64,000 bases of DNA from Nitrosopumilus sp. Its GTDB lineage: Archaea > Thermoproteota > Nitrososphaeria > Nitrososphaerales > Nitrosopumilaceae. The notes beneath the pieces are model-generated. The model searched no databases and was not told the DNA's origin. It worked only from the letters and a program-made list of their open reading frames with translations. The stretch covers positions 192,001 to 256,000 of the forward strand of contig CBDBCE010000004.1 of assembly GCA_965203315.1 (NCBI GenBank), written 5' to 3'. Position 1 is the stretch's first letter, and the number at the start of each line of letters is the position of its first letter. Made by a program: the position numbers and the translations under genes. Of the stretch, positions 1 to 64,000 are shown piece by piece.

Positions 1-393
1 TATATACAATATGTCATGATACTCCCAGTATCTTCCTTGCTCGCCGGCGCAGTAAGTAGCTTGAGCTGCAGTTGGAGAGTCACGTCCTAGGAATGCCAGA
101 TCCACAAATATGAGATTTGCTTTGCCTGTATCGATATAGTCCCTAGTTATCTGCGGTTTTGTGCTGTGAAACCAGTTGTAACACTGATGGCACTGATAAT
201 CACCAAACTCGATTATAGTGACTGGTGCAGTGGGATTACCCAAGATCGGTGATGCGTGTATGGTCGAGACTGTCCCATGCATCTGTCCAGTTTGTTCACC
301 TTGTGTGTTTGACAAATCTCCTGTATTTGTTACTGTTAATACAATACTGACTATGATGGCAATTACAATTAACCCTATGACTATCTTGTTCAA
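1..393 (-). CDS. DsbA/thioredoxin-fold oxidoreductase with N-terminal membrane anchor (runs off window edge)
   Basis: Manual minus-strand translation from TTG at 393: hydrophobic N-terminus then SPILGNPTAPVTIIEFGDYQCHQCYNWF...DLAFLGRDSPTAAQATYCAGEQGRYWEYHDILY (CxxC DsbA signature). Confidence 0.9.
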   Translation of the reverse strand, partial: MNKIVIGLIVIAIIVSIVLTVTNTGDLSNTQGEQTGQMHGTVSTIHASPILGNPTAPVTIIEFGDYQCHQCYNWFHSTKPQITRDYIDTGKANLIFVDLAFLGRDSPTAAQATYCAGEQGRYWEYHDILYI

Positions 394-468
394 TAATTTA
401 GTATAGTCTATACAATTAAAAAACTTATGCCGAGTTGTACATCGACGATTGAACCACATGTCTGCTGT

Positions 469-834
469 TTAGATATAATGTATACGCATATGCACGTCCA
501 TCTCTACCTTGTATCTGGTCACGAATCCACAATGAGTACATGATATGATCTCTGGTGTGGGAGTAGGTTCACGATATATAGTCTTGCCAGAGATAGATTG
601 TATAATGATCAGTTCACCTTCAGTAACTACCATAAAGTTACGACCTTCGTCTATCGAGTCCAAAAACTCTTTGATGAGTGATATCACTTCATGTACATTG
701 ATTGGTTCATCATCTAATTTTGAGAGTGTGAACTGGTTGTTCTTGAGTGTTGGAATCGCTGCCAAATTGTCTGACACGTAAACTAACAGTTCGTCTCTGA
801 TCGACAAGACATCCTTGCAGTCAACTTGGATCAT
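469..834 (-). CDS. Small protein with C-terminal C2H2-type zinc finger
   Basis: ORF 469..1074; likely start MIQVDCK at 834; ends CTHCGF...VHMRIHYI. Confidence 0.7.
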   Translation of the reverse strand: MIQVDCKDVLSIRDELLVYVSDNLAAIPTLKNNQFTLSKLDDEPINVHEVISLIKEFLDSIDEGRNFMVVTEGELIIIQSISGKTIYREPTPTPEIISCTHCGFVTRYKVEMDVHMRIHYI

Positions 835-1009
835 AGATTCACCACGATTGTTATGCTGTGGTACATTGTATTTTAGTCTAACATGCGATGTGATATCTGG
901 AACGATTTGTTCTATGTTAATAGTACTTGTGCTGATACGTGATGTATTGACATGTATGCACATGAATACTCTACAAAGCGATTTATAGATTATTACGCAA
1001 TATGAATCG

Positions 1010-1396
1010 ATGAAAGACTCTGAGACCTTTGGCGTTGCGGAAGGATGTGGAGATGAGGTTATTGAATGGCTCAATACACAAGCTAGATCACAAAAGACAA
1101 AACTTGAGTTTAGATTGTATGGTTACAAGTTGGTTACAAAAAACTTTGGAACTTTTGAAATGTTTTCGTGGATAGGCGATCCACAAATTGCAAGACGACT
1201 AGTAATTAAAGCAAGCAAACGCTTTCGAGTAAATATCATTGAGGGTGGATACAAACCAAAGGAGAAGATCTTTAAACTAAACAAAGTAGACTACGCCAAA
1301 GTTAAGCGTGGTGATAAGACTATTGGAATACTAGAACTTTATGCACCAAGATTTGGTAACTATCAGTGGAAGGTTAAAGATGAAGAGCGCCACTAG
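1010..1396 (+). CDS. Hypothetical protein (128 aa, basic)
   Basis: Clean ORF with protein-like composition, overlapping the start of the next gene. Confidence 0.7.
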   Translation: MKDSETFGVAEGCGDEVIEWLNTQARSQKTKLEFRLYGYKLVTKNFGTFEMFSWIGDPQIARRLVIKASKRFRVNIIEGGYKPKEKIFKLNKVDYAKVKRGDKTIGILELYAPRFGNYQWKVKDEERH

Positions 1397-2261
1397 ACAT
1401 ACAATTGGTATCGCAGGTACTGGATTGTTGGGTACGGCAGTAGCTCTACATCTTGTAGATTCGGGGTATGATGTTGTCGTGTATAACAGAACACGAGACA
1501 AGACTATAAAAATTGGTGAGATGGGAGCAAGAGTTGTAGACACACCAGCAGAACTGGCTCGCATTTGTGATATAGTTATAATCATTGTAAGTGATGCTAG
1601 TGCAGTCAACGATATCGCGTTTGGTGAATGTGGGCTAATCCATGGAGCCCACAAAGATATGATAATTGCAGATATGAGTACAATTGGACCACTAGACGCA
1701 AGGCAATTCACAAAGAAATTTCATAGATCTGACATAACAAAGATTGATATCCCTGTTATGGGCGGACCAAATGTTGCAATAGATGGCAAACTAACCATGA
1801 TGATATCTGGTAGCAATGTTGCATATCACCAAATTGAAGATGTGTTGAAGGTTATCGCTGATAATCATTTCTTTGTAGGTGATGACGGTAATGCACAGAC
1901 GATAAAGCTTGCAATGAATATGCAGATAACCGCAATTGCACTTGGACTATCTGAAGGGATAGCGCTAACTAGAAGAGACGGTGTTGATCCAAATCTGTTC
2001 CTCAAAGTACTAAACTCGACATACTTTGGAACTGGAATGAGTAAGAGAAAGGCGTACAAGATGATCACTGACTCGCCAGATCCTACATTCACACTTGCAA
2101 ATCTGGGAAAAGATATTCGTATAATGCAAAATACTGCCAACTCGTTAGGGCTTGATCTACCTATGATTCAGCGAGCAGGTGAGATATACTCTGCAGCTAT
2201 CGCTGGCGGATTAGGTGATCTAGACTATACTGGAATTATTAGATATATTGAACAACACTAG
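1380..2261 (+). CDS. NAD(P)-dependent oxidoreductase, 3-hydroxyisobutyrate dehydrogenase/6PGD family
   Basis: GIAGTGLLG Rossmann motif, YNRT, DMSTI, DIPVMGG, KLAMN; ATG at 1380 preferred over 1341. Confidence 0.9.
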   Translation: MKSATRHTIGIAGTGLLGTAVALHLVDSGYDVVVYNRTRDKTIKIGEMGARVVDTPAELARICDIVIIIVSDASAVNDIAFGECGLIHGAHKDMIIADMSTIGPLDARQFTKKFHRSDITKIDIPVMGGPNVAIDGKLTMMISGSNVAYHQIEDVLKVIADNHFFVGDDGNAQTIKLAMNMQITAIALGLSEGIALTRRDGVDPNLFLKVLNSTYFGTGMSKRKAYKMITDSPDPTFTLANLGKDIRIMQNTANSLGLDLPMIQRAGEIYSAAIAGGLGDLDYTGIIRYIEQH

Positions 2262-2362
2262 TGACATTTTGTAAATTCACGATAACTCAGACCAGTGACC
2301 AACATTGCAATACATGTTACTATTGACCACAATGCAATAGAAGACATGGTCGATTCATCCAT
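2258..2362 (-). CDS. Putative 34-aa single-pass membrane microprotein
   Basis: MDESTMSSIALWSIVTCIAMLVTGLSYREFTKCH*; below ORF-track cutoff; its stop overlaps the convergent gene's stop in a CTAG. Confidence 0.45.
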   Translation of the reverse strand: MDESTMSSIALWSIVTCIAMLVTGLSYREFTKCH

Positions 2363-2525
2363 GTGTGTGATTGATGTGGGATTAATCTAAATTTTTGGGT
2401 CGCTAGTATTTGTCCTCAAATGCAGATCGTCAGAAAGGTCAGTTCCGTCAAGTTGATGGGAGTTGAGATAAGACGATGCTATCTTTATCTACGATGCGAC
2501 TCTGTAATTTACACTAGATAACACA

Positions 2526-4059
2526 GGAGTTCATGCGAAAGTCATTTTCAGGCACATATGATGCGTGATGGGTCAAATCTGACTAAATTCTCCGAGTTAT
2601 TGCGGGTTTCGTGTATGTGAGGAGGAGTAAAAAATTAACCAAAAATAGAATACGCAACAAGACCATTTTTTAAGACACTCTATGGTAAATACCAATTTGA
2701 ATAAACAAGAGTATGGCTAATTCGAGCGAGGAACTGGTGCTTGAACAACGACTCAAAGCAGCAGAAGAGCGTGCAGATATAGCAGAAGAACAGCTCAAAG
2801 CAGCAAAAAAAGAACTCGAGCTCCCTCCATGTAAGAATATCCTTAGCAATGAAAAGACTCTATGGGAGCATACAAAGCTGGATTTTGACATGTTTAACTT
2901 TTTGCTCGGCCTGTTTATAGAATGGATACCGGCAGCAGATGTTCACAGACAGTTTCGTAATGTTCTCATAGTGCGTGGAAGAATATCCAAACTAACTCCC
3001 GAGTATGCCATGCTCTTGGCAATTCTGAGACTGGTAAGTGGTCACAGTCAGTGCCATCTTGCCAGTAGATTTGGCATAGATCAGAGTAATGTGTCCCGGT
3101 ACTGTACATACATGAATCAGTTTTTTCAAAGTTTGGGTTTTTCGCCAGACGAGTTGGCAAATGCGATAAGTAAATGCAAGACAAAGAAAGAGCTTGCAAA
3201 ATGGGTAAAGGATCATACATTCTTGTTCGATGGATCACACACTCGTGTTCCGACGCCCGTAGATAGCGAGATACGCAATGACTACAAATCAGGCAAAAAA
3301 AAGATGCATACGGTAAATACGCTATTGATGTGTACAAAAGAGAGACTGATAGTACATGTGTCTCCTACGTTTCCTGGTAAGACACACGATTTCAGCATAT
3401 TCAAAGAGCTCAAACTGAATCTTGGCAAGTGGTCCATGTCGTTAACAGATCCAAACACTCCACTTCGCCAAAGACTGTACATTCTAGTAGATCTAGGATT
3501 CCTAGGGATTCGAGATATCTTTGTAGGTGCCAAGATAGGCATAAAATACAAGAAACCCAAAGGTGGGCAACTCACAAAAGAACAAGAGATATACAACAAA
3601 AAGATAGACAGTGAACGCGCCACAGTAGAACACGTAGTTGGATGTGTAAAGCAGTTTAAACTCTTGTTCAACATGTTCCGAGGAGATGACGACCAATACA
3701 ACGATGCCTTCAAGATGGCATCTACACTGGTCAACTATCACGTTCTTTGGGATCATGAACACGGCAGACCTAGTCCTAGATTAGAAGAGCTTGTTGCAGC
3801 ATGGAGAGTAAAGATAAACCGTAAAAAACAGGCTAAACTAAAAAAGATGAAATTATCTCACCGCATAGTTGCGTAAATAATACGCACCAACATTGTGATT
3901 TATAGAATGATATTGTAAGATATCAAGGTACGATTCATTGTTTTACTCACTGCGTACATGTACAATTCTACAGATCACAAGCCTGAGATCACTTTATAAT
4001 TTGGAATGTCTTTGTTGCTAGGTGTCCAGAGTCTTCAAAACGACTTTCGCATGAACTCC
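2526..4059 (+). mobile_element. IS5-superfamily (ISL2/PIF-Harbinger-like) insertion sequence
   Basis: TIRs GGAGTTCATGCGAAAGTCATTTTCA / rc GGAGTTCATGCGAAAGTCGTTTTGA; 3-bp TSD ACA (2523-2525, 4060-4062). Confidence 0.9.
2713..3876 (+). CDS. DDE transposase (DDE_Tnp_4/HARBI1-like) with HTH
   Basis: LASRFGIDQSNVSR HTH, FDGSH, YKSGKKK.H, PGKTHD, DLGFLG, RATVEH. Confidence 0.9.
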   Translation: MANSSEELVLEQRLKAAEERADIAEEQLKAAKKELELPPCKNILSNEKTLWEHTKLDFDMFNFLLGLFIEWIPAADVHRQFRNVLIVRGRISKLTPEYAMLLAILRLVSGHSQCHLASRFGIDQSNVSRYCTYMNQFFQSLGFSPDELANAISKCKTKKELAKWVKDHTFLFDGSHTRVPTPVDSEIRNDYKSGKKKMHTVNTLLMCTKERLIVHVSPTFPGKTHDFSIFKELKLNLGKWSMSLTDPNTPLRQRLYILVDLGFLGIRDIFVGAKIGIKYKKPKGGQLTKEQEIYNKKIDSERATVEHVVGCVKQFKLLFNMFRGDDDQYNDAFKMASTLVNYHVLWDHEHGRPSPRLEELVAAWRVKINRKKQAKLKKMKLSHRIVA

Positions 4060-4295
4060 ACAATGTGGGATATGAAAAGTAACATGTACATTTAACACGA
4101 CATTCATCTACTTACCACTCATCAATATCTACTCATTTTGAAGGTTGTTTCTTGACAAATACAACTGTTGGTCTATCCTCTTTTAGAGACATGTGTGATC
4201 GGTAATGGTTGTATCTTGCATGAATAACAGAACTGCTGTATTTTGCATATGTTCACATTCTACATGTGTACTGGCATGTAGATACACAAGATAGA

Positions 4296-4323
4296 TTTAT
4301 AACTTGCTGGGGGGGGGGGGGGG
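4296..4323 (+). promoter_or_regulatory. TATA box followed by a G15 homopolymer upstream of the giant surface-protein gene
   Basis: TTTATAA at 4296-4302; 15 G at 4309-4323; TTG start at 4330. Confidence 0.6.
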
Positions 4324-7300
4324 TGCATATTGCTCAAGAGCCATTTGACCCTTCTGCTAGTCTTGATAGCAGTTGTACCGTTTTTGATAGTCTATGCGCC
4401 TGATGCATATGCCGCACCTATAACCATTCCTGAGCCCACTGGTTATCCTACTACATTTGGGGATGGCTTTACCTCTCTAATATATGATAATCGTAGTGCG
4501 GATATATCTTTACATTTAGATCCACGCCTCCTTGTTCCAGCGAACAATGCTGACAAGGGAGAGCTCTATACACAAAGAAACACAAAGATACTACCTCATC
4601 CAGAACTTGTACCTGGTCAATGGCTTACTTTTGTATTCGATCATCTGACCAACAATCCTGCTAGTATTACAAAGCCTAGTAATGTAGTTGGTGATCATAA
4701 TATTCTGATAATTCATAGTAGTGGTAGCTTTCCTCCAGGACGTACCTACTCTCATGTTCTTAGTGGCAACACTGGAACTGCACCTCTATTAATCGATAAA
4801 GAGGTGCGAGTCTCGATCAACAGTACGGCGATCTCTTCTCCCAAACCCTTCTTCTTTTCTACTTTTGAGAATATAACTCAGGGACATCCAATACCTGAAT
4901 GTAGTGCTACCAACTTTGACAGCTCTACTCAAACTCTAAAAGGTAATTACAAGATGTGTTATGGTATTTTAAATGACTATATCGTTATAATCACAAAACG
5001 ACTTGGACATTTTGGCGTAACGACCACACTGAATGCGCCTAGTACTCCTATAGATATACACGCTCGTACACTATCAATACCCAAGCCTGACAACCTCGAG
5101 ATATCTACTAACCATACTCTAAGAACCAATACCGTTGATCAAAGTACCAATCAGACTTCATTTGTTGTCCGAGATACCAACAACGAATTTGTTCGATCCC
5201 CTGTGGCATTCAAGAACAAACCCAATGGTCAAGTGGGCGATGTATACATACCAATCTTTACGCGTACAGTAGCAAATCCAATATTTGATGCCTCTCCACC
5301 ATTCTCTTATCAGAATACTGACTGTAATGTAGATGTCTGGTCTATAACGGAACTGGCCAAGACCAATAACGTTCCATCGTTTACTATACCAAACAACATA
5401 AACCCAACTAATCCAAACAATATAGTCGGACTGGCACTCGACTTTGCTAATGTTACTAGTAGTTGTGCTGTAGATATGGACGCCAAATCACCAAATCCTC
5501 TATTAACCGAGAAAGAGATGAGATTTACAATATACAATACAATCAACCAACCTTACTATTTCTCGCCTCGTGACAGTACGACTAGTGCCGTACAAGTACC
5601 TGCTTGTACTACTGATACAATACATCTGAACAATCAGACTCTCAAAGGCACTACAAAGATGTGTTATGGTACGAACGGTGACGATATCGTAATAATAACA
5701 AAGAGGATTGCATTTTATGCAATCGCGGGTGCTGGTACACCAGATCCATCTGAGCCGGTCTCGGTCGAACTCTATATCCATAGCGACGGTTCGGCACGTT
5801 TCAATCTTGGTAATAATGACAACCACACACTGAATGCTTATCATCAGTCTCACGGCAGTATCCTACTATACAACGACACAAGCATATCTCATCCTATATT
5901 TGCAGCATCAGGAGACTGTACAGTTGGAACTAGCATCACTGTTCAAGGATATAGTATTGGCCAAAAGAGCTCTACTAGCGATCCAGTTCTTGATGTATCA
6001 CTACCGACAAATGTAGAGTCCGGTGCAAAGACGATAGGACTCGACTTTGGGTTACATGCTGCAAACTCTACTCGTGTAGAGACTGATGCTGAACAGTGTT
6101 TGATAGATCGTCTCATCACTCCAAACTATACCAATGCACCACTCATCACAAACAATGATATGATAATCACACTAGATGGTCAGGCCGACCAAAAAGCATT
6201 CTTTATCTCAAACTTTCAAAACATAACTCTTGCTCAACCGATCGCAGCATGTACCGCCACAAACTTTGACAACTCTACCAAACAACTCAAAGGCCAAGCT
6301 CTAATGTGTCATATCAGCTATGGTGGAGATCTGATCATTGCAACAAAGCAGATAGGATTCTATGGTGCAACGAGTGGATTTACAAAACTAGACGGTGTCT
6401 TGTCGTTACAGAAACCTCCTGGTCCACACAGAGATCATTCTCTGTGGATTAGTCAGGATAGTAGTGCAAGTACTATAACCTTTGGCAGCAATAAAAGATA
6501 TCAGATAGATTTTGGCGGTGGGCCCACATTAGCACATGTCAACAAGCCTATTGGTGATATCTATATCTCTACAGGTACAAAAATCAAGAATGACTTTTTT
6601 AGTCCAGGTAATAGCCGTGGTAGTTGTTTCTTTGGCACATACTCTATCTATTATACAAGTACTCAAGGTGGTCCAGGTTTACCCTCTAATGTATTTCCTA
6701 CAGTTACAGCAGGTAATCCATCTGGACTAACCTATCGGGGAGTATCCAACTGCGCAAACTGGAGTCCTCCGACACCACTGATAGCCGACAAAGAGATGCA
6801 GATATCACTATACAACAAGATGGCCCAGAAAGCGTGGTTCTCTGCACCTCGTGAGGGTATACACGAAGCACAACCGATCCCAGCATGTACCACAGACATG
6901 ATATATCCAAACAACAATACCCTCAAAGACGGTACGACGATGTGCTATGGGGTAAATGGTACAGACATGATAATAGTGACCAAGAGATTCCAAGGATCTC
7001 ATGGATCTGCCAACGTCATAAATCCACCACAGACACCAGTCGATCTCAATCCACCCCCGCCGCCAGATCCAGGCAGTTCATCCACAACATCACTAGTTCC
7101 ACCACAAAACTTTGCAAGTCTGTCGCCCCAGTTTACGGCATTTGGGATCATCCCACGTGGCGCAAGCATAGGTGGCGATATCAACGTGAACACTGATACT
7201 CGATTTGGTCCACCAAACAGCAAAGGTGACGTGGTAATACAGGCCAATACAAAGGTAAAGCCTGCTGCTCTATTTGACACTGACATCGGAAGACCTTGCA

Positions 7301-8585
7301 TCAGCGTCAACTTTAGAGATCCCGCAATCTTGGTGACCCCTCCTACTGTTCTACGAGGTGCAGATGCAATGGGATTTGACTTGTCAACATCTACTGGTCT
7401 GACTCCTGTATGTACGATAGACCCTACAACATTCAACGGAACTCTATTAACAGACAAAGAGCTGCGCATAACGCTATATCCAAACGCAACCACCGATACA
7501 ATAGCGCCGCACTTTTTCTCACAAGAACAAGGAAATTCAGCTACTAAGCCGATACCTCTGTGTACTAGTACAAACATGCACGCCAACCAGACTCTGATAG
7601 GCGACACAGAGATGTGCTATGGCACACACGACAACAACACCATAATCATATCAAAGCGCATTGGCATATACAGTGCAAATGCACCAACAGGAACTATTGT
7701 TCCAGATCCTGTATCTACACCTGTAAATACGGTCAACGGTACAATATCGTTCACAGTATCAGGCGCATGGACACCAGGTGAGCAAGCTACAGTATCAATA
7801 TCTGATGCAGATCAAAACACCAACAGTGCAGCAGACGACGATCAAACTATATCGAATGCAAAATCTAGAATTCCAACACTGATAACAGGTGATCCACATA
7901 CGCTAAAAGATGGCGATACAGATCAAATATACGCATATACGGGACGAGGCAGCACATGGATATCATTCCTTCAAGATCCCAGTCAATCTTACATACATCG
8001 ATTAAACTATAAAACAGATGACAGTCATCGTGGTATAATATCGTGGACTGGTGGTGATCTATCAAACAACGCAGAGACTCTATCACTTGGAGGTGCTGGA
8101 GTAGGACCAATGCTTGCGATACCTCTGGGTACGCTAGGTGATCTCCGTGATTCCATAAACGACGACGACCTCAACGGTACAGGCAACTTTACAGGACGAA
8201 ACCTGATAAACTATGACTTTGGTTCACTGACCCCAAACATCCGAAAGAGTCAGCTTACCATAGTGAATAGTGCTGGAACTTATTTGTACAGTGGCGTATT
8301 TGCAAGTGATGATACGAGATTCCCAAACCATAATGCTAAATCTGACATACTAGATATTACCGGTTTTACAGTTGCACATCAGACTGGTACCGACTATGTA
8401 CTGACAGGCCCTGATCTATTATCTCAAACTAATGTAAACGACAACAGTCAAGTTTTATGGATAATAGAGTTCAGCGAGAGTCTAGTGCTTACAGAAGGTA
8501 TAGAATATCCAATCGTACTGGACTTTATCTCGTACGGATTCTATGGTGATGGTGACAGTACAGATGAGCGTATAGCAAACCAGAT

Positions 8586-9492
8586 GGCGATTGCTCATTT
8601 CGAGCCCCTAAGCATGTATTGTACCAATAAATCAAACAGATCGCATTCTCGGTTATTGTATCGCCACTCCATCTCCTTGAGATACAGTAAGAATTTCTTT
8701 GAACTCACACCTCGATACTTTGCCAAGTTCAATTTAGCAAAGCCCCAGAACCCTTCCATTCCATTGATGTGAACATCGCCTTTTGCGAAGCTCTTTTGAT
8801 GATTAACTGATTCTCGATCATATCCATGAAAGATCAAGGTGTCATACCCTTTCCACTTGTCCGTGTATATCATGCTGCCCTTCTTTACTTTCTTGATCGT
8901 TGATTCAAGCAGAGTTTTAGCTGTGACGTCTGGTACAATGTCAACACGTACCTTGCCACCTCTCTGCAATATGCCAAAAACGATAGTCTTATTTCCGGCG
9001 CCGCGGCCTCGTTTTCCTTTACGTTTACCCCCAAAATACGACTCATCTGCTTCGATTTTGCCCTTTAATGTTCGATATTCGTCATTTAGTTGCATTAGAA
9101 TCACGCTCCTGAAAATATCAAAAGCTTTGAGTGCCGTATTGTAAGACAATCTTGCTTGTTTTGCAGCAACTCTTGCAGATACAGCTAGTTCAAACAATTT
9201 GACAAGTACCAGCCATTTTGAATATGAGATTTTGAGTGACGAAAATCTGGATTTGTTAAACGGTCTGAAATCTTTTTTGCATAATTTACAACGTAACCGA
9301 TCTCTGTTTTTCATGTAATGGTATTGATCGCACTGACAAAATTTACAAACGATCTTGTCTGAACTATGAGATTCCAAATATTTCATTATTGCATACCCAT
9401 CATTTCTCATCTCAAGAAGAGATATCAAATCCATCAAGACTTGCGTCTAAATTTAGTCATATTTAGTTAGGGGCTCGAAATGAGCAATCGCC
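8586..9492 (-). mobile_element. IS1595-family insertion sequence
   Basis: Perfect 26-bp TIR GGCGATTGCTCATTTCGAGCCCCTAA; 7-bp flanking duplication ACCAGAT. Confidence 0.95.
8595..9437 (-). CDS. IS1595-family transposase
   Basis: Zn ribbon CKFC/CKLC, EADESYFGG, RGRGA.NK, YTDKWKGY, VHINGMEGFW, YLKEMEWRYN. Confidence 0.95.
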   Translation of the reverse strand: MMDLISLLEMRNDGYAIMKYLESHSSDKIVCKFCQCDQYHYMKNRDRLRCKLCKKDFRPFNKSRFSSLKISYSKWLVLVKLFELAVSARVAAKQARLSYNTALKAFDIFRSVILMQLNDEYRTLKGKIEADESYFGGKRKGKRGRGAGNKTIVFGILQRGGKVRVDIVPDVTAKTLLESTIKKVKKGSMIYTDKWKGYDTLIFHGYDRESVNHQKSFAKGDVHINGMEGFWGFAKLNLAKYRGVSSKKFLLYLKEMEWRYNNRECDLFDLLVQYMLRGSK

Positions 9493-9559
9493 ACCAGATA
9501 ATACGTATAGCAGCAGAAGAGACTGGTGTAAACACTGGTACATTTACAGGTACGATATC

Positions 9560-10791
9560 CAGTGATCCCAAATGTGCTCAGATTGGGCTGAGATGGGAGT
9601 CGATCGAAACATTTAGATCGGGCAAGTTTTTGGATACTCTTTATGGTTCAAAAAACCAGGATGCAACGTGATGTGCGCTCAAAAAGAACAACATACAATG
9701 CCATCATCATGTGGCTGTTCTCTCTCGAAATATCGGTATCAAATCGATACAACAGATTGTACGACGAGTACAATGTCTTTTACGTGATGATGGTGACCAT
9801 GATAAATGGTGCAACGATTACAAGCTGTGCAATATCTGTAAGACAGATATTCGAACTATCGCCAACAAGTGAATGGTTTAGAGTATTATTTGCAAAAATG
9901 TCTAAACTTAATTTCCAAAGACAATTCAAAACTATTGTCAAACAACAGATCAAATCTTTACAGGATGCAGATATTTGGCCAGATGTAGTCAACATTGCAA
10001 TAGACAAACACAAAATCATGCGATACGACAAACAAAATAAAAAACTGAAACGCTGCAAACCAGAAAAGGGAACAGACAAGGTAGAGACCTACATGACTGC
10101 CCAAGTTGCTCATCCAATAGCAAAACTAAATCTGGCAGGTATTCTCATGTCTGCAGCTGATAATAACGTAGTTTCTATAGGTAAAATCATCGATATCTGT
10201 GCGTCATACAAGTTCAAGATCGGTGTATTCTTGTTTGATCGTGAATTTTATGCTGCAGAGATATTTGCTAAATTTCAAAACACTGCATACAAGTTTCTTA
10301 CCCCATGTAAAAACACCGCATATGTTAAACACTGCATACAAGAGTACCAGCAAGGACTACGTGGTAGAATATCACAAGCGAAAATCACCAACGGAAAAGG
10401 ATTGACCGTACCATTTACCATGATAATAACCAAGAACAGAAAAGGAAAGTTGATGGCATATGCAACAAATGATCCCAGCATCGACGTATCGATATATGCA
10501 AGTCGATGGATCATAGAATCTGGATATCGTGATCTAGAACAGATGAGATTAAAGATGCAGAGTAAAAGCGAATCTGTAAGATTTATGTTGTTTTTGTTTA
10601 GTATGTTATTTTACAACGCATGGATCCTAGCACGACACATGCCATCTGAAACAAAAGGATTCTCAGAGATGGGCAAGAAAGTCACCAAAGTATACTTTAA
10701 GACATTTTTACAGCTGCGTTTTCGAGAGCTAATGGCTTGTTGGCCACCACCCACGAAATGAGTCTAAGAGGCAGCACATTTGGGATGACTG
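9560..10791 (+). mobile_element. ISH3-family insertion sequence
   Basis: TIR CAGTGATCCCAAATGTGCT / rc CAGTCATCCCAAATGTGCT; 5-bp TSD ATATC. Confidence 0.9.
9643..10761 (+). CDS. ISH3-family transposase
   Basis: IAIDKH, LFDREFY, YASRWIIESGYR, LFYNAWIL. Confidence 0.9.
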   Translation: MVQKTRMQRDVRSKRTTYNAIIMWLFSLEISVSNRYNRLYDEYNVFYVMMVTMINGATITSCAISVRQIFELSPTSEWFRVLFAKMSKLNFQRQFKTIVKQQIKSLQDADIWPDVVNIAIDKHKIMRYDKQNKKLKRCKPEKGTDKVETYMTAQVAHPIAKLNLAGILMSAADNNVVSIGKIIDICASYKFKIGVFLFDREFYAAEIFAKFQNTAYKFLTPCKNTAYVKHCIQEYQQGLRGRISQAKITNGKGLTVPFTMIITKNRKGKLMAYATNDPSIDVSIYASRWIIESGYRDLEQMRLKMQSKSESVRFMLFLFSMLFYNAWILARHMPSETKGFSEMGKKVTKVYFKTFLQLRFRELMACWPPPTK

Positions 10792-13700
10792 ATATCATAT
10801 ATCCTGATAAACCAACTAGACACTATAGTCCACGATGACATTTACTGGAATTCGGGACAGACTCAGATACTAGAGACTCCTTACATCTATGAAACAATCA
10901 CACCAACAGGCAAGGATGCAACATTTATCGCATTTGAAGGCATGACAGCTCAAGTAAACTATACAGATATCAACTCTAACGGTGTCGATACAGTACTGTC
11001 TGCTCAGCAAGATATCATTACAAACACAGGTACAGTATCTCTCAATAATACAAGCTATGATACAGGTGATGCAGTAACTATAACACTCGTCGATCCCGAT
11101 CTAGACAGAGATACTAGCACAGCTGACGTCTATAATGTATTTCAGGATAGTACAGATCCCGATAGAGATCTAGTAGGCAAGAACGCACAGGGTTCACAAG
11201 AGACTCTACTGTCTGGCAGATCGTTGGGAATGTTACTCGAGGTAACACTAAACAATACGAGATGGCAGTCTGGTACGTGTACTTTATCTAGTGGTACACC
11301 AAACGGACTAGGCGGTACAACCTTTGCATTACAAGAGACTGGACCCAATACAGGCACATTTACAGGTACATTTGATGTACCGGCCCAGTTTTGTGATGGT
11401 GCTGATACCGTATATACAAACGGTACAAATATCGGTGTAACATATCTAGACTTTAGAAATGCTACCGGTAGTATCGTCACAGCTAGTGATACAGCTAGTA
11501 TCGCTGCAGCTGTGACCACTCCAACTCCCCCCGTGACTCCGCCCCCAATCACAATTCCTAATAATCTATTAACAATACCGCCACTAACCAATTCGAGCAG
11601 TTCTGCTGGGATGAATTTTGATTCAGACACAGAACACGATGGTTCGATATACTATGATGGCGACTCTAAAAGATACACAGACGACAGTGGCAACGATGCT
11701 ACCGCTGATCTCTATGTGGCACGAGGTACTGAAACACTACCGCGTGCTCTATTTGAAGGCACTGGTGATTATCAGTGTACTGGAAATTTTGAACGTGTTA
11801 AATTCCTCGGCAAACAACGTGTTCCAAGCTTTGCCATACCGGATAATGTAACTCCTGATAGAAAGGGTAGACTAGCTGCATATGGACTAGACTTTTACAA
11901 CAAGAGCACAACAATATCATGCAGACCAAATCCTGAAGCCGTCTCTGATCAAACACTGATAACCGACACTGCACTGCGAATCACCATATACGGTAAGGCA
12001 GACAAAAAGCCTATCTACTTTTCACCCCGTGACGGAATACTCAAGGCTCAACCAATTCCAATGTGTACAACTGATATGATCGACACAAGCAACAACAATG
12101 CTCTCAAGGGTAACAATACTGTATGTTATGGCGTACACGGTAATGACATGGTCATCGTTACAAAACGACTGACTGGGTTTTATGGCGCAGCAGACAGCGT
12201 TACAACACCTACAGATCCAACAGATCTCAATGCCGCTATACCTGTTGCATCTCTTACCAATCCCGTAACCGGTAAAATACAAACACACGAATACTATACT
12301 GAAAAGATAAACAGTACATCTCTGATAGAATATCCCAACCCTGTCTTTTTGTACAACACGTTACCTCTTTGCGAGGACTCTGTTCGTGGCACATATCATA
12401 CAATACAAATGACAACAAAAGGAGATATTTTGTTCAAGTATGCTCTAAACGGAGTACAGTTTGACGGCAGGCTATTCCTGACTCTGACAGATCATACTCC
12501 CAAAAAGACCATATCACTAGACTCTAACTTTGTCCAACAGCGTGGTAATTGGTACAACTATAACAGTACTCTTCCAAAGAGTATACTGGATCAGTTTGGC
12601 AACTTTACCAGCATAAACGCCAGACTGTTTGTGACCAATGACACCATACCAAACAAAAACATATTCAGCAACAGCTCTACAGGTTCACCTCTATACTACA
12701 AAAGCCAGAAAAAGGCTATCATGGAGTTGCCAGATGCTGCAGATACAGTAACCTTTGTACCTGGTAAAGTACCAGGTGTCCGTGGCAATGTACATGTTCC
12801 ACAAGGTGATACCGTACCACTAACCGCAGAGATACTGTGCCAGTTTGGTCATATACAACCATCTCCATCAGCTCAGGTATTTGATCTAGGTATATCTGCA
12901 GATAACGCAACAAACGGTCTCGAGATCAAGTATGAATTTACATCAAAGACGTTCTATCAAGGTGCAGAGGAACAGAAACCGACAAAGTTCTTTTGGATTG
13001 CAACCGACTCTGACGGCAACTCTGTCAACGGTGATACAACTCGTACCATAACCAATTCATACAACTTTGTCATTCCTCAAAGTACATCTGGTACATATGA
13101 TATAGTGATATACGGCTCTGATGCTGAACGTACACTAATAGGTACACATGCAGGTTCGTACACGTTTGCAGCTGCATCTGCACCAGTGACCAACCCTCCA
13201 TCAACATCTGGTATACTAACGATACCCAAGCCTGACAACCTTGAGATATCTACTGATTATGATCTACAGACCATAACCACTACTAATGGTGATCGGCAGA
13301 CTACGTTCATGGTCCGAGATGAAGCCAATGAAAAGTATGTATTCACTCCTGTGGCATTTGAGAACGAACTTAATGGCAAGGTAGGTGATGTGTACATACC
13401 CGCTCGTACACTTACAGAGTCCAACCCAATATTTTTCAACTCTGTAACCAACTCTTACGCAAATACTGACTGTGATGTAGATGTCTGGTCTATAACGGAA
13501 CTGGCCAAGACCAATAACATTCCATCGTTTACTATACCAGCCAACATAAACACAACTAATCCAAACAGTATAGTCGGACTGGCACTCGACTTTGGTCCTG
13601 TTGGCGGTAGTTGTGCAGTAGACATGGACGCCAAATCTCCAAATCCTATATTCACAGAGAAAGAGATGAGATTCACAATATATGATACAACCAACCAACC

Positions 13701-16509
13701 GTACTATTTCTCACCCCGTGACGATATCACCACAGCTGTCCAGATACCTGCTTGTACCACCGATATGATAAATCTGAACGACCAGTCTCTCAAAGGTGAC
13801 ACAAAGATGTGTTATGGCAAGAACGGTGACGATATCGTAATTATAACAAAGAGGATTGCATTTTATGCAGTCGCAGGTGTACCACGGGACTCAACTCCGA
13901 CCAAGGTTATAGATCCAACTCTACTAACAATACCGCCACTAGGCAGCTTGACACCCACCTTTGGTACTATAGAATTTAAATCAGATCCTGCTAATGACGG
14001 CCAGCTATATCAATCTGCCACAGTTAGATCCTCTGATTCTGATCAAAAATATGATATCTATATGCAACTGGATACTCGTACACTCGTAACCCGTCTATTC
14101 ACTGGTGTTGATGATTATAGTTGTAGTGCAAGAGTCGATAATGTCCCGCGTCTGATCGATAACAACCATGTTCCAAATCTTGCAATACCAAATAACATTA
14201 GTCCCAAAGATCCTGACAGTGTGGTTGCAGCTGGACTGGACTTTTACATCGATGACCAAAAGTCACCATGTCCTTCACCAGATATAGAGGAAAAGAATGA
14301 TCAACCACTAATAACCGACAAGGATATGCGAATCACCATATACAACAATATAGACAAAAAGCCGTACTATTTCTCACCGCGTGACGGAATAACAGAGGCT
14401 CAACCAATTCCAAAATGTACATCTGATATAGTCGATATAAACAACAACCATGCCCTCAAAAGAAACAATGTAATGTGTTACGGCGTAAATGGAACTGGCG
14501 ATACGGCATCTATTGTTATAGTTACAAAACGTCTAACTGGATTTTACGGTGTGGCAACCTCTATCGATGAACCAACAAATCCTATGAAATTTCAGTATGG
14601 TGGAGCAACTGTACCTCTTGTAGATAAAAGTACTCTATTATCAATACCATCAATAGGCAGCTCGACACCAAGTTTTAAGATCATGGAATTTAAATCAGAT
14701 CCTAACAATGACGGTCAAATATATCACGAGCAAGATACTGCTAGATACTCAAATTCTGACAAAAAGTATGATATCTATATGGAACAGAACGCTCGTACAC
14801 TCGTAACCTCTCTATTCACTGGTGTCGATGATTTTAGTTGCAGCGCAAGGGTTTCTCATATTCCAGGTTTGATCACTGACAACCGTGTTCCAAATCTTGC
14901 AGCTCCTGCCAACATACAACCTAGACTTGTTAGCAGTCTAGATGCAGTTGGACTAGACTTTTACAACGCTACTGGTTCATCATCATGTTTACCAAATATA
15001 GAGACTCCTTCTAAACAACCGCTAGTACTCGACAAGGATATGCGAATCACCCTTCCTGACACCGGCAACAATCTCTACTATTTCTCACCACGTGACGGAA
15101 TAACCGAGGCTCAACCAATTCCTGCATGTACATCTGATATAATCGATACAGACAACAACAATGCTCTCAAAGATGGCAATACAATGTGTTACGGCGTAAA
15201 TGCAACCACAGGTCCGCAATCTTTTGTTGTAATCACAAAGTGTCTGACTGGATTTTATGGTACAACTGATACACTCTTTGTACCTACAAGATCTGTAAAT
15301 CCTAACAACATGTGTGGAAGCGGTGACCCTAAAGACAGCGATGATTATCTGGCCACTGCACCAACCTTTGGCGTCTCACAACTCACAGGTGAACAGCTGG
15401 TAACATGTGGCTATAAAATGGACGACACTTGCCGTGATATTACGGGCTATCATGTCCAGTACGAGCGAGACACAATCCAAACTAACACGACACACACATT
15501 TGCAATAAAGACACTGGCACCAAACATGTTGCACAATGTTATACTGGCATTTAGTGTACCAAATGTGGGCGCTCCAGTGAGTACAGCAGAAGCATACATC
15601 TCTGTACATCTTGGAATAAACTATAGCGAACCGTCACACCACTATATCACAGATGTTACTATACATGACCCAAACAACATCATCGACTATGACACACAAA
15701 ACACAACAGTATCTGCTGCATCTTGTTCTGGTACCGAGCTACAATGTACGCAAATAACACTCCCAGATGTGTTGTTCCGTGAGGTGATGAACCATGAACC
15801 ATTTGCAATACAAGTAACTGATACTCTACGATTCACATCCATAAACTACATGAACGAAGGTGTCTTTGTTGAAGGTACATCACTAAACGCACCACCAACT
15901 GCACAGCCAGGACTCACACTATCTAGTGACGATGGTAGACCAGTAACTCTCATTCTAGTCCGTACGGACAAGGTCTCTGATCTATGGGCAGACGCATTCG
16001 GCAACACTTGGAGTCGCAACTCGTTTGGCAACTTTGTCATAGTAGAGTATGCACCATATGCAGGTACCACTCCCGTATGTACAGACATCAACGACAGAAT
16101 ATGTGCACCATTCAAAGCTAAACTCGACTGGCACAATCAAAGGATGATAGAACTACGTGACTCGTTATACGACGCATACAAGACAAAAGCATACGCCGAG
16201 ATCGACAACATCTTCACCTACGAGTTTGGTGATGTAGACTCTCGCACTAGAACACTGATCAATCTGGGCTGGCTAACCGAGTAGGTGCAGTAACCAGACC
16301 TAGTCTTACGACTAACGTGTCTGTCATTATGTCGACTTAATTCTATTGACCGAGATTGACAGTTTTGTACAATCTCAAATCAAAAAGATGAGCATGGTTG
16401 TATATCGACTATTGTGAATTGTCGTTACTATGCCAAATCACATAATATGCATTAATCGTGATCTCGTCATCTAATTCTCGACATGTAAAGTTAGTAGAAC
16501 AAAAAAAAA

Positions 16510-16623
16510 ATCTTTTCGGTCTACATGGGATAGAATGGTTACAAAAAATCACTACAAGATTCTATAAAGAAAAATTAGAAAAAAGCCTTATGAAATACCA
16601 TCCCACGTAAACCGAAGAGATCC
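16510..16623. repeat. IS6-derived MITE (GGATCTTTTCG family)
   Basis: ATCTTTTCGGTCTACATGGGAT ... ATCCCACGTAAACCGAAGAGATCC imperfect TIRs matching the ends of the IS6 at 56423-59424. Confidence 0.8.
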
Positions 16624-16662
16624 CAAAAAACACCTAAATAGATTTGATATATTCGATGATAT

Positions 16663-16872
16663 ATGCCAGAATATGTATGTCCAGAGTGTCACAAGCGTAT
16701 ATTCCATGAGAATGAGACAACGCTAAAGGTACTGGTGACAATTCACTCAAAGTTTTGTAGAAAGACTCTTGGTGAGACACATAGCTTTATGCACAGAGAC
16801 TTGGCACACATGGATACATTTGACTCAGAGCGAGCAAACGACTCTGCTGGTACACCGATCCTCAAAAAGTGA
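16663..16872 (+). CDS. Small zinc-binding protein (C2HC-like)
   Basis: YVCPECH...IHSKFC. Confidence 0.65.
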   Translation: MPEYVCPECHKRIFHENETTLKVLVTIHSKFCRKTLGETHSFMHRDLAHMDTFDSERANDSAGTPILKK

Positions 16873-16911
16873 TTACAAAGCTCAAAATATCACTTATGGA
16901 TAGTGTTGTAA

Positions 16912-18120
16912 TTGGTTAAAGAGTACGAGTATGATCTAGTGGTGGTCGGTGCCGGTCCTGCAGGATCGTCTGCAGCCAAGAGCGCTGCCGATGCTGGACT
17001 ACGAGTTGCATTACTAGAACGAGAAGCAACTATTGCCGAGACGGTACGAACCAGTGGTGTAACATGGATGGATAGTATTGATGAGTTTGGGATACCTGAC
17101 AACTGTTACAATCCGATCAAAGACTTTTCATTTTGTACTCCAAACACATCAGTTGCTATATCTAGTAAACAATTCAAAGCAGCCGTGCTAGATGTACGAA
17201 GAACATATCGCTGGTTATCTGAACAAGCTGTTGTTGCGGGATCTGATCTATATACATCACATACTGTAACCGATGTAATACGTAATGATAGATCAGATAT
17301 CGCTGGAGTCGGTGCAATAACATCTGGTAATCGTGTAAACTTTAAAGCCAAAGTTGTCATCGATGCAAGTGGGTTTACGTCTATACTCTGCAAGCTCTTG
17401 AATATCGCTCCACCGTGGAAACGATTTGGTGTAGGTGCTGAGATCGAGGCTAGAGTCGAAGATGTAGATGCAGATCGATGGTGGCTGATGGTAGGTGATA
17501 TCTATTCTCCTGCCGGATATGCATGGATATTTCCATTAAATAACAAGATGGTCCGAATTGGAGTCGGAGTTGGGAGACCAGAGTCTGTCGCCGATCCCAA
17601 AATACTACTTGACAATCTTATCAAGACGAGACCTGGTCCTATATCTGATCTAGGTGAGATAGAACCGATCGAGTTTCACTATGGAATGATTCCAAACGAT
17701 GGAACAACTCGCAAGACGGTATTTAACAATTTGATACTAGTTGGTGATGCTGCGGGACAATCCAATCCACTAGTACTAGAAGGAATAAGATATGCTATAA
17801 GATTTGGTAAACTTGCTGGCAAGACTGCCGCTACATGTATTCATGCATCTAGTACTATGCAACGAGATCTACAAATATACGAAGACGAGTGGCGCCGCCA
17901 AATAGATGCAAAGATCAGATCTGCCAAACGAGTTCAGGATCGATGGCTAAAACTTGATAATGAACAATGGGATCGTGAATTGGAGATAATCAGTCATCTG
18001 AATATAGATGAGTTTCTAGACTTTATACGTGCTGACTTTGGATTGACGAGTATCGCAAAGATGGCAACACGCCATCCCAAGATGATCGTCAGACAGCTGT
18101 TTAGTCTTATACGAAACTAG
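16912..18120 (+). CDS. Geranylgeranyl reductase-family FAD oxidoreductase
   Basis: YDLVVVGAGPAG, IDASG, GYAWIFP, LVGDAAG..NPL..EGI. Confidence 0.9.
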   Translation: MVKEYEYDLVVVGAGPAGSSAAKSAADAGLRVALLEREATIAETVRTSGVTWMDSIDEFGIPDNCYNPIKDFSFCTPNTSVAISSKQFKAAVLDVRRTYRWLSEQAVVAGSDLYTSHTVTDVIRNDRSDIAGVGAITSGNRVNFKAKVVIDASGFTSILCKLLNIAPPWKRFGVGAEIEARVEDVDADRWWLMVGDIYSPAGYAWIFPLNNKMVRIGVGVGRPESVADPKILLDNLIKTRPGPISDLGEIEPIEFHYGMIPNDGTTRKTVFNNLILVGDAAGQSNPLVLEGIRYAIRFGKLAGKTAATCIHASSTMQRDLQIYEDEWRRQIDAKIRSAKRVQDRWLKLDNEQWDRELEIISHLNIDEFLDFIRADFGLTSIAKMATRHPKMIVRQLFSLIRN

Positions 18121-18225
18121 ATTATCTCAACACATGTGATATATTGAAGCGACGTCATCGCATTCACTATGAATACTTTTATCTTGTATTCGATCTCGTG
18201 TACAATGATCTCAAAATTATAATAG

Positions 18226-18870
18226 ATGGCTGATCTGATGCTGTTGATGGATGAGGTTAAAGCCACTTTTGATGCATGGGCAAAAGATAATCGAGATATA
18301 AAGATGGAAAAGGAACATGGCAAGAGTGTATCAAAGTTTTTGAGAACGATCAGATTTGATAGCCCCTTCACATTCTTGGACGTTGGTTGCGGAAACGGTT
18401 GGCTAGTACGAAAGATTGCACTGGAACCATACTGTAAGAGATCTGTGGGAATCGACAAGAGTGATGTGATGATACATAGAGCAAACTCTGTTCCTGCATC
18501 CAAGACTAAATTTGTCTGCACTGATATTCTGTCGTGGACGAGTAAGACTAAATTTGACTATATCTTTTCAATGGAGTCGTTGTATTATGTTGATATGATT
18601 GATGTATCTCTGGCAAAGATATTTCAAATGTTAAAACCTGGAGGACGTTTCTTTTGTGGTACGGATTTTTACGCAGAGAACAAGGCTACACAAAGATGGT
18701 CAAACATGATAAAGATCAAGATGCATCTATACTCAAAGTTAGAATGGAAACAATTATTCTCCAAAGCTGGATTTGATACTAAAACTAGGCACATTAAAGA
18801 TCCTCAACACTCAAAAAAGTGGCGGCGTGAATTTGGTACACTCTTTATTACTGGTTACAAACCAGAGTGA
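18226..18870 (+). CDS. Class I SAM-dependent methyltransferase
   Basis: FLDVGCGNGW, FDYIFSMESLYY, LKPGG. Confidence 0.9.
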   Translation: MADLMLLMDEVKATFDAWAKDNRDIKMEKEHGKSVSKFLRTIRFDSPFTFLDVGCGNGWLVRKIALEPYCKRSVGIDKSDVMIHRANSVPASKTKFVCTDILSWTSKTKFDYIFSMESLYYVDMIDVSLAKIFQMLKPGGRFFCGTDFYAENKATQRWSNMIKIKMHLYSKLEWKQLFSKAGFDTKTRHIKDPQHSKKWRREFGTLFITGYKPE

Positions 18871-19059
18871 TTCTGTTGCTCCTAAATACTTGAGATTAGA
18901 ATACGATCTATAGATTTATGCAGAGATGTACATACTATGAATTCGTCTTCGTACGAGTACATACATTTGATCGATTATACTTTAGCATGATATGCATATC
19001 TGTTGAAACATTCAACATTCGCGCTAGTACGTATTTATTTGTAAACTATGTCTGTTGTG

Positions 19060-19344
19060 GTGTGAGCTGGAGCACGAAACGCTGCTACGGCAGAGGAAAC
19101 TCCTCCCTCCATACAGACGATGTGATTTGGAGATAAATAATCAGAGATGGTTGGCTACGGAGCAGAGAGTGATTCGTTATGGCGTACGATGATGACAAAA
19201 TCTGAGGTTTCCAGAAACGAAATGAGAGATGCCGTCCCACATGGAGTAAGGCCAAACAGAACCACACTAGTGTCTGTACTAGGTTCAGGTAGGCTGCATA
19301 GCGAAATATCGTGAAAACAAAAGGAGGGTTACTCCCAGCACACA
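19060..19344 (+). ncRNA. rnpB: RNase P RNA
   Basis: P4 elements GAGGAAACTCCTCCCT and AACAAAAGGAGGGTTA; P1 pairing GTGAGCTGG/CCCAGCAC; GAAAC and GGAGTAAGGCC motifs; GC-richer than flanks; ends approximate. Confidence 0.9.
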
Positions 19345-19345
19345 T

Positions 19346-20722
19346 TTAATTCATTGACTGAGTGTATTCTTTACAGGTTTGTCCGCTACAACCACAAGTT
19401 GCGTCACACAAACAAGATCCTTGCATCTCGCAGTCACATTCAGAACCCATCTCAGCTGACGCTGCACAACCACATGCTGCATCTATTGATGGTGCAGGTT
19501 TAGCCTGGGTGATCTCGGGTGCCGTGCTGGCTTCGTAGACGTTTCGTGTCTGCGCATGATCTGAAAAGTCTCGCAACTGTGCTTCGCCTCGATTTGTCTG
19601 ATATCCTCCTGCAGACGCACTAGTCTGATATCCTACTAGGTGTGATGGATCTATGCCTTGTTGTCCCTGTTTTTCATTCTTTAGTGCACGATTGCTTACA
19701 AAGAAGAATGCAATTCCTGCAACTGCGGCCATGCCTGCCATGCCATATATGATAACGATTGGAAAGTCACCAGTACTGGTGTCTGCATAGCCTGTTGGTA
19801 CTTTATCAGTAGTACCTATGATCTCTATTCCGTCTAGCCTATCTGCTGAACCAAAACCTATGACTCTCAATGTGGCGTCATCTGGTGCTCTAACACTACG
19901 TATGGTATATTCTGCATCTGCTTGAATTGTAGAGTCATGGAATCTTGGAACTTGTATTCCTTCACGGAAACTGCTTTCGCCCATGGTCCAGCTAGCTACT
20001 ACAAAACCTGCGATCGATTCGTCTAGACCAAACTGACCTGCATCTACATTTATTCCTGTAGGATCAAACAAAAAGTGCCAGTTGCTTAAAGGCTGATTTA
20101 AAACACCATCGGCATTTATTATGGGCAATGCTAGTATTTCTGTCTCTGCTGATGTACCTCTGATGATATCATACACTATTGGTTCTTGTATGCGAATTAC
20201 GTTTATTGGCGTGTTGATCTCTACATCATTGATCGTTACGGGATCATTGACAGTTAGGCCCCGCCACCCAATATCGATTATGGTCTTTGGGCCATCATCA
20301 GAGTCGATTGTTGTGATGACATAGTCTGAGATTATGCCCTCTATGGTTATCTCGTAATCTATCGATGCTCCCAACTCTCGTCCTTGTAGATGAAAGTTGT
20401 AAGATACATCTAGGTCTGTTACTCTAGCATGTGAACCATCACTTGCAATCTTTCTGTTGAGCTGTTGTACTAGATCTTGAACTCCTGTATTGGTAATATC
20501 TGCTGTATCTTGGACACGCCACTCTTTACCACTTAATTCGTCATACATTATGCCCCCATTTGGATAATCGATAAAGATGGTCTTTTGATAACCTACCTCA
20601 AAGTGCGAGTCACTTACCTTGGGATTGATCACAGACTCAAAACCGGCAGCCCACGCGTCTGTAGACATTCCGATTGATATCATACTTGTAACTAGTGCCG
20701 TGAAAATTATGAGTTTATACAT
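19346..20722 (-). CDS. Single-pass membrane protein with signal peptide and Cys-rich cytoplasmic tail
   Basis: N-terminal signal, TM FPIVIIYGMAGMAAVAGIAFFFV, tail ACGC...CDC...CLCDATCGC...C. Confidence 0.8.
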   Translation of the reverse strand: MYKLIIFTALVTSMISIGMSTDAWAAGFESVINPKVSDSHFEVGYQKTIFIDYPNGGIMYDELSGKEWRVQDTADITNTGVQDLVQQLNRKIASDGSHARVTDLDVSYNFHLQGRELGASIDYEITIEGIISDYVITTIDSDDGPKTIIDIGWRGLTVNDPVTINDVEINTPINVIRIQEPIVYDIIRGTSAETEILALPIINADGVLNQPLSNWHFLFDPTGINVDAGQFGLDESIAGFVVASWTMGESSFREGIQVPRFHDSTIQADAEYTIRSVRAPDDATLRVIGFGSADRLDGIEIIGTTDKVPTGYADTSTGDFPIVIIYGMAGMAAVAGIAFFFVSNRALKNEKQGQQGIDPSHLVGYQTSASAGGYQTNRGEAQLRDFSDHAQTRNVYEASTAPEITQAKPAPSIDAACGCAASAEMGSECDCEMQGSCLCDATCGCSGQTCKEYTQSMN

Positions 20723-21122
20723 TAATGTGTTATCTGTTCATTTATAGTAATAAACTTATCATTTTTGTAGTTTTTTGTCTGATATCGGAGTGATCACAGA
20801 ATCATGATACGTCAAACCCATTCATGTAGGCACAAATCTAAACCAAGATTATCTAGACATAACGTGATGTGCGGGTATCGTACTAGTTAGAGTATGTCAT
20901 ATTTTACATTCTCTGCCATCTGACATGTTAGACTGATGACATAGATATAAAGACGATCTTCACCACTCATGTCTGATGATATTGTACAGTTCAATATGAT
21001 GCAATTTGCTGTGTTGCGAACAATATGATGTCCAAATGTGTCCAAATTACGTCATTTTGGATAATTTGAAAAAGTAATAAAGAGTAGTATCTGAGGTTTG
21101 ATAGTTTTCAGGTGAGATTGAG

Positions 21123-22043
21123 GTGATTACGATATTGGCAGGAGGAACAGGCTCGGTAAAGTTGGTTAGGGGACTTGCCTCACTCAAATCCAAAGTTAAT
21201 GTAGTAAGTAATGTCGGTGACAACTATTGGCTGTATGGACTGTATGTTTGTCCAGACATTGATACAATTGTATATGGACTCGCTGATCTGTTGGACGTTG
21301 ATCGTGGTTGGGGGATCAAGAAAGACACATTCAACTTTTTACGACAGATGGAGGTCTTTGGTGAAGAGACATGGTTTCGTATAGGTGATCGTGATTCTGC
21401 AACACATCTGATCCGAACAAACATGTTAAAGAACGGATACAATCTTACCGATATCACAAAGTGGATGTGTGAAAAGTTTGCAGTCAGTACAAACATAATC
21501 CCGATCACCGACAATAGTGTTGAGACAAGAATAACTACAGAAAAGGGAGAGATGCATCTTCAAGAGTATTGGGTAAAACATAGAGGCAAAGATAAGGTTG
21601 AAGGGATACAGTATATAGGAGCTGAGAAGGCAAGACCAAACCCAGAGGTAATAAACGCAATCCATGATGCTCAGATTGTTGTTTTAGCTCCAGGTAACCC
21701 ACTAACGTCAATTGGACCGATGTTGCAGATAAAAGGAATCAGAAAAGAACTCTCAAAGATAAAACAAAAAGTGGTTGCAGTCAGTCCATTGATTGGCAAT
21801 GACTCAATAAGCGGACCAGCAGCAAAGTATATGCAAGCAGCTGGAATCGAGTCCAATGTCTATGGACTCGCAAAGATGTATTCAGATGTATGCTCAAATA
21901 TTATAATCGATACAAAAGACAAGGCTCTTGGAAAGAAGATTCAAGAGCTAGACATGAAGGTGTATGAGACGAAGATACTCATGAAGAACAAAAAAGCCGA
22001 AGATGCTCTCGCAAACTTTATCGTAAAACAAGTACGCCTATAA
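21123..22043 (+). CDS. cofD: 2-phospho-L-lactate transferase (F420 biosynthesis)
   Basis: LAGGTGSVKL, CPDIDT, WFRIGDRD, HLQEYWV, PGNPLTSIGPML, AVSPLIG. Confidence 0.95.
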   Translation: MITILAGGTGSVKLVRGLASLKSKVNVVSNVGDNYWLYGLYVCPDIDTIVYGLADLLDVDRGWGIKKDTFNFLRQMEVFGEETWFRIGDRDSATHLIRTNMLKNGYNLTDITKWMCEKFAVSTNIIPITDNSVETRITTEKGEMHLQEYWVKHRGKDKVEGIQYIGAEKARPNPEVINAIHDAQIVVLAPGNPLTSIGPMLQIKGIRKELSKIKQKVVAVSPLIGNDSISGPAAKYMQAAGIESNVYGLAKMYSDVCSNIIIDTKDKALGKKIQELDMKVYETKILMKNKKAEDALANFIVKQVRL

Positions 22044-22044
22044 C

Positions 22045-22683
22045 TTGAAACTAGCAGCAATCATTCCAGTAAAGACCTTTGCAAAAGCAAAGACTAGACT
22101 AGATGTATCACAGCATCAGCGAGAACTCTTGTGCAAATTGATGCTAGAAGAAGTTATTCTAACTACAAGCATATCGTCTCATGTAGATGAGATCGTCATC
22201 GTTACTAGAGAGCGCCAAGTTCAAGAGATCGCAGATAAGTATGGAGCTACTGTAATCTCAGATACAGAGTCTGGTGTAAACAATGCAGTAATGCTTGCTG
22301 ATCAATACCTATTGAATGCTGGTTTTGATGCGTCATTGGTACTCCCTCAGGACATTCCATACATCAAAACACAGGACATTGATTTTATGTTAAACTACAA
22401 GATGCATCCCAACTTTGCAGTCATAGTTCCTTCTAGACACTTTGATGGTACAAACGCACTGATACGCATGCCAATAGATCTGATGAATACCTCATATGAT
22501 CAAAACAGTTACAAGAATCACATGAGTATTGCAAAACAACATACACGTAATGTGGCAATGATCTTTGTTAGACGTATCATGTTGGATGTTGACACTCGTC
22601 AGGATCTCAACTTTCTGCTTACTCAACCAGAGAAGCGACATATTGTCCACAAGATACGCGCTATCTTGAACGATCATTCATAA
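22045..22683 (+). CDS. cofC: 2-phospho-L-lactate guanylyltransferase
   Basis: IIPVKTFAKAKTRL, DIP, DGTNAL, LDVDT; directly follows cofD. Confidence 0.9.
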   Translation: MKLAAIIPVKTFAKAKTRLDVSQHQRELLCKLMLEEVILTTSISSHVDEIVIVTRERQVQEIADKYGATVISDTESGVNNAVMLADQYLLNAGFDASLVLPQDIPYIKTQDIDFMLNYKMHPNFAVIVPSRHFDGTNALIRMPIDLMNTSYDQNSYKNHMSIAKQHTRNVAMIFVRRIMLDVDTRQDLNFLLTQPEKRHIVHKIRAILNDHS

Positions 22684-22753
22684 CAAAATTTGATTAATTG
22701 CTCTAAATAAAAAAAGTTACACATTGATGTTCGTTTGTGTATAGTGATAATAG

Positions 22754-23206
22754 TTGAAGATACCAAAGCGTGAGATCATCAAAGAGCTAGATCGTATAAA
22801 GAACATATCTGTCAAACTAGAGCAACAGCTGACCAAACTCGGATCAGATGATATAAAGGTCGAGCAGTTGACTCTTGAAGAGATCCAAGATCTGTCAAAG
22901 CTAGTGGGCATTGCCAACTTTATGGTTACAAAGTATGCTGACAAGAGAGACGTATATCATATAGTCAAGGACTTTGCTGATATCATAACACAAGCCGCTC
23001 AGTCATTAGAACAGATCGATGATGAGATAACGGAGATGATTATGTCAGCTGAGGACTCGATCGGTAGAGTCAAGGCCATGTATGTCAACATATCTGCCAA
23101 CTCTGATCTCAAAGAACAGTATGCAGACGGACCAGAGTATAACCGATCTCAAACAAGTGCAAATAATTTAACTAATCTTACAACAGAGATTAACACATCA
23201 GAATAG
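22754..23206 (+). CDS. Helical/coiled-coil hypothetical protein upstream of cdvC
   Basis: 150-aa charged helical ORF, co-oriented with the AAA ATPase. Confidence 0.7.
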   Translation: MKIPKREIIKELDRIKNISVKLEQQLTKLGSDDIKVEQLTLEEIQDLSKLVGIANFMVTKYADKRDVYHIVKDFADIITQAAQSLEQIDDEITEMIMSAEDSIGRVKAMYVNISANSDLKEQYADGPEYNRSQTSANNLTNLTTEINTSE

Positions 23207-23241
23207 CTATAACGTTTTACAGATATGCTTAGGTAGTATAA

Positions 23242-24435
23242 ATGAGCGTAGCACCACAAGAGTTGGAGAACACTGTCATCAAGTGTGCCACGATGGCAAT
23301 AAAATGTGATTCAGAAGGAGCACGTGGCATGGCGATAACATACTATCAACACGCTGTAGATGGATTGGACAAGTTGATGAAGTTGTATCCTAGCAACAAG
23401 ATAAATGATGTCTATGTAAAACGTTACAAGACATATCAAAACAGAATCGAGACACTACAAAAGGCTCACAATATCGAACCTGCAATCGATCCCAACGCAA
23501 CCCTTGAAGAGCAACGGAGATCGGTTCAGAGACAAGAGGCTGAGAACGATTTTGAAGATTTGGTTATGAAAGAAAAGCCCGATATTACGTGGAACCAAGT
23601 TATTGGTCTAGAAGATGTGAAAAAATCACTACTGAACTCCATAGTTCGCCCCAGTACACGACCAGATGTATATCCGATTGGAGTACAACGAGGAATGTTG
23701 TTACATGGGCCACCTGGCACCGGCAAGACTATGCTTGCAGCTGCTACTGCAAACGAGGTTGATGGCTACTTTATCAATATAGACGGCGCATCGATTATGA
23801 GTAAGTGGCTTGGAGAAGCAGAGAAGAACGTCTCTAAAATATTCACTATGGCTAGAACGTATGCAGAAAAGGAGGGCAAACCTGTAATATTGTTCATTGA
23901 TGAGGTCGACTCGTTGTTAGCAGATCGAACCAGTGAGGTTGGTGGTGAGGTCAGAACAAAGAAACAGTTTCTTACAGAGATGGATGGTGTCTTGGATAAA
24001 GGAAAGAGTTTGATGCTTTATGTAATTGGAGCAACAAATAAACCGTGGAGTCTTGATGAAGCATTTTTGAGAAGGTTTGAAGCAAGAATCTATGTACCTC
24101 TACCGGACGAAGCGGCTAGACAGAAATTATTTGAACAGTACACTTCACGTCTCAGAACGACTCCTCAAGTTAATTGCGCCAACCTTGCGAAACTCTTCAA
24201 GGGGTACAGTGCAAGCGATATTCGAAGTGTCTGCATCTCTGCACAGAATCAAGTCGCCGATGAGCTCTTTAACTCTCCAGACTATCATGAACCTGTTGAG
24301 GGCGAAGAGTTGGCATTACCAAGAGAGATCACTCCTACTGATTTTAAAAATATCATGGGTAGCCGAAAGCCTAGTGTATCTCATGAGATGATTCGTGCAT
24401 ACGAAGAATGGAATAGGAACTTTAAAGCAAACTAG
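23242..24435 (+). CDS. cdvC: Vps4/CdvC-type AAA+ ATPase with MIT domain
   Basis: N-terminal three-helix MIT-like region, GPPGTGKT, SKWLGEAEK, LFIDEVD, ATNKPW.LDEAFLRRF. Confidence 0.85.
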   Translation: MSVAPQELENTVIKCATMAIKCDSEGARGMAITYYQHAVDGLDKLMKLYPSNKINDVYVKRYKTYQNRIETLQKAHNIEPAIDPNATLEEQRRSVQRQEAENDFEDLVMKEKPDITWNQVIGLEDVKKSLLNSIVRPSTRPDVYPIGVQRGMLLHGPPGTGKTMLAAATANEVDGYFINIDGASIMSKWLGEAEKNVSKIFTMARTYAEKEGKPVILFIDEVDSLLADRTSEVGGEVRTKKQFLTEMDGVLDKGKSLMLYVIGATNKPWSLDEAFLRRFEARIYVPLPDEAARQKLFEQYTSRLRTTPQVNCANLAKLFKGYSASDIRSVCISAQNQVADELFNSPDYHEPVEGEELALPREITPTDFKNIMGSRKPSVSHEMIRAYEEWNRNFKAN

Positions 24436-24462
24436 TGTATGCTGGTTACCGAGTTCTGTTAT

Positions 24463-24713
24463 TGGTTCTTTTAACTTGTTGGGGGTATTTGAAATTTAGG
24501 AGATCTCTTGGAAATTTACTGTCGATGGCAATCTCATAAACGATTCACAAAAAATTACATATTATTAAACAATTCATCTTGAATTATGTAAATTTTCGAT
24601 ATTTGGAGCATAAATCATGTATTTTTTAGTTTTTATCATGATAATTTTACTAGGAGTATAATTTCATGAACGCTCCCAAATTCCAAATATCCTCCGATAA
24701 GTTAAAAGAACCC
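24463..24713. repeat. MITE with ~40-bp imperfect TIRs (GGGTTCTTTTAACTT family)
   Basis: GGTTCTTTTAACTTGTTGGGGGTATTTGAAATTTAGGAG vs rc of CTCCCAAATTCCAAATATCCTCCGATAAGTTAAAAGAACCC; same termini at 44837/46356. Confidence 0.8.
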
Positions 24714-25091
24714 GATTCTCATCTCTAAGATTACACAGAACCTCAATTACTAAATTTTAAATAGTCATTCGTTTTACTATTACATGTAAGTCGCGTCTGA
24801 AACTCATAGGCGATCGGGGTAAGACCAGGTGGTGCTGTAAGCGATGTAGACAGACTTACAATTTCATGACGTGTACGTTAATACCTTCACGAATCTCGCC
24901 CCTACAATCTAACGTGATTGTCCTTTTTGGCTCTTTCTCTTTATTATTTCCCCATGCAACAATATCAGCTATAGTGTGAGCATCTCCTTTGTATGAATGA
25001 TCTAAGTCATTATCTTTTGCAAAACCTCGGCAATCCGAATCACATTCAAAGCAAACTTTACATACGCCGTGAAGCTGTAAAAAACAATCAA

Positions 25092-26346
25092 CAGTACTTC
25101 CAAATGTCTCTTTAAATAACGAAAATTATATAGAAATAGAAAGATCTATAAAGGGTTTCTAAAAATAACTTTTGTTGAAAAACAAAAATGAATTAAATGG
25201 ACAGCGATTTAGAAGACATTTAGAATATTCTCGATATACTGCATTTTTAAATGATTTAGATATTCCTGTGTCTAAAAAAAATAATGCAAAGTTTGGTAAA
25301 GAAGATGTTTTATCCATTATGTTTAAAACAGCCATGTCTAAAAGTACAATAACTGGACATTCAACTTCAATGAAAATGAGGAAAAAGCGTGCTCCATCTC
25401 CAGAATATTTTAGACTATTATTCAAAAAGGCAGCAGCTGATTTTGACAACTTTAAATTTAAAAGGTCAGTAAAAAGCAACATCGCAGCATTACAAGATAT
25501 GGGTCGTTGGTCTAAAGAGCCAAAAGATATAGCAATTGATCTGCACAAATATGCACGATATGATGACAAAACAGATACTAAACTATGCTATGGTCCGGTT
25601 GACGACAGATATGCATTACATGAAAAGTACATGACAGCACAAGTCATAAACGAAGGCGAAACACTAGTTGTGTCAAAACATGCCATGTACAAAGGAGACC
25701 AAAACCCCAATTTTGTGCGTAAAATCATCAAAGATTGTGAAGATCTGCGTCTGGACATTGGTAACTGGTTGATGGATCGTGAGTTTCTTACTACACAGAT
25801 CTTGCAGCTGCTGCAAGGTCGAGGTTACACATTTCTCACCATCTGTCAAAATAACGCCAAGACAAGGCGATATCTAGAAGAGTACAAACAAGGAAAACGT
25901 AAACGAGTATCAAAACGTACGATCTCTAATGGCAAAGGCTTGTCAATGGACTATTACATGATCATAGAAGAAATTGAAAAGGATGGTAAAATAGACTACA
26001 TTCCATTTGCAACAAACAATCCAAGAATTGATACAAAAAAATACGCAAAGCGATGGGTTATTGAAACTGGATATAGGGTAGTCGATAAGATGAGATTACC
26101 AACTACAACTAAAAATGAATCAGTAAGAGATTTGTTGTTTTCTTTTTCTCTTTTGTTTTATAATGCTTGGATCATAGCACGTAACATAGATGATGAAAAT
26201 GATCCATTGAATGTTGGTTGGTGGCACATTCCTCAACTTACGTTCAGAGATCTTGTGCTAGATTACATTGAACTCTATCGAGAAAAATGGCCTCCACCAA
26301 AGATTGCCGCTGCAGCTTGTTAATAAGCAGACAGTTGGAAGTACTG
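25092..26346 (+). mobile_element. ISH3-family insertion sequence
   Basis: TIR CAGTACTTCCAAATGTCT / rc CAGTACTTCCAACTGTCT; 5-bp TSD ATCAA. Confidence 0.92.
25172..26323 (+). CDS. ISH3-family transposase
   Basis: IAIDLH, LMDREF, YAKRWVIETGYR, LFYNAWII; paralogous to 9643..10761. Confidence 0.9.
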   Translation: MLKNKNELNGQRFRRHLEYSRYTAFLNDLDIPVSKKNNAKFGKEDVLSIMFKTAMSKSTITGHSTSMKMRKKRAPSPEYFRLLFKKAAADFDNFKFKRSVKSNIAALQDMGRWSKEPKDIAIDLHKYARYDDKTDTKLCYGPVDDRYALHEKYMTAQVINEGETLVVSKHAMYKGDQNPNFVRKIIKDCEDLRLDIGNWLMDREFLTTQILQLLQGRGYTFLTICQNNAKTRRYLEEYKQGKRKRVSKRTISNGKGLSMDYYMIIEEIEKDGKIDYIPFATNNPRIDTKKYAKRWVIETGYRVVDKMRLPTTTKNESVRDLLFSFSLLFYNAWIIARNIDDENDPLNVGWWHIPQLTFRDLVLDYIELYREKWPPPKIAAAAC

Positions 26347-26802
26347 ATCAATACGTTTTTGTACTAGTTCAAAGAGTACCTTGTTAAAAATACAAACAAG
26401 TTCGGCTTTACGAATCTTGTTTTTCATTAAATTATAAAATTCGTTAATTATGGTGTCTCTATCTATTCTAATGCATAGTCCTAGAGAATTTTTTCTGTCA
26501 AAATGTATTTTCGATATGATGTCTTCTTGTCTCTTTCTTTTTTTAATTCTGCTCATATGAATATTGTCATGTCCTATGCTGTTTACAGTCTGTTTGATAA
26601 TATCCTCAGTACCAATCACGATTGACATATATGTGTGATTACCTATATTTGGACGACCGGAAACATCCATTCCTGCAATTATCATAACCATCTTTTTTAC
26701 TTTTCAAAAAATACTATATTAATGCAATTGAGAATGTACGTAGCTGTTGAATATAGGTAACCGTATGTGGAGTCGAAAAGAAAGCGATCAGATGATGCCA
26801 AT

Positions 26803-27058
26803 GGATCTTTTCGATTTACGTGGGATAGCGTTTCACAAGGTTTTCCATAATTTTTCTTTAGGCAGTATGCGTATTATTGGGGGTGTTCCATGCCAATCAT
26901 CAAACATGACAACAATGAATCAATTTGCCTCTAGAAATTACACATGTGTTTTATTGTACCTTAAAACGTGAGTATGATGTAAGAAATACACATACAGTCT
27001 TTGATAGAATCTTGTAGTGTTTTCTGTAATTATTCTATCCAGTAAACCGAAAAGATCC
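26803..27058. repeat. IS6-derived MITE with a nested 141-bp MITE
   Basis: GGATCTTTTCGATTTACGTGGGAT ... GTAAACCGAAAAGATCC; GCCAAT on both flanks; contains 26860-27000. Confidence 0.8.
26860..27000 (-). repeat. 141-bp MITE (AGACTGTATGCGTATT family), reverse orientation
   Basis: Reverse complement of the copies at 36760, 38635 and 46924. Confidence 0.85.
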
Positions 27059-27094
27059 GCCAATAGTACTATTATCACTGTATCTAGTCAATAG

Positions 27095-27430
27095 TTATAG
27101 AAGTTTTAATTCTAAATTCGATAAAGCACTCAGTGCCTCATCTCTATATTCTAGAGTTATTTCCGACTCTTCGTATCTGGCACTCATGCTCGCTTCAAAC
27201 AAAAAATTATATTCATCTTTTACATGTGGGATGTGTTTCTTTACCATCTTTTTTCGTGAGGTGTGATTGTCGGTCGATGCATATTCATTTCTTTCAAAAT
27301 AGTCATCAACCAAATGCAATGTAGCATAAAATAATATGGTTACTTGTCAGTCATAAGAATTTGATTCACTCTTACGTAGCTGCTCAAATATCTCCTTGTT
27401 GTGCTTGTATCTCTCGTAGTGCCACGTCAT
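27095..27430 (-). pseudogene. HEPN-like toxin, nonsense-mutated
   Basis: MTWHYERYKHNK...SYD*QVTILFYATLHL...SARY; TGA at 27347-27349 where paralogs have Trp. Confidence 0.75.
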
Positions 27431-27435
27431 GAGTG

Positions 27436-27840
27436 CTATTCTCTCTTAAAAACAGTGGTTGTGTTGTCTAGGCGCTTTGATTTAATTTCAGATGCCTTGA
27501 AAAATAACATCTCCATATCAGAGTCGGGAAATTGATCTTCCAGTTTACCAAATTTTTTAAATATCGTCTTGACTGCAAAGCTAAAGTCATCATGTTCATA
27601 AATTACAATTAGTTTGATTACATTACAATGAAAATTGTTTTCGTAACATACCTGTTTTATGAAATCAAGATCAAACGCCTCAACAATTTTGGGCTTTATG
27701 CTATCCATGTCTATCTCTTGTTGGGAGAGTCTATTTACGCTAGTTTGCAGCTGATCCATACTAGTTTGCAATTGTTTGATTCGAGTCAACATTTCACTCA
27801 TCTCTGATTTCTCTGCACGCTTTACCTGAACACTAGCCAT
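27436..27840 (-). CDS. Putative antitoxin (coiled-coil plus degenerate MNT-like domain), paralog 1
   Basis: DFIKQVCYENN...IKLIVIYEHDD shared with 52284 and 55122; precedes the HEPN-like gene. Confidence 0.65.
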   Translation of the reverse strand: MASVQVKRAEKSEMSEMLTRIKQLQTSMDQLQTSVNRLSQQEIDMDSIKPKIVEAFDLDFIKQVCYENNFHCNVIKLIVIYEHDDFSFAVKTIFKKFGKLEDQFPDSDMEMLFFKASEIKSKRLDNTTTVFKRE

Positions 27841-27896
27841 TTTTCAGTCACTGTGATATCTGCTATTTAAGACATAAATTCTTTATGTATATACCG

Positions 27897-28014
27897 CTTT
27901 CTCTTCGATTTACGTGGAATAGATATTCACAAGGCTTTTTCCATAATTTTCACTTGTAGAATCTCGTCGTACTTTTTCTATAATCGTTCTATCTCGCGTG
28001 AATCAAAAATATCC
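27897..28014. repeat. IS6-derived MITE (degenerate)
   Basis: CTCTTCGATTTACGTGGAATAG ... CTCGCGTGAATCAAAAATATCC. Confidence 0.7.
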
Positions 28015-28515
28015 GTTACTCGTATAACCCTCGTGTATAAAGATCAAGCCACAATCAAATTCCTAGTCGCAATGATGACCTTGTCTCAATATGGATGTAG
28101 ATGATCTTTGATCTAAACTTCTAATTAAACGGATAGAATTTATGTTTTGAATGTATTGATCCATGATTGTAGATCGGTCTCATATGCGTGTGCGAAACCA
28201 AAGAATCGACATGTTTTGTGTGATCGAAACAATCGTGATTATCTGTCAAATTGATCTAGTGAATAGCCATGAAACCACGCCTTGCCGACGATCATGTTGA
28301 TCATACGATGCATTGCTATTCATATGGTTTAGTATATCTCAACTGCTATCAAACTTGGTAATTTTTAATGAAATGTTTGGTTTTAGTCCCTCAATGAGAC
28401 ATGGTTCTGGGCATTCTTGTGGGAAGAGATCTGTTGGGAGAGATCAAAAAAGCTTAAATTCACTTTATTATCGACTCAATTAGGGTTAAGAATTAAAACA
28501 AAAAAATCAGTCCAT

Positions 28516-29649
28516 GTGAAAAAGTTTGCAAAACTGATCCTCAGTGACGGAACCGTACTTGAGGGTCAAGGTTTTGGATACTCTACTATCTCCTTTGGTG
28601 AGATCGTATTCAATACTGGGATGGTTGGTTATACTGAAGCACTAACTGATCCATCGTACAGAGGTCAGATCTTGACATTGACGTATCCTCTAGTTGGTAA
28701 TTATGGCGTTCCAGATCCATCGATCAAAGACAGGTATGGGATACCAAAGTTCTTCGAGTCTGATGTGATCCAACCTAGGGGTTTGGTAGTTCACGAGCTA
28801 TCTCTTACCGCGAGTCATTGGAACATAGCAATGACTCTTGATGAGTGGATGTATAAACACAAGATTCCAGGAATATCTGGGATCGATACACGAGAGCTTA
28901 CAAAGAAACTGAGAACAGGTGGTGTGATGATGGCAGCACTCGCAGTCTCTGATGACTATATCGATACATCTGTTGTCCAAGATCAACTAAAGACAGCAAC
29001 ACCATACAACTCGGAGCAGTTTATGAGTCAGGTATCTACAAATGAGGTTAAAAGGTATGGGAATAGTTCTAATGTTGTAGTTGTGATTGATACAGGTACA
29101 AAATATGCGATACTACGAAATATTCTAGATATGGGGTACAAAGCTGTGTTGCTTCCATGGGACTCTACGTTTAAAGATATCATGTCACACAATCCAAAAG
29201 GTGTGGTTCTTAGCAGTGGGCCTGGCGATCCACAAAAATGTCCCAACACAATCGAGACTGCAAAGAGTTTGATTAAAAATAACGTTCCAACTTTGGGAAT
29301 ATGTTTGGGAGCTCAGATCATTGGAATTGCAGGAAATACAGAGACATACAAGTTAAAGTATGGACATCGTGGACAAAACAAGCCTTGTATCAATCTCTTA
29401 AACAATCAAGTGTATGTTACTAGTCAGAATCATGGTTATGGTATAACTCCTGAATCGTTAACCCGATCTGAATTTGATTTATGGTTTACAAACGCAGACG
29501 ACAAGACAGTTGAAGGAATACGACATAAAACAAAGAGCTGTATAGCCGTACAGTTCCATCCAGAAGCATCGCCGGGTCCATACGACTGCAAGTTCGTCTT
29601 TGAAGAGCTACGATCCCTTATGGAGGAGGAAGTACCTGCCAAAGCGTGA
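28516..29649 (+). CDS. carA: Carbamoyl-phosphate synthase small subunit
   Basis: GEIVFNTGMVGY.E.LTDPSY.GQI, GICLGAQ, YGHRGQN, QFHPEASPGP; likely GTG start at 28516. Confidence 0.95.
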   Translation: MKKFAKLILSDGTVLEGQGFGYSTISFGEIVFNTGMVGYTEALTDPSYRGQILTLTYPLVGNYGVPDPSIKDRYGIPKFFESDVIQPRGLVVHELSLTASHWNIAMTLDEWMYKHKIPGISGIDTRELTKKLRTGGVMMAALAVSDDYIDTSVVQDQLKTATPYNSEQFMSQVSTNEVKRYGNSSNVVVVIDTGTKYAILRNILDMGYKAVLLPWDSTFKDIMSHNPKGVVLSSGPGDPQKCPNTIETAKSLIKNNVPTLGICLGAQIIGIAGNTETYKLKYGHRGQNKPCINLLNNQVYVTSQNHGYGITPESLTRSEFDLWFTNADDKTVEGIRHKTKSCIAVQFHPEASPGPYDCKFVFEELRSLMEEEVPAKA

Positions 29650-32600
29650 GACACTATCAAAGATCCTCGTGTTGGGCAGTGGGGCAATAAAGATCGGAGA
29701 AGCCGGCGAAAGTCGCTAAAACGACCGTCAATTTGACTACTCCGGGAGCCAATGCCTCAAAGCGATACGCGAGGATGGGTTAAAGAGCGTTCTGATAAAT
29801 CCCAACATTGCAACTATACAGACTGATACGCGGTTTGCAGATAATGTCTATTTGTTACCGGTAAATCCAGAGTATGTTGAATCGATAATCGAGAAAGAAC
29901 GACCAGATGGAATAATGCTTGCCTATGGTGGACAGACAGCACTAAACTGTGGCGTGCGATTACACGAATCTGGAGTATTTCAAAAGTATGGGATCAACGT
30001 TCTTGGTACTCAGGTACCGGGAATTCAACGTACAGAAGATAGACAGTTGTTCAAAGACGCAATGCGTGAAGCAGGTGTACCTGTACTGAATAGTAAAACC
30101 GTGACAAACTTTGAAGATGCAAAAGAGGTAGCTAAAGAACTGAACTATCCTGTGATAATTCGAGTTGCATATACGCTAGGTGGTAGAGGTGGAGGTGTTG
30201 CACACAATGAGATTGAACTACACGAGATAGTTGAACGAGGTATCAAGGCATCTCTAGTTGGCCAAGTTTTAGTTGAAGAGTACATCGGACATTGGAAGCA
30301 GATCGAGTATGAGATAATGCAAGACTATGATGGCAATAATGTCATTGTATGTAACATGGAGAACGTACTGTCCATGAAGGTTCATACTGGCGATAATATT
30401 GTGGTGGCTCCATCACAGACGATAAACAATCACGAGTATCACATGCTGCGCACTGCGGGGCTTTGCGCAACAAAACACGTTGGAATTGTTGGAGAATGTA
30501 ATATTCAATACGCTCTCGATTCAGACTCTGACAGATTTGTTGCAATCGAGATAAATCCAAGACTCTCTCGTTCTTCGGCACTAGCAAGCAAAGCAACCGG
30601 TTATCCACTAGCGTACATGTCGGCCAAGATAGGTCTAGGTTACAATCTATCTGAACTTGTAAATCGAATAACAAAGAGTACTACTGCATGCTTTGAACCC
30701 TCTCTTGACTATATTGTATGTAAACACCCACGATGGGATTTTGCAAAGTTTGAGTTGGTAAATCCTAGACTTGGACCAACTATGAAGTCTGTCGGCGAGG
30801 TCATGGCGATCGGTCGTACATTTGAAGAGTCGTTACAAAAGGCGATAAGGATGCTCGGTATCGGAAATGACGGCCTGGTGCTAAACCGTAATCGAGACAT
30901 ACAATACAACGAGGAAGAGATCGAAGATCGTCTAGCACATCACGATGACAAGATACTGTACAATGTTGCACTGGCACTAAAGATGGGAATATCCGTAGAA
31001 AAGATATATCAACTATCTTCTATAGATCCGTGGTTTATCGAAAAGATACAAAATATCGTAGACATGGAATCCAAATTAAAGAATCGAGAGCTGAATTCAA
31101 GTCTGATGAGATCTGCAAAACAGATCGGATTCTCTGACCGTCAAATAGCACGTAGTACAAATCAGACCTCAGATCAGATTCGAGATGTGCGTAAAGAGAT
31201 GGGTGTCATACCTGTTGTCAAACAGATCGATACTCTGGCTGCCGAGTGGCCAGCAGTTACAAACTATCTCTATCTGACGTATGGCGGTGTCACAAGTGAT
31301 ATTGAGACAAAGCCTGATGAGCAAGGCGTAATAGTTGTAGGTGCAGGACCATACAGAATAGGAAGCAGTGTAGAGTTTGATTGGGGAACGGTAAATATGG
31401 TCTGGGGACTACAACAGAATGGACAAAAGAACGTCTCTGTAGTGAACTGTAATCCAGAGACTGTGTCTACAGATTATGATATCTGTACTAGACTATACTT
31501 TGAAGAGTTGACTCTTGAGAGATTGCTAGACATTGCAGACTTTGAATCTCCACACGGTGTAGTGACATGTGTTGGTGGTCAGACTGCAAACAATCTGACT
31601 CTTGGACTGGCACAACATGGGATCAACATAATGGGTACATCTGCAGCCGATGTTGATAGGGCTGAAGATAGATCCAAGTTTAGTGCTGAATTAGACAAAT
31701 TACACATACAGCAGCCAAAGTGGCAAGCGTTTTCAAATATTGGTGCAGCAAGAGAGTTTGCTCAAAGAGTAGAGTTTCCCGTGATCGTCAGACCATCGTA
31801 TGTGTTGTCTGGCGCAGCGATGAAGGTTGTATGGTCGTCAGATGAGCTCAAGAGATACGTCAAAGAGGCCACAGACGTATCTCCAGATCATCCGGTAGTG
31901 ATATCAAAGTTTATGCTCAACTCACTAGAGGTTGATGTAGATGGAGTCTCTGACGGTACCCATGTTATAATCGGTGCAATCGTTGAACATATCGATAGTG
32001 CTGGAGTTCATTCTGGTGATGCAATGATGTGTATTCCACCATGGCGACTTGGCAACAAGATCATCGAGACCATCAACGAGTATACGGAAAAGATTGCGTT
32101 GACGTTTAATGTGCGTGGTCCATTTAATCTACAGTTTTTGATACACGATGATCATGTATATGTAATAGAACTGAATATACGTGCATCACGTTCCATGCCT
32201 TTTGTATCAAAACTTGTAAAGACAAATCTCATATCATTGGCATCACGAGCGATCTTGAATAAACCCCTTCCAGCGATACCTAAGAATCATTGGCAAAAGA
32301 TCAACAACTTTGGAATCAAAGTTCCACAGTTCTCGTTTATGCAACTAGATGGCGCAGATATTGCATTGGGCGTTGAGATGCAGTCTACTGGTGAGGCTGC
32401 ATGCTTTGGTACTAGCTTTTATGATGCTCTATCAAAAGGACTGACCTCTGTAGGGTATAATTTGCCAGAGAAGGGTACAGCGCTAGTTACCGTCGGCGGT
32501 GCACAGAACAAGGAAAAGCTAGTCGCATCGATCGCCAAGCTTCGAGATTTAGGATTCAAGATCTTGGCGACTGAACACACTGCAGAATTTTTAGAGTCAA

Positions 32601-32905
32601 AGATAGGTTCAGTAGAGATCGTTCACAAGATATCAGAGCCGGATCGAAAGCCAAACATTGCAGATCTCTTGTACGAGCGCAAGATAGACTTTATCATCAA
32701 TATACCAAGCACGTCAACTCTGGAAAAATATGTGGGAATGCTATACGACGAGTATCAGATACGACGCAAGTCTCTGGAGTTGGGTATCCCGGTACTGACT
32801 ACACTCGAACTCGCAGACTCTTTTGTAAAGACCCTCGAGTGGCTGAGAAACAACAATACAACAAAAGATGCTATAGAGCCATACGATGATGTTGATCTTA
32901 GATGA
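29636..32905 (+). CDS. carB: Carbamoyl-phosphate synthase large subunit (~1082 aa after removing 29711-29731)
   Basis: CTG start after GGAGGAGG; PKRETLSKILVLGSGAIKIGEAGE|FDYSGSQCLKA...NPNIATIQTD continues in frame with ORF 29852..32905 (two ATP-grasp halves and MGS domain). Confidence 0.93.
29711..29731 (+). other. Candidate 21-nt bulge-helix-bulge-type mRNA intron in carB
   Basis: AGTCGCTAAAACGACCGTCAA with in-frame TAA (29717-29719); central helix GGCG/CGTC, bulge AA^A, intronic stem GTCG/CGAC, 3' site AA^T; excision gives GAA|TTT. Confidence 0.8.
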
Positions 32906-33644
32906 CTTTACTAATGACTGCCTCGTCTCCGATTATGATTCCATCTAGTGTCATGATCCTTCCTCTTGACATCTCTGATACTCTGTTTATTATGGGTGAT
33001 ATCGATCGTTTATGATTGGTCTTGTGTGACGCATAAAAGTATCGATTAAACGACGGAACTATTGTGAGTTCTATATGGCCACTCCTGCTTGAGAATATGT
33101 TTGATCTGTTGGTCTGAAATGATACCCATACTCGCTGTCCATTCATTACCGAGTTCTCTTGAAAGAATACTGGATGCAGATGACCCATTACAATCTTGTC
33201 GACATAGCCTAGGCTATCTTGTGGCATTGCATGTCCATGTGTCAATAGTACATTCTCAAGTACCATCCCTGTCGTACTGATCATCGTAACCTCTCTAGGG
33301 ATCAATCTATCTATGCCTGTGTCGTGATTTCCAGGAACTATGACTACATCACACATCTCTGATATTGCAGATAAAAATTTGGGTACCTCTCTCCACTCAA
33401 ACTCTGTGATGTGAGTTACACTCGACTTGATATCTCCTAACAGAACAACCATGTCTGGTCTATGTGCTGATATGATATCGCTCAACTCTGTAATGGTCTC
33501 ATCTGTAGTCGAGTTTACATGGATCTCGTTGGTTGTCATCGTACTCTCAAATCCTATATGTATGTCAGTTACTACTAGACTACGTTGCTCACCCTCTAGT
33601 AGCAGAGCTGGTTTTGATGGAATGATCTTTGCACGTAACATCAA
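32898..33644 (-). CDS. Metallophosphoesterase (calcineurin-like)
   Basis: DIHIG, LGDIK, GNHD, THGH, GHLHP, PSFN. Confidence 0.9.
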   Translation of the reverse strand: MMLRAKIIPSKPALLLEGEQRSLVVTDIHIGFESTMTTNEIHVNSTTDETITELSDIISAHRPDMVVLLGDIKSSVTHITEFEWREVPKFLSAISEMCDVVIVPGNHDTGIDRLIPREVTMISTTGMVLENVLLTHGHAMPQDSLGYVDKIVMGHLHPVFFQENSVMNGQRVWVSFQTNRSNIFSSRSGHIELTIVPSFNRYFYASHKTNHKRSISPIINRVSEMSRGRIMTLDGIIIGDEAVISKVI

Positions 33645-33675
33645 GATTATAGTATGGTTGTGACATTAAATCCTT

Positions 33676-33978
33676 GTGCGATACGGATCGAGTAGATTGG
33701 ATGATATGCTGATCGAGGGGCGTGTAAAACTACACATATTTGAACCAAGTATGAGAAAGATATGGACGGTTGTAGGTACCAACAGAGAACACTGGGCAGA
33801 TCCTACCATCTCGTACTGTTCATGTAGTGGCTTTTATTTTGCAAAACTTGGTGGAAAGAATCGATGTTATCATTTGGATCTGATACAGTTGGCAGAACGT
33901 CATGACCATGTTGATACAATACATTTTGCAGATGAAGAGTTTGTAAATTTTGTATCCGCAATGATTCATGACATGTAA
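33676..33978 (+). CDS. SWIM zinc-finger protein
   Basis: YCSCSGF...CYH motif. Confidence 0.75.
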   Translation: MRYGSSRLDDMLIEGRVKLHIFEPSMRKIWTVVGTNREHWADPTISYCSCSGFYFAKLGGKNRCYHLDLIQLAERHDHVDTIHFADEEFVNFVSAMIHDM

Positions 33979-33985
33979 TTCTAGT

Positions 33986-34100
33986 GGATCTCTTCTGTTT
34001 ACGTGAGATACGGTTACAGAAAAAGCACGACAAGACTCTACAAGTGAAAATTATGGAAAACGCCTTACGAAAAACCATCTCATGTAAATCCAAGAGATCA
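33986..34100. repeat. IS6-derived MITE
   Basis: GGATCTCTTCTGTTTACGTGAGAT ... ATCTCATGTAAATCCAAGAGATC; an extra right-end fragment lies near 34204-34227. Confidence 0.75.
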
Positions 34101-34279
34101 CTATTATCGTCTTTTAGAGACATGCATAGTCGATCATAGTTGACCATTTCATAAACAGAACAATCAGATTAATGACTTCATAATCGACTTGACCTGATGA
34201 AATATCATCCCATGTAAATCAGAGATCACTCACATGGACAAATATAGCACCTTTTAAGTAAACTTTGTAATTACATATC

Positions 34280-34360
34280 ATGCCATATGAAGAAGTATAC
34301 ATTCAGAGGTTACGTGAAGACGATCCCGAAGAGTATGACCAACTCTTATCTGAGAGCTAG
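34280..34360 (+). CDS. Putative 26-aa acidic microprotein
   Basis: MPYEEVYIQRLREDDPEEYDQLLSES*; TTTTAAGTA TATA-like box ~25 bp upstream. Confidence 0.4.
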   Translation: MPYEEVYIQRLREDDPEEYDQLLSES

Positions 34361-34674
34361 TCATTACGTCTGCCAGGACCTACCACGTCCTCTGGTTTGA
34401 TTCGATTATCCCAATCTCCTCTGGCACCTTTTACTAGTGATATCACTCCTGCGCCTATGAGACCAATCACCAGTGCAAAGAAGACAGTCTGATCTAAAAC
34501 TTTGTATGAACATTCGATCTCAAGTGGAGGGCTAGTATCTGAATATTCAAAACATGTTCCAAACTCATCTGCCTCTAGAGTTGCTGCTTGATACTGACCA
34601 CCAAAGACTCCCAGTACACCAAACCCTGCAAAGATCATACCAACACCAATCAATACAAATCGCATATCACTCAT
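34357..34674 (-). CDS. Small two-TM membrane protein
   Basis: Two hydrophobic segments flanking a two-Cys loop. Confidence 0.75.
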   Translation of the reverse strand: MSDMRFVLIGVGMIFAGFGVLGVFGGQYQAATLEADEFGTCFEYSDTSPPLEIECSYKVLDQTVFFALVIGLIGAGVISLVKGARGDWDNRIKPEDVVGPGRRND

Positions 34675-34841
34675 GTTGAGTATTGTGTTGATATTCTATT
34701 TACGTTTTAGTCGCACAGCATTGTATTGGCACTATTGTCCATAAAGCATCTTTATCTCAATCTAGTATGTGAAATAGAATTACTGTACTCATACCAACTT
34801 GCACATGTAAATATACATGTAACTAGAGTTGTTGATCTGTC

Positions 34842-36149
34842 ATGGATGCGCGATTCTATCCGTCTAAATTATGTGGTAGTGTACATGTGCCAGGTTCCAA
34901 GTCATATACACATAGAGTTGTGATGGCTGCATCTCTATATGGTGGCAATATCAAGATCAAGAATCCATCCAACTCTGATGCAAACAAGGCAATGATAAAA
35001 CTCTGTCAACAGTTTGGCGCCAAGATAAGATGGGACAACTCTGATCTCTACGTAGATGGAGTTGCAGGGCGACCTACCGGTGGTGGCACAATAAATGTTG
35101 GCAACTCTGGCACTGCATTTAGAATATCTATCTCTCTAGCTATCCTTGCTGACGCAGACTCTATCATAACAGGTGATCCCTCACTTCAGAGTAGACCTGC
35201 AGGGCCACTCTTGAATGCACTTGTAATGCTGGGCGCAGATATCCGTGGAACAGATCGTAATGGTATCACATGTGCGCCAATCTACATCAAATCCGACGGC
35301 AATCTAGATGGTGGTGAGACACATATCTCTTGTGCCGAGAGCTCACAGTATCTGACATCGTTACTACTTGTCGCAAACTTTGCAAACAGAGATGTCACAA
35401 TTCATGTTACTGATAGACTGGTATCAAAACCATACATTCGTATGACTCTGGAGGTGTTACGTAACTTTGGAATCAAGTTCAATGTACTAGATGACATGCT
35501 GTATACAATACCTGCTAGGCAGTCGTATACTTGTCCATCTACATATGTTGTACCTGGCGACTATTCTCAATCTGCATTCTTTTTAGCAGCTGCATGTCTA
35601 GTAGAGTCTGATCTTCGTATCAAAGGACTAGATGCTCAAGATCAACAGGGGGATAAACGTATAGTTGATATCCTAAGAGAGATGGGAGCTGTAATAGATC
35701 AAGACGGTTCTGATCTGGTGATACGAGGTCCATTTGATCTAGATGGAGTACAAATAGACCTGGTGGACACACCAGATCTCTTTCCCGTATTGGCGGTTCT
35801 TGGTGTATATGCTCGTGGTACCACTAGGCTATACAACATGCCACAGATCCGTAGCAAAGAGACTGATCGAATCTCGGTAATGATGCGTGAGTTGAGCAAC
35901 TGTGGTGTAATAGTAGAATCTAAATCTGACGAGATGACCATTCACCATACTGACATGAATGTGAGAGATCACGTGTTTGATGCCAAGGGCGCAAAGGGCG
36001 TAACTGATCACCGAATAGCAATGGCACTATCTCTGATAGGTATACGAGATGGTCCAGTTCTAATATCTGATGCAGACAAGATTGCGATATCATACCCTGA
36101 CTATATTCGTGATATGCGACAGATTGGTGCTCGCATAGATACTATTTGA
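34842..36149 (+). CDS. aroA: 3-phosphoshikimate 1-carboxyvinyltransferase
   Basis: PGSKSYTHR, GNSGTAFR, SSQYLTSLL, PGDYS, PDLFP, RSKETDR, DHRIAM. Confidence 0.95.
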   Translation: MDARFYPSKLCGSVHVPGSKSYTHRVVMAASLYGGNIKIKNPSNSDANKAMIKLCQQFGAKIRWDNSDLYVDGVAGRPTGGGTINVGNSGTAFRISISLAILADADSIITGDPSLQSRPAGPLLNALVMLGADIRGTDRNGITCAPIYIKSDGNLDGGETHISCAESSQYLTSLLLVANFANRDVTIHVTDRLVSKPYIRMTLEVLRNFGIKFNVLDDMLYTIPARQSYTCPSTYVVPGDYSQSAFFLAAACLVESDLRIKGLDAQDQQGDKRIVDILREMGAVIDQDGSDLVIRGPFDLDGVQIDLVDTPDLFPVLAVLGVYARGTTRLYNMPQIRSKETDRISVMMRELSNCGVIVESKSDEMTIHHTDMNVRDHVFDAKGAKGVTDHRIAMALSLIGIRDGPVLISDADKIAISYPDYIRDMRQIGARIDTI

Positions 36150-36591
36150 TGTATCTCTCCAACTCGGACTTTAATTTAGCAAGCGAGTCTTGATAAAACA
36201 TCTTCATGTCTTTTACCGTCTTGTCAAACTTTGATCTAGTCGTGTCTTCACTCTTTAGGAATGATTGCCAATTGACTCTCGTGTGATCTGATTCGTCTAT
36301 AACGTTGATGCTAGCCATATATGCGCAGAGCGGTAATCCTCTAGTTGCAATATAGGTAAAACTGAACCTAGACCACTGTATCATGTATTCTTCGACATCG
36401 TCAGCATTCTCAAATACTATTACTCTACCTGCTCCTACACCAAATCTCTTTGTTGTTGTATATTTGACGTCTGTCACACCTACTGCCCAATCCTTCATCG
36501 ATCTGATATCTCTCAGTCTCTGCCAGACTATGTTTGACTCTGCATTGATAGTTATATCATGTGATATTCTATCTGTATGTGATCCCATCAT
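36142..36591 (-). CDS. SRPBCC/polyketide cyclase-family protein
   Basis: ITINA...VW..L.D...W, GVGAGR, TRVNW, C-terminal helix LAKLKSELE. Confidence 0.8.
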   Translation of the reverse strand: MMGSHTDRISHDITINAESNIVWQRLRDIRSMKDWAVGVTDVKYTTTKRFGVGAGRVIVFENADDVEEYMIQWSRFSFTYIATRGLPLCAYMASINVIDESDHTRVNWQSFLKSEDTTRSKFDKTVKDMKMFYQDSLAKLKSELERYIK

Positions 36592-36759
36592 TTATCGTAT
36601 ATCTGATCTACAATATGATTCTAAGTTGATTGATGCACTCTGATTGCATGTTTGACACATGATCTAAATCTACACATTGTACGACACGTTGTGCAATACA
36701 TTGTACAGCAAGATTGTTTAAACGGATCTTTTCGGTTTGTGTGGAATAGAACGGGTACA

Positions 36760-36900
36760 AGACTGTATGCGTATTTCTTACACCATACGCACATTTTAAG
36801 GTACAATAAAACACAGGTGTAATTTCCAGAGGCAAATTGATTTATTGCTGTCATGTTTGATGATTGAACGTGGGCACTCTTAATAATACACATACAGTCT
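36760..36900 (+). repeat. 141-bp MITE (AGACTGTATGCGTATT family)
   Basis: TIR AGACTGTATGCGTATT...AATACACATACAGTCT; flanks ACA / TTT. Confidence 0.88.
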
Positions 36901-37059
36901 TTTGTTTCAGATCTACAAAATGCTTTCAGGTCAGCACTGGTACCATGACTACGATTTCAGAATGTTTTTATGTCGTTATACAGATGAAATAACACGGCAA
37001 TAGATACTGCAACTCTAGAGATCAGTGAACTCGAAAAGTACATACTTTTACTCGTATAT

Positions 37060-37608
37060 GTGGATAACGAGCCCATATACGGTAGGCAAAAGCTCCAAGT
37101 CTTGATGTACATGCTAGGTGCTCCATATCCAGAGATCAGAGAGTGGTGTGATTTTACAATAAAGGATGATGGTCCATACAGTGCAGTTTTAGACGATACT
37201 TTGGAGCGTCTTGTAGACATGGATATACTAGTCGAAAAAAACAACACTATTCAATTAACCAAGCATAGCATAGAGTATGCCAGAATGATTGGAGAAGAGA
37301 AGGGCGGTTTCCCAGAAATTCCAGACCTACTTGACCGAAAGATGTCATGGGTATTTCACAACTATAAAGATATTCTAAATGACGTAACTATTCCAGAGAT
37401 GTTATCCTTCATGTATTGTGAGTATCCAGATATGACCAAAAACTCTACAACATACGAGAAACTCAAGCCAGATATTGAAGAACATATATTTTCAATCATT
37501 GCAAAAGAAAAGATTAGTGGTGGACGAGGAGGAGAGTTGTTGGGCGAAACTGCATACGATATGCAACATAAGTTGCTTGACAGAGGATTGCTGAAACTAG
37601 AGTTATGA
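37060..37608 (+). CDS. Putative antitoxin (wHTH-like N-terminus, UPF0175-like C-terminus)
   Basis: GRQKLQVLMY...GPYS; ISGGRGGELLG; ATGA overlap with the PIN gene; true start may lie up to ~60 nt upstream. Confidence 0.65.
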   Translation: MDNEPIYGRQKLQVLMYMLGAPYPEIREWCDFTIKDDGPYSAVLDDTLERLVDMDILVEKNNTIQLTKHSIEYARMIGEEKGGFPEIPDLLDRKMSWVFHNYKDILNDVTIPEMLSFMYCEYPDMTKNSTTYEKLKPDIEEHIFSIIAKEKISGGRGGELLGETAYDMQHKLLDRGLLKLEL

Positions 37609-38402
37609 AGATATTAGACGCGTCTGTGTTGATTGGAATATTTGATCTTATCCATAGACCGGATGTCTTTGATGATATTTTAAAGTTGGGACATGAACTA
37701 GTAGACCCTATTCATAATTCGGTTCTTTCTTGACACTTAGCACGATCATCCCAAGCATAAACCAAAACACACCCTCATCATTATGCATATCTCTTGTTTA
37801 GTTGAATATTGATTAAAGTTATCGACGAAATGTTTGATATCCTAGAGGTAAATTTACAATATGTTGTGAATTTATAGATCTGCATACATATTAAAACTTG
37901 ACATAAATGGAATAGTCCAAATCACACACGTGGCACAAAAATATTCAAACTCCAATATTGGCCAAAATTGAATTATGAATACGGTCTAGTGGTACCAAAA
38001 TATGTTCAAAAAGAGTTAGAGGCTAAGCCATCAAATATAGATGTACAAGAATTAATCAAACAAGGCAAACTCACCAGTTCAGAAAAAAATTCATTGGTAG
38101 AGATTAATGTATTTAACCAAGATGCACAAAATTTAAAATTTGGTGAGATAGATGTAATCTTGACCTATCTGAAACTGGGCGGATACAAAAATAACGTCTA
38201 TTGTGTATTGGATGATGGTAATGCACGAAAAGTAGCCTCAAGATCAAAAATAAAACATAGAGGATTAATTGGATTGATCATAATGTTGGAAGATAAAGGA
38301 ATTAAAAGCTTTGACGAGGCTGATGAGATTCTAACCCTACTGTATAATTCAAAATTCCACATGCCTAAAGATTTTAAACATGTTCGCAGATATCCCAGAT
38401 AG
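37605..38402 (+). pseudogene. PIN-domain (DUF3368/VapC-like) toxin, ~169 aa, interrupted by a MITE
   Basis: MKILDASVLI...GHELV|VPKYVQKEL...GEIDVI...LDDGNARKVA; in frame after removing 37703-37987 plus 3 bp. Confidence 0.8.
37703..37987. repeat. 285-bp MITE
   Basis: TIR AGACCCTATTCATAATTC / rc AGACCGTATTCATAATTC; 3-bp TSD AGT. Confidence 0.85.
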
Positions 38403-38634
38403 CACTTTTTGAACAAAACACTATTCTCTTGACTAGTTATTCTTAATATAAACAACTAGCTATACATGAACCAAATAACTTGTAGCAGTTACGACAGATG
38501 CCATGAACGAATGTCATTAATGTTCCACTCAATGCCTCGATTGCAGCTGACGATAACACAAGCACTCTAAATAATACGTCACAAGGATCAGAACCAGACA
38601 AAGCAGAACCCTAGTTGGATTAATTCAAGACTTT

Positions 38635-38775
38635 AGACTGTATGCGTATTTCTTACACCATACACACATTTTAAGGTACAATAAAACGTAGGTGTAATTT
38701 CCGGAGGCAAATTGATTCATTGCTGTCATGTTTGATGATTGAACGTGGACACTCTTAATAATACGCATACCGTCT
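38635..38775 (+). repeat. 141-bp MITE (AGACTGTATGCGTATT family)
   Basis: Direct repeat of 36760-36900; flanks TTT / ACA. Confidence 0.88.
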
Positions 38776-39012
38776 ACAGAAAAAGCACTACAAGATTCTA
38801 CAAGGAAAATTGTGGAAAAAGCCTTAAGAAATTCCATCCCACGTAAATCGAAAAGATCCGTTTAAACAATACAAAAGATATCCAATCATGTTTGTATCTT
38901 GGATGTATAGCATATGCTGCATCGAGATTACCGATCTGTAGAGTTCGTATCTGTGTCGTTTTATCTCTATTTGAGGTATCATTTTTAATCCCCTTTATGA
39001 TCATTTATCGCA

Positions 39013-40275
39013 ATGGTATTTGGTTGGGGTAAGAAACATCAAGCTGAAGCTCCGACACAGAAAGAGATCTCTATACATGATATCAGAGATATGGTATCTG
39101 ATCTCAAGTCTCGCCGTGCCTCACAGACTATTGCCGATGCGCAACGTATTGGAGATATGACGAGACCGCTGCTTAAACAACTGATCGATATAGCTGCACA
39201 TCTAGATCGAGATAGTCTCAACGTAGACGACGTCGACAAGAATGTGGGAGTTCTTATCAAACGTGGTAAAAAGCAAGTCATCTATGTAATACGTAAAGAG
39301 GTGTCGGTTATGGATGATATCATCACCATTGATGACGCATTTGATGTAGCTCGAACTCTGGGATCAATTCTCAAAAAGTTGGGTGATGTCCTAGGTAGGC
39401 AGACTCGTGTAATTCATCTCTTTGCTAAAAAGTATGCAAATCAACTAAAACACAATCTCGAAGATCTCAAATTACATCATGCAGAACTAGAAAGTATCTT
39501 GAACAATTATACCGCGACTAGAGATGGCGCAGAACGTATCTTTGATCTACTCGACAAGATCAAGGATAAAGAGACTCTTATCACAAAGACTAGTGATAGA
39601 ATATCTGCGATTCATTTAGAGATAAAACAACTTGTTGCTAAAATTAATGATCTAGAGGCAGATATTCAAAGAGAGAGAGAGTCTGTCAAGTATGCTGAAT
39701 ATCTATCTCTATCTAAATCCCGTGACTCGCTTGACTCTCAAAAGTCAGATCTTCGCAATACGATAAACTCACAATTTACAAAAATATCCCGTCCTCTTGG
39801 AAGATATGAGTATGGCTCATCACTAGAAAAGTCGCAGCGTCCAATACTAGAACAATTAATTCATGATCCGTTTGTTGTTATGACACAAAATAATAGAAGC
39901 GATATCACTACAATTTTAGAGAATGTTAAAAAGGGGATCGAGTCTGGTTCTATATCTGTCAAAGATATCACAAAGTCTCTGTCGCATATGGGCGAGACTT
40001 TTTCACTACTCGATGAATTCATCTCACAAGTTGATGAACTTGAAAATAGATACGATAAAGTAGATCAAAGCATAAGATCATGTAATCTTGATACACTACG
40101 CAGACTAGAGTCTGATCTAGCACAGTCCAAGTCATCTATAACTTCTCTAAACCATACATTGACATCATATAATGAAGAGTTGGAGATCAATCGCCCTCTA
40201 CGTAAGGATCTCATATCTGATCTAGAATCTTCTCTTCGACATTTTTCAAATACACAGTATGTAGTGGAGACATGA
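39013..40275 (+). CDS. Long coiled-coil hypothetical protein
   Basis: 420 aa with heptad-like composition, MVFGWGKK start; no catalytic motif seen. Confidence 0.8.
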   Translation: MVFGWGKKHQAEAPTQKEISIHDIRDMVSDLKSRRASQTIADAQRIGDMTRPLLKQLIDIAAHLDRDSLNVDDVDKNVGVLIKRGKKQVIYVIRKEVSVMDDIITIDDAFDVARTLGSILKKLGDVLGRQTRVIHLFAKKYANQLKHNLEDLKLHHAELESILNNYTATRDGAERIFDLLDKIKDKETLITKTSDRISAIHLEIKQLVAKINDLEADIQRERESVKYAEYLSLSKSRDSLDSQKSDLRNTINSQFTKISRPLGRYEYGSSLEKSQRPILEQLIHDPFVVMTQNNRSDITTILENVKKGIESGSISVKDITKSLSHMGETFSLLDEFISQVDELENRYDKVDQSIRSCNLDTLRRLESDLAQSKSSITSLNHTLTSYNEELEINRPLRKDLISDLESSLRHFSNTQYVVET

Positions 40276-40276
40276 C

Positions 40277-40678
40277 GTGATATTCAAGGTTAAAAAGTTA
40301 GAGCGTAGGGTCTTTTTAAAACGCGACGTACTAGACAGTATACTCTCTTTCTGTCAGATGAAGCATCCCAATGAAGGAATACTGATCCTAAAGGGTAAAT
40401 CTAAACAAGGACAGATCCATGTAGATGGATTGGTCATTCCACCGTTCAGTTATACCGGTCCCACGTTTGCTGGATTTCCGCACTCTTTTCTTCCGTTTGA
40501 TCTAAGCTATGTTGGTCTAGTTCACTCTCATCCTAGTGGTTCAGCTAGACCATCTGTTACTGATCTTCACAACTTTTTTGGTCTAGTGTCTATCATAGTG
40601 CAGGCACCATACAAGAACGACTGTATATTTGCATGGGATAGTAGTGGCAATACCGTTCCACTAGATATCGTAGACTAG
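40277..40678 (+). CDS. JAMM/MPN+ (Mov34) metalloprotease-family protein
   Basis: HPNE, VHSHPSGSARPSVTD. Confidence 0.88.
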   Translation: MIFKVKKLERRVFLKRDVLDSILSFCQMKHPNEGILILKGKSKQGQIHVDGLVIPPFSYTGPTFAGFPHSFLPFDLSYVGLVHSHPSGSARPSVTDLHNFFGLVSIIVQAPYKNDCIFAWDSSGNTVPLDIVD

Positions 40679-40759
40679 ATACAATTCCACCGTTGATGAG
40701 TGATATCCGTATTGGGTGGACGTTGATAAGTTCCACTAGATATCGTAGACTGGATACAA
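40655..40759 (+). repeat. 30-bp direct repeat duplicating the 3' end of the JAMM gene
   Basis: GTTCCACTAGATATCGTAGACT(A/G)GATACAA at 40655-40684 and 40730-40759. Confidence 0.85.
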
Positions 40760-40808
40760 ACCCATCTCTTATTATATACAAATCTTGATTCTCTTAATTT
40801 GACTAGAG

Positions 40809-41117
40809 TTGTTCATGTATATCTTTGAACGTAACCGGTTACACAGAACTCAATACAAAGATTATATGATACAAAAACCAACAAATGGTATGAAAACGCT
40901 TCGTGTAATCATGTACAAGACTCCTGAGGGATATGTTGCCCAATGTCCAAACAATCGTGGAATTATTGTAGGTGGCGAAACCAAGGCAGAGGTCAAATCT
41001 GAATTAAAACAGTTTATCCATGGCTATGCACAAGCATTCCCAGACGAAAAACATAAATTTTTTAAAAATGACAAGATGGTGAAGTTGAGTTTTGAAGATA
41101 AACTGGCACCACTTTAA
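40809..41117 (+). CDS. HicB-like antitoxin
   Basis: GYVAQCP..RGIIVGGETKAEVKSEL; real start probably at a downstream ATG (MKTLRV). Confidence 0.7.
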   Translation: MFMYIFERNRLHRTQYKDYMIQKPTNGMKTLRVIMYKTPEGYVAQCPNNRGIIVGGETKAEVKSELKQFIHGYAQAFPDEKHKFFKNDKMVKLSFEDKLAPL

Positions 41118-41319
41118 ACAAGTACTCTTAACTCTTGGGTATGTCGAACGTCCAGATGGTTTGCCTGGCATAATATATTTTGAACATTTGACAATGGGTA
41201 GGATCGGAATTCAAAAAAGGAACTCATACCAACCGTTTCAAATACAAAGATATCTTTACGCAATGAGACTACCAGAGGCGTTTTTTGAACCAATCTACAA
41301 GAAATGCACAGATCATTGA
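41092..41319 (+). CDS. HicA-like small protein
   Basis: INWHHFKQVLLTLGY helix-beta pattern; overlaps the HicB-like gene; canonical GSH not evident. Confidence 0.5.
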   Translation: MKINWHHFKQVLLTLGYVERPDGLPGIIYFEHLTMGRIGIQKRNSYQPFQIQRYLYAMRLPEAFFEPIYKKCTDH

Positions 41320-41540
41320 TTGTCAGTTAACGCAAATATGTCTCCTTTCCTAGTGGATCTCTTCGGTTACATGGGATCGAATGGTTACCTTTGAACTCTT
41401 CAAGATGCCAAGATTCCTTTATGCTGGTGGCTCTATCATTTGATTCCGAAATGTACATTCTATGGACTCGTCAACCCGAGAATCCACCCCTTGTTATCCC
41501 ACAACATGACGTTAAACAACAAAACTTTATAATATAATTT

Positions 41541-41870
41541 GTGCTACGATTATTGTTGTTTACCAAGTCTTACATGATAATTCTATTTGCAACTCTGGCA
41601 ATCAGTCTTGCTATTCAAATGATCTTGCCCTTTCCATACGGTTTGATCATCGCAATATCGCTCTTTGTCCTGTTTCCACTATTCTTGAGACGCCGTTACA
41701 TGAGTAGGATGAGAAGCGGATATGGTGGTAGTGATTCTGGTGGGTTCTTTGGGATGGGAAACCCTAGCGGTTCACGTAGCGTACGATATGTCTGCCTTGT
41801 ATGTAACAACAAGCACAAGGGTGGAACATGTCCACGTTGTGGCTCCAAGATGCAAAGAGCTGACTTTTAG
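41541..41870 (+). CDS. Small membrane protein with C-terminal Zn ribbon
   Basis: Two TM helices; CLVC...CPRC. Confidence 0.75.
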   Translation: MLRLLLFTKSYMIILFATLAISLAIQMILPFPYGLIIAISLFVLFPLFLRRRYMSRMRSGYGGSDSGGFFGMGNPSGSRSVRYVCLVCNNKHKGGTCPRCGSKMQRADF

Positions 41871-41872
41871 AC

Positions 41873-42190
41873 ATGCAACTAGACTCTCTCAAAGCCAAGG
41901 TGATATTTCACAATTCAATAGATGTGTGGATAGCTGCATGCCAAGAGAGAGGACTGGTGTGGAACGACACATCAGAGTATCGTAGATTTATCTCATATCT
42001 GTTAGACAACAAGATAAATCTAAAATCATTCAATCTCTGTTCGCACGAAGCAGGTGCTACAGAAGAAGAGAAGACAAAGTTTGCAGAACTCTTGGCAGAG
42101 ATCAAAGACGAACCAAACTCGCAGACCTATACAGTAAAACTCATAGATGACACCATCGATACGATTCGTAAATTTTGGTCATCTAGCTAG
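41873..42190 (+). CDS. Hypothetical protein
   Basis: 105-aa ORF starting 2 nt after the previous stop. Confidence 0.7.
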   Translation: MQLDSLKAKVIFHNSIDVWIAACQERGLVWNDTSEYRRFISYLLDNKINLKSFNLCSHEAGATEEEKTKFAELLAEIKDEPNSQTYTVKLIDDTIDTIRKFWSSS

Positions 42191-43543
42191 TTTTGGATTG
42201 ACTATCTTGTCTAGAGCGTTTCCTATAAACACAAAACCCAATCCAGCTATTGCAATCATGATACCTGGCGGAACTATCCACCACCAAAGTCCTCTCGAAG
42301 CTGCACCAAACGAGTCTGCATCATGTAATATTTGACCCCATGTTGGAAATGACGGATCGCCTAAGCCAAGAAAACTCAGACCAGCTTCTGTCGTTATAGC
42401 TGCTGGAACAGAGATTGCGATACTCGCAAACGCATACGGCAAGAGCTGTGGTAGTATGTGTCTTAGTATGATCTTTCTATCTCTCTGACCCATTATCTTT
42501 GCTGCATCTACATACCCACTAGTCTTGATCTGCAATGACATGCTTCTAGATACTTTGGCGACACCTACCCATCCAAAGATCATCAAGAATCCGATCATGA
42601 CAAATATGCTGTTGCTGATAGTAACCGACAGTATTATCAGAAATGGTAGAGCTGGCAGCGCATAGATTACGTCGTTGAATCTCATCATGACCTCGTCGGT
42701 TTTTTTACCTCGATATCCTGCATATACTCCATATATCAGGCCCATCACAACCGACGCAATTGCAACCACCAATCCAATAAAGAGAGCTAGTGGTGTTCCC
42801 CACAACAATCCAACTGCTAGATCGCGTCGCAACTCGTCTGTACCCATTATGCCAAAAACTTTGCCTCCAATCAACAGTCTCGAGTCAGAGAGCGTAACCT
42901 CGTTTTGTGCATATATGTCAACAGTAAATACATACTGGCCTTTGAGTGGCATGTTTGTGTCTAGCTGCGAGAATATTATGTTCTCCGATGATAGCTGACT
43001 GATATCAAAGTCAAAGATATCAGAGTTTAGCTTGAGATTCTTCACTATGTGTTGATCTGTTGAGAATATGCGCGATTGATGTTTGGTATATTCTGATGAA
43101 TATGGAATTGACGTCGCAAGTATGGTCATCTGAGTATCGTCTGGACGATCAACTGTTATCTGAATCAGGGGCGTACCTACATAACTTGCTGTAAACTCGT
43201 AGATAAAGTCATTTGGAAATCCATCATATGTGTAATCTATTGTGTATCGCTGTGAGGTGAGATGTGTATCCTGATATGTATCTGCACCTATCTGATAGTC
43301 TTGTATGATCTGATGCTCTGGAATTCTAAACGTTGTGATATAATTTATCCAAATTGGTGGAGCTGCCTTTGGATATGATATCCAGTTCTCGGGATTGTTC
43401 CACTGTTGAAACGTCTCTAGTGGAATTACGATGACCGATACTATCGATACTAGGACTAGTCCGGCAAGAATCAGTACGCCTGCCATTCCCGTCTTGCTCT
43501 TGAGAAACTCACGCTTTATGTCACTAAATCCAACATTACTCAA
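42179..43543 (-). CDS. Peptide/nickel ABC transporter permease (DppC/OppC-like)
   Basis: MGTDELRRD, HILPQ, EAGLSFLGLGDP..PTWG, WWWIVPPG. Confidence 0.92.
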   Translation of the reverse strand: MSNVGFSDIKREFLKSKTGMAGVLILAGLVLVSIVSVIVIPLETFQQWNNPENWISYPKAAPPIWINYITTFRIPEHQIIQDYQIGADTYQDTHLTSQRYTIDYTYDGFPNDFIYEFTASYVGTPLIQITVDRPDDTQMTILATSIPYSSEYTKHQSRIFSTDQHIVKNLKLNSDIFDFDISQLSSENIIFSQLDTNMPLKGQYVFTVDIYAQNEVTLSDSRLLIGGKVFGIMGTDELRRDLAVGLLWGTPLALFIGLVVAIASVVMGLIYGVYAGYRGKKTDEVMMRFNDVIYALPALPFLIILSVTISNSIFVMIGFLMIFGWVGVAKVSRSMSLQIKTSGYVDAAKIMGQRDRKIILRHILPQLLPYAFASIAISVPAAITTEAGLSFLGLGDPSFPTWGQILHDADSFGAASRGLWWWIVPPGIMIAIAGLGFVFIGNALDKIVNPKLAR

Positions 43544-43550
43544 AAGATCA

Positions 43551-44603
43551 CTATCCTGTTCTTACTCTTGGATCAAAGTAGCCGTACAATATATCTGCGA
43601 TAAATACACTGATCAGAAAAAAGACCGTAAGAATGTACGTTGCCCCAATTATTACTGGCAAGTCTAGTACAGATATTGCTTCAAAGTAGAGTCTTCCCAT
43701 TCCTGGCCAATCAAATACTGCTTCTGTGATTATTGCGCCTCCTAGTGAACCTGATAGGCTTAGCGCTAGAATCGTTACTATTGGCGGCGCTGCATTCTTT
43801 AGTGCATGTGTGTAAATTATTCTGCGTTGTTTGATGCCGATCGTTCTCTTTGCAGCAATGTAATCTTCACTCATTATTCCTATCATAAAGTTTCTTACCA
43901 AGTATGCCCACGAACCGAATCCGATCATTACTATTGTGATCAGCGGCAGTGTCATGTGGTATAGTAACGACAGATAGTATTCTGGATCTGATGGTGGAAT
44001 ATCTGGTGTGGCTCTTGCCGGAAATATCTGGTACATAAATGCAAATACAAAGATCATCAACATTCCTATCCACCATACTGGAAAACTAGAACTGATTACG
44101 GCAAACGATGATACCACTCTATCTAGTGCTGAGCCTGCTTTACTACTTGCAAGTGCACCAAGAAATATTCCAATTATCGATATGATTATCGTTGCAGTTG
44201 TAAACAACAGTATGGTTCGTGGCATCTTTTCAAATATGATATCTTTTACATCCGTAGAGCCTGTATCACTTGTAAGAAACGTTGCATGTCCAAAATCTAA
44301 TATCAGTATCTTGTACATGGTGACACCTATACGTTGTGGTGCATACCAAGGTTCATCAAGACCTAGATCGCTTGAGCGTTGATCGATTATAGATTGAACG
44401 AATGTCTCAAACTCTTCAACCGTATTAAAGCTCTCTGCAATGGATGGATCTTGGGCCATCTCGGCACGAACCTGAAATACGATACTCTGTTTTAGAATTG
44501 TATCCATGTTGGAACCGATCAGTGATATTGTGATTAGGAGTGTCGCTATCAACACAACAAACATTGTTGCTGAGCGAGTTGCTACATATCGTTTTATGCC
44601 CAA
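43551..44603 (-). CDS. Peptide/nickel ABC transporter permease (DppB/OppB-like)
   Basis: GLDEP, DFG, HALKNA, GAIITEAVFDWPGMG, DILYGYFDPRVR. Confidence 0.92.
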   Translation of the reverse strand: MGIKRYVATRSATMFVVLIATLLITISLIGSNMDTILKQSIVFQVRAEMAQDPSIAESFNTVEEFETFVQSIIDQRSSDLGLDEPWYAPQRIGVTMYKILILDFGHATFLTSDTGSTDVKDIIFEKMPRTILLFTTATIIISIIGIFLGALASSKAGSALDRVVSSFAVISSSFPVWWIGMLMIFVFAFMYQIFPARATPDIPPSDPEYYLSLLYHMTLPLITIVMIGFGSWAYLVRNFMIGIMSEDYIAAKRTIGIKQRRIIYTHALKNAAPPIVTILALSLSGSLGGAIITEAVFDWPGMGRLYFEAISVLDLPVIIGATYILTVFFLISVFIADILYGYFDPRVRTG

Positions 44604-44739
44604 TCTAGATTTGTGTCATTGTGATAATATTAGACAGTTTCTATATTGTTGAATGATCGTGTTTTAGACTCTGTATGGTGCGTAAAGTGTTCATGAATAT
44701 GTCGACTAGGTTGATCTAGTAAACAGTCACTTGTATTGT

Positions 44740-44806
44740 AGACTATATGCGTATTTCTTACATCATACTCACGTTTAAGGTATAATAAAACACAAGTGTA
44801 ATTTCT
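44740..44806 (+). repeat. Truncated 141-bp-family MITE
   Basis: AGACTATATGCGTATT...GTGTAATTTCT, then breaks at the IS66 left end. Confidence 0.75.
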
Positions 44807-45009
44807 GTAAGCGGTTAGCCTGACAACGATCTTGTGGGGTTCTTTTAACTTAATGGGGGGTTAAGATTAAGTTGTAGGTATTTCGAGAAACGCACGGTAT
44901 GCAACTTAAAACAGCAATAATCTACAATGGGTGATCTAACCATTTTTCATGACTTGTAAAATTTTGAGAGAATGTTGCGTGAAAACTATCGACCCCCCCG
45001 TTAAGTTAA

Positions 45010-46348
45010 CCATATGTGAAGAAGTCGATCAGAGTACATTCAGATGATACAAAGCATGCAGGTCGATCCAAGCGATCATCTGTAAAGCGATCTAAAAGAG
45101 GAAATGCAAACAAACAGATTACCCATCCAAAAAGTAAAAACAAGATGATCTATATCGGAATAGATGCACATAAGAGATTTCTGCAAATTGCAGCAATGGA
45201 TCAGGATGGCAAGCGTCTACTCAATGAGCGTGTTGCCACAGATCATGACAGTCTAAAAAAATTCTTTGCGCAGTTTACACCACTCAATACACGTTGTGTG
45301 ATGGAGTCATCGTCAGTATGGTATTGGTTGTATAGATACTTGACAGATGAATTGGGATTTGGTGTAGTGTTATCGAATCCATATCAAACAAAGGCTATTG
45401 CAGAATCAAAGAAAAAGACAGACAAGGTGGATGCATGGACACTGGCAGATCTTTTAAGAGGAAATTATATCTCGCCTTGTTTTGTTCCTAGTGAATACAT
45501 TGTTAAATTGAAACAGTTGGTTCGACATAGAGATATAATTGTAAAAGGAAGAACGCGATACAAGAATCTTATACATGGGATATTACTGCAATATGGAATT
45601 AAAATACCTGGTTCAAGTTTTAGCAAGTCATTTAGAGAGGAATTGAAGAAACTCGAGGATTATAGAATAGATAACTATTTGGACATGATAAACCTCTCTG
45701 ACGAAAAGATTCGACAGTTGGATATTAAAATGCATAAAGAAGTAAAGAGATCACATGATGCGCAGTTGTTAAAGACAATTCCGGGAGTTGGAAACTTTGT
45801 TGCACTTGTTGTAATATCCAGCATTGGAGATGTCAAGAGATTCCCAAATGTACGCAAAATGTGTTCGTATGCAGGAATAGTGCCGTCTGTTCGCAATTCA
45901 GCTGGTAAACAAAATCACGGACGTATAACGAGGAAAGGTGATAAAATACTTAGATGGGCATTGACCGAAGCAGTTCATGTACACATAAAATGTGAACCCC
46001 ATAGCTACATTACAAAATTTTATACTAGAATTAAAAAGAGACGCGTGACAAGCAAGGCAACTGTTGCAACTGCCTCCAAGCTACTCCGATTGATGTACCA
46101 TATGCTTATAGATAGGGATGATTATGTCACACATTGTAGTCGAAATCATTAACGTACGGGTTCTGTTTGAGATATCACTCGGCAAGTTAAATGTACAGAT
46201 TTTGACGAATGGACGAAGAATGATACTGAGTTAACCACTCGAATGGATATATGTTCGCAGTCCTTTACATGGGAACACATCCCTAGCGTAAGCTATACAC
46301 AATAGTCGTGAATCAGAGTAAATCTTTATAAGCTATTCACATGGATAA
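45010..46348 (+). mobile_element. IS110-family (IS1111-like) element
   Basis: TAA core on both sides (45007-45009, 46346-46348); sub-terminal IR CCATATGTGAA / TTCACATGG; ~190-bp 3' non-coding region. Confidence 0.88.
45145..46152 (+). CDS. IS110-family DEDD recombinase
   Basis: YIGIDAH, VMES, KTDKVDA, TIPGVG, YAGIVPSVRNSAG, GRITRKG; ATG 45145 preferred over 45016. Confidence 0.95.
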   Translation: MIYIGIDAHKRFLQIAAMDQDGKRLLNERVATDHDSLKKFFAQFTPLNTRCVMESSSVWYWLYRYLTDELGFGVVLSNPYQTKAIAESKKKTDKVDAWTLADLLRGNYISPCFVPSEYIVKLKQLVRHRDIIVKGRTRYKNLIHGILLQYGIKIPGSSFSKSFREELKKLEDYRIDNYLDMINLSDEKIRQLDIKMHKEVKRSHDAQLLKTIPGVGNFVALVVISSIGDVKRFPNVRKMCSYAGIVPSVRNSAGKQNHGRITRKGDKILRWALTEAVHVHIKCEPHSYITKFYTRIKKRRVTSKATVATASKLLRLMYHMLIDRDDYVTHCSRNH

Positions 46349-46356
46349 AAGAACCC

Positions 46357-46623
46357 AACGAAGCTTGTCGTAAATTCGGAGTTCATTTAGCTAATGCTGC
46401 AGATGATCTATACACGTTTGTGCTATACTATGGTATGGAATACACAAACAACAGAGCAGAGCGCGCTATACGACCAATGGTACTATTCCGCAAGGTAACT
46501 CAACGTATCGTATCTGAGGAGAGTAAAAGACGAGTTGGCAATATCTTTACATGTGTAACAACATGGGAGCAACAAGGTCTCAACGTCTATGATACACTCC
46601 TAAAAGTTGTGCATGAGACCTAA
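46357..46623 (+). pseudogene. IS66 transposase C-terminal fragment
   Basis: LYTFV...TNNRAERAIRPMVLFRKV...TWEQQGLN. Confidence 0.8.
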
Positions 46624-46807
46624 CCTCATACAAAAAATCCATCCAACGTAAATCGAAAAGATCCGTATGAAACGCAGGAAAAAGCGATCTTTAGTACGTA
46701 ACATGTATAACACAAAGGGTGTAGAAGGGTCTAGAACACCTTCTACTAAGTTGTTAAGTACAACTTGTCGCCAATAGATACTAATAGATGTAGTTATATT
46801 AATTTTT

Positions 46808-46894
46808 GGGCATGTGCCAGAGCACGGTTAAATGGGACTTGTCGCCAACAAGTTGTTAAGTACTTCGTGGGTTCGAATCCCACCATGCCCACCA
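46808..46894 (+). tRNA. Atypical class II tRNA: Leu-like body, anticodon loop TC-GCC-AA, encoded CCA
   Basis: Acceptor GGGCATG/CATGCCC-A-CCA, D-loop with GG, anticodon stem ACTTG/CAAGT, 13-nt variable region, T-arm GTGGG-TTCGAAT-CCCAC. Confidence 0.8.
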
Positions 46895-46923
46895 AATATT
46901 CTGATTCACGTTCAGACGTCTCA

Positions 46924-47062
46924 AGACTGTATGCGTATTTCTTACATCATACTCACGTTTTAAGGTACAATAAAACACAAGCGTAATTTCTAGAGTCAAA
47001 TTGATTCATTGCTGTCATCTTTGATGTTGGTGTGGGCATTCTTAATAATATGCATACAGTCT
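46924..47062 (+). repeat. 141-bp-family MITE
   Basis: AGACTGTATGCGTATT...AATATGCATACAGTCT. Confidence 0.85.
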
Positions 47063-47171
47063 ATTAGTAAAATACATAATCCCCTAATCTGACGATACAT
47101 GCAATGAGTATCTGCATAGAGTTAGAACAATATGTGAAAGAAACTAGTTGCCTACAGATGACGCGATTCGC

Positions 47172-47328
47172 TATCCATTATCCATTATCCATTATCCATT
47201 ATCCATTATCCATTATCCATTATCCATTATCCATTATCCATTATCCATTATCCATTATCCATTATCCATTATCCATTATCCATTATCCATTATCCATTAT
47301 CCATTATCCATTATCCATTATCCATTAT
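47172..47328. repeat. (TATCCAT)22 heptanucleotide tandem repeat
   Basis: Perfect 7-mer array ending 33 bp before the RM start codon. Confidence 0.95.
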
Positions 47329-47360
47329 ATGATGACACAAAGTTTGAGGGGTGCCTCTAG

Positions 47361-50300
47361 ATGGGCACCTCAAAGGCATCAATCTTTGATGATGTGCTAT
47401 GTATAATACGAGCATCTGCGACTAGTACCTCTGATCTCGGTAAACGGTTCGAGAGACTGACCAAAGACTTTTTCAAGATAGATTCAATGTATAGTAGACG
47501 ATTCAGACGCGTCTATCTGTGGTCAGAGTGGCCCAAACGAGACGGCACAGACACGGGAATCGATATTGTGGCAGAACAGTTTGATGGTACACTCTGTGCT
47601 GTACAGTGCAAGTGCTATGATGACTATGCCGGTCTAGACATGAAGTCGGTTGCCAAGTTTCTGGCCAAAGCAAACTCGCTTGGTATAGAGAACAAGATTC
47701 TAGTGTATACAGGCGATACATTTACTAGTCATGCACAAAAGTTATTGCTTGATTCCAAGTGTTCCATAATAGATCAAGAACACTTTCGTAGTTCTAGTAT
47801 CGATTGGAGTGATTATCCAAAACTTGTACGAGTCAAAGATCAAAAACAGCTCAGACCTCATCAGGTATCTGCACTAAAAGACGTGATACATGGATTTCAA
47901 AAATATGATCGTGGTAAACTGATCATGGCGTGTGGTACAGGCAAGACTCTAACAGCACTGCACATTGCAGAAGAACAGGTCGGTACAGGCGGTATCGTAC
48001 TGTATGTTGTACCTTCTATCTCTCTGATACTACAGAGTATGCGAGAGTGGTCCGACAACGGTACCATACAACATAGTTACATGGCTGTATGTTCAGATAA
48101 ATCAACAGGCGAGGATGGTTCCATAACAGAACTAGAGTCACCTGTATCTACAGATCATACTACCTTGCGACCATACATTGTATCACGACCAAAAGATGCA
48201 ATGACGGTAATATTCTCTACGTATCATTCTATAGACGTTATAAAACAAGCTGCAAAAAATATACAGTTTGATCTGATACTATGTGACGAAGCTCATCGTA
48301 CAACAGGAGTAGAAGACAAGTCGTTCTTTACAGCTGTACACAAGGACACAAACATACACGGCAAGAAACGACTCTACATGACTGCTACACCTCGTGTGTA
48401 CAGCGATATTATACAAGCCAAGATGGGCAAGGTAATCTATTCTATGGATGATGAAGAGAGATATGGACCAACATTCCATAGACTGAGTTTTACAGCTGCA
48501 GTACAACAAAAGGTGCTCTCTGACTTTAGAGTCAAGATTGCAATCGTACCAGCTGATAAGATAGACGCACAGTTTCAGCAATCGGTAACAGACGAGGACC
48601 ACTCCATACCGTTAGACGAACGTACGTTACTTGCAGCTGTATGGCACGGCATACAGTATCCAGATGATAATAAAACACCAAAACTGTTACAACGTGTTAT
48701 TGCATTTGCAAATCGTATAGACCGTTCTCAAATGTTTGCAGGCGAGATAACAGACGGAAACAACATTGATCGTAGTTTTGCAAGTATCGTATCACAGTAT
48801 GAAGAAAAAAAGAACACAGGACATAAAGTCCAAGTCAAACACATGGACGGCAAGACTAGGGCAATAGAACGCAGAGACAAACTACGTTGGTTAGACGAGA
48901 GTACTGATGATCCCAACACTTGTAGAATAGTCTCTAATGCCCGATGTCTATCTGAGGGTATAGACGTACCTGCTCTGGACGGTGTAATCTTTTTAAATCC
49001 GCGCAAGTCTCGAGTCGATGTAGTCCAGTCTGTAGGTCGAGTCATGCGTAGATCAGCTGGTAAGAAATATGGCTATGTGATATTGCCGGTTGCGATCCCA
49101 GCTGGTGTAGAATACCACAAGGCACTAGACAACAACAAGACCTTTGCTGTCGTATGGCAGGTACTGAACGCACTACGATCACATGACGAGTCGTTTGGTG
49201 CCGAGATCAACAGTCTGATACTGGACAAAAACACAGAGAATACGAGTCCCACTCCTAGAATCAGTGTATCTGTTTTAGATGATACATTTGTCGAGAGTGA
49301 ACCGATTACAAAGTTCTTTGATCATGTAAAGTCTCAACTGGTCAAAAAGGTAGGAGATGTAGACTATTATGACAAGTATGGTGAAAAGATTGGTTCTGCA
49401 GCTAGTACGATACAGTCTAGAATCGAAAATCTGCTAAAGACAAATGATACCATACAACACGAGGTATCTAAATTTCATAAATCACTACAAGATCTGATAA
49501 ACGATACCATATCTGAATATGATACTGTACAGGCCCTAGCACACCACATGGTACTTGCTCCTGTATTTGATGGGCTATTTACAGGACAGTTCACATCATA
49601 CAATCCGATATCTAGAGCATTTGAAGATATCATACGTACCATGGGACTACGCGAAGAGCTCGAGATCTTGGAGGAATTTTATGATGAGGTACAGCAAGAG
49701 ATCAAGAACATCAATACCGGTACAGCAAGACAAGAGTTCATCAAGAGAATATATGGAAATTTCTTTGAATCTGCTGATAAAAAAGGAACTGAACAACACG
49801 GTATCGTATACACACCTGTACAGATCGTCGATTTTATAATACATAGTGTACAGTATATTCTCAAGAAGGAATTCAACACCGAATTTGCAGACCGACAAGT
49901 CAAAGTTCTAGACCCATTCACAGGCACAGGAACGTTCCTTGCACAACTGATAAACTCGGGATATCTGGGTGAGAACATTTATGAAAAATACAAACACGAC
50001 CTGTACGCAAATGAACTGATCCTACTAGCGTATTATGTTGCAACCGTAAACATCGAGACGGTATATTCCAGTGTACGAAACGGACACAGACATGTTCCGT
50101 TTGACGGTATCAGTTACACAGATACTCTAAAGATAAATCCACTATATCGCACAGACGAGAGACATAGAATACAACTCAAACCATTCACAGGTCAGTTCAA
50201 ACAGGCACACGAACGCGTACATGCACAACGGTGGTCTCATTTACACGTGATAATGGGGAATCCACCTTATTCTGCCAAACAAAGCAACTACAATGATCAA

Positions 50301-52022
50301 AACCAAAACATACAGTATCCTGATCTCGACAAAAGAATTGGAGATACATATCTCAAAAGAGTCAAAGAGATCAACCCAAACATTGGACTAACGACATCAC
50401 TACGAGATTCTTATCTTCGTTCACTCCGTTGGGCATCAGATAGAATCGGCGAATCAGGCATAATTGGCTTTGTAACAAACGCAGGATTTATCAGATCTGA
50501 CGCTGGTGCAGGCGTCCGCGCCTCTCTCCACGAAGAATTCACAGACATTTACTGCTTTGACCTGCGTGGAAATCAACGAACGCAGGGAGAAATATCAAAG
50601 AAAGAAGGAGGAAAAATATTCGGTTCAGGCTCGCGCGCACCAGTCGCCATCACAATACTAGTCAAAAACCCAAACAAGAAAAAACACACCATACATTACA
50701 AAGATATCGGCGACTATCTATCCAGAGAAGAAAAACTAGACACAATATCAAAATACAAATCCATCCAACATATCAAAGACTGGGATACCATCACACCCGA
50801 CAAGCACCACGACTGGGTTGGTCAACGCTCCGACGAGTTTGAACAGTACACAGCAATGGGCAACAAAGAGACCAAGGCTGGTAAAGAGGTCACTGCAATG
50901 TTCAAGTTATATTCGAGTGGTGTAAAAACACATCGCGACGTATGGGTTTACAATTCATCCAAAGAAATTTTATCAAAAAATATGAAACGAACCATTGATT
51001 ACTGCAACAAACAAGATTTGTCAAATCCCATACTTGATCCCAAATTTGTAAAATGGAGTCCAGGACTCACAGATAGATTAAATAAAACTAAACCAAAGTT
51101 TGATAATTCACAAATTCGACTTTTAGCATACAGGCCATTTTTTAAACAATATGTATATTTCGATAAAACATTCATTGAAGTACTATCACTCACTCCAAAA
51201 TTCTTCCCAGACAAAACATCTAAAAATCTAGTAATTATTGTACCATATCGACACGGAGGATTACCCTCTACATTCATAACTAATGTAGTTCCAGATTTAC
51301 AGACCATTCAAAATGATCAATGCTTTCCTTTGTACACATACGAGAATGATAAGAAAACAATCAACATTACAGATTACATATTAACACAATACCAAGATCA
51401 CTACAACGACAAGGCAATAACCAAAGAGGACATCTTTTACTATACGTATGGTCTATTACACCATGAAAAATACAAAAAGAAGTTTGCAAGCAATCTGTCC
51501 AAAGAACTACCAAGAATTCCAATGGCTCCAAACTTTCAAGCATTTGTCACAGCTGGACGCAAACTAGCAGATCTACATCTAAACTACGAGACCTGCAAAA
51601 AGTACCCACTCAAACCTAAAGCCAAATTTGGCAAGCTAGTAAAGATGGCATTCCCCAAAGTAACAAAAAACGGTAAAAAGATTCCAGACAAGACACGACT
51701 ATTCATAAACGGCATCGAAGTCTTTGACCTACCTGAAATAAAATACACAGTAAACGGCAGAACCCCAATCGAATGGATCATAGACCGATACCGCAGAACC
51801 GTAGATAAAGACAGTGGCATAGTAAATGATCCAACTGAAACAATGACTGAAGAAAAGACAATAGCAATGATTCAACGACTCGTACACGTAAGTGTCGAAT
51901 CTGACAAGATCATCAAAGAACTATCCGAAGAAGAGTTTGAACCGAAAGCGTGGAAACCGAAACCCTCTGGTCTAGATAGATACACCAACTCTAAAAACTA
52001 TCAATCAAAATTAAGAGGTTGA
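47361..52022 (+). CDS. Type ISP (LlaGI/LlaBIII-like) restriction-modification enzyme
   Basis: Mrr-like nuclease GID...AVQCK, SF2 helicase MACGTGKT/DEAHRT/QSVGRVMR, N6-MTase LDPFTGTG and GNPPY, TRD region YRPF. Confidence 0.93.
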   Translation: MGTSKASIFDDVLCIIRASATSTSDLGKRFERLTKDFFKIDSMYSRRFRRVYLWSEWPKRDGTDTGIDIVAEQFDGTLCAVQCKCYDDYAGLDMKSVAKFLAKANSLGIENKILVYTGDTFTSHAQKLLLDSKCSIIDQEHFRSSSIDWSDYPKLVRVKDQKQLRPHQVSALKDVIHGFQKYDRGKLIMACGTGKTLTALHIAEEQVGTGGIVLYVVPSISLILQSMREWSDNGTIQHSYMAVCSDKSTGEDGSITELESPVSTDHTTLRPYIVSRPKDAMTVIFSTYHSIDVIKQAAKNIQFDLILCDEAHRTTGVEDKSFFTAVHKDTNIHGKKRLYMTATPRVYSDIIQAKMGKVIYSMDDEERYGPTFHRLSFTAAVQQKVLSDFRVKIAIVPADKIDAQFQQSVTDEDHSIPLDERTLLAAVWHGIQYPDDNKTPKLLQRVIAFANRIDRSQMFAGEITDGNNIDRSFASIVSQYEEKKNTGHKVQVKHMDGKTRAIERRDKLRWLDESTDDPNTCRIVSNARCLSEGIDVPALDGVIFLNPRKSRVDVVQSVGRVMRRSAGKKYGYVILPVAIPAGVEYHKALDNNKTFAVVWQVLNALRSHDESFGAEINSLILDKNTENTSPTPRISVSVLDDTFVESEPITKFFDHVKSQLVKKVGDVDYYDKYGEKIGSAASTIQSRIENLLKTNDTIQHEVSKFHKSLQDLINDTISEYDTVQALAHHMVLAPVFDGLFTGQFTSYNPISRAFEDIIRTMGLREELEILEEFYDEVQQEIKNINTGTARQEFIKRIYGNFFESADKKGTEQHGIVYTPVQIVDFIIHSVQYILKKEFNTEFADRQVKVLDPFTGTGTFLAQLINSGYLGENIYEKYKHDLYANELILLAYYVATVNIETVYSSVRNGHRHVPFDGISYTDTLKINPLYRTDERHRIQLKPFTGQFKQAHERVHAQRWSHLHVIMGNPPYSAKQSNYNDQNQNIQYPDLDKRIGDTYLKRVKEINPNIGLTTSLRDSYLRSLRWASDRIGESGIIGFVTNAGFIRSDAGAGVRASLHEEFTDIYCFDLRGNQRTQGEISKKEGGKIFGSGSRAPVAITILVKNPNKKKHTIHYKDIGDYLSREEKLDTISKYKSIQHIKDWDTITPDKHHDWVGQRSDEFEQYTAMGNKETKAGKEVTAMFKLYSSGVKTHRDVWVYNSSKEILSKNMKRTIDYCNKQDLSNPILDPKFVKWSPGLTDRLNKTKPKFDNSQIRLLAYRPFFKQYVYFDKTFIEVLSLTPKFFPDKTSKNLVIIVPYRHGGLPSTFITNVVPDLQTIQNDQCFPLYTYENDKKTINITDYILTQYQDHYNDKAITKEDIFYYTYGLLHHEKYKKKFASNLSKELPRIPMAPNFQAFVTAGRKLADLHLNYETCKKYPLKPKAKFGKLVKMAFPKVTKNGKKIPDKTRLFINGIEVFDLPEIKYTVNGRTPIEWIIDRYRRTVDKDSGIVNDPTETMTEEKTIAMIQRLVHVSVESDKIIKELSEEEFEPKAWKPKPSGLDRYTNSKNYQSKLRG

Positions 52023-52118
52023 ACTATCGATGTGGTGTTTGAATAACTTGTTATCTCACACTGCATTAGACCTATAAGTGAAATATTCGCCCCGCTATGA
52101 CCGTAGTCCGGACACCGT

Positions 52119-52236
52119 GGATCTTTTCTATTTACGTAGGATGATTTTTTGCAAGGATTTTTTCATAATCTTCCTTTATGGATTCTTGTAGTGATTTTTC
52201 TATACCTCTTCTATCTCACGTAAGTCGAAAAGATCC
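52119..52236. repeat. IS6-derived MITE
   Basis: GGATCTTTTCTATTTACGTAGGAT ... CTCACGTAAGTCGAAAAGATCC. Confidence 0.8.
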
Positions 52237-52283
52237 TAATACACAAAGAATTTATGTCTTAAATAATAGATATTAGATCAGAA

Positions 52284-52691
52284 TTGGCTACTGTTCAAGT
52301 AAAGATTAAAGAAAAATCAGATATTGATAGAGTTCTATCTCATATCAAGCAATTGCAAACTAGTATGACCCAACTACAAACTAGCATAGATAGACTCGCT
52401 CAACAAAACATAGACATGAAGAGCATAAAACCAAAGATTGTCGATGCACTTGATGTCGATTTTGTAAAACAGGTATGTTATGAGAATAACTTTGATTGTA
52501 ATGTAATAAAATTGATTGTGATTTATAAGCACGACGATTATGACTTTGTAATTGATACAATATTTGAAAGATTTGGCAAATTGGAAGATCAATTTCCAGA
52601 CTTGGATCTACAAATGTTATTTTTTGATGTATCTAAAATTAAACCAAGTCGCTTAGATAACACAACCACTGTTTTTAAGAAAGAAGAGTAA
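52284..52691 (+). CDS. Putative antitoxin (MNT-like), paralog 2
   Basis: Closely similar to 27436..27840. Confidence 0.65.
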   Translation: MATVQVKIKEKSDIDRVLSHIKQLQTSMTQLQTSIDRLAQQNIDMKSIKPKIVDALDVDFVKQVCYENNFDCNVIKLIVIYKHDDYDFVIDTIFERFGKLEDQFPDLDLQMLFFDVSKIKPSRLDNTTTVFKKEE

Positions 52692-52694
52692 TTC

Positions 52695-53029
52695 ATGTCA
52701 TGGCATTACAAAAGGTATAAACGTAATAAGGAACTATTTGAACAGTTACGTAAGAACGAATTAAACTGTTATGACTGGCAAGTAACAATACTATTTTATG
52801 CGGCATTACATTTGGTTAATGACTTTTTTGAACGAAATGGATACATATCACCTGATAATCGTAAACTACGAAAAAAGATAATAAAAAACATCTCTCATAT
52901 TTGAAGAATAGCTATAATTTTTTATTTGATCTAAGTATACTTGCTCAATATGAAGAATTGGAGATAACTGTAAAAGACAGAGATAAAGCACTGACTGCTT
53001 CATCAATTTTAGAATCAAAAATTGGATAG
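52695..53029 (+). pseudogene. HEPN-like toxin, frameshifted
   Basis: Apparent 2-nt insertion near 52899 gives TGA at 52902-52904; the shifted frame continues LKNSYNFLFDLSILAQYEELEIT...LESKIG*. Confidence 0.75.
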
Positions 53030-53147
53030 TGTCTGTCTTGTCTCAAGTATGCATAATTTGTTCTGATCAGTATACTGATTCAAGATAGTGTGCGACAACT
53101 AGATCTTATCAGATGCCACACTGTTTATTTTATCTAGCCGAGATTAC

Positions 53148-53262
53148 GGATCTTTTCGATTTACTAGAGATAGTGTTTCACAAAACTTTTTCTGCAATTT
53201 TCCATTATGGTGATGTAATGCTTTTTCCATAACCCTTCATCACACGTAAACCGAAAAGCTCC
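53148..53262. repeat. IS6-derived MITE
   Basis: GGATCTTTTCGATTTACTAGAGAT ... CACACGTAAACCGAAAAGCTCC. Confidence 0.8.
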
Positions 53263-53318
53263 TTTCAATTGATATGATGTTAATTTCCTATCTCTCTTCA
53301 ATACAGATTCTATCAATA

Positions 53319-53645
53319 TTATATGTCCAATCTACAGGCTTGCCCATAACAAGCATAAATACTCCAATACACCAATATGGCAAAAGAGACATAGCAAGAC
53401 AGTGATGCTATATCACTAGTTTTGTTGTTAGAAAATTGTCCCAGGATTATAGGAATCCATGCTGGAAAACTAACAAGAAACACGATAAATCTAAGATCAG
53501 ACATCCCAGAAAGTACATCACCTGAAGCAAACAAATAAAAAGAATTGAGAAGAACAACATTGGATAAAATAACACAAAGACCAACCCCATTCATTTTACG
53601 CAGATGAGAAAAAATAGAACTAGTATTTGGCATGCCACAACGCAA
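53319..53645 (-). CDS. Small three-TM membrane protein
   Basis: Three hydrophobic segments; coupled to the upstream secreted-protein gene. Confidence 0.6.
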   Translation of the reverse strand: MRCGMPNTSSIFSHLRKMNGVGLCVILSNVVLLNSFYLFASGDVLSGMSDLRFIVFLVSFPAWIPIILGQFSNNKTSDIASLSCYVSFAILVYWSIYACYGQACRLDI

Positions 53646-54495
53646 CGTAAGGACCCCACCAATATGCAGGCCAAGAATAAATTAGCACTTCAGGATTAGG
53701 TTCTGGGCTTTGTGAGTTATAATAATATCCGTTTTCGCCTTTATATATAAAAGCTTGACTTCGCATCTCATTATTGCTACAACCATGATATGTCGTACCT
53801 TTAGCATAATCCATACCGTATGAAAATGTAGCATATAATGCAACTACGTGGTATCCATTAGAGACTAGTAATGATTTTACTTTAACTAGTGAAGTGTAAT
53901 CGATACTAGCAACTATGGGAGGGGATGTATGAGGATCATTGAATCCTCCACCGCATGCAGTATCTGGTGCACCGTGATGTATAGGAACAATACTATCTAT
54001 ACCAAAAACAGTCACAATTGGTGTTTGTAAATAGTCATAGTACGCTGGAGTTATATCGTTTGTAGAACCGATTGCAAAATTGGTAAATAGTGCCTTAAAC
54101 TTTCCAGACTGAAACTCTTGTAAAGCACGTTCGAGTTCTACGTTGCTTGTTCCTAATTCATTTACCTTACCCACTGAACCAACTGTTGCGTTCATTATTG
54201 CATTATTATGTATTGCAAAATCTAACGCAACGTCAATGTCTTTTTGTGTTATTTTAGGATCTTTTATTGCAGATGTGTCAAATTCGATGTTCTTATTTTC
54301 TTCATATATGACAAAAGGTTCCATGACTCTGAATGCATGATTGATCTCTTGTAATGTATAATCTTGCAGTATATCGTCTAATTCCTCTGTTTGTGTTTGA
54401 TTAGATACGCCCGTATCGATGTTTTGTGCCAATACTGTGCCGGGCACTAAGAGTATGGCGAACAGACGTGATGTAGTAATTTGTACCTTGTTCAT
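53620..54495 (-). CDS. Secreted hypothetical protein
   Basis: Signal peptide ending VLA-Q, acidic N-half, aromatic C-terminus SPEPNPE...WPAYWWGPYV. Confidence 0.75.
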   Translation of the reverse strand: MNKVQITTSRLFAILLVPGTVLAQNIDTGVSNQTQTEELDDILQDYTLQEINHAFRVMEPFVIYEENKNIEFDTSAIKDPKITQKDIDVALDFAIHNNAIMNATVGSVGKVNELGTSNVELERALQEFQSGKFKALFTNFAIGSTNDITPAYYDYLQTPIVTVFGIDSIVPIHHGAPDTACGGGFNDPHTSPPIVASIDYTSLVKVKSLLVSNGYHVVALYATFSYGMDYAKGTTYHGCSNNEMRSQAFIYKGENGYYYNSQSPEPNPEVLIYSWPAYWWGPYVALWHAKY

Positions 54496-54886
54496 GTTAT
54501 TAATTGTTGCATAACTTTTTTACTATATATGGAAGTCGTATCTATGATACGTAATGTTTTTATATGTGCCCTAGAAGAGTCGATTCTGTCCGCTTACTAA
54601 TCTTGATATATCTACCAATTATCAATAAATTTCGTAAACATTAGACGACTCAAGGTCTGATCGTAACATGTATTGCCACAACAAACCACAAAGATCATAT
54701 GCTACTAATCCTTCTACAAAACAACTGTGATCTGCATTCGTTTTAGTTAAGGGAGACAAGGATCTACGAGTGAAATATTCGCCTCAAACTCGACCCACAG
54801 TCAGGACACTTTCTCTCGCCATGAATCAACTCACACGACACACAACAGAACTCGATTGGCGATTTGTTAGTATTAGGGGTATTCGA

Positions 54887-54964
54887 AGATCTTTTCAATT
54901 TACATGAGATGGCATCTCGCAAGGTTTTCTGTACCGATTCACTCCACGTAAACCGAAAAGATCC
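54887..54964. repeat. Short IS6-derived MITE
   Basis: AGATCTTTTCAATTTACATGAGAT ... CCACGTAAACCGAAAAGATCC. Confidence 0.75.
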
Positions 54965-55121
54965 AGTCTAGATCAATATATTGAAAATTCGAGCTAGTGT
55001 ATGAACGTTATCTATATCGCAGAATATCTATGTTGTGCTGTTTCTGGGCTAAAAACGGCATGGATGTCATACATAAAGTATTTATGTATTATGCGGTAAA
55101 TGTCTTTGGTGCAATTAGAAA

Positions 55122-55526
55122 ATGACTAGTGTTGAGCTAAAAAAGCCTGAAAAATCAGAAATAAGTGAGGTGTTGGCCAACAACAAACATCTACTAGACA
55201 CAACGAATAAAATACAAATTACAGTGGGAGTAGATCAAAGCCGAAAACCAAACATGGATAAAATAAAACCAAAAGTTATCGAAGCGTTTGATCTTGACTT
55301 CATAAAACAAGTATGTTATGAAAATAATGTCAATTATGATACTATAAAACTGCTTGTAATTTACGAACATGATGATGACGAGATTGCTGTAGATGCAATA
55401 TTTGATCAATTTCATAAATTAAATAAACAATTCCTAGACTTGAATATAGAGATGGCTTGGTATAACACATCTGAAATTAAATCTAGTGATCTAAATAACA
55501 CCACTATGATTTTTAAGAGAGACTAG
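55122..55526 (+). CDS. Putative antitoxin (MNT-like), paralog 3
   Basis: DFIKQVCYENN...IKLLVIYEHDD. Confidence 0.65.
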   Translation: MTSVELKKPEKSEISEVLANNKHLLDTTNKIQITVGVDQSRKPNMDKIKPKVIEAFDLDFIKQVCYENNVNYDTIKLLVIYEHDDDEIAVDAIFDQFHKLNKQFLDLNIEMAWYNTSEIKSSDLNNTTMIFKRD

Positions 55527-55531
55527 TACTC

Positions 55532-55867
55532 ATGACATGGCACTACAAAAAATATAGACACAACAAGAAATTATTTGATTATCTACACAAAAATACATCG
55601 AATTTTTGTGACTGGGAAGTAATTACATTGTTTTATTCAGCGTTGCATCTAATCAACGACTACTTTACAAAAAATGGACCTAACGTTCCTATAAATCACA
55701 GCACTAGAAATATAATGATAAAGCAACATCTTTCAGATATAACAGATGAATATTATACTCTATACTTACTAGGTAGACATGCACGATATAACCGATTCAA
55801 AATAACTGAAAAGCGTAGAGATATAGCATTAAATGCTTTCTTAACCTTAGAATCAAAAATTAGATAG
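55532..55867 (+). CDS. HEPN-like toxin (intact)
   Basis: DWEVITLFYSALHL...NHSTR...GRHARY, all-helical, 111 aa. Confidence 0.7.
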   Translation: MTWHYKKYRHNKKLFDYLHKNTSNFCDWEVITLFYSALHLINDYFTKNGPNVPINHSTRNIMIKQHLSDITDEYYTLYLLGRHARYNRFKITEKRRDIALNAFLTLESKIR

Positions 55868-55888
55868 TATGCCTAGTTCCAAGTCGCA

Positions 55889-56037
55889 GGATCTTTTTGA
55901 TTCCGGTGGAATGGCACTTTGCAAGGTTTTCTAATTTTCCTTTATAGATCTTGTAGTGGATCTTTTCGGTTTACGTGGAGTGAATCGGTACAGAAAAAGC
56001 CTTGCGAAATACCATCCCACGTAAATCGAAAAGATCC
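55889..56037. repeat. Tandem/nested IS6-derived MITEs
   Basis: Left ends at 55889 and 55958; right end ATCCCACGTAAATCGAAAAGATCC at 56037. Confidence 0.75.
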
Positions 56038-56901
56038 CTTTGTACTATTATTTCGCTTTAAATTCAATTCTACACATTACAGTATGATGTCAAGGGTTCT
56101 GTTAACATGACGGCGGTTGGCATTTTCTGCACAAAATTTTCGAAAAATTTTGCAAAATATAGAAACGACACCATATCGGCTATCGTAAATTACTATTGTG
56201 AGTCTCATGTTGTGCGTTCTTTGAGATAACGTCATCACGATCTTGACCACTGTCAATTGAACAGAACCGATTATTAGAATTTATATATATTCATAACCGA
56301 ATTTCTCTTTCTTGTGATAATCTTTCATGTTTCCTGAGTCTATCTCTCGTGTACCTGTGATGCTACGCTGTCGCGGATTTTCCAAAATGAATTTTTTTAT
56401 TTTACGTTCTATAACTTTCATGGGATGTTTTCGATTTACGTTGGATGGTTTTTTAGACGACTTTTTCCTAAAACTACCCAACACTTCAAAAATAAAACAA
56501 TTGTGTGATATTTACTAGATTTCTATTTGTAATTTAGTATATGATAGAAAACTTTAAATGAATAAAATATTTTTAACTAAAAAATTAACTTTTTTTAAAA
56601 AAAGTGGTATATACTAGTATATTTCTACTACACATGTGAAGCAAAATCTAGAGCAAATCTGCATGTCTGATGCTACAAAAGAGTATTTGGAAATGTGCAA
56701 GTGTGTCAAAAAAGTACAAGATAACCACTACAAAGTCAAGATTCAAACAGGAGATGAAACATACGATGTTATGGGTGAACCAGGAAATTGGTTTTGCACT
56801 TGTAAAGGCTACAAGTTTGGAAAAAAGAGATGCAAACATGTCAAAATGGTTGATATCGTAGTGGAGGTTGGGACAAAAACAAAAGAAACTACGCTAGAGT
56901 C

Positions 56902-58393
56902 AGCCCTGTCGGATAAATAGGCGTAAAATGGAGAAAAGTGGCATCATGGAGACGATATCACCCCCAATGTTGTAGAGATCGGGCTCAATTTGAGTCAGAT
57001 TGGCTGAATTATGGATGTGTGTTTGCCTTGATAAGAAAATTTTGCCCAAACAATCTACTCATTAGATCTAATTTATTTACGCAAATTATTAATGTTACTT
57101 GATTACCATAGTTATAAAATAAAACTGTCAACAGTTGACAATGACGATTCATTCGATGGTACTTGTTAATCAAGTGGTCAAGGCAGCAAAGAAAGCGACG
57201 AAAAAACGTGCCAAGAAAATTGAAAAGAAATTAGGCTGTTCTGGAATAGGACGAAAGCTCACCAAAGCTACAAAACAAATTATGTACGTTATGAGTGCAG
57301 ATCCAGAGAAATGGCGTAAAGATTTGAAAAAAGAGAACAAGAAAAAGGGTAGGGGTAGACCTCACAAATATCCTGAATCATTGTTTGAGAAATTGGCAAT
57401 GGTACAAGAGTATTTTGATTTGACATATAGAGACTTGGAAGGATTTGCGTTAGAATGTTATGGAAAAGAATTTGCTCCAGATCATGATACGCTACAAGCA
57501 AGAATTTCTAATATGAAAGTAGATACAAGAAAACATATTAAACTTGAATCTGCGAAAATTACACTAGCAATCGACAGTTCAGGCCTGGTACAACATGCAG
57601 GTGGATTTTGGATTGAACATAAACACCATGTTGAGAAGAAAGGATTTGTAAAATTACACATTTGTATAGACGTAAAAACGCTAAAAATTCTAGAGTTTTC
57701 AGTAACTACAGATGAAGTTCATGACAATTCACAGCTACAAAAACTGGTAGGTGATTCAATAGCACAGATCAAAGATTATAATGATATTGAAGAGCTTTTA
57801 GCAGAGCTCTTGGCAGATGGTGCGTATGACGCAAATGATAATCATGTATTTTGCAAGGAAAATAACATCATAAATAAAATCAAAGTAAGAATAAGTTCGG
57901 TTATTGGTGATTGTGAAGAAAGAAACAAGGCGGTTATTGCACAGCTCTTAAATAACAAAAACATGGATTTGAGTGAATTAACTAAAGAACAAAAACTCGA
58001 AAATCGTGCAAAATGGAAGAAACGAGTAGGATACGGTAAACGTTCGCTAGTAGAAACAGTATTTTCGATGTTCAAAAATCTGTTTGGTGAACATGTTCGA
58101 TCAAGAAAATGGGAAAATATTGTTCAAGAGTTACGTTTGCGAGTTGCAACGTATAATCATTTGATAGATTTAGCTGCATAACTAGAAATTAATACTTCAA
58201 CAAAGTATTGATTTACAACTCTGTTATCTTGCATGAATTGTTGTTTGTGAATCATCAAATCATGACATAGCTAAAACGACTATCACTGCATGCAAATATA
58301 CGATCGGCTTGAGATGAGGTCTCGTAGTCCGATCTTGACGTCCAATATCCAGTAAATTTGCCACTTTTAGTGATTTTATTATCCGACAGGGCT
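56902..58393 (+). mobile_element. IS5-family insertion sequence
   Basis: 15-bp perfect TIR AGCCCTGTCGGATAA; TSD CTAGAGTC(A), 8-9 bp. Confidence 0.92.
57135..58181 (+). CDS. IS5-family transposase (IS903/ISH1-like)
   Basis: RGRPHKY, LTYRDLEGF, AIDSSG, KLHI, ADGAYD, GYGKRSLVETVFS.FK. Confidence 0.92.
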   Translation: MTMTIHSMVLVNQVVKAAKKATKKRAKKIEKKLGCSGIGRKLTKATKQIMYVMSADPEKWRKDLKKENKKKGRGRPHKYPESLFEKLAMVQEYFDLTYRDLEGFALECYGKEFAPDHDTLQARISNMKVDTRKHIKLESAKITLAIDSSGLVQHAGGFWIEHKHHVEKKGFVKLHICIDVKTLKILEFSVTTDEVHDNSQLQKLVGDSIAQIKDYNDIEELLAELLADGAYDANDNHVFCKENNIINKIKVRISSVIGDCEERNKAVIAQLLNNKNMDLSELTKEQKLENRAKWKKRVGYGKRSLVETVFSMFKNLFGEHVRSRKWENIVQELRLRVATYNHLIDLAA

Positions 58394-60338
58394 CTAGAGT
58401 CACTAAATGATGGCAAGATTTGTTGTAAACATTGTGGCACACTAGAGACTGTAAAAAATGGCATCAGACCTAACAAAAATTATGATAATCAAAAATATTA
58501 CTGCAAGATATGCGAGGTATCGTTTTCTGGAAATGTGGGATTTGAGGGACTAGCCGCGTCACCAGAGCATGTAACTGATGCAATACATTTACATCTTACA
58601 GGATCTAGCTTGAGTGAAGTCGTACAATTTTTGGCAAAGAAAGGTGTCAAAGTTGGGTGTACCACCATTCACGACTGGACTGTAAGATACGTCAAATTGA
58701 TGGATGAGTACATTTCAACACTCGCACCTCAAATTGGTGAGATATATCATGCTGATGAAGTGTGGTTCGAGATCAATGGCAAACTGCATTATCTCTTTGC
58801 GATGCTGGATCGTAAAACAAGGTTTTGGCTAGGCAGTCAAGTTGGCAAGAAGAAAAATAAAGCACAAGTCAATAAATTATTTAAAGAAGCAGAAAAGATT
58901 GCACAAAAAACACCATCTGTGCTGATAACTGATGGCGCAGCTTGTTATGAAGCATCGTTTAAGAAGATATTTGCAAAAGCAAAATCAGGCAAGTCATCTA
59001 TTCACATTAGAGAAATTCACATGGCAGGTGATCATGTACACAACAATGAGATTGAGAGTTTTAATGGAAAGTTTAGACATGTTGAACAAAAAATCAAAGG
59101 CTTCAAAAATGCTTTTCTTATTAGTGGAATTAGAATACATTACAATTACATTAGACCACATATGGGTTTAAACAGTGACACACCAGCCGACAGAGCTGGA
59201 ATTATCATAAAAGGAGCAAATAAATGGCGCACATTAATACTGAACGCAGTGAAAACTCTGTATAATTTTAAATTTGTCTAGTAAATTCTAACAGAATTAA
59301 ATAACAAGTGTTTTTTTAATTGACATTTTAATACAAAGTTTGAATATTTCGCTTCAATAATTCCATCAAGTCTTGCAATGATGAGTCTGTAAAAAAATCC
59401 ATCCAACGTAAATCGAAAAGATCCCTTTCATGTTTCCAGTAGGGGGTCTAGTATCTGATTTAACTATTTCGTCTATGTTCTTTTTCAACATCTTTATTGT
59501 TTTATCATGTAGGCACAAGCCAGAGTCCGAAATACATGCTCGTAAAAGTGTGTCATCGCTAACAACCCTTCGACCACATTCCTCTAACCAACTAAAGTAT
59601 TTTTGAGTGAATACTTTTATCATTTCTATCTCTGGCTTTGTACGCATATCTGTCGCGATCTCTACTATTCTATATCTAAAATGATGATGAGAATCCCATG
59701 CTAGTCCTTCATCGTCAGTCCAATAGTCTTCTGCATGTTCAAGGTCATATTCATTTGCATTAACATTGCGCTCATCAACATATTCACTCAATCTTTTAGC
59801 AATCTTGTTGGGGTCTTCTTTACGCAGTTCAGTGTACGAACAACTCTCGTCGTCTTCATGTTTACAAGGTTTCACTCTAGGCTAGACTTGGTACTATACA
59901 CATTATTAGTATTTCGTCACTATTCTAGTGGATATTGTGACAATTACACAAACTCTGGAAACTAACAATAAACCCAAAAAACATACATTTATGATCTAGA
60001 AAATACTTTTAGCTATTCGGTGGGTGGACTTGGTCAATATGACAATCTCGCAGATATAATCAATTTAATATGAGGCCAAGATTTGTGCTAATTAATAATA
60101 CCATTAAATCAAAAATCTTCCAATTTCACAACTGTTGAGTCAATACCTGTCTCTAACTCATGTCTACAACTACACGTTGTGGTATGTTTAGCATGTTTGA
60201 TGAAAATTTGACCACATATCTACTGATCCGATATTTGACCAAGTTAATCTGTGGATTGGTGACTATCTCACCTCTGTCTTTTAAACTAGCCTGTCCTGAT
60301 CTGTAAGCATAAATACCACTCACCGTTGATTGTGATCT

Positions 60339-60950
60339 ATGTCAAAACTCGTAATGTCGTATCCGGGATATGTCTGTGCACCATATCTGCATAACCATGA
60401 CTCTGTTGAGTTAAAGGAGACATGGCTCAAGTCTACAAATATAAAAAAACTGTTCTTTGTGACGGGAACATTCTCTAATGAGAGCAAGCCGTTCTTTACT
60501 GCGTCTGCTAATCACTATCTCCTTGCAAAATTTAAAGACAATGCCAAGATTGTCAAAGATCTAGACAGATACAATCAAAGCAAGATGACGTTTGTATTTG
60601 ATATACGTGATGAACTCTTTGAGCGTCAAGTACAAGGCAATGCCAATCTTATCTCTATGTACTATTTGGATTATGGGACAAAAGATGATGATCTAAATGA
60701 GATTGCCAACCTCTTACTAAAACGAGAAAAGATAGCTAGGGCGGGATTTGGTAGCCTGAGTACATTTTGTACTGTTCCTTCTAAATTCACATTTCCTTAT
60801 ACTGACAATGTGGTTGTAATAGAGGTCGTTGGAGAGAAGGGCTATCCTAGTGTCAACAAGTACTGTGAACAGACTCGCAGAGATGCAAATCGAAAGGGAC
60901 TAACCATGACAAATATGTTGAGCTTGTCACTCTTGGATCATCTAAAATGA
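60339..60950 (+). CDS. Hypothetical protein
   Basis: 203-aa ORF leading the eIF5A gene cluster. Confidence 0.75.
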   Translation: MSKLVMSYPGYVCAPYLHNHDSVELKETWLKSTNIKKLFFVTGTFSNESKPFFTASANHYLLAKFKDNAKIVKDLDRYNQSKMTFVFDIRDELFERQVQGNANLISMYYLDYGTKDDDLNEIANLLLKREKIARAGFGSLSTFCTVPSKFTFPYTDNVVVIEVVGEKGYPSVNKYCEQTRRDANRKGLTMTNMLSLSLLDHLK

Positions 60951-61017
60951 TCTATTCTGTTGGAGTGTCTGCGTCATCTTTCAAAGGGTTAAATATTCCA
61001 CTAGAGTCTGACTTGAC

Positions 61018-61428
61018 ATGAGCAAGCCCTCTGATCTAGGTTCATTAAAGATTGGTTCATACATACTATTACCTCACTCTGATCAACCTAGTGGCGAACC
61101 TTGTCGTATAGTTGAATATGATACATCAAAACCAGGCAAGCACGGTGCTGCAAAAGCTAGAATTGTTGCAGAAGGAATCTTTGATAAACAGAAACGTCCT
61201 CATGTAGGTCCTGTAAGTATGCAAGTTCATGTTCCGATGATCAACAAAAAGATGGGTCAGATCATCTCTATCAACGGTGACATAGTTCAGGTAATGGACT
61301 CTGAGACCTTTGAGACTATTGATATAACATTAATTGATGATGATGTACAAGGCAAGCTAGAGAACGGTCAAAATGTCGAATATTGGCTGGTCATGGATAA
61401 GACTAAAATTATGCGTATAAAGAACTAG
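61018..61428 (+). CDS. eif5a: Translation factor aIF5A
   Basis: Hypusine motif SKPGKHGAAK. Confidence 0.96.
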   Translation: MSKPSDLGSLKIGSYILLPHSDQPSGEPCRIVEYDTSKPGKHGAAKARIVAEGIFDKQKRPHVGPVSMQVHVPMINKKMGQIISINGDIVQVMDSETFETIDITLIDDDVQGKLENGQNVEYWLVMDKTKIMRIKN

Positions 61429-61432
61429 ATGC

Positions 61433-61497
61433 GGATGCTGATGATGACTGGAAAAGCCGTCTGAGTTTTGATGAAGATTATGAGTAATGAAGCATCC
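61433..61497 (+). ncRNA. C/D box guide sRNA (predicted tRNA-Met Cm34 guide)
   Basis: Terminal stem GGATGCT/AGCATCC; box C ATGATGA 61441, D' CTGA 61461, C' TGATGA 61469, D ATGA 61487; 12-13 nt guides. Confidence 0.8.
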
Positions 61498-61517
61498 CAA
61501 CCAGAGTCTGTTCTGCT

Positions 61518-62207
61518 ATGAAGTTGGCAGCCCTCTTTTCAGGCGGTAAAGACAGTACATATGCATTACATGTATCTAATAGTCTTGGACATCAAGTAAA
61601 GTGTCTATTGAGCATATCTCCCAAGTCTGACTCTAGCATGCTACTTCACTATCCTAACATAGATCTGACATCTATGCAGGCGAAACTCTTGAATATACCT
61701 CATCTGTATGCGTCATCTGACTCTGATGATACAGATGAACAGATCGCATCTCTAGAATCACTACTACTCCAAGCCAAGAGAGACTATGATGTTAAAGGTC
61801 TAGTCCATGGAGGAATAGCAAGCAGATTTCAACTATGTAACTTTGAGTCGGTCTGCTCTAAGATTGGACTAGAGGTACTATCTCCTCTATGGGGACTAGA
61901 TGCATATCAATACATGCACGATCTGATCACTGGAGGTTTTGTGTATATCATAACATCTGTATCTGCTGACGGCCTAGATCAACGATGGTTAGGTCGGGCA
62001 ATAACATTAGACGAACTTGATGATCTAGCAGTATTGTCCAAAAAGTTTGGGTTCAATCTAAACTTTGAGGGTGGTGAGGCAGAGACACTAGTGCTCTCAT
62101 GTCCTCTGTTTAATGGTAGTATCAGAGTATCTCACTCTCAGATATACTGGGATGGATACATAGGAAGGTTTGAAATATTGGACGCGTACACAACGTATGA
62201 TGCTTGA
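61518..62207 (+). CDS. Diphthine--ammonia ligase (Dph6-like PP-loop ATPase)
   Basis: ALFSGGKDS, SPLW, WLGR, EGGEAET. Confidence 0.9.
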   Translation: MKLAALFSGGKDSTYALHVSNSLGHQVKCLLSISPKSDSSMLLHYPNIDLTSMQAKLLNIPHLYASSDSDDTDEQIASLESLLLQAKRDYDVKGLVHGGIASRFQLCNFESVCSKIGLEVLSPLWGLDAYQYMHDLITGGFVYIITSVSADGLDQRWLGRAITLDELDDLAVLSKKFGFNLNFEGGEAETLVLSCPLFNGSIRVSHSQIYWDGYIGRFEILDAYTTYDA

Positions 62208-63525
62208 TCAACTAAAGAACAATCTGAGTGCTGCAATCAAACGTGTTGTAAAGTCTTCCGGCGTTGATGAAGAACTCGTAAAAGATCTAGCACATGATGT
62301 CCAGTCGGCATTGTTACGTTCTGATGTAGATGTGATGTTGGTGTCAACGATATCAAAGAATCTGACACATAGAGCCCTAAACGAGAAACTTCCTCCAGGC
62401 TTGTCTAGAAAGGATCACATAGTCAAGATCCTATACGACGAACTCACAAAGCTCTTGGGTACAGAGTCCAACTTTGAGTTCAAGCCAGGCAAGCAGAACA
62501 AGATAGTCCTACTCGGAATTCAAGGAAGTGGCAAGACCACTGTTGCATCCAAACTTGCAAAGTTTCTGACTAGGCAGGGTTACGCTGTTGGGGTGATCGG
62601 CGCTGATACGTATAGGCCTGGAGCTCTAGTTCAACTACAGACAATGTGCGAGAGAGCAAAGGTTGAGGTATATGGTGAGCCGAACAGTAAAGATTCACCT
62701 GGAATAGTAAAGAATGGTCTCGCTCACTTTGCAGATGAGCCACTAGACGTAATCTTGATCGATACAGCTGGGAGGCACAAACAAGAGCAAGACTTGCTTG
62801 ACGAGATGCAAAAGATCGATGCTGTAGCTGATCCAGATCTGGCCCTGCTTGTCATAGATGGAACGATAGGCCAAACATGTTTTAAACAAGCTGAAGCATT
62901 TCACAAGACGATACGTGTTGGTGGCATAGTCGTTACAAAGCTAGATAGTTCTGCCAACGGTGGAGGTGCTCTTGCTGCATCTGCTGCGACCGGAGCTCGC
63001 GTCATGTATATTGGAACTGGTGAACGAATAGACGATCTAGAAAAGTTCTCTCCTACTAGATTTGTAGGTAGACTACTTGGGATGGGTGATGTTCAAGCGA
63101 TTCTAGATCTAGCGAAGCGACTCGAAGATGAGAGTGATGATGTAAGGATGAAACGCATCATGCATGGCAAGATGAACATGGATGACTTTTTGTATCAGAT
63201 TGAAGAGATCACAAAGTCTGGATCGCTCCAGTCTATTCTTGAGAGTATGCCTGGTCTCTCTGGTATGGTAAAAGCAGATCAAACAGAACAGATGGAAGAT
63301 AACATATCAAAGTGGCGATACATAATTCAAAGCATGAACAATGACGAAAAGGCCAACCCTGATATCATCAATGCATCTAGAGTGAAACGTATCGCACGAG
63401 GATCCGGATGGTCTGAGAGTGATGTCAAGACTCTGCTACAGAGATACAAGTCTTCCAAAAAGATAATGAAGTCTGCCAAAGGACGTCAGATGCAAGGAGC
63501 ACTCAAACGAATGGGTCTGGGATGA
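62197..63525 (+). CDS. srp54: Signal recognition particle protein SRP54
   Basis: GIQGSGKTT, DTYRPGA, DTAGRH, TKLD, Met-rich M domain with RIARGSG. Confidence 0.96.
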   Translation: MMLDQLKNNLSAAIKRVVKSSGVDEELVKDLAHDVQSALLRSDVDVMLVSTISKNLTHRALNEKLPPGLSRKDHIVKILYDELTKLLGTESNFEFKPGKQNKIVLLGIQGSGKTTVASKLAKFLTRQGYAVGVIGADTYRPGALVQLQTMCERAKVEVYGEPNSKDSPGIVKNGLAHFADEPLDVILIDTAGRHKQEQDLLDEMQKIDAVADPDLALLVIDGTIGQTCFKQAEAFHKTIRVGGIVVTKLDSSANGGGALAASAATGARVMYIGTGERIDDLEKFSPTRFVGRLLGMGDVQAILDLAKRLEDESDDVRMKRIMHGKMNMDDFLYQIEEITKSGSLQSILESMPGLSGMVKADQTEQMEDNISKWRYIIQSMNNDEKANPDIINASRVKRIARGSGWSESDVKTLLQRYKSSKKIMKSAKGRQMQGALKRMGLG

Positions 63526-64000
63526 CTATACCCAATGATATAGTCTCTTTAGCAAAAGATATCCAAGATAGATATCCTCTCTGTGATCAATGTTTGGGTC
63601 GCCTGTTTGCAAAGAAACTGCACCGCAAGTCTAATCGTCTCTTGGGTCAAAGATTGCGTACACGACACGAGCGTTGCTACATATGTAGAGACACCTTTGA
63701 TAATCTGAACTACTATCTAGACATGATGATACGATCTTTGCAATCAATATCGTTCTCAACATTTAGTATAGGTACAATAATCAAACCATCATTTGCTGAT
63801 CGTGACGATCAAGTACGTTCCAAGTATCATCTACAAGGGATAGATAGTCTCAAGTCTGATATCACTGCGACCCTTGCAAAGTTCTTTGCAAGACGTACAA
63901 GAAAATGTCTAGATCTCTTGGACCCGGATATCACGATCACGATCAACCTCAAAACAACCAGTTGTGACGTCCGCTCCAAGTATGTTGTACTTGGGGGCGA
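63522..64000 (+). CDS. pus10: tRNA pseudouridine synthase Pus10 (partial, runs off window)
   Basis: Manual translation MTIPND...YPLCDQCLGRLF...CYIC...TFSIG; ATGA overlap with srp54. Confidence 0.8.
   Translation, partial: MTIPNDIVSLAKDIQDRYPLCDQCLGRLFAKKLHRKSNRLLGQRLRTRHERCYICRDTFDNLNYYLDMMIRSLQSISFSTFSIGTIIKPSFADRDDQVRSKYHLQGIDSLKSDITATLAKFFARRTRKCLDLLDPDITITINLKTTSCDVRSKYVVLGG

What the first reader, a model, noticed from the sequence alone, without database searches (positions are those of the whole stretch)
45001..46356. Archaeal IS110/IS1111-like element that targets a MITE terminal repeat, with a candidate guide RNA
Seen: the IS sits inside the MITE right TIR. The empty site AAGT-TAA-AAGAACCC is identical to the uninterrupted TIR at 24699-24713. 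The TAA core is on both sides, and the predicted circle junction is TTCACATGGA-TAA-CCATATGTGAA. The ~190-nt 3' non-coding region contains GGGTTCT (46158-64, bottom strand of the right target half), AAGTTAA (46184-90, top strand of the left half plus core) and ATGGATA (46243-49, left donor half), among stems such as TATCACTC/GAATGATA and ATGTTC/GAACA. Established: IS110-family recombinases use a bridge/seekRNA from the non-coding end, downstream of the CDS in IS1111 members, and some target TIRs of other transposons. Inference: an RNA-guided hyperparasite programmed against a multicopy TIR. Individual 7-mers can occur by chance.
Basis: partly seen in the sequence, partly recalled or inferred. 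Interest (0 to 1): 0.75.

Follow-up and report, generated by a model that had tools for sequence, protein, structure and literature searches.

The report
Archaeal RNA-guided insertion sequence hitting transposon ends
This is an IS1111-type jumping gene in an ammonia-oxidising archaeon that carries its own guide RNA gene, and sister copies in the same genome show the guide re-written to hit the ends of two different resident transposons; it is a clear example of a mechanism already described in bacteria.

Summary
Window 45009-46345 (+) is a 1,337-bp IS110-family element of the IS1111 type. It sits between two TA dinucleotides inside the right terminal repeat of a MITE.

The 3' non-coding region encodes a bridge/seekRNA-like RNA at 46154-46263, with a target-binding loop and a donor-binding loop.

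**Guide evidence**
- The genome holds four subfamilies: A (3 identical copies), B (6 copies, 93%), C and D.
- Their two target-loop segments change together with their flanks.
- 8 of the 11 A-versus-B differences in the 3' NCR fall in the 11 guide positions.
- A covariance model finds the same RNA right after the transposase gene in distant Nitrosopumilaceae and Archaeoglobi relatives. Guides match their own flanks far more often than other elements' flanks.
- Donor guides covary with the element's own ends.

**Targets**
- A targets an IS6-family/MITE terminal repeat: 45 empty sites and 3 filled.
- B targets an IS66-family terminal repeat.
- D sits inside an IS5-like transposase gene.

- The core is TA, not TAA.
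- The proposed stems are not the conserved ones.

No RNA data were available. This is a new member of a known kind. One feature is unexplained: a co-evolving look-alike of the right-donor guide in the left end.

The parts
44838..45008 (.). MITE, left part. The left terminal repeat GGTTCTTTTAACTT starts at 44838. The interior runs up to the first 6 nt (AAGT+TA) of the split right terminal repeat.
   Evidence: The left flank of the IS matches 13 or more other MITE copies up to the junction.
45007..45008 (+). Left copy of the TA core.
   Evidence: The D empty site shows a 2-nt core.
45009..46345 (+). IS1111-type insertion sequence, subfamily A, 1,337 bp.
   Evidence: Three copies are 100% identical over 1,335 nt, each in a different copy of the same target.
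45009..45013 (+). Right-donor sequence ACCAT, the first 5 nt of the left end. It is paired by the right-donor guide with one mismatch at position +2.
   Evidence: Relatives were compared by hand.
45014..45020 (+). Left subterminal inverted repeat ATGTGAA.
   Evidence: Read directly. It is the reverse complement of 46336-46342.
45041..45050 (+). Left-end internal look-alike of the donor loop (CAGATGATAC). It is a same-sense copy of 46219-46226 and is complementary to left-end positions 1-8. Its role is unexplained.
45104..45123 (+). Block ATGCAAACAAACAGATTACC in the 5' non-coding region, conserved across relatives. Its function is unknown.
45145..46152 (+). DEDD recombinase/transposase gene, 335 aa. 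Candidate catalytic residues are D7, E54, D93, D96 and S252.
   Evidence: Relatives align from residue 1-3 of this start.
46154..46196 (+). Target-binding loop module: outer stem 46154-46157 with 46193-46196, and inner hairpin 46169-46180.
   Evidence: Each helix has a compensatory change.
46160..46166 (+). Right-target guide GTTCTGT. It is complementary to the 7 nt after the core (AAAGAAC), matching 6 of 7.
46184..46190 (+). Left-target guide AAGT + TA + A. It has the same sense as the left flank plus core plus the first base of the element.
46211..46263 (+). Donor-binding loop module: outer stem 46211-46214 with 46260-46263, and inner hairpin 46228-46240.
46220..46224 (+). Right-donor guide ATGAT, which pairs with left-end positions 1-5.
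   Evidence: and by hand.
46243..46249 (+). Left-donor guide ATGGA + TA, the same sense as the last 5 nt of the element plus the core.
   Evidence: The guide 7-mer is found at the right end in 22 of 23 rows.
46325..46331 (+). Conserved A/T box TTTATAA, centred about 17 nt before the last base. It is a candidate archaeal TATA box reading out of the right end.
   Evidence: The promoter function is inferred.
46336..46342 (+). Right subterminal inverted repeat TTCACAT.
46346..46355 (.). Right copy of the TA core (46346-46347) followed by the last 8 nt of the MITE right terminal repeat (AAAGAACC).
24464..24712 (.). A second MITE of the same terminal-repeat family in the window, with an unoccupied target at 24699-24712.

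Best explanation
Window 45009-46345 is an active-looking IS1111-type member of the IS110 family in an ammonia-oxidising archaeon.

**Components**
- It encodes a 335-aa DEDD recombinase.
- Directly after the stop codon it encodes a roughly 110-nt bridge/seekRNA with two stem-internal loop-hairpin modules.

**Target module**
- The 5' side of the loop (GTTCTGT) is complementary to the top strand of the 7 nt to the right of a TA core.
- The 3' side (AAGT-TA-A) repeats the top strand to the left of the core, so it can pair with the bottom strand.

**Donor module**
- The 5' side (AUGAU) pairs with the first 5 nt of the element.
- The 3' side (AUGGA-UA) repeats its last 5 nt plus the core.

**Inferred cycle**
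1. The element excises as a circle whose junction reads TTCACATGGA-TA-ACCATATG.
2. A TATA-like box 17 nt from the right end then reads across the junction into the recombinase gene and the RNA.
3. The recombinase-RNA complex recombines the junction with the site AAGT-TA-AAAGAAC.

That site is the tip of the terminal repeat of an IS6-family element and its MITEs, present about 48 times in the genome.

**What is shown and what is inferred**
- Shown here: the anatomy, the copy census, and guide-target and guide-donor covariation.
- Inferred: that the RNA is made, that it binds the recombinase, the circle intermediate and the promoter.
For: **Family**
- PF01548 + PF02371.
- NF033542 at 263.5 bits against a cut-off of 140.
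- Alignment to the solved IS621 and ISCro4 recombinases, with the D, E, D, D and S positions kept.

**Recent mobility**
- 3 copies are 100% identical over 1,335 nt and sit in three different copies of the same site.
- All 9 A and B copies have intact 335-aa reading frames.

**Guide-target covariation within the genome**

| Subfamily | Left flank | Right flank | Left guide | Right guide (reverse complement) |
|---|---|---|---|---|
| A | AAGT-TA | AAAGAAC | AAGTTA | ACAGAAC |
| B | GACC-TA | ATATCTT | GACCTA | ATATCTT |
| C | AAAA-TA | TTTTCGA | AAAATA | TATTCGA |
| D | TCAC-TA | GAATTAC | TCACTA | GAATTAC, shifted by 1 nt |

- A and B differ at 95 of 1,337 positions. Of the 11 differences in the 193-nt 3' NCR, 8 lie in the 11 guide positions (hypergeometric P about 6e-10).

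**Structure**
- 15 hand-drawn pairs in 4 helices are paired in 75 of 75 cells, against 26-44% when the partner is slid.
- Each helix has one compensatory change.

**Conservation of the RNA**
- Model R1 hits 24 places in 49 relatives' loci, directly 3' of the recombinase gene, with E-values down to 5.8e-12, although the proteins are 52% identical or less.
- It hits 10 of 120 other genomes of the same family.

**Guide-flank matches across elements**
- The left-guide 7-mer sits exactly at the left junction in 9 distinct relatives.
- Own versus other elements' guides: 17 of 27 against 1 of 459 for the left guide, and 17 of 32 against 2 of 544 for the right guide.
- A second genome, G019 (16 copies, two guide types), shows the same pattern.

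**Donor covariation**
- The left-donor guide equals the right end in 22 of 23 rows, in three states: ATGGA-TA, ATAGA-TA and ATGGG-AG.
- The right-donor guide pairs with the left end as ACCAT/AUGGU, ACCGT/ACGGU and ACTAT/AUAGU.
- Two more pairs, ATCAT/AUGAU and ATTAC/GUGAU, were read by hand.

**Agreement with the literature**
- The order 'top-strand match 5' of bottom-strand match', the NCR downstream of the gene, and co-transcription from the junction promoter are as described for IS1111-type seekRNAs (PMC11187229, sections read).
- The same features fit IS1111 bridge RNAs in the right end (PMC11208160, passages read).
Against: - No RNA evidence of any kind was obtained, so the ends, processing and existence of the RNA are inferred.
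- Rfam 15 has no matching family.
- The single-sequence fold of the 3' NCR is no more stable than shuffles (z = +0.55). RNAalifold on five sequences did not find the target module on its own. The structure was drawn by hand from these same sequences, which favours it in the slide control.
- Matches are not perfect.
  - Copy B4 matches its guides poorly (left 1, right 3 of 7).
  - D needs a 1-nt shift.
  - Several relatives (L027, L030, L034, L031) match the right guide at only 3 to 5 of 7, even with shifts.
  - The L023-L026 family matches the left guide only by 1-2 nt.
- The window's own right-target and right-donor guides each carry a mismatch at position +2.
- Many of the compared elements are related, so cell counts overstate the number of independent events.
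- D1 has ACG in place of the start codon.
Confidence: 0.88

Rival explanations
1. Target choice is made by the protein alone, for example by recognising the terminal repeat as DNA. On this reading the short matches in the 3' non-coding region are scars or chance, not guides.
For: - Individual 7-mers are short.
- No RNA was observed.
- Some copies match their supposed guides poorly: B4, L027, L030 and L034.
Against: - Matches to an element's own flanks far exceed matches to other elements' guides: 17 of 27 against 1 of 459, and 17 of 32 against 2 of 544.
- A and B recombinases are 92-93% identical, yet their targets are unrelated. 8 of 11 NCR differences lie in the guide positions.
- The segments sit in internal loops between stems that keep pairing through compensatory changes.
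- The same layout is experimentally established for IS1111-type elements (PMC11187229).
Confidence: 0.04
2. The element is a fossil. The RNA gene and guides are real in origin, but the copies in this genome no longer move.
For: - No expression or circle data are available.
- Contig data from other runs gave no junction.
- D1 lacks an ATG, and eight fragments of the family lie in the genome.
Against: - Three A copies are identical over 1,335 nt at three different sites.
- All nine A and B copies have intact reading frames.
- The catalytic residues are kept.
- 45 empty targets remain.
Confidence: 0.08

Closest known systems
IS1111-type insertion sequences with a seekRNA: ISEc11, ISPa11, ISKpn4, ISPst6 (Siddiquee et al. 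2024, PMC11187229; sections 6, 9, 13 and 14 read)
   Same: - DEDD transposase of about 335-340 aa.
- The long non-coding region lies downstream of the gene.
- Subterminal inverted repeats are present.
- The RNA segment complementary to the top strand lies 5' of the segment complementary to the bottom strand.
- Natural re-programming occurs among close relatives.
- The RNA is expected to be co-transcribed with the transposase from the circle junction.
   Different: - The host is archaeal (an ammonia oxidiser).
- The subterminal repeat is only 7 bp.
- The 5' non-coding region is also long (136 nt) and holds a look-alike of the donor loop.
- The candidate junction promoter is an archaeal-type A/T box lying wholly in the right end.
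- Nothing has been tested at the bench.
IS621 / IS110-group bridge RNA (Durrant et al. 2024, PMC11208160, passages read; Hiraizumi et al. 2026, PMC13626964, abstract read)
   Same: - A two-module RNA: a target-binding loop and a donor-binding loop, each with a left and a right guide around a 2-nt core.
- The recombinase aligns to the solved IS621 structure sequence (E = 5e-11).
   Different: - The RNA lies in the right end, not the left end.
- The order of guides within each loop is reversed.
- The core is TA. The IS621 core of CT is recalled, not checked here.
- The protein is only distantly related.
IS4321/IS5075 (Partridge and Hall 2003; only the title was seen, in reference lists)
   Same: IS1111-family members that insert at a fixed position in the terminal inverted repeats of other transposons.
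   Different: - They are bacterial and target Tn21-family repeats.
- Here the targets are IS6-family/MITE repeats and IS66-family repeats, in an archaeon.
IS1111 of Coxiella burnetii inserting into QMITE2 (PMC5896051, abstract and passages read)
   Same: - An IS1111-family element whose copies sit in a MITE: 20 of 21 copies in that paper.
- Unoccupied MITE copies are left elsewhere in the genome.
   Different: - In Coxiella the target is a palindrome inside the MITE.
- Here the target is the tip of the terminal repeat, shared with the full-length IS6-like parent.
ISHvo10 and other archaeal IS110-family entries (named in PMC11187229 section 6; 662 archaeal IS110 recombinases counted in bioRxiv 10.1101/2024.06.21.599552, passages read)
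   Same: - The host is archaeal.
- ISHvo10 is said to have long non-coding regions both upstream and downstream, as this element does.
   Different: I saw no description of guide-target pairs for an archaeal element in the papers I read.

Membership tests
IS110 family (DEDD recombinase insertion sequences) | The protein has the DEDD_Tnp_IS110 and Transposase_20 domains and passes the curated family model. | tested here: met
   - PF01548 at 100.5 bits and PF02371 at 85.4 bits.
- NF033542 at 263.5 bits against a cut-off of 140.
IS110 family (DEDD recombinase insertion sequences) | The catalytic D, E, D, D residues and the C-terminal serine are present. | tested here: met
   - D7, E54, D93, D96 and S252 align with identical residues of the IS621 and ISCro4 chains.
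- That these are the catalytic positions of IS621 is recalled.
IS110 family (DEDD recombinase insertion sequences) | Site-specific insertion flanked by a short repeated core, without long terminal inverted repeats. | tested here: met
   - A TA core lies on both sides.
- 3 of 3 A copies are in the same site.
IS1111 subgroup | The longer non-coding region and the RNA lie downstream of the transposase gene. | tested here: met
   - The 3' NCR is 193 nt and the 5' NCR is 136 nt.
- The RNA model matches start at the stop codon.
IS1111 subgroup | Subterminal inverted repeats of 7-17 bp. | tested here: met
   ATGTGAA (45014-45020) and TTCACAT (46336-46342). The repeat is 7 bp, lies 5 nt and 3 nt from the ends, and is at the lower limit of the range.
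IS1111 subgroup | The segment matching the top strand lies 5' of the segment matching the bottom strand. | tested here: met
   - Right-target guide at 46160-46166 and left-target guide at 46184-46190.
- The criterion is taken from PMC11187229.
IS1111 subgroup | The transposase groups with IS1111 transposases in a tree and has the GL-P----S(T)G motif. | tested here: inconclusive
   - No reference IS1111 proteins were at hand, so no tree was built.
- The motif here reads G-I-V-P-S-V-R-N-S-A, which is close but not exact.
Bridge RNA / seekRNA | Two internal loops, each with a left and a right guide, that covary with target and donor. | tested here: met
Bridge RNA / seekRNA | The RNA is transcribed, binds the recombinase and is needed for transposition. 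| not testable with these tools
   No RNA run was available.
Bridge RNA / seekRNA | A match to a curated RNA family. | tested here: not met
   Rfam 15 gave no relevant match at E up to 10 over 44500-47000. I do not know whether Rfam holds an IS1111 bridge RNA family.
MITE derived from an IS6-family element (the target) | Short, non-coding and multicopy, with terminal inverted repeats shared with a transposase-bearing element and flanking direct repeats. | tested here: met
   - 45 uninterrupted repeat tips. Eight pairs lie 161-172 bp apart and three lie 1,454-1,498 bp apart.
- The 1.45-kb form encodes a 365-aa protein with DDE_Tnp_IS240. It scores 110.8 bits on the IS6 model, under the cut-off of 125.
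- 8-bp direct repeats are seen at 3 copies read by eye.
- No direct repeat is seen at the window's own copy.

The most novel reading that the evidence does not exclude
The left end carries what looks like half of a second donor-binding module, a feature not described in the IS110/IS1111 papers I read.

**Layout**
- A same-sense look-alike of the right-donor guide loop lies at 45041-45050.
- A variable hairpin follows it.
- A strongly conserved block follows that, at 45104-45123.

**Behaviour**
- The look-alike co-evolves with the real donor loop. This includes a parallel C-to-G change between subfamilies A and B, whose ends are identical.
- It can also pair with the first 8 nt of the element.

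**Possible readings if it is functional**
- Part of an RNA that spans the circle junction.
- A mimic in the recombinase mRNA leader through which the recombinase regulates itself.
- A second, bottom-strand guide target.
- A living intermediate of the proposed move of the bridge RNA gene from one end of the element to the other.
Probability: 0.2. Interest if true: 0.7.

Novelty: new member of a known kind. Interest (0 to 1): 0.45.

Why it matters
- **A natural re-programming experiment.** Two subfamilies in one genome are 93% identical. Their guide segments, and almost nothing else in the RNA gene, have been rewritten to hit the terminal repeats of two unrelated transposon families. This supports RNA-guided targeting in an archaeal lineage and gives ready-made guide-target pairs for bench tests.
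- **Mobile elements aimed at mobile elements.** All four subfamilies land in other mobile or repeated DNA. This fits the idea that these elements persist by aiming at multicopy, dispensable sites.
- **Two untested leads.** The archaeal-type A/T box at the right end and the donor-loop look-alike in the left end bear on how such elements are expressed and recognise their own ends. The seekRNA paper lists end recognition as open.

Tried and rejected
**Rfam.** A scan of 44500-47000 at E up to 10 gave nothing relevant.

**Folding.**
- The single-sequence fold of the 3' NCR is no better than shuffles.
- RNAalifold on five sequences found the donor module but not the target module, so I drew the structure by hand.

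**RNA runs.** No RNA holder is listed for this stretch.

**Contigs.** I laid contigs of four DNA runs on 44600-46800.
- Only short unitigs cover the element, with A-like and B-like letters mixed.
- No circle junction and no empty-site joint at the IS was seen. Contigs cannot show their absence.

**Right-donor guide candidates.** I first looked in TTTACATGGGAAC, TTAACCAC and the 3' side of the donor loop. I rejected these because they are not kept in C, D or the relatives. TTAACCA is the loop of a hairpin whose stem covaries.

**Loose patterns.** A loose pattern for left ends picked wrong places in 7 rows, and a stricter one missed 11 loci. For those I used the junctions printed and paired them by hand.

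- Supplements of the papers were not opened. The predicted bridge RNAs of ISfinder entries (Durrant et al., Supplementary Table 5) may already include archaeal relatives of this element.

**Not done.**
- No tree against reference IS1111 and IS110 transposases.
- No structure prediction and no complex prediction.
Full report
**What is at the coordinates.** The sequence reads ...CCCCGTTAAGT-TA-[ACCATATGTGAAG ... ATTCACATGGA]-TA-AAAGAACCC....
- The bracketed element is window 45009-46345, 1,337 bp.
- Its only long reading frame is 45145-46152, 335 aa from the ATG. The ORF listing extends it to a GTG at 45016, but relatives align from residue 1-3 of the ATG form.
- The protein carries PF01548 and PF02371. 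It passes NCBIfam NF033542, 'IS110 family RNA-guided transposase', at 263.5 bits against a cut-off of 140.
- It aligns to the solved IS621 and ISCro4 recombinases (E = 5e-11 and 9e-13). Identical residues sit at D7, E54, D93, D96 and S252. That these are the catalytic positions is recalled.

**The host.**
- The window is contig 5 of a 2.47-Mb genome, 99.98% complete.
- The genome has an archaeal AmoA gene at 387 bits. That family rings in 0 of 14 control genomes.
- It also has a full-length small-subunit rRNA match to the archaeal model. This is not discriminating alone, because that model rings in bacteria too.
- The nearest recombinase relatives are from Nitrosopumilaceae assemblies at 52% identity or less, then Archaeoglobi, Thermoplasmata and Bathyarchaeia.
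- 'Archaeal' is therefore supported.

**Copies in the genome.** The element gives 19 matches in its own genome.

| Group | Copies | Identity to the window copy |
|---|---|---|
| A | 3 | 100% |
| B | 6 (one lacks its first 47 nt) | 93% |
| C | 1 | 71% |
| D | 1 | 67% |
| Fragments | 8 | partial |

All nine A and B copies have intact 335-aa frames. D1 has ACG where the others have ATG.

The flanks are:
- A, 3 of 3: AAGT-TA | TA-AAAGAACC.
- B: GACC-TA | TA-ATATC(T/A)TAC in most copies.
- C: AAAA-TA | TA-TTTTCGA.
- D: TCAC-TA | TA-GAATTAC.

The D empty site written with a 2-nt core occurs 3 times with the same flanks. Written with TAA it occurs 0 times.

**Guide segments track the flanks.** In the alignment of all copies the 3' non-coding region is conserved except for two short blocks.
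- Block 1 is the reverse complement of the 7 nt to the right of the core. Its reverse complement reads ACAGAAC in A, ATATCTT in B, TATTCGA in C, and GAATTAC in D with a shift of one.
- Block 2 repeats the 4-5 nt to the left of the core plus TA: AAGTTA, GACCTA, AAAATA and TCACTA.
- A and B differ at 95 of 1,337 positions. The rates are 9.6% in the 5' NCR, 7.0% in the gene and 5.7% in the 3' NCR.
- Of the 11 differences in the 193-nt 3' NCR, 8 lie in the 11 guide positions (P about 6e-10).

**Structure.** I drew the structure by hand.
- Target module: stem 46154-46157 with 46193-46196, a 5' loop with block 1, hairpin 46169-46180, and a 3' loop with block 2.
- Donor module: stem 46211-46214 with 46260-46263, a 5' loop, hairpin 46228-46240, and a 3' loop.
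- On five sequences, 75 of 75 cells are paired, against 26-44% for slid partners. Each of the four helices has one compensatory change.
- Caveat 1: the structure was derived from these same sequences.
- Caveat 2: the single-sequence fold is not more stable than shuffles.
- Caveat 3: RNAalifold found only the donor module.

**Relatives.** A covariance model of 46151-46266 was searched against other sequences.
- It matches 24 places in the 49 relatives' loci, nearly all directly after the recombinase gene, with E-values down to 5.8e-12.
- It matches 16 places in the own genome: the 11 copies plus 5 remnants or diverged copies.
- It matches 10 of 120 other genomes sampled from the same family, in 6 of 27 genera counting the own genus. 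This patchy spread is typical of a mobile element.
- In 9 distinct relatives the 7-mer from the left-guide position lies exactly at the left junction, followed by the conserved CCATATGTG.

| Measure (32 insertions, 18 guide types) | Own guides | Other elements' guides |
|---|---|---|
| Left guide, 4 or more contiguous nt matched | 17 of 27 | 1 of 459 |
| Right guide, 6 or more of 7 matched in register | 17 of 32 | 2 of 544 |

- Misses exist. They are B4, L027, L030, L034, L031 on the right side, and the L023-L026 family on the left side.
- In a further genome, G019, 16 copies fall into two guide types, each matching its own flanks. One single-base variant (AGTCTAA against ACTCTAA) is partly mirrored in the flanks.

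**Donor side.**
- The 3' side of the donor loop holds ATGGA-TA, which is the last 5 nt of the element plus the core.
- Across relatives it takes three states: ATGGA-TA, ATAGA-TA and ATGGG-AG. It equals the right end in 22 of 23 rows. The remaining locus does not reach its right end.
- The 5' side holds a 5-mer, 3 nt from the loop's 3' end, that pairs with the first 5 nt of the left end.
  - ATCAT/AUGAU and ATTAC/GUGAU (one G-T pair) were read by hand.
- In the window's element the pair is ACCAT/AUGAU, with one mismatch at position +2.
- The right-target guides of A and C are also mismatched at +2.
- So both loops are accounted for.

**What the targets are.**
- **A.** The 14-mer AAGTTAAAAGAACC occurs 45 times uninterrupted.
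  - It is the tip of the repeat GGTTCTTTTAACTT. Eight pairs bound MITEs of 161-172 bp, two pairs bound elements of 234-252 bp, and three pairs bound elements of 1,454-1,498 bp.
  - The long form encodes a 365-aa DDE protein with DDE_Tnp_IS240. It scores 110.8 bits on the IS6 model, just under the cut-off.
  - About 3 of 48 sites are occupied.
- **B.**
  - Copies B3 and B1 sit in inverted orientation at the two ends of an IS66-family element. Its transposase is 526 aa and scores 186.8 bits on NF033517, over the cut-off.
  - That IS66-family element has itself inserted, with an 8-bp direct repeat, into an IS630-like transposase gene.
  - The B site lies 9 nt from each tip of that element's terminal repeat.
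- **D.** It lies inside a 419-aa DDE_Tnp_4 (IS5-like) transposase gene present in several copies.
- **C.** It lies at the edge of a short repeat.

All four subfamilies therefore sit in other mobile or repeated DNA.

**Expression signals (inferred).**
- An A/T box (TTTATAA or TTTAAAAA and the like) is centred 16-17.5 nt before the last base. It is the longest A/T run of the last 50 nt in 18 of 22 distinct right ends. By eye it is also present at that place in the other 4.
- An archaeal TATA box there would start transcripts about 10 nt beyond the end. In a circle that is about 8 nt into the left end, upstream of the recombinase gene and the RNA.
- This is the archaeal counterpart of the junction promoter, from which the seekRNA paper expects mRNA and RNA to be co-transcribed (PMC11187229, Discussion).
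- No transcript data were available.

**Unexplained.** 45041-45050 is a same-sense copy of the donor loop's 5' side.
- 7-8 of 8 nt are identical in 10 of 16 distinct elements. Shuffled left ends reach 7 or more in 125 of 3,200 trials.
- It changes in parallel with the loop. This includes the C-to-G change at both 45050 and 46226 between A and B, whose ends are the same.
- It can pair with left-end positions 1-8. 92% of cells are paired against 24-42% for slides, with compensatory changes at three positions.
- A variable hairpin and the conserved block 45104-45123 follow it.
- I could not tell whether this is a decoy, a mimic, a relic or a further guide target.

**Comparison and verdict.**
- The layout, the guide order and the natural re-programming match IS1111-type seekRNA/bridge RNA elements (PMC11187229; PMC11208160).
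- Targeting of terminal repeats and of MITEs has bacterial precedents: IS4321/IS5075 (title only seen) and IS1111 in QMITE2 (PMC5896051).
- Archaeal IS110 recombinases are known in number, 662 in one survey.
- I did not find guide-target pairs described for a Nitrosopumilaceae element in two searches. Supplements that may list predicted RNAs were closed.
- The finding is real and well supported. It is a new member of a known kind, with a useful natural experiment and one unexplained left-end feature.

Noticed in passing
window 45041-45050 with 46219-46226 and 45009-45016: The left end holds a same-sense copy of the donor loop's 5' side. It co-varies with that loop across 16 distinct elements and can pair with the first 8 nt of the element. 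A variable hairpin and the conserved block 45104-45123 follow it.
   Followed up: partly
G000 C1:231572-236516 (loci L071, L072): Nested elements. An IS66-family element inserted, with an 8-bp direct repeat, into an IS630-like transposase gene. It carries a B-type copy in each of its two terminal repeats, in inverted orientation with right ends outward.
   Followed up: partly
window 44777-46633: One contig each in runs X1 and X2 joins 44776 to 46634, with only 33 nt on the shorter side. The block may therefore be a nested insertion missing in some genomes: a 61-nt left piece, the MITE with its IS, and a 278-nt IS66-like tail (ORF 46420-46623, DDE_Tnp_IS66 C-terminus).
   Followed up: no
G000 C1:1216095-1217429 (copy B6): This B copy lacks its first 47 nt. 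The break lies at a 6-nt repeat (TACATT) shared by the flank and the element, as expected for a deletion between short repeats.
   Followed up: partly
locus L023 about 2745-2824 and locus L024 downstream of 2658: In a Nitrosopumilus relative, the right end of one copy is followed directly by the 3' part of another copy's RNA gene, starting just after its left-guide segment. Partial tandem repeats of the right end are also seen in L032 and L020.
   Followed up: no
window 46808-46894: A tRNA-like match (Rfam clan CL00001, 28.9 bits, below the gathering score for tmRNA) lies about 450 nt downstream of the element. It is probably a tRNA gene and was not examined.
   Followed up: no
G000 C5:139563-139676, C1:936496-936611, C1:679976-680099, C1:89962-90087, C1:812550-812664: Five further matches to the RNA model lie outside the 11 full copies. 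Some are next to fragments of the element, and two may belong to more diverged relatives.
   Followed up: no
G000 C1:1544176-1545510 (copy D1): The start codon of the recombinase gene reads ACG in this copy. Its RNA gene and ends are intact.
   Followed up: no

Follow-up and report, generated by a model that had tools for sequence, protein, structure and literature searches.

A supernumerary Leu-like tRNA gene with a Gly anticodon and a co-varying upstream companion in mobile archaeal DNA

Nematodes and soil bacteria are known to have class II tRNAs whose anticodons are 'wrong'. What, then, is a tRNA with a leucine-type body and a glycine anticodon doing in the mobile DNA of an archaeon? We analysed a 64-kb stretch (hereafter the window) in which an earlier note had recognised such an odd, Leu-like tRNA. 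That description holds, but the note missed an upstream companion that co-varies with the gene, as well as the paralogous family to which it belongs, and both alter what needs explaining about the tRNA-like gene. The 87-nt sequence is a real, well-folded extra tRNA-shaped gene, and the evidence is suggestive of a module for paired recognition, not of an ordinary tRNA or one in decay. The coordinates of the companion, the tRNA-like gene (together, a unit) and their neighbours are collected in Table 1. Outside the window, loci are given by contig (C1, C5) of the genome under study (G000); G006, G009 and G014 are genus relatives.

Table 1. Features of the unit and its surroundings (window positions; strand left empty where none is assigned).
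Feature	Position	Strand	Description
IS110-family insertion sequence	45007..46348	+	transposase ORF 45016-46152; Pfam DEDD_Tnp_IS110 and Transposase_20
276-bp repeat, 3′ end of IS66-like element	46356..46631	+	~12 copies, 95-97% identity
Companion repeat element, type A copy	46686..46807		hairpin 0, hairpin 1, AT-rich spacer
Hairpin 0	46721..46746		GTAGAAGG, 10-nt loop, CCTTCTAC
Block X, 5′ strand and loop L1 of hairpin 1	46748..46761	+	AAGTTGTTAAGTAC
Block Y, 3′ strand of hairpin 1 and tail L2	46763..46774	+	ACTTGTCGCCAA
AT-rich spacer	46775..46807		conserved ATACTAATA and TTATATTAATTTTT motifs (alignment)
tRNA-like gene	46808..46894	+	Leu-type body, loop TCGCCAA (GCC, C33), A73, encoded CCA
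Block Y copy in tRNA-like gene	46837..46848	+	5′ anticodon stem and anticodon loop
Block X copy in tRNA-like gene	46850..46863	+	3′ anticodon stem and most of variable region
Tail after tRNA-like gene	46895..46921	+	AATATTCTGATTCACGTTCAGACGTCT
MITE	46923..47030		abundant genome repeat, ends AGACTGTATGCGTATT, dozens of blast copies
(ATCCATT)n microsatellite	47172-47328		precedes Type ISP gene
Type ISP restriction-modification gene	47361..52022	+	Pfam; downstream of unit

A tRNA-shaped gene with a Leu-like body

The tRNA-like gene is the only tRNA that ARAGORN found in the window, and it was called as tRNA-Gly with the anticodon GCC at position 37, in agreement with the earlier assignment. It scored 48.1 bits against Rfam RF00005 (gathering score 29), compared with 41.8–49.4 bits for the genome's real Leu tRNAs. 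Written out as a cloverleaf, it forms 7 + 3 + 5 + 5 = 20 pairs, of which 20/20 are Watson-Crick (−23.7 kcal/mol), which bears out the clean pairing of all four stems that had been claimed. The D stem has three pairs only, the acceptor/T architecture is 7/5, and the conserved tRNA core nucleotides are present. The unconstrained minimum free energy structure is a different fold (−29.4, z = −1.83, with 5 of 200 shuffles equally stable), so thermodynamics alone is not a criterion for a tRNA here. The anticodon loop (C33 at 46843, GCC at 46844–46846), the 13-nt variable region (UGUUAAGUACUUC), and the discriminator A (position 84 of 87), with CCA directly after it, were all as previously described. 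At most two pairs can form in the variable region, and forcing them is unfavourable (−17.5 vs −23.7). An encoded CCA is not unusual here: among the 45 other listed ARAGORN calls, at least 8 have one.

The body is also Leu-like in the respects that had been named. Its 3′ part, TTCGTGGGTTCGAATCCCACC, is one base off the T-arm region of four clear Leu genes, and the variable region retains the AAG and UUC of the genome's real Leu V-arms, UCUCU(A/C/U)AGGAGUUC. The LeuRS identity elements given for H. volcanii are A73, A47c G47d and U47h (PMC9976931), to which the A73 and, apparently, the AAG and UUC of the tRNA-like gene correspond. The best Leu match in the genome reaches only 62/88 positions, so the gene is not a recent, point-mutated copy of a tRNA-Leu, the origin that the earlier note had named as the one that would undo its reading.

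The gene is supernumerary, with no isoacceptor slot to fill: a canonical tRNA-Gly(GCC) is present (G000:C5:74451-74526), and the Leu set comprises four clear isoacceptors and a candidate intron-bearing Leu(UAA). Since no Leu(UAA) was called by either ARAGORN or Rfam, and TTAAG occurs in the variable region, we had suspected that the tRNA-like gene was the missing intron-bearing tRNA-Leu(UAA). This was ruled out, because a candidate gene lies elsewhere and 87 nt leaves no room for an intron. The candidate (minus strand of C1, near 1039077) was read by eye and has the loop CTTAAGA, a Leu V-arm and a T arm; Rfam detected only its acceptor and T arm. A split or permuted tRNA, or a bulge-helix-bulge substrate, was likewise rejected, as no shared structure emerged when whole units were folded on both strands; possible inter-block helices have a pseudoknot order.

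The C33 flagged as an anomaly is present, but it is less anomalous than had been assumed. The genus's tRNA-Val(GAC) reads U32-C33-G34 and conserves C33 in 24/24 loci examined, so C33 is not disqualifying and counts for little here. The genus also has V-arm tRNAs that carry a normal U33 and an anticodon other than Leu or Ser, namely GAA in G000, G009 (two copies) and G014, and GAU in G006; in the relatives they adjoin integrase and PriX genes, or TraG and ParB genes. Both the conserved C33 of tRNA-Val(GAC) and the GAA or GAU V-arm tRNAs beside integrase or conjugation genes are facts about the wider genus that this locus brought out.

The companion repeat, the family and the neighbourhood

The companion was found in seven copies in the genome by nhmmer and in ten by a covariance model (R1); it is 95–155 nt long, and the tRNA-like gene, where present, abuts its right end. 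An additional nhmmer match at C1:156604-156690 (E = 0.21) looks spurious and was discarded. In the window, the left ~40–75 nt are replaced by other repeats, and other copies reach ~75 nt further left. The ten dispersed copies have sharp right ends, and neither terminal inverted repeats nor duplications were seen in the alignments by eye. Hairpin 0 is conserved in type A and B copies, or restructured with its pairing kept. Hairpin 1 has a 6–7-bp stem capped by a 7-nt loop (L1); a 7-nt tail (L2) comes after it, and the element ends in a T-run. The search for matching Rfam families found none. A C/D-box guide RNA was rejected because no C or D boxes were seen by eye on either strand, and a small ORF because the frame, judged by eye, is not conserved between types. 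The spacer is promoter-like on both strands with low scores (3.1–4.3 bits, against a canonical median of 7.8, in a weight matrix built from 35 canonical tRNA genes), so no strand was assigned to companion transcription.

The window gene is the best-preserved member of a tRNA-Leu-derived family found only in this genome. The six members are the window gene, C1:192640, C1:1671758, C1:1217855 and two decayed copies (610 and 243c), and 4/10 companions have no tRNA-like gene; the right boundary of these four lies within ~20 nt of the usual tRNA-like start. Together with the 3′ part of the gene, the tail after the window member is 82% identical over 57 nt to a paralogous unit (G000:C1:1671730-1671786). 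Position 33 is C, A, C and U across the family, with A33 in the sister unit 192. Model R1 gave one AT-rich match (E = 8e-4) among 150 genus relatives, with no adjoining tRNA-like gene; this match is weak and probably due to chance. Pattern scans of GTDB species representatives, IMG/VR and JGI metagenomes found no family homologue, and blast matched only the generic T arm in 40 relatives and only the T arm in phages. A 20-nt match in a Neobacillus record is a chance match, since there is no tRNA at that place. With the family confined to one genome, the co-variation described below rests on four or five related units.

The neighbourhood is mobile and defence-rich, made up of IS110, IS66-like, MITE, DDE-transposase and Type ISP sequences, which agrees with the accessory island proposed before; the HEPN/PIN toxins also said to lie nearby were not found, as 0/27 distinct ORFs scanned at 28–64 kb of the window match such a Pfam family. 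The IS110 copy, whose boundaries were drawn from nine genomic copies, is context and lies outside the unit, and the 276-bp repeat, with an IS66 C-terminal Pfam match, sits between the two. On the other side, the MITE separates the unit from the downstream gene, and contigs from other sequencing runs break at 46924 and 47026; the contigs of four DNA runs showed only paralogue-like copies and repeat breakpoints. A truncated Type ISP paralogue with the same microsatellite adjoins two other units at G000:C1:~243 kb, and at the Type ISP paralogues the unit lies in opposite orientation relative to the gene. Overall, the units neighbour Type ISP (twice), MmeI-like, SNF2/PLD and DUF4011-helicase genes. 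Two 225-aa neighbours of units 610 and 1671 proved not to be homologous. The host is an ammonia-oxidising archaeon with an archaeal amoA.

Mirrored blocks and their possible meaning

Block X of the companion is an exact 14-nt, same-strand match to positions 43–56 of the tRNA-like gene, and block Y an exact 12-nt, same-strand match to positions 30–41, so that the two blocks recur in swapped order. In terms of the companion, the shared stem is the anticodon stem, L2 is the anticodon loop and L1 is the core of the variable region. The window blocks lie within 60 nt upstream of the gene (joint chance ~1e-8 by our own arithmetic). The same swapped-order relation holds at C1:192640 (an 11-nt block and 12/16), C1:1671758 (blocks of 11 and 10 nt) and C1:1217855 (an 11-nt block and 9/10), and in a looser version at an odd 'Phe' tRNA, C1:1424343 (12 and 8 nt). 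Among the other 43 Rfam tRNA loci, same-strand upstream matches of at least 10 nt were absent. When aligned locally to 300-nt flanks, 19 canonical class II tRNAs scored at most 9.0 and the four odd ones 11–14. A 10-nt upstream match at a G009 V-arm tRNA is at chance level and was not counted, and a genome-wide scan for swapped-order repeats was swamped by tandem repeats.

The matching is largely confined to cognate pairs. Exact blocks of at least 8 nt link the four cognate pairs; the only others join the window tRNA-like gene to companions 382 (14 and 8 nt) and 610 (8 nt), both of type A and without an intact tRNA-like gene; other non-cognate combinations share at most one 7-mer. Predicted antisense duplexes range from −19.9 to −23.9 kcal/mol for cognate and from −7.8 to −18.6 for non-cognate combinations, energies that follow from the block identities and so are not independent evidence. 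For three companions without a tRNA-like gene, no convincing matching target was found elsewhere in the genome.

The units are 75–77% identical overall. In the L2 stretch, ~5 of 8 positions differ between the window and 192 units, and two differ between 1671b and C1:1217855, and these changes appear in both copies within each unit. Every hairpin retains its own pairing. Unit 1671b shows a compensatory difference (G-C vs A-T) between its companion hairpin and its anticodon stem, with L1 and L2 identical, so whole-block gene conversion is not the explanation. Between the window and 192 units, compensatory acceptor-stem changes maintain the tRNA fold. Stems kept by compensatory changes among paralogues argue against simple decay, a point that the earlier note had made from the intact stems. 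As read from sequence, loops mirrored within units and differing between them are the signature of specificity determinants that would be read by pairing. As to strand, an A·C mismatch in plus-strand hairpin 1 in 5/10 copies becomes G·U on the minus strand, a weak hint that may reflect one or two events and to which copy 243 shows the opposite case; RNAalifold gave −5.0 for the minus and −1.3 for the plus strand, marginal support.

Tentatively, we propose that the unit is a cognate pairing module, in which the companion's opposite strand would pair with both of the loops that its own tRNA-like RNA exposes. The simplest candidate for the pairing strand would be a short antisense RNA with its start near L2, the alternative being single-stranded DNA itself. 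The antisense tail would meet the anticodon loop and the antisense hairpin loop the variable loop, masking the anticodon and the LeuRS-type variable-loop signals. Each unit, carried in mobile, defence-rich DNA, would in that case amount to two RNAs, self-contained as a pair and specific to each other, by which the tRNA-like gene is regulated or silenced. Several observations count against this proposal: the promoter scores are low on both strands of the companion, same-strand identity is also expected of recombination sites with matched overlaps, the match in the T-arm-decayed C1:1217855 could mean recent duplication and not selection, four companions have no tRNA-like gene, with no matching target elsewhere for three of them, and the family is confined to one genome. 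A bolder version, which we think very improbable, is an RNA-only addiction or immunity module made of a Leu-accepting tRNA with a Gly or Asp anticodon and its cognate antisense RNA. The free tRNA would poison translation, the antisense RNA would cover the anticodon loop and the LeuRS-recognised variable loop, and hypervariable mirrored loops would keep paralogous modules orthogonal; companions without a tRNA-like gene would be spare antidotes, and the modules would stabilise the defence islands that carry them. To our knowledge, toxin-antitoxin logic built from a tRNA has not been described.

The blocks could instead be DNA recombination sites like those of tyrosine recombinases, each made of a 7-bp overlap (L1 or L2) flanked by inverted 7-bp arms (the stem), although we judge this rather unlikely. 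The anticodon stem-loop would be one site and the companion hairpin the other, and defence genes would be shuffled through the units, acting as sites of attachment or cassette exchange. Because recombining partners must share their overlap sequence, loops mirrored within and variable between units would be expected; the arm/7-nt/arm geometry can be read directly in the sequence, the overlaps are matched within units, and the stem sequences are relatively conserved between types. The defence-gene neighbours, the opposite unit orientation at the Type ISP paralogues and the integrase and PriX, or TraG and ParB, genes beside the relatives' odd V-arm tRNAs fit as well. Crossover sites in anticodon loops are known. 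Thaumarchaeal integrated elements are described as mostly targeting tRNA genes, with short att sites (PMC6563490). However, the only two tyrosine-recombinase (PF00589) matches in the genome, C1:1468056 and C1:412469, lie far from any unit, the genome has no reverse transcriptase, and IS110 copies insert at unrelated sequences. The window has no distal direct repeat of the tRNA-like gene (at least 13 nt) that would bound an island, other 10–12-nt matches being at chance level. Integration does not yield swapped, nested direct repeats 74 and 102 bp apart, and the predicted deletion products were seen at 0/10 copies, the companions without a tRNA-like gene keeping an intact spacer. Mobile DNA is also the setting of a reading to which we give a similarly low probability, that of an inert relic, in which a pseudogene derived from tRNA-Leu was duplicated together with a MITE-like repeat, both as passengers, their internal copies left by an old local rearrangement and kept identical only through recent duplication. 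The surrounding DNA is a mosaic of IS110, IS66-like, MITE and DDE-transposase sequences, decay is evident in several units, the family is in a single genome, and the match survives in the unit with the broken T arm (C1:1217855). Yet units 75–77% identical mirror L1 and L2 with different sequences in four cases, which would need selection or dedicated copying, as blocks of 12–14 nt are probably too short for ordinary conversion; the compensatory stem changes also speak against a relic, as does the decay of the match where the tRNA-like gene has decayed (610, 243c).

Two readings take the tRNA shape at its word, and we hold neither to be at all probable. An active, mis-decoding class II tRNA, charged with Leu by LeuRS through A73 and the variable loop and reading GGC/GGU, would be kin in kind to nev-tRNAs and allo-tRNAs, with the companion incidental or regulatory. 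The earlier note had raised this reading, as well as the conceivable roles of a non-ribosomal aminoacyl donor and of a decoy for anticodon nucleases, none of which drew direct support from the analysis. It is favoured by the intact cloverleaf, the conserved core nucleotides, A73 and the encoded CCA, by the tolerance of C33 in the genus's tRNA-Val(GAC), by the other V-arm tRNAs with GAA or GAU anticodons, by the apparent match of AAG and UUC to the H. volcanii LeuRS identity set (PMC9976931), and by nematode nev-tRNA-Gly and -Ile as precedent (PMC3333845). Against it stand the near-absent variable stem (at most two pairs), the A33 of unit 192 and the variation of position 33 in the family, the decay of 2/6 members and the loss of the T stem in a third, the strain-specific occurrence beside a canonical tRNA-Gly(GCC), and the mirrored upstream copies, which it leaves unexplained. 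Equally doubtful is that the companion is a plus-strand small RNA for which the tRNA-like gene serves as a 3′ processing signal (cf. MALAT1/mascRNA and archaeal t-elements), RNase P cutting at the tRNA-like 5′ end and releasing an upstream RNA that shows both loops as a mimic. The right boundary of the four lone companions, so close to the usual tRNA-like start, is consistent with a boundary defined at the RNA level, and the terminal T-run and the want of a shared decodable anticodon context among members also fit. Mimicry, however, requires a third party with complementarity to L1 and L2, and the search for one that fits the 12–14-nt blocks was negative; the plus-strand A·C mismatches in hairpin 1 of five copies and the low plus-strand promoter scores are further difficulties.

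Under either the pairing or the recombination reading, a single odd tRNA becomes a family with internal controls. The companion co-varies with the anticodon loop and with the loop read by archaeal LeuRS, the two most important parts of the tRNA. If base pairing is true, the units offer a simple means of testing how a potentially mis-decoding tRNA is controlled by the cell or by a mobile element; if recombination is true, they point to a system of tRNA-shaped sites through which restriction and defence genes are shuffled.

Comparison with known systems

The closest precedents for the gene itself are nev-tRNAs, nematode V-arm tRNAs with Gly or Ile anticodons (PMC3333845). The tRNA-like gene shares with them a class II, Leu-like body with a foreign anticodon (here GCC) and a supernumerary status beside the normal isoacceptor, and its A73 and variable-arm signals could direct LeuRS. 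Compared with nev-tRNAs as they are described there, it differs in being archaeal, found in one strain, located in mobile DNA and coupled to a co-varying companion; its variable stem is almost absent, and its position 33 is not U. Allo-tRNAs, which are bacterial and of Ser identity, have diverse anticodons and are described with 12-bp acceptor/T helices (8/4 or 9/3). They share the long variable region and an anticodon unrelated to identity, but the tRNA-like gene is not an allo-tRNA, since it has a normal 7/5 architecture with A73 (Leu-type, not Ser-type).

The companion resembles the bridge RNA or seekRNA of IS110/IS1111 elements, and stand-alone sRNA modules such as Ssr9 of ISPpu9, in being a conserved, structured scaffold with short variable segments that match nearby DNA, and in having copies without a transposase. 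IS110-family elements are abundant in the genome, and two units lie 350–450 nt downstream of one; at 8/10 companion copies, IS110 is absent within ~1.5 kb. SeekRNA segments match the top and bottom strands of one target, as described in PMC11187229, whereas both companion blocks are same-sense. We rejected the bridge RNA of the neighbouring IS110 as an identity for the companion: such RNAs are encoded at the non-coding end of the IS, beside the DEDD transposase, but the companion lies outside the IS (end 46348, with the unrelated 276-bp repeat intervening), and the flanks of the IS copies are unrelated.

Thaumarchaeal elements favour tRNA genes as targets (PMC6563490), and the units recall the att sites of such genes in their symmetric stem around a 7-nt loop, a possible core site, and in their mobile, defence-rich context. 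They differ in that the tRNA-like gene has no adjacent integrase and no distal att repeat, and in that the repeats lie 45–100 bp from the gene, in swapped order, within a conserved ten-copy element.

Finally, T-box leaders and the EBS1/EBS2–IBS1/IBS2 contacts of group II introns use two pairings of ~7 nt between separate elements, with guide and target in the same 5′–3′ order. The units differ in having no riboswitch platform, ribozyme or reverse transcriptase, and in that the putative partner is encoded on the opposite strand, beside its target. If the companion's opposite strand does pair with the tRNA-like gene's RNA, the same topology would be required of it.

The tRNA-like gene and its setting

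The genome that holds the window (G000, with the window at C5:192001–256000; 2.47 Mb, 39% G+C, 7 contigs) carries archaeal RNase P RNA, archaeal SRP RNA and archaeal amoA, and the host is therefore an ammonia-oxidising archaeon; the RNase P RNA lies in the window (19062–19343, 167 bits). Its Gly isoacceptors are GCC, CCC and UCC and its Leu isoacceptors CAA, UAG, GAG and CAG; reading by eye adds a candidate Leu(UAA) with two introns near C1:1039077. As Gly(GCC) and the Leu set are already present, the tRNA-like gene of the window is supernumerary. The candidate Leu(UAA) (G000:C1, minus strand, ~1038895–1039200; extracted locus L041:4048–4172) was missed by ARAGORN and the Rfam tRNA model, lies 2 kb from amoA and repeats its 3' end (GTTCGCGGGTTCAAATCCCGCCCC) ~180 bp away in what looks like an att repeat. 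At an intron-bearing tRNA (G000:C1:939799–939903), 21 nt of the 3' end recur ≤150 nt downstream as an att-like direct repeat, and a tRNA-like at G000:C1:170835–170909 has an 8-nt anticodon loop (ATTCGTAG), CCA, 33 Rfam bits and an adjoining MITE.

ARAGORN made one tRNA call in the 64-kb window, Gly(GCC) at 46808–46894 (+). The earlier note's description of this gene (Gly(GCC) anticodon, C33, 13-nt variable region, A73, encoded CCA, clean stems) was borne out. The gene scored 48.1 bits with the Rfam tRNA model (real Leu tRNAs of G000, 41.8–49.4 bits) and forms a cloverleaf whose acceptor, D, anticodon and T stems have 7, 3, 5 and 5 pairs, each of them Watson-Crick (−23.7 kcal/mol); its free-energy minimum is a different fold (−29.4 kcal/mol, z = −1.83). 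The anticodon loop reads U32-C33-G34-C35-C36-A37-A38. Encoded CCA is common in G000: of 45 other ARAGORN calls listed, at least 8 end with it. The gene is not a recent point-mutated copy of a normal tRNA-Leu, one of the outcomes that the note had named as refuting its proposal: the closest real tRNA, Leu(UAG), is identical at 62/88 positions, mainly in the 3' part, and the closest relative overall is another odd tRNA-like (62/87).

Other units, each a companion element with or without an adjoining tRNA-like, have as neighbours an MmeI-like enzyme and a PLD-SNF2 helicase, or a truncated Type ISP paralogue where the microsatellite is likewise present and unit orientation is opposite. The (ATCCATT)n tract, which could be a phase-variation tract, sits just upstream of both Type ISP paralogues (second tract, G000:C1:243863–243984). 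Two of the ten units follow an IS110 copy at a distance of 350–450 nt, but no mechanistic tie could be drawn, as IS110 copies have unrelated flanks. This IS110-family element has eight further genomic copies, in two subfamilies (100% and ~92% identical). Members of the first sit at the end of the 172-bp repeat, with left flank ...CCCCCCGTTAAGT, and in the other most copies are flanked by ...GACC to the left and by TATC(T/A)TAC to the right. Family members of greater divergence occur at C1:1708146, C1:1544395 and C1:678850. The MITE (~100–140 bp, ends AGACTGTATGCGTATT) is very abundant, with a second window copy at 44739–44806 and dozens of sites genome-wide.

Features of the window, units in G000 (named by C1 coordinate) and V-arm tRNAs with odd anticodons in genus relatives
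Feature	Position	Remarks
ABC permease genes	up to 44603	
MITE + 172-bp repeat	between ABC permease genes and IS110-family IS	
IS110-family IS	45007–46348	
IS66-like 3' fragment	46356–46631	
Window unit	46686–46921	type A; intact; blocks 12 + 14 nt
Block X, companion	46748–46761	AAGTTGTTAAGTAC; same strand as tRNA-like
Block Y, companion	46763–46774	ACTTGTCGCCAA; same strand as tRNA-like
Y inside tRNA-like	46837–46848	5' anticodon stem + loop
X inside tRNA-like	46850–46863	3' anticodon stem + variable region
MITE	46923–47030	
(ATCCATT)n microsatellite	47172–47328	
Type ISP restriction-modification gene	47361–52022	1553 aa
Small unassigned ORFs + two DDE transposases	after Type ISP gene	
Housekeeping genes resume	from ~61 kb	aIF5A, diphthamide synthase, SRP54
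Unit 610	C1:610838–610980	type A; tRNA-like 3' half decayed
Unit 192	C1:192640–192726	type B; loop CAGTCAA, A73, one T-stem pair broken; 11-nt block + 12/16
Unit 1671b	C1:1671758–1671844	type C; loop TCGTCAA; Rfam 31.9 bits; blocks 11 + 10 nt
Unit 243c	C1:~243470–243660	type C; decayed
Unit C1:1217768	C1:1217768–~1217950	type C; loop CTGTCAA; T stem lost; 11-nt block + 9/10
V-arm tRNAs, G009 (L044/L045)	G009:C1:557943 + 594936	
V-arm tRNA, G014 (L069)	G014:C1:1564313	
V-arm tRNA, G006 (L047)	G006:C4:1430471	

The companion element and its family

Blocks X and Y of the companion element sit 33–60 nt upstream of the tRNA-like and are identical in the two, with their order swapped. In the companion they make up a hairpin, with AAGTTG/CAACTT as its stem, L1 (TTAAGTA) as its loop and L2 (TCGCCAA) as its tail; the tRNA-like has the same stem sequence as its anticodon stem, L2 as its loop, and then L1. 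The companion is a conserved element made up of an 8-bp hairpin (hairpin 0), this hairpin (hairpin 1) and an AT-rich spacer; elsewhere in the genome, copies reach ~75 nt further left than the window copy. Rfam holds no family matching it. We found seven copies in G000 by nhmmer and ten by a covariance model (R1) built from nine sequences. Six abut a tRNA-like; at the four without one (C1:382733, C1:1672040, C1:1658512, C1:243137) similarity ends no more than ~20 nt from the expected tRNA-like start.

The swapped-order relation holds inside each of four units, each with its own sequences. Non-cognate combinations of companion and tRNA-like share at most one 7-mer in the block matrix, with two exceptions, both type A elements matching the window tRNA-like: 382 (14 + 8 nt) and 610 (one 8-mer). 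Overall identity between units is 75–77%, L1 and L2 are among the most divergent parts, and their differences between units are mirrored in both copies of each unit. In 1671b a compensatory pair distinguishes the companion stem from the anticodon stem, with L1 and L2 unchanged. The match is eroded in decayed units (Y 9/12 in 610, none in 243c). Of the 43 other Rfam tRNA loci, none is preceded by a match of ≥10 nt in the same sense, and local alignment to 300-nt flanks gave ≤9.0 for 19 canonical class II tRNAs drawn from G000 and five relatives, against 11–14 for four odd G000 tRNAs.

A fifth odd gene, a second 'Phe(GAA)' (C1:1424343–1424428, L039:4001–4086; 86–88 nt, 16-nt V-arm, G73, 60.7 Rfam bits), has a methyltransferase and a DUF4011/AAA_11 helicase downstream and shows a looser version of the swapped copy: 12- and 8-nt blocks inside an upstream closing stem, which encloses copies of its own V-arm and 3' anticodon stem. 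In a related pair of Asp(GUC)-type tRNAs (G000:C1:718538–718610 and C1:1406350–1406421), both adjoined by MITEs, the 5' half of each gene, from D arm to anticodon loop, is repeated in inverted form ~35 nt downstream, and the repeat co-varies with the gene (TTGTCAA vs CTGTCAA).

BLAST against 40 relatives returned nothing beyond the generic T arm, model R1 gave one doubtful match in 150 genus genomes, and the odd Phe(GAA) locus was missing in 100 genus genomes. Pattern scans of species-representative genomes, IMG/VR and JGI metagenomes found none; among the sequencing runs listed, four DNA runs contain paralogue-like pieces and none is an RNA run. The family is so far restricted to this organism's lineage, which keeps down the number of independent co-variation events.

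Pairing, recombination or decoding

Loops that vary between units and agree within them, beside hairpins that keep their pairing, would be expected of base-pairing determinants or of the overlaps of paired recombination sites. The two copies have the same sense and so cannot pair within a single strand; pairing needs the opposite strand of the companion. The partner would be either DNA or an antisense RNA that binds the anticodon loop with its 5' tail and the variable region with its hairpin loop. The same-order two-loop topology is known in other structured RNAs, for example group II intron EBS/IBS pairing. Predicted antisense duplexes were strongest for cognate pairs, as follows from the sequence identities. 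Five copies of hairpin 1 have an A.C mismatch when read on the plus strand and G.U when read on the minus strand, with the converse in one copy; RNAalifold gave −5.0 for the minus and −1.3 for the plus strand of the companion; and neither strand stood out with a promoter matrix derived from 35 canonical tRNA genes. Since this strand evidence is weak, we put forward the pairing module tentatively, as the favoured reading yet short of an even chance. That L1 and L2 are instead overlap regions of paired recombination sites we consider unlikely: the two tyrosine-recombinase matches in G000 are both far from the units, and no reverse transcriptase was found.

The pairing module is compatible with active mis-decoding by the tRNA-like, which is itself improbable, as its V stem is almost missing, position 33 is not constant among family members (C, A, C, U) and several members are decaying. 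In favour of mis-decoding, A73 and the variable-region AAG and UUC fit both the archaeal LeuRS identity set of H. volcanii and G000's own Leu V-arms. C33, presented earlier as an anomaly, is present but loses its weight as an oddity and is no counter-argument, given that tRNA-Val(GAC) of the genus reads C31-U32-C33-G34-A35-C36-A37 in 24/24 loci from 23 genomes (G000:C1:1352350–1352424 and L075–L098; loop UCGACAC or UCGACAU), with compensatory anticodon-stem changes; this elongator tRNA is conserved and lacks U33. Mis-decoding is also favoured by V-arm tRNAs of three relatives, G009 (two copies), G014 and G006, which combine a GAA or GAU anticodon with U33 and G73. These are 89–94 nt long, with long variable arms and Leu-type T arms, and come on top of the regular Phe and Ile genes; in G009 an integrase lies 760 nt away and PriX is near, and the G006 gene lies amid TraG- and ParB-like genes.

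Comparison with known systems

At the sequence level the finding is real and goes beyond a lone odd tRNA, to a family with a coupled element. Its novelty rests on literature searches, which returned no tRNA-like whose anticodon arm and variable loop are repeated in a coupled, co-varying copy on the same strand and in swapped order. The unit differs from a standard tRNA att site, having no nearby tyrosine recombinase and no distal repeat of ≥13 nt in the window. The companion resembles bridge RNAs and seekRNAs only as a conserved scaffold with variable DNA-matching segments, and departs from them in both defining features examined. In its putative working the tRNA-like is closest to class II tRNAs with a non-cognate anticodon (nev-tRNA, allo-tRNA), although its 7/5 structure falls outside the allo-tRNA definition (8/4 or 9/3). 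We class the unit as a V-arm tRNA with a non-cognate anticodon plus a coupled, putative recognition element.
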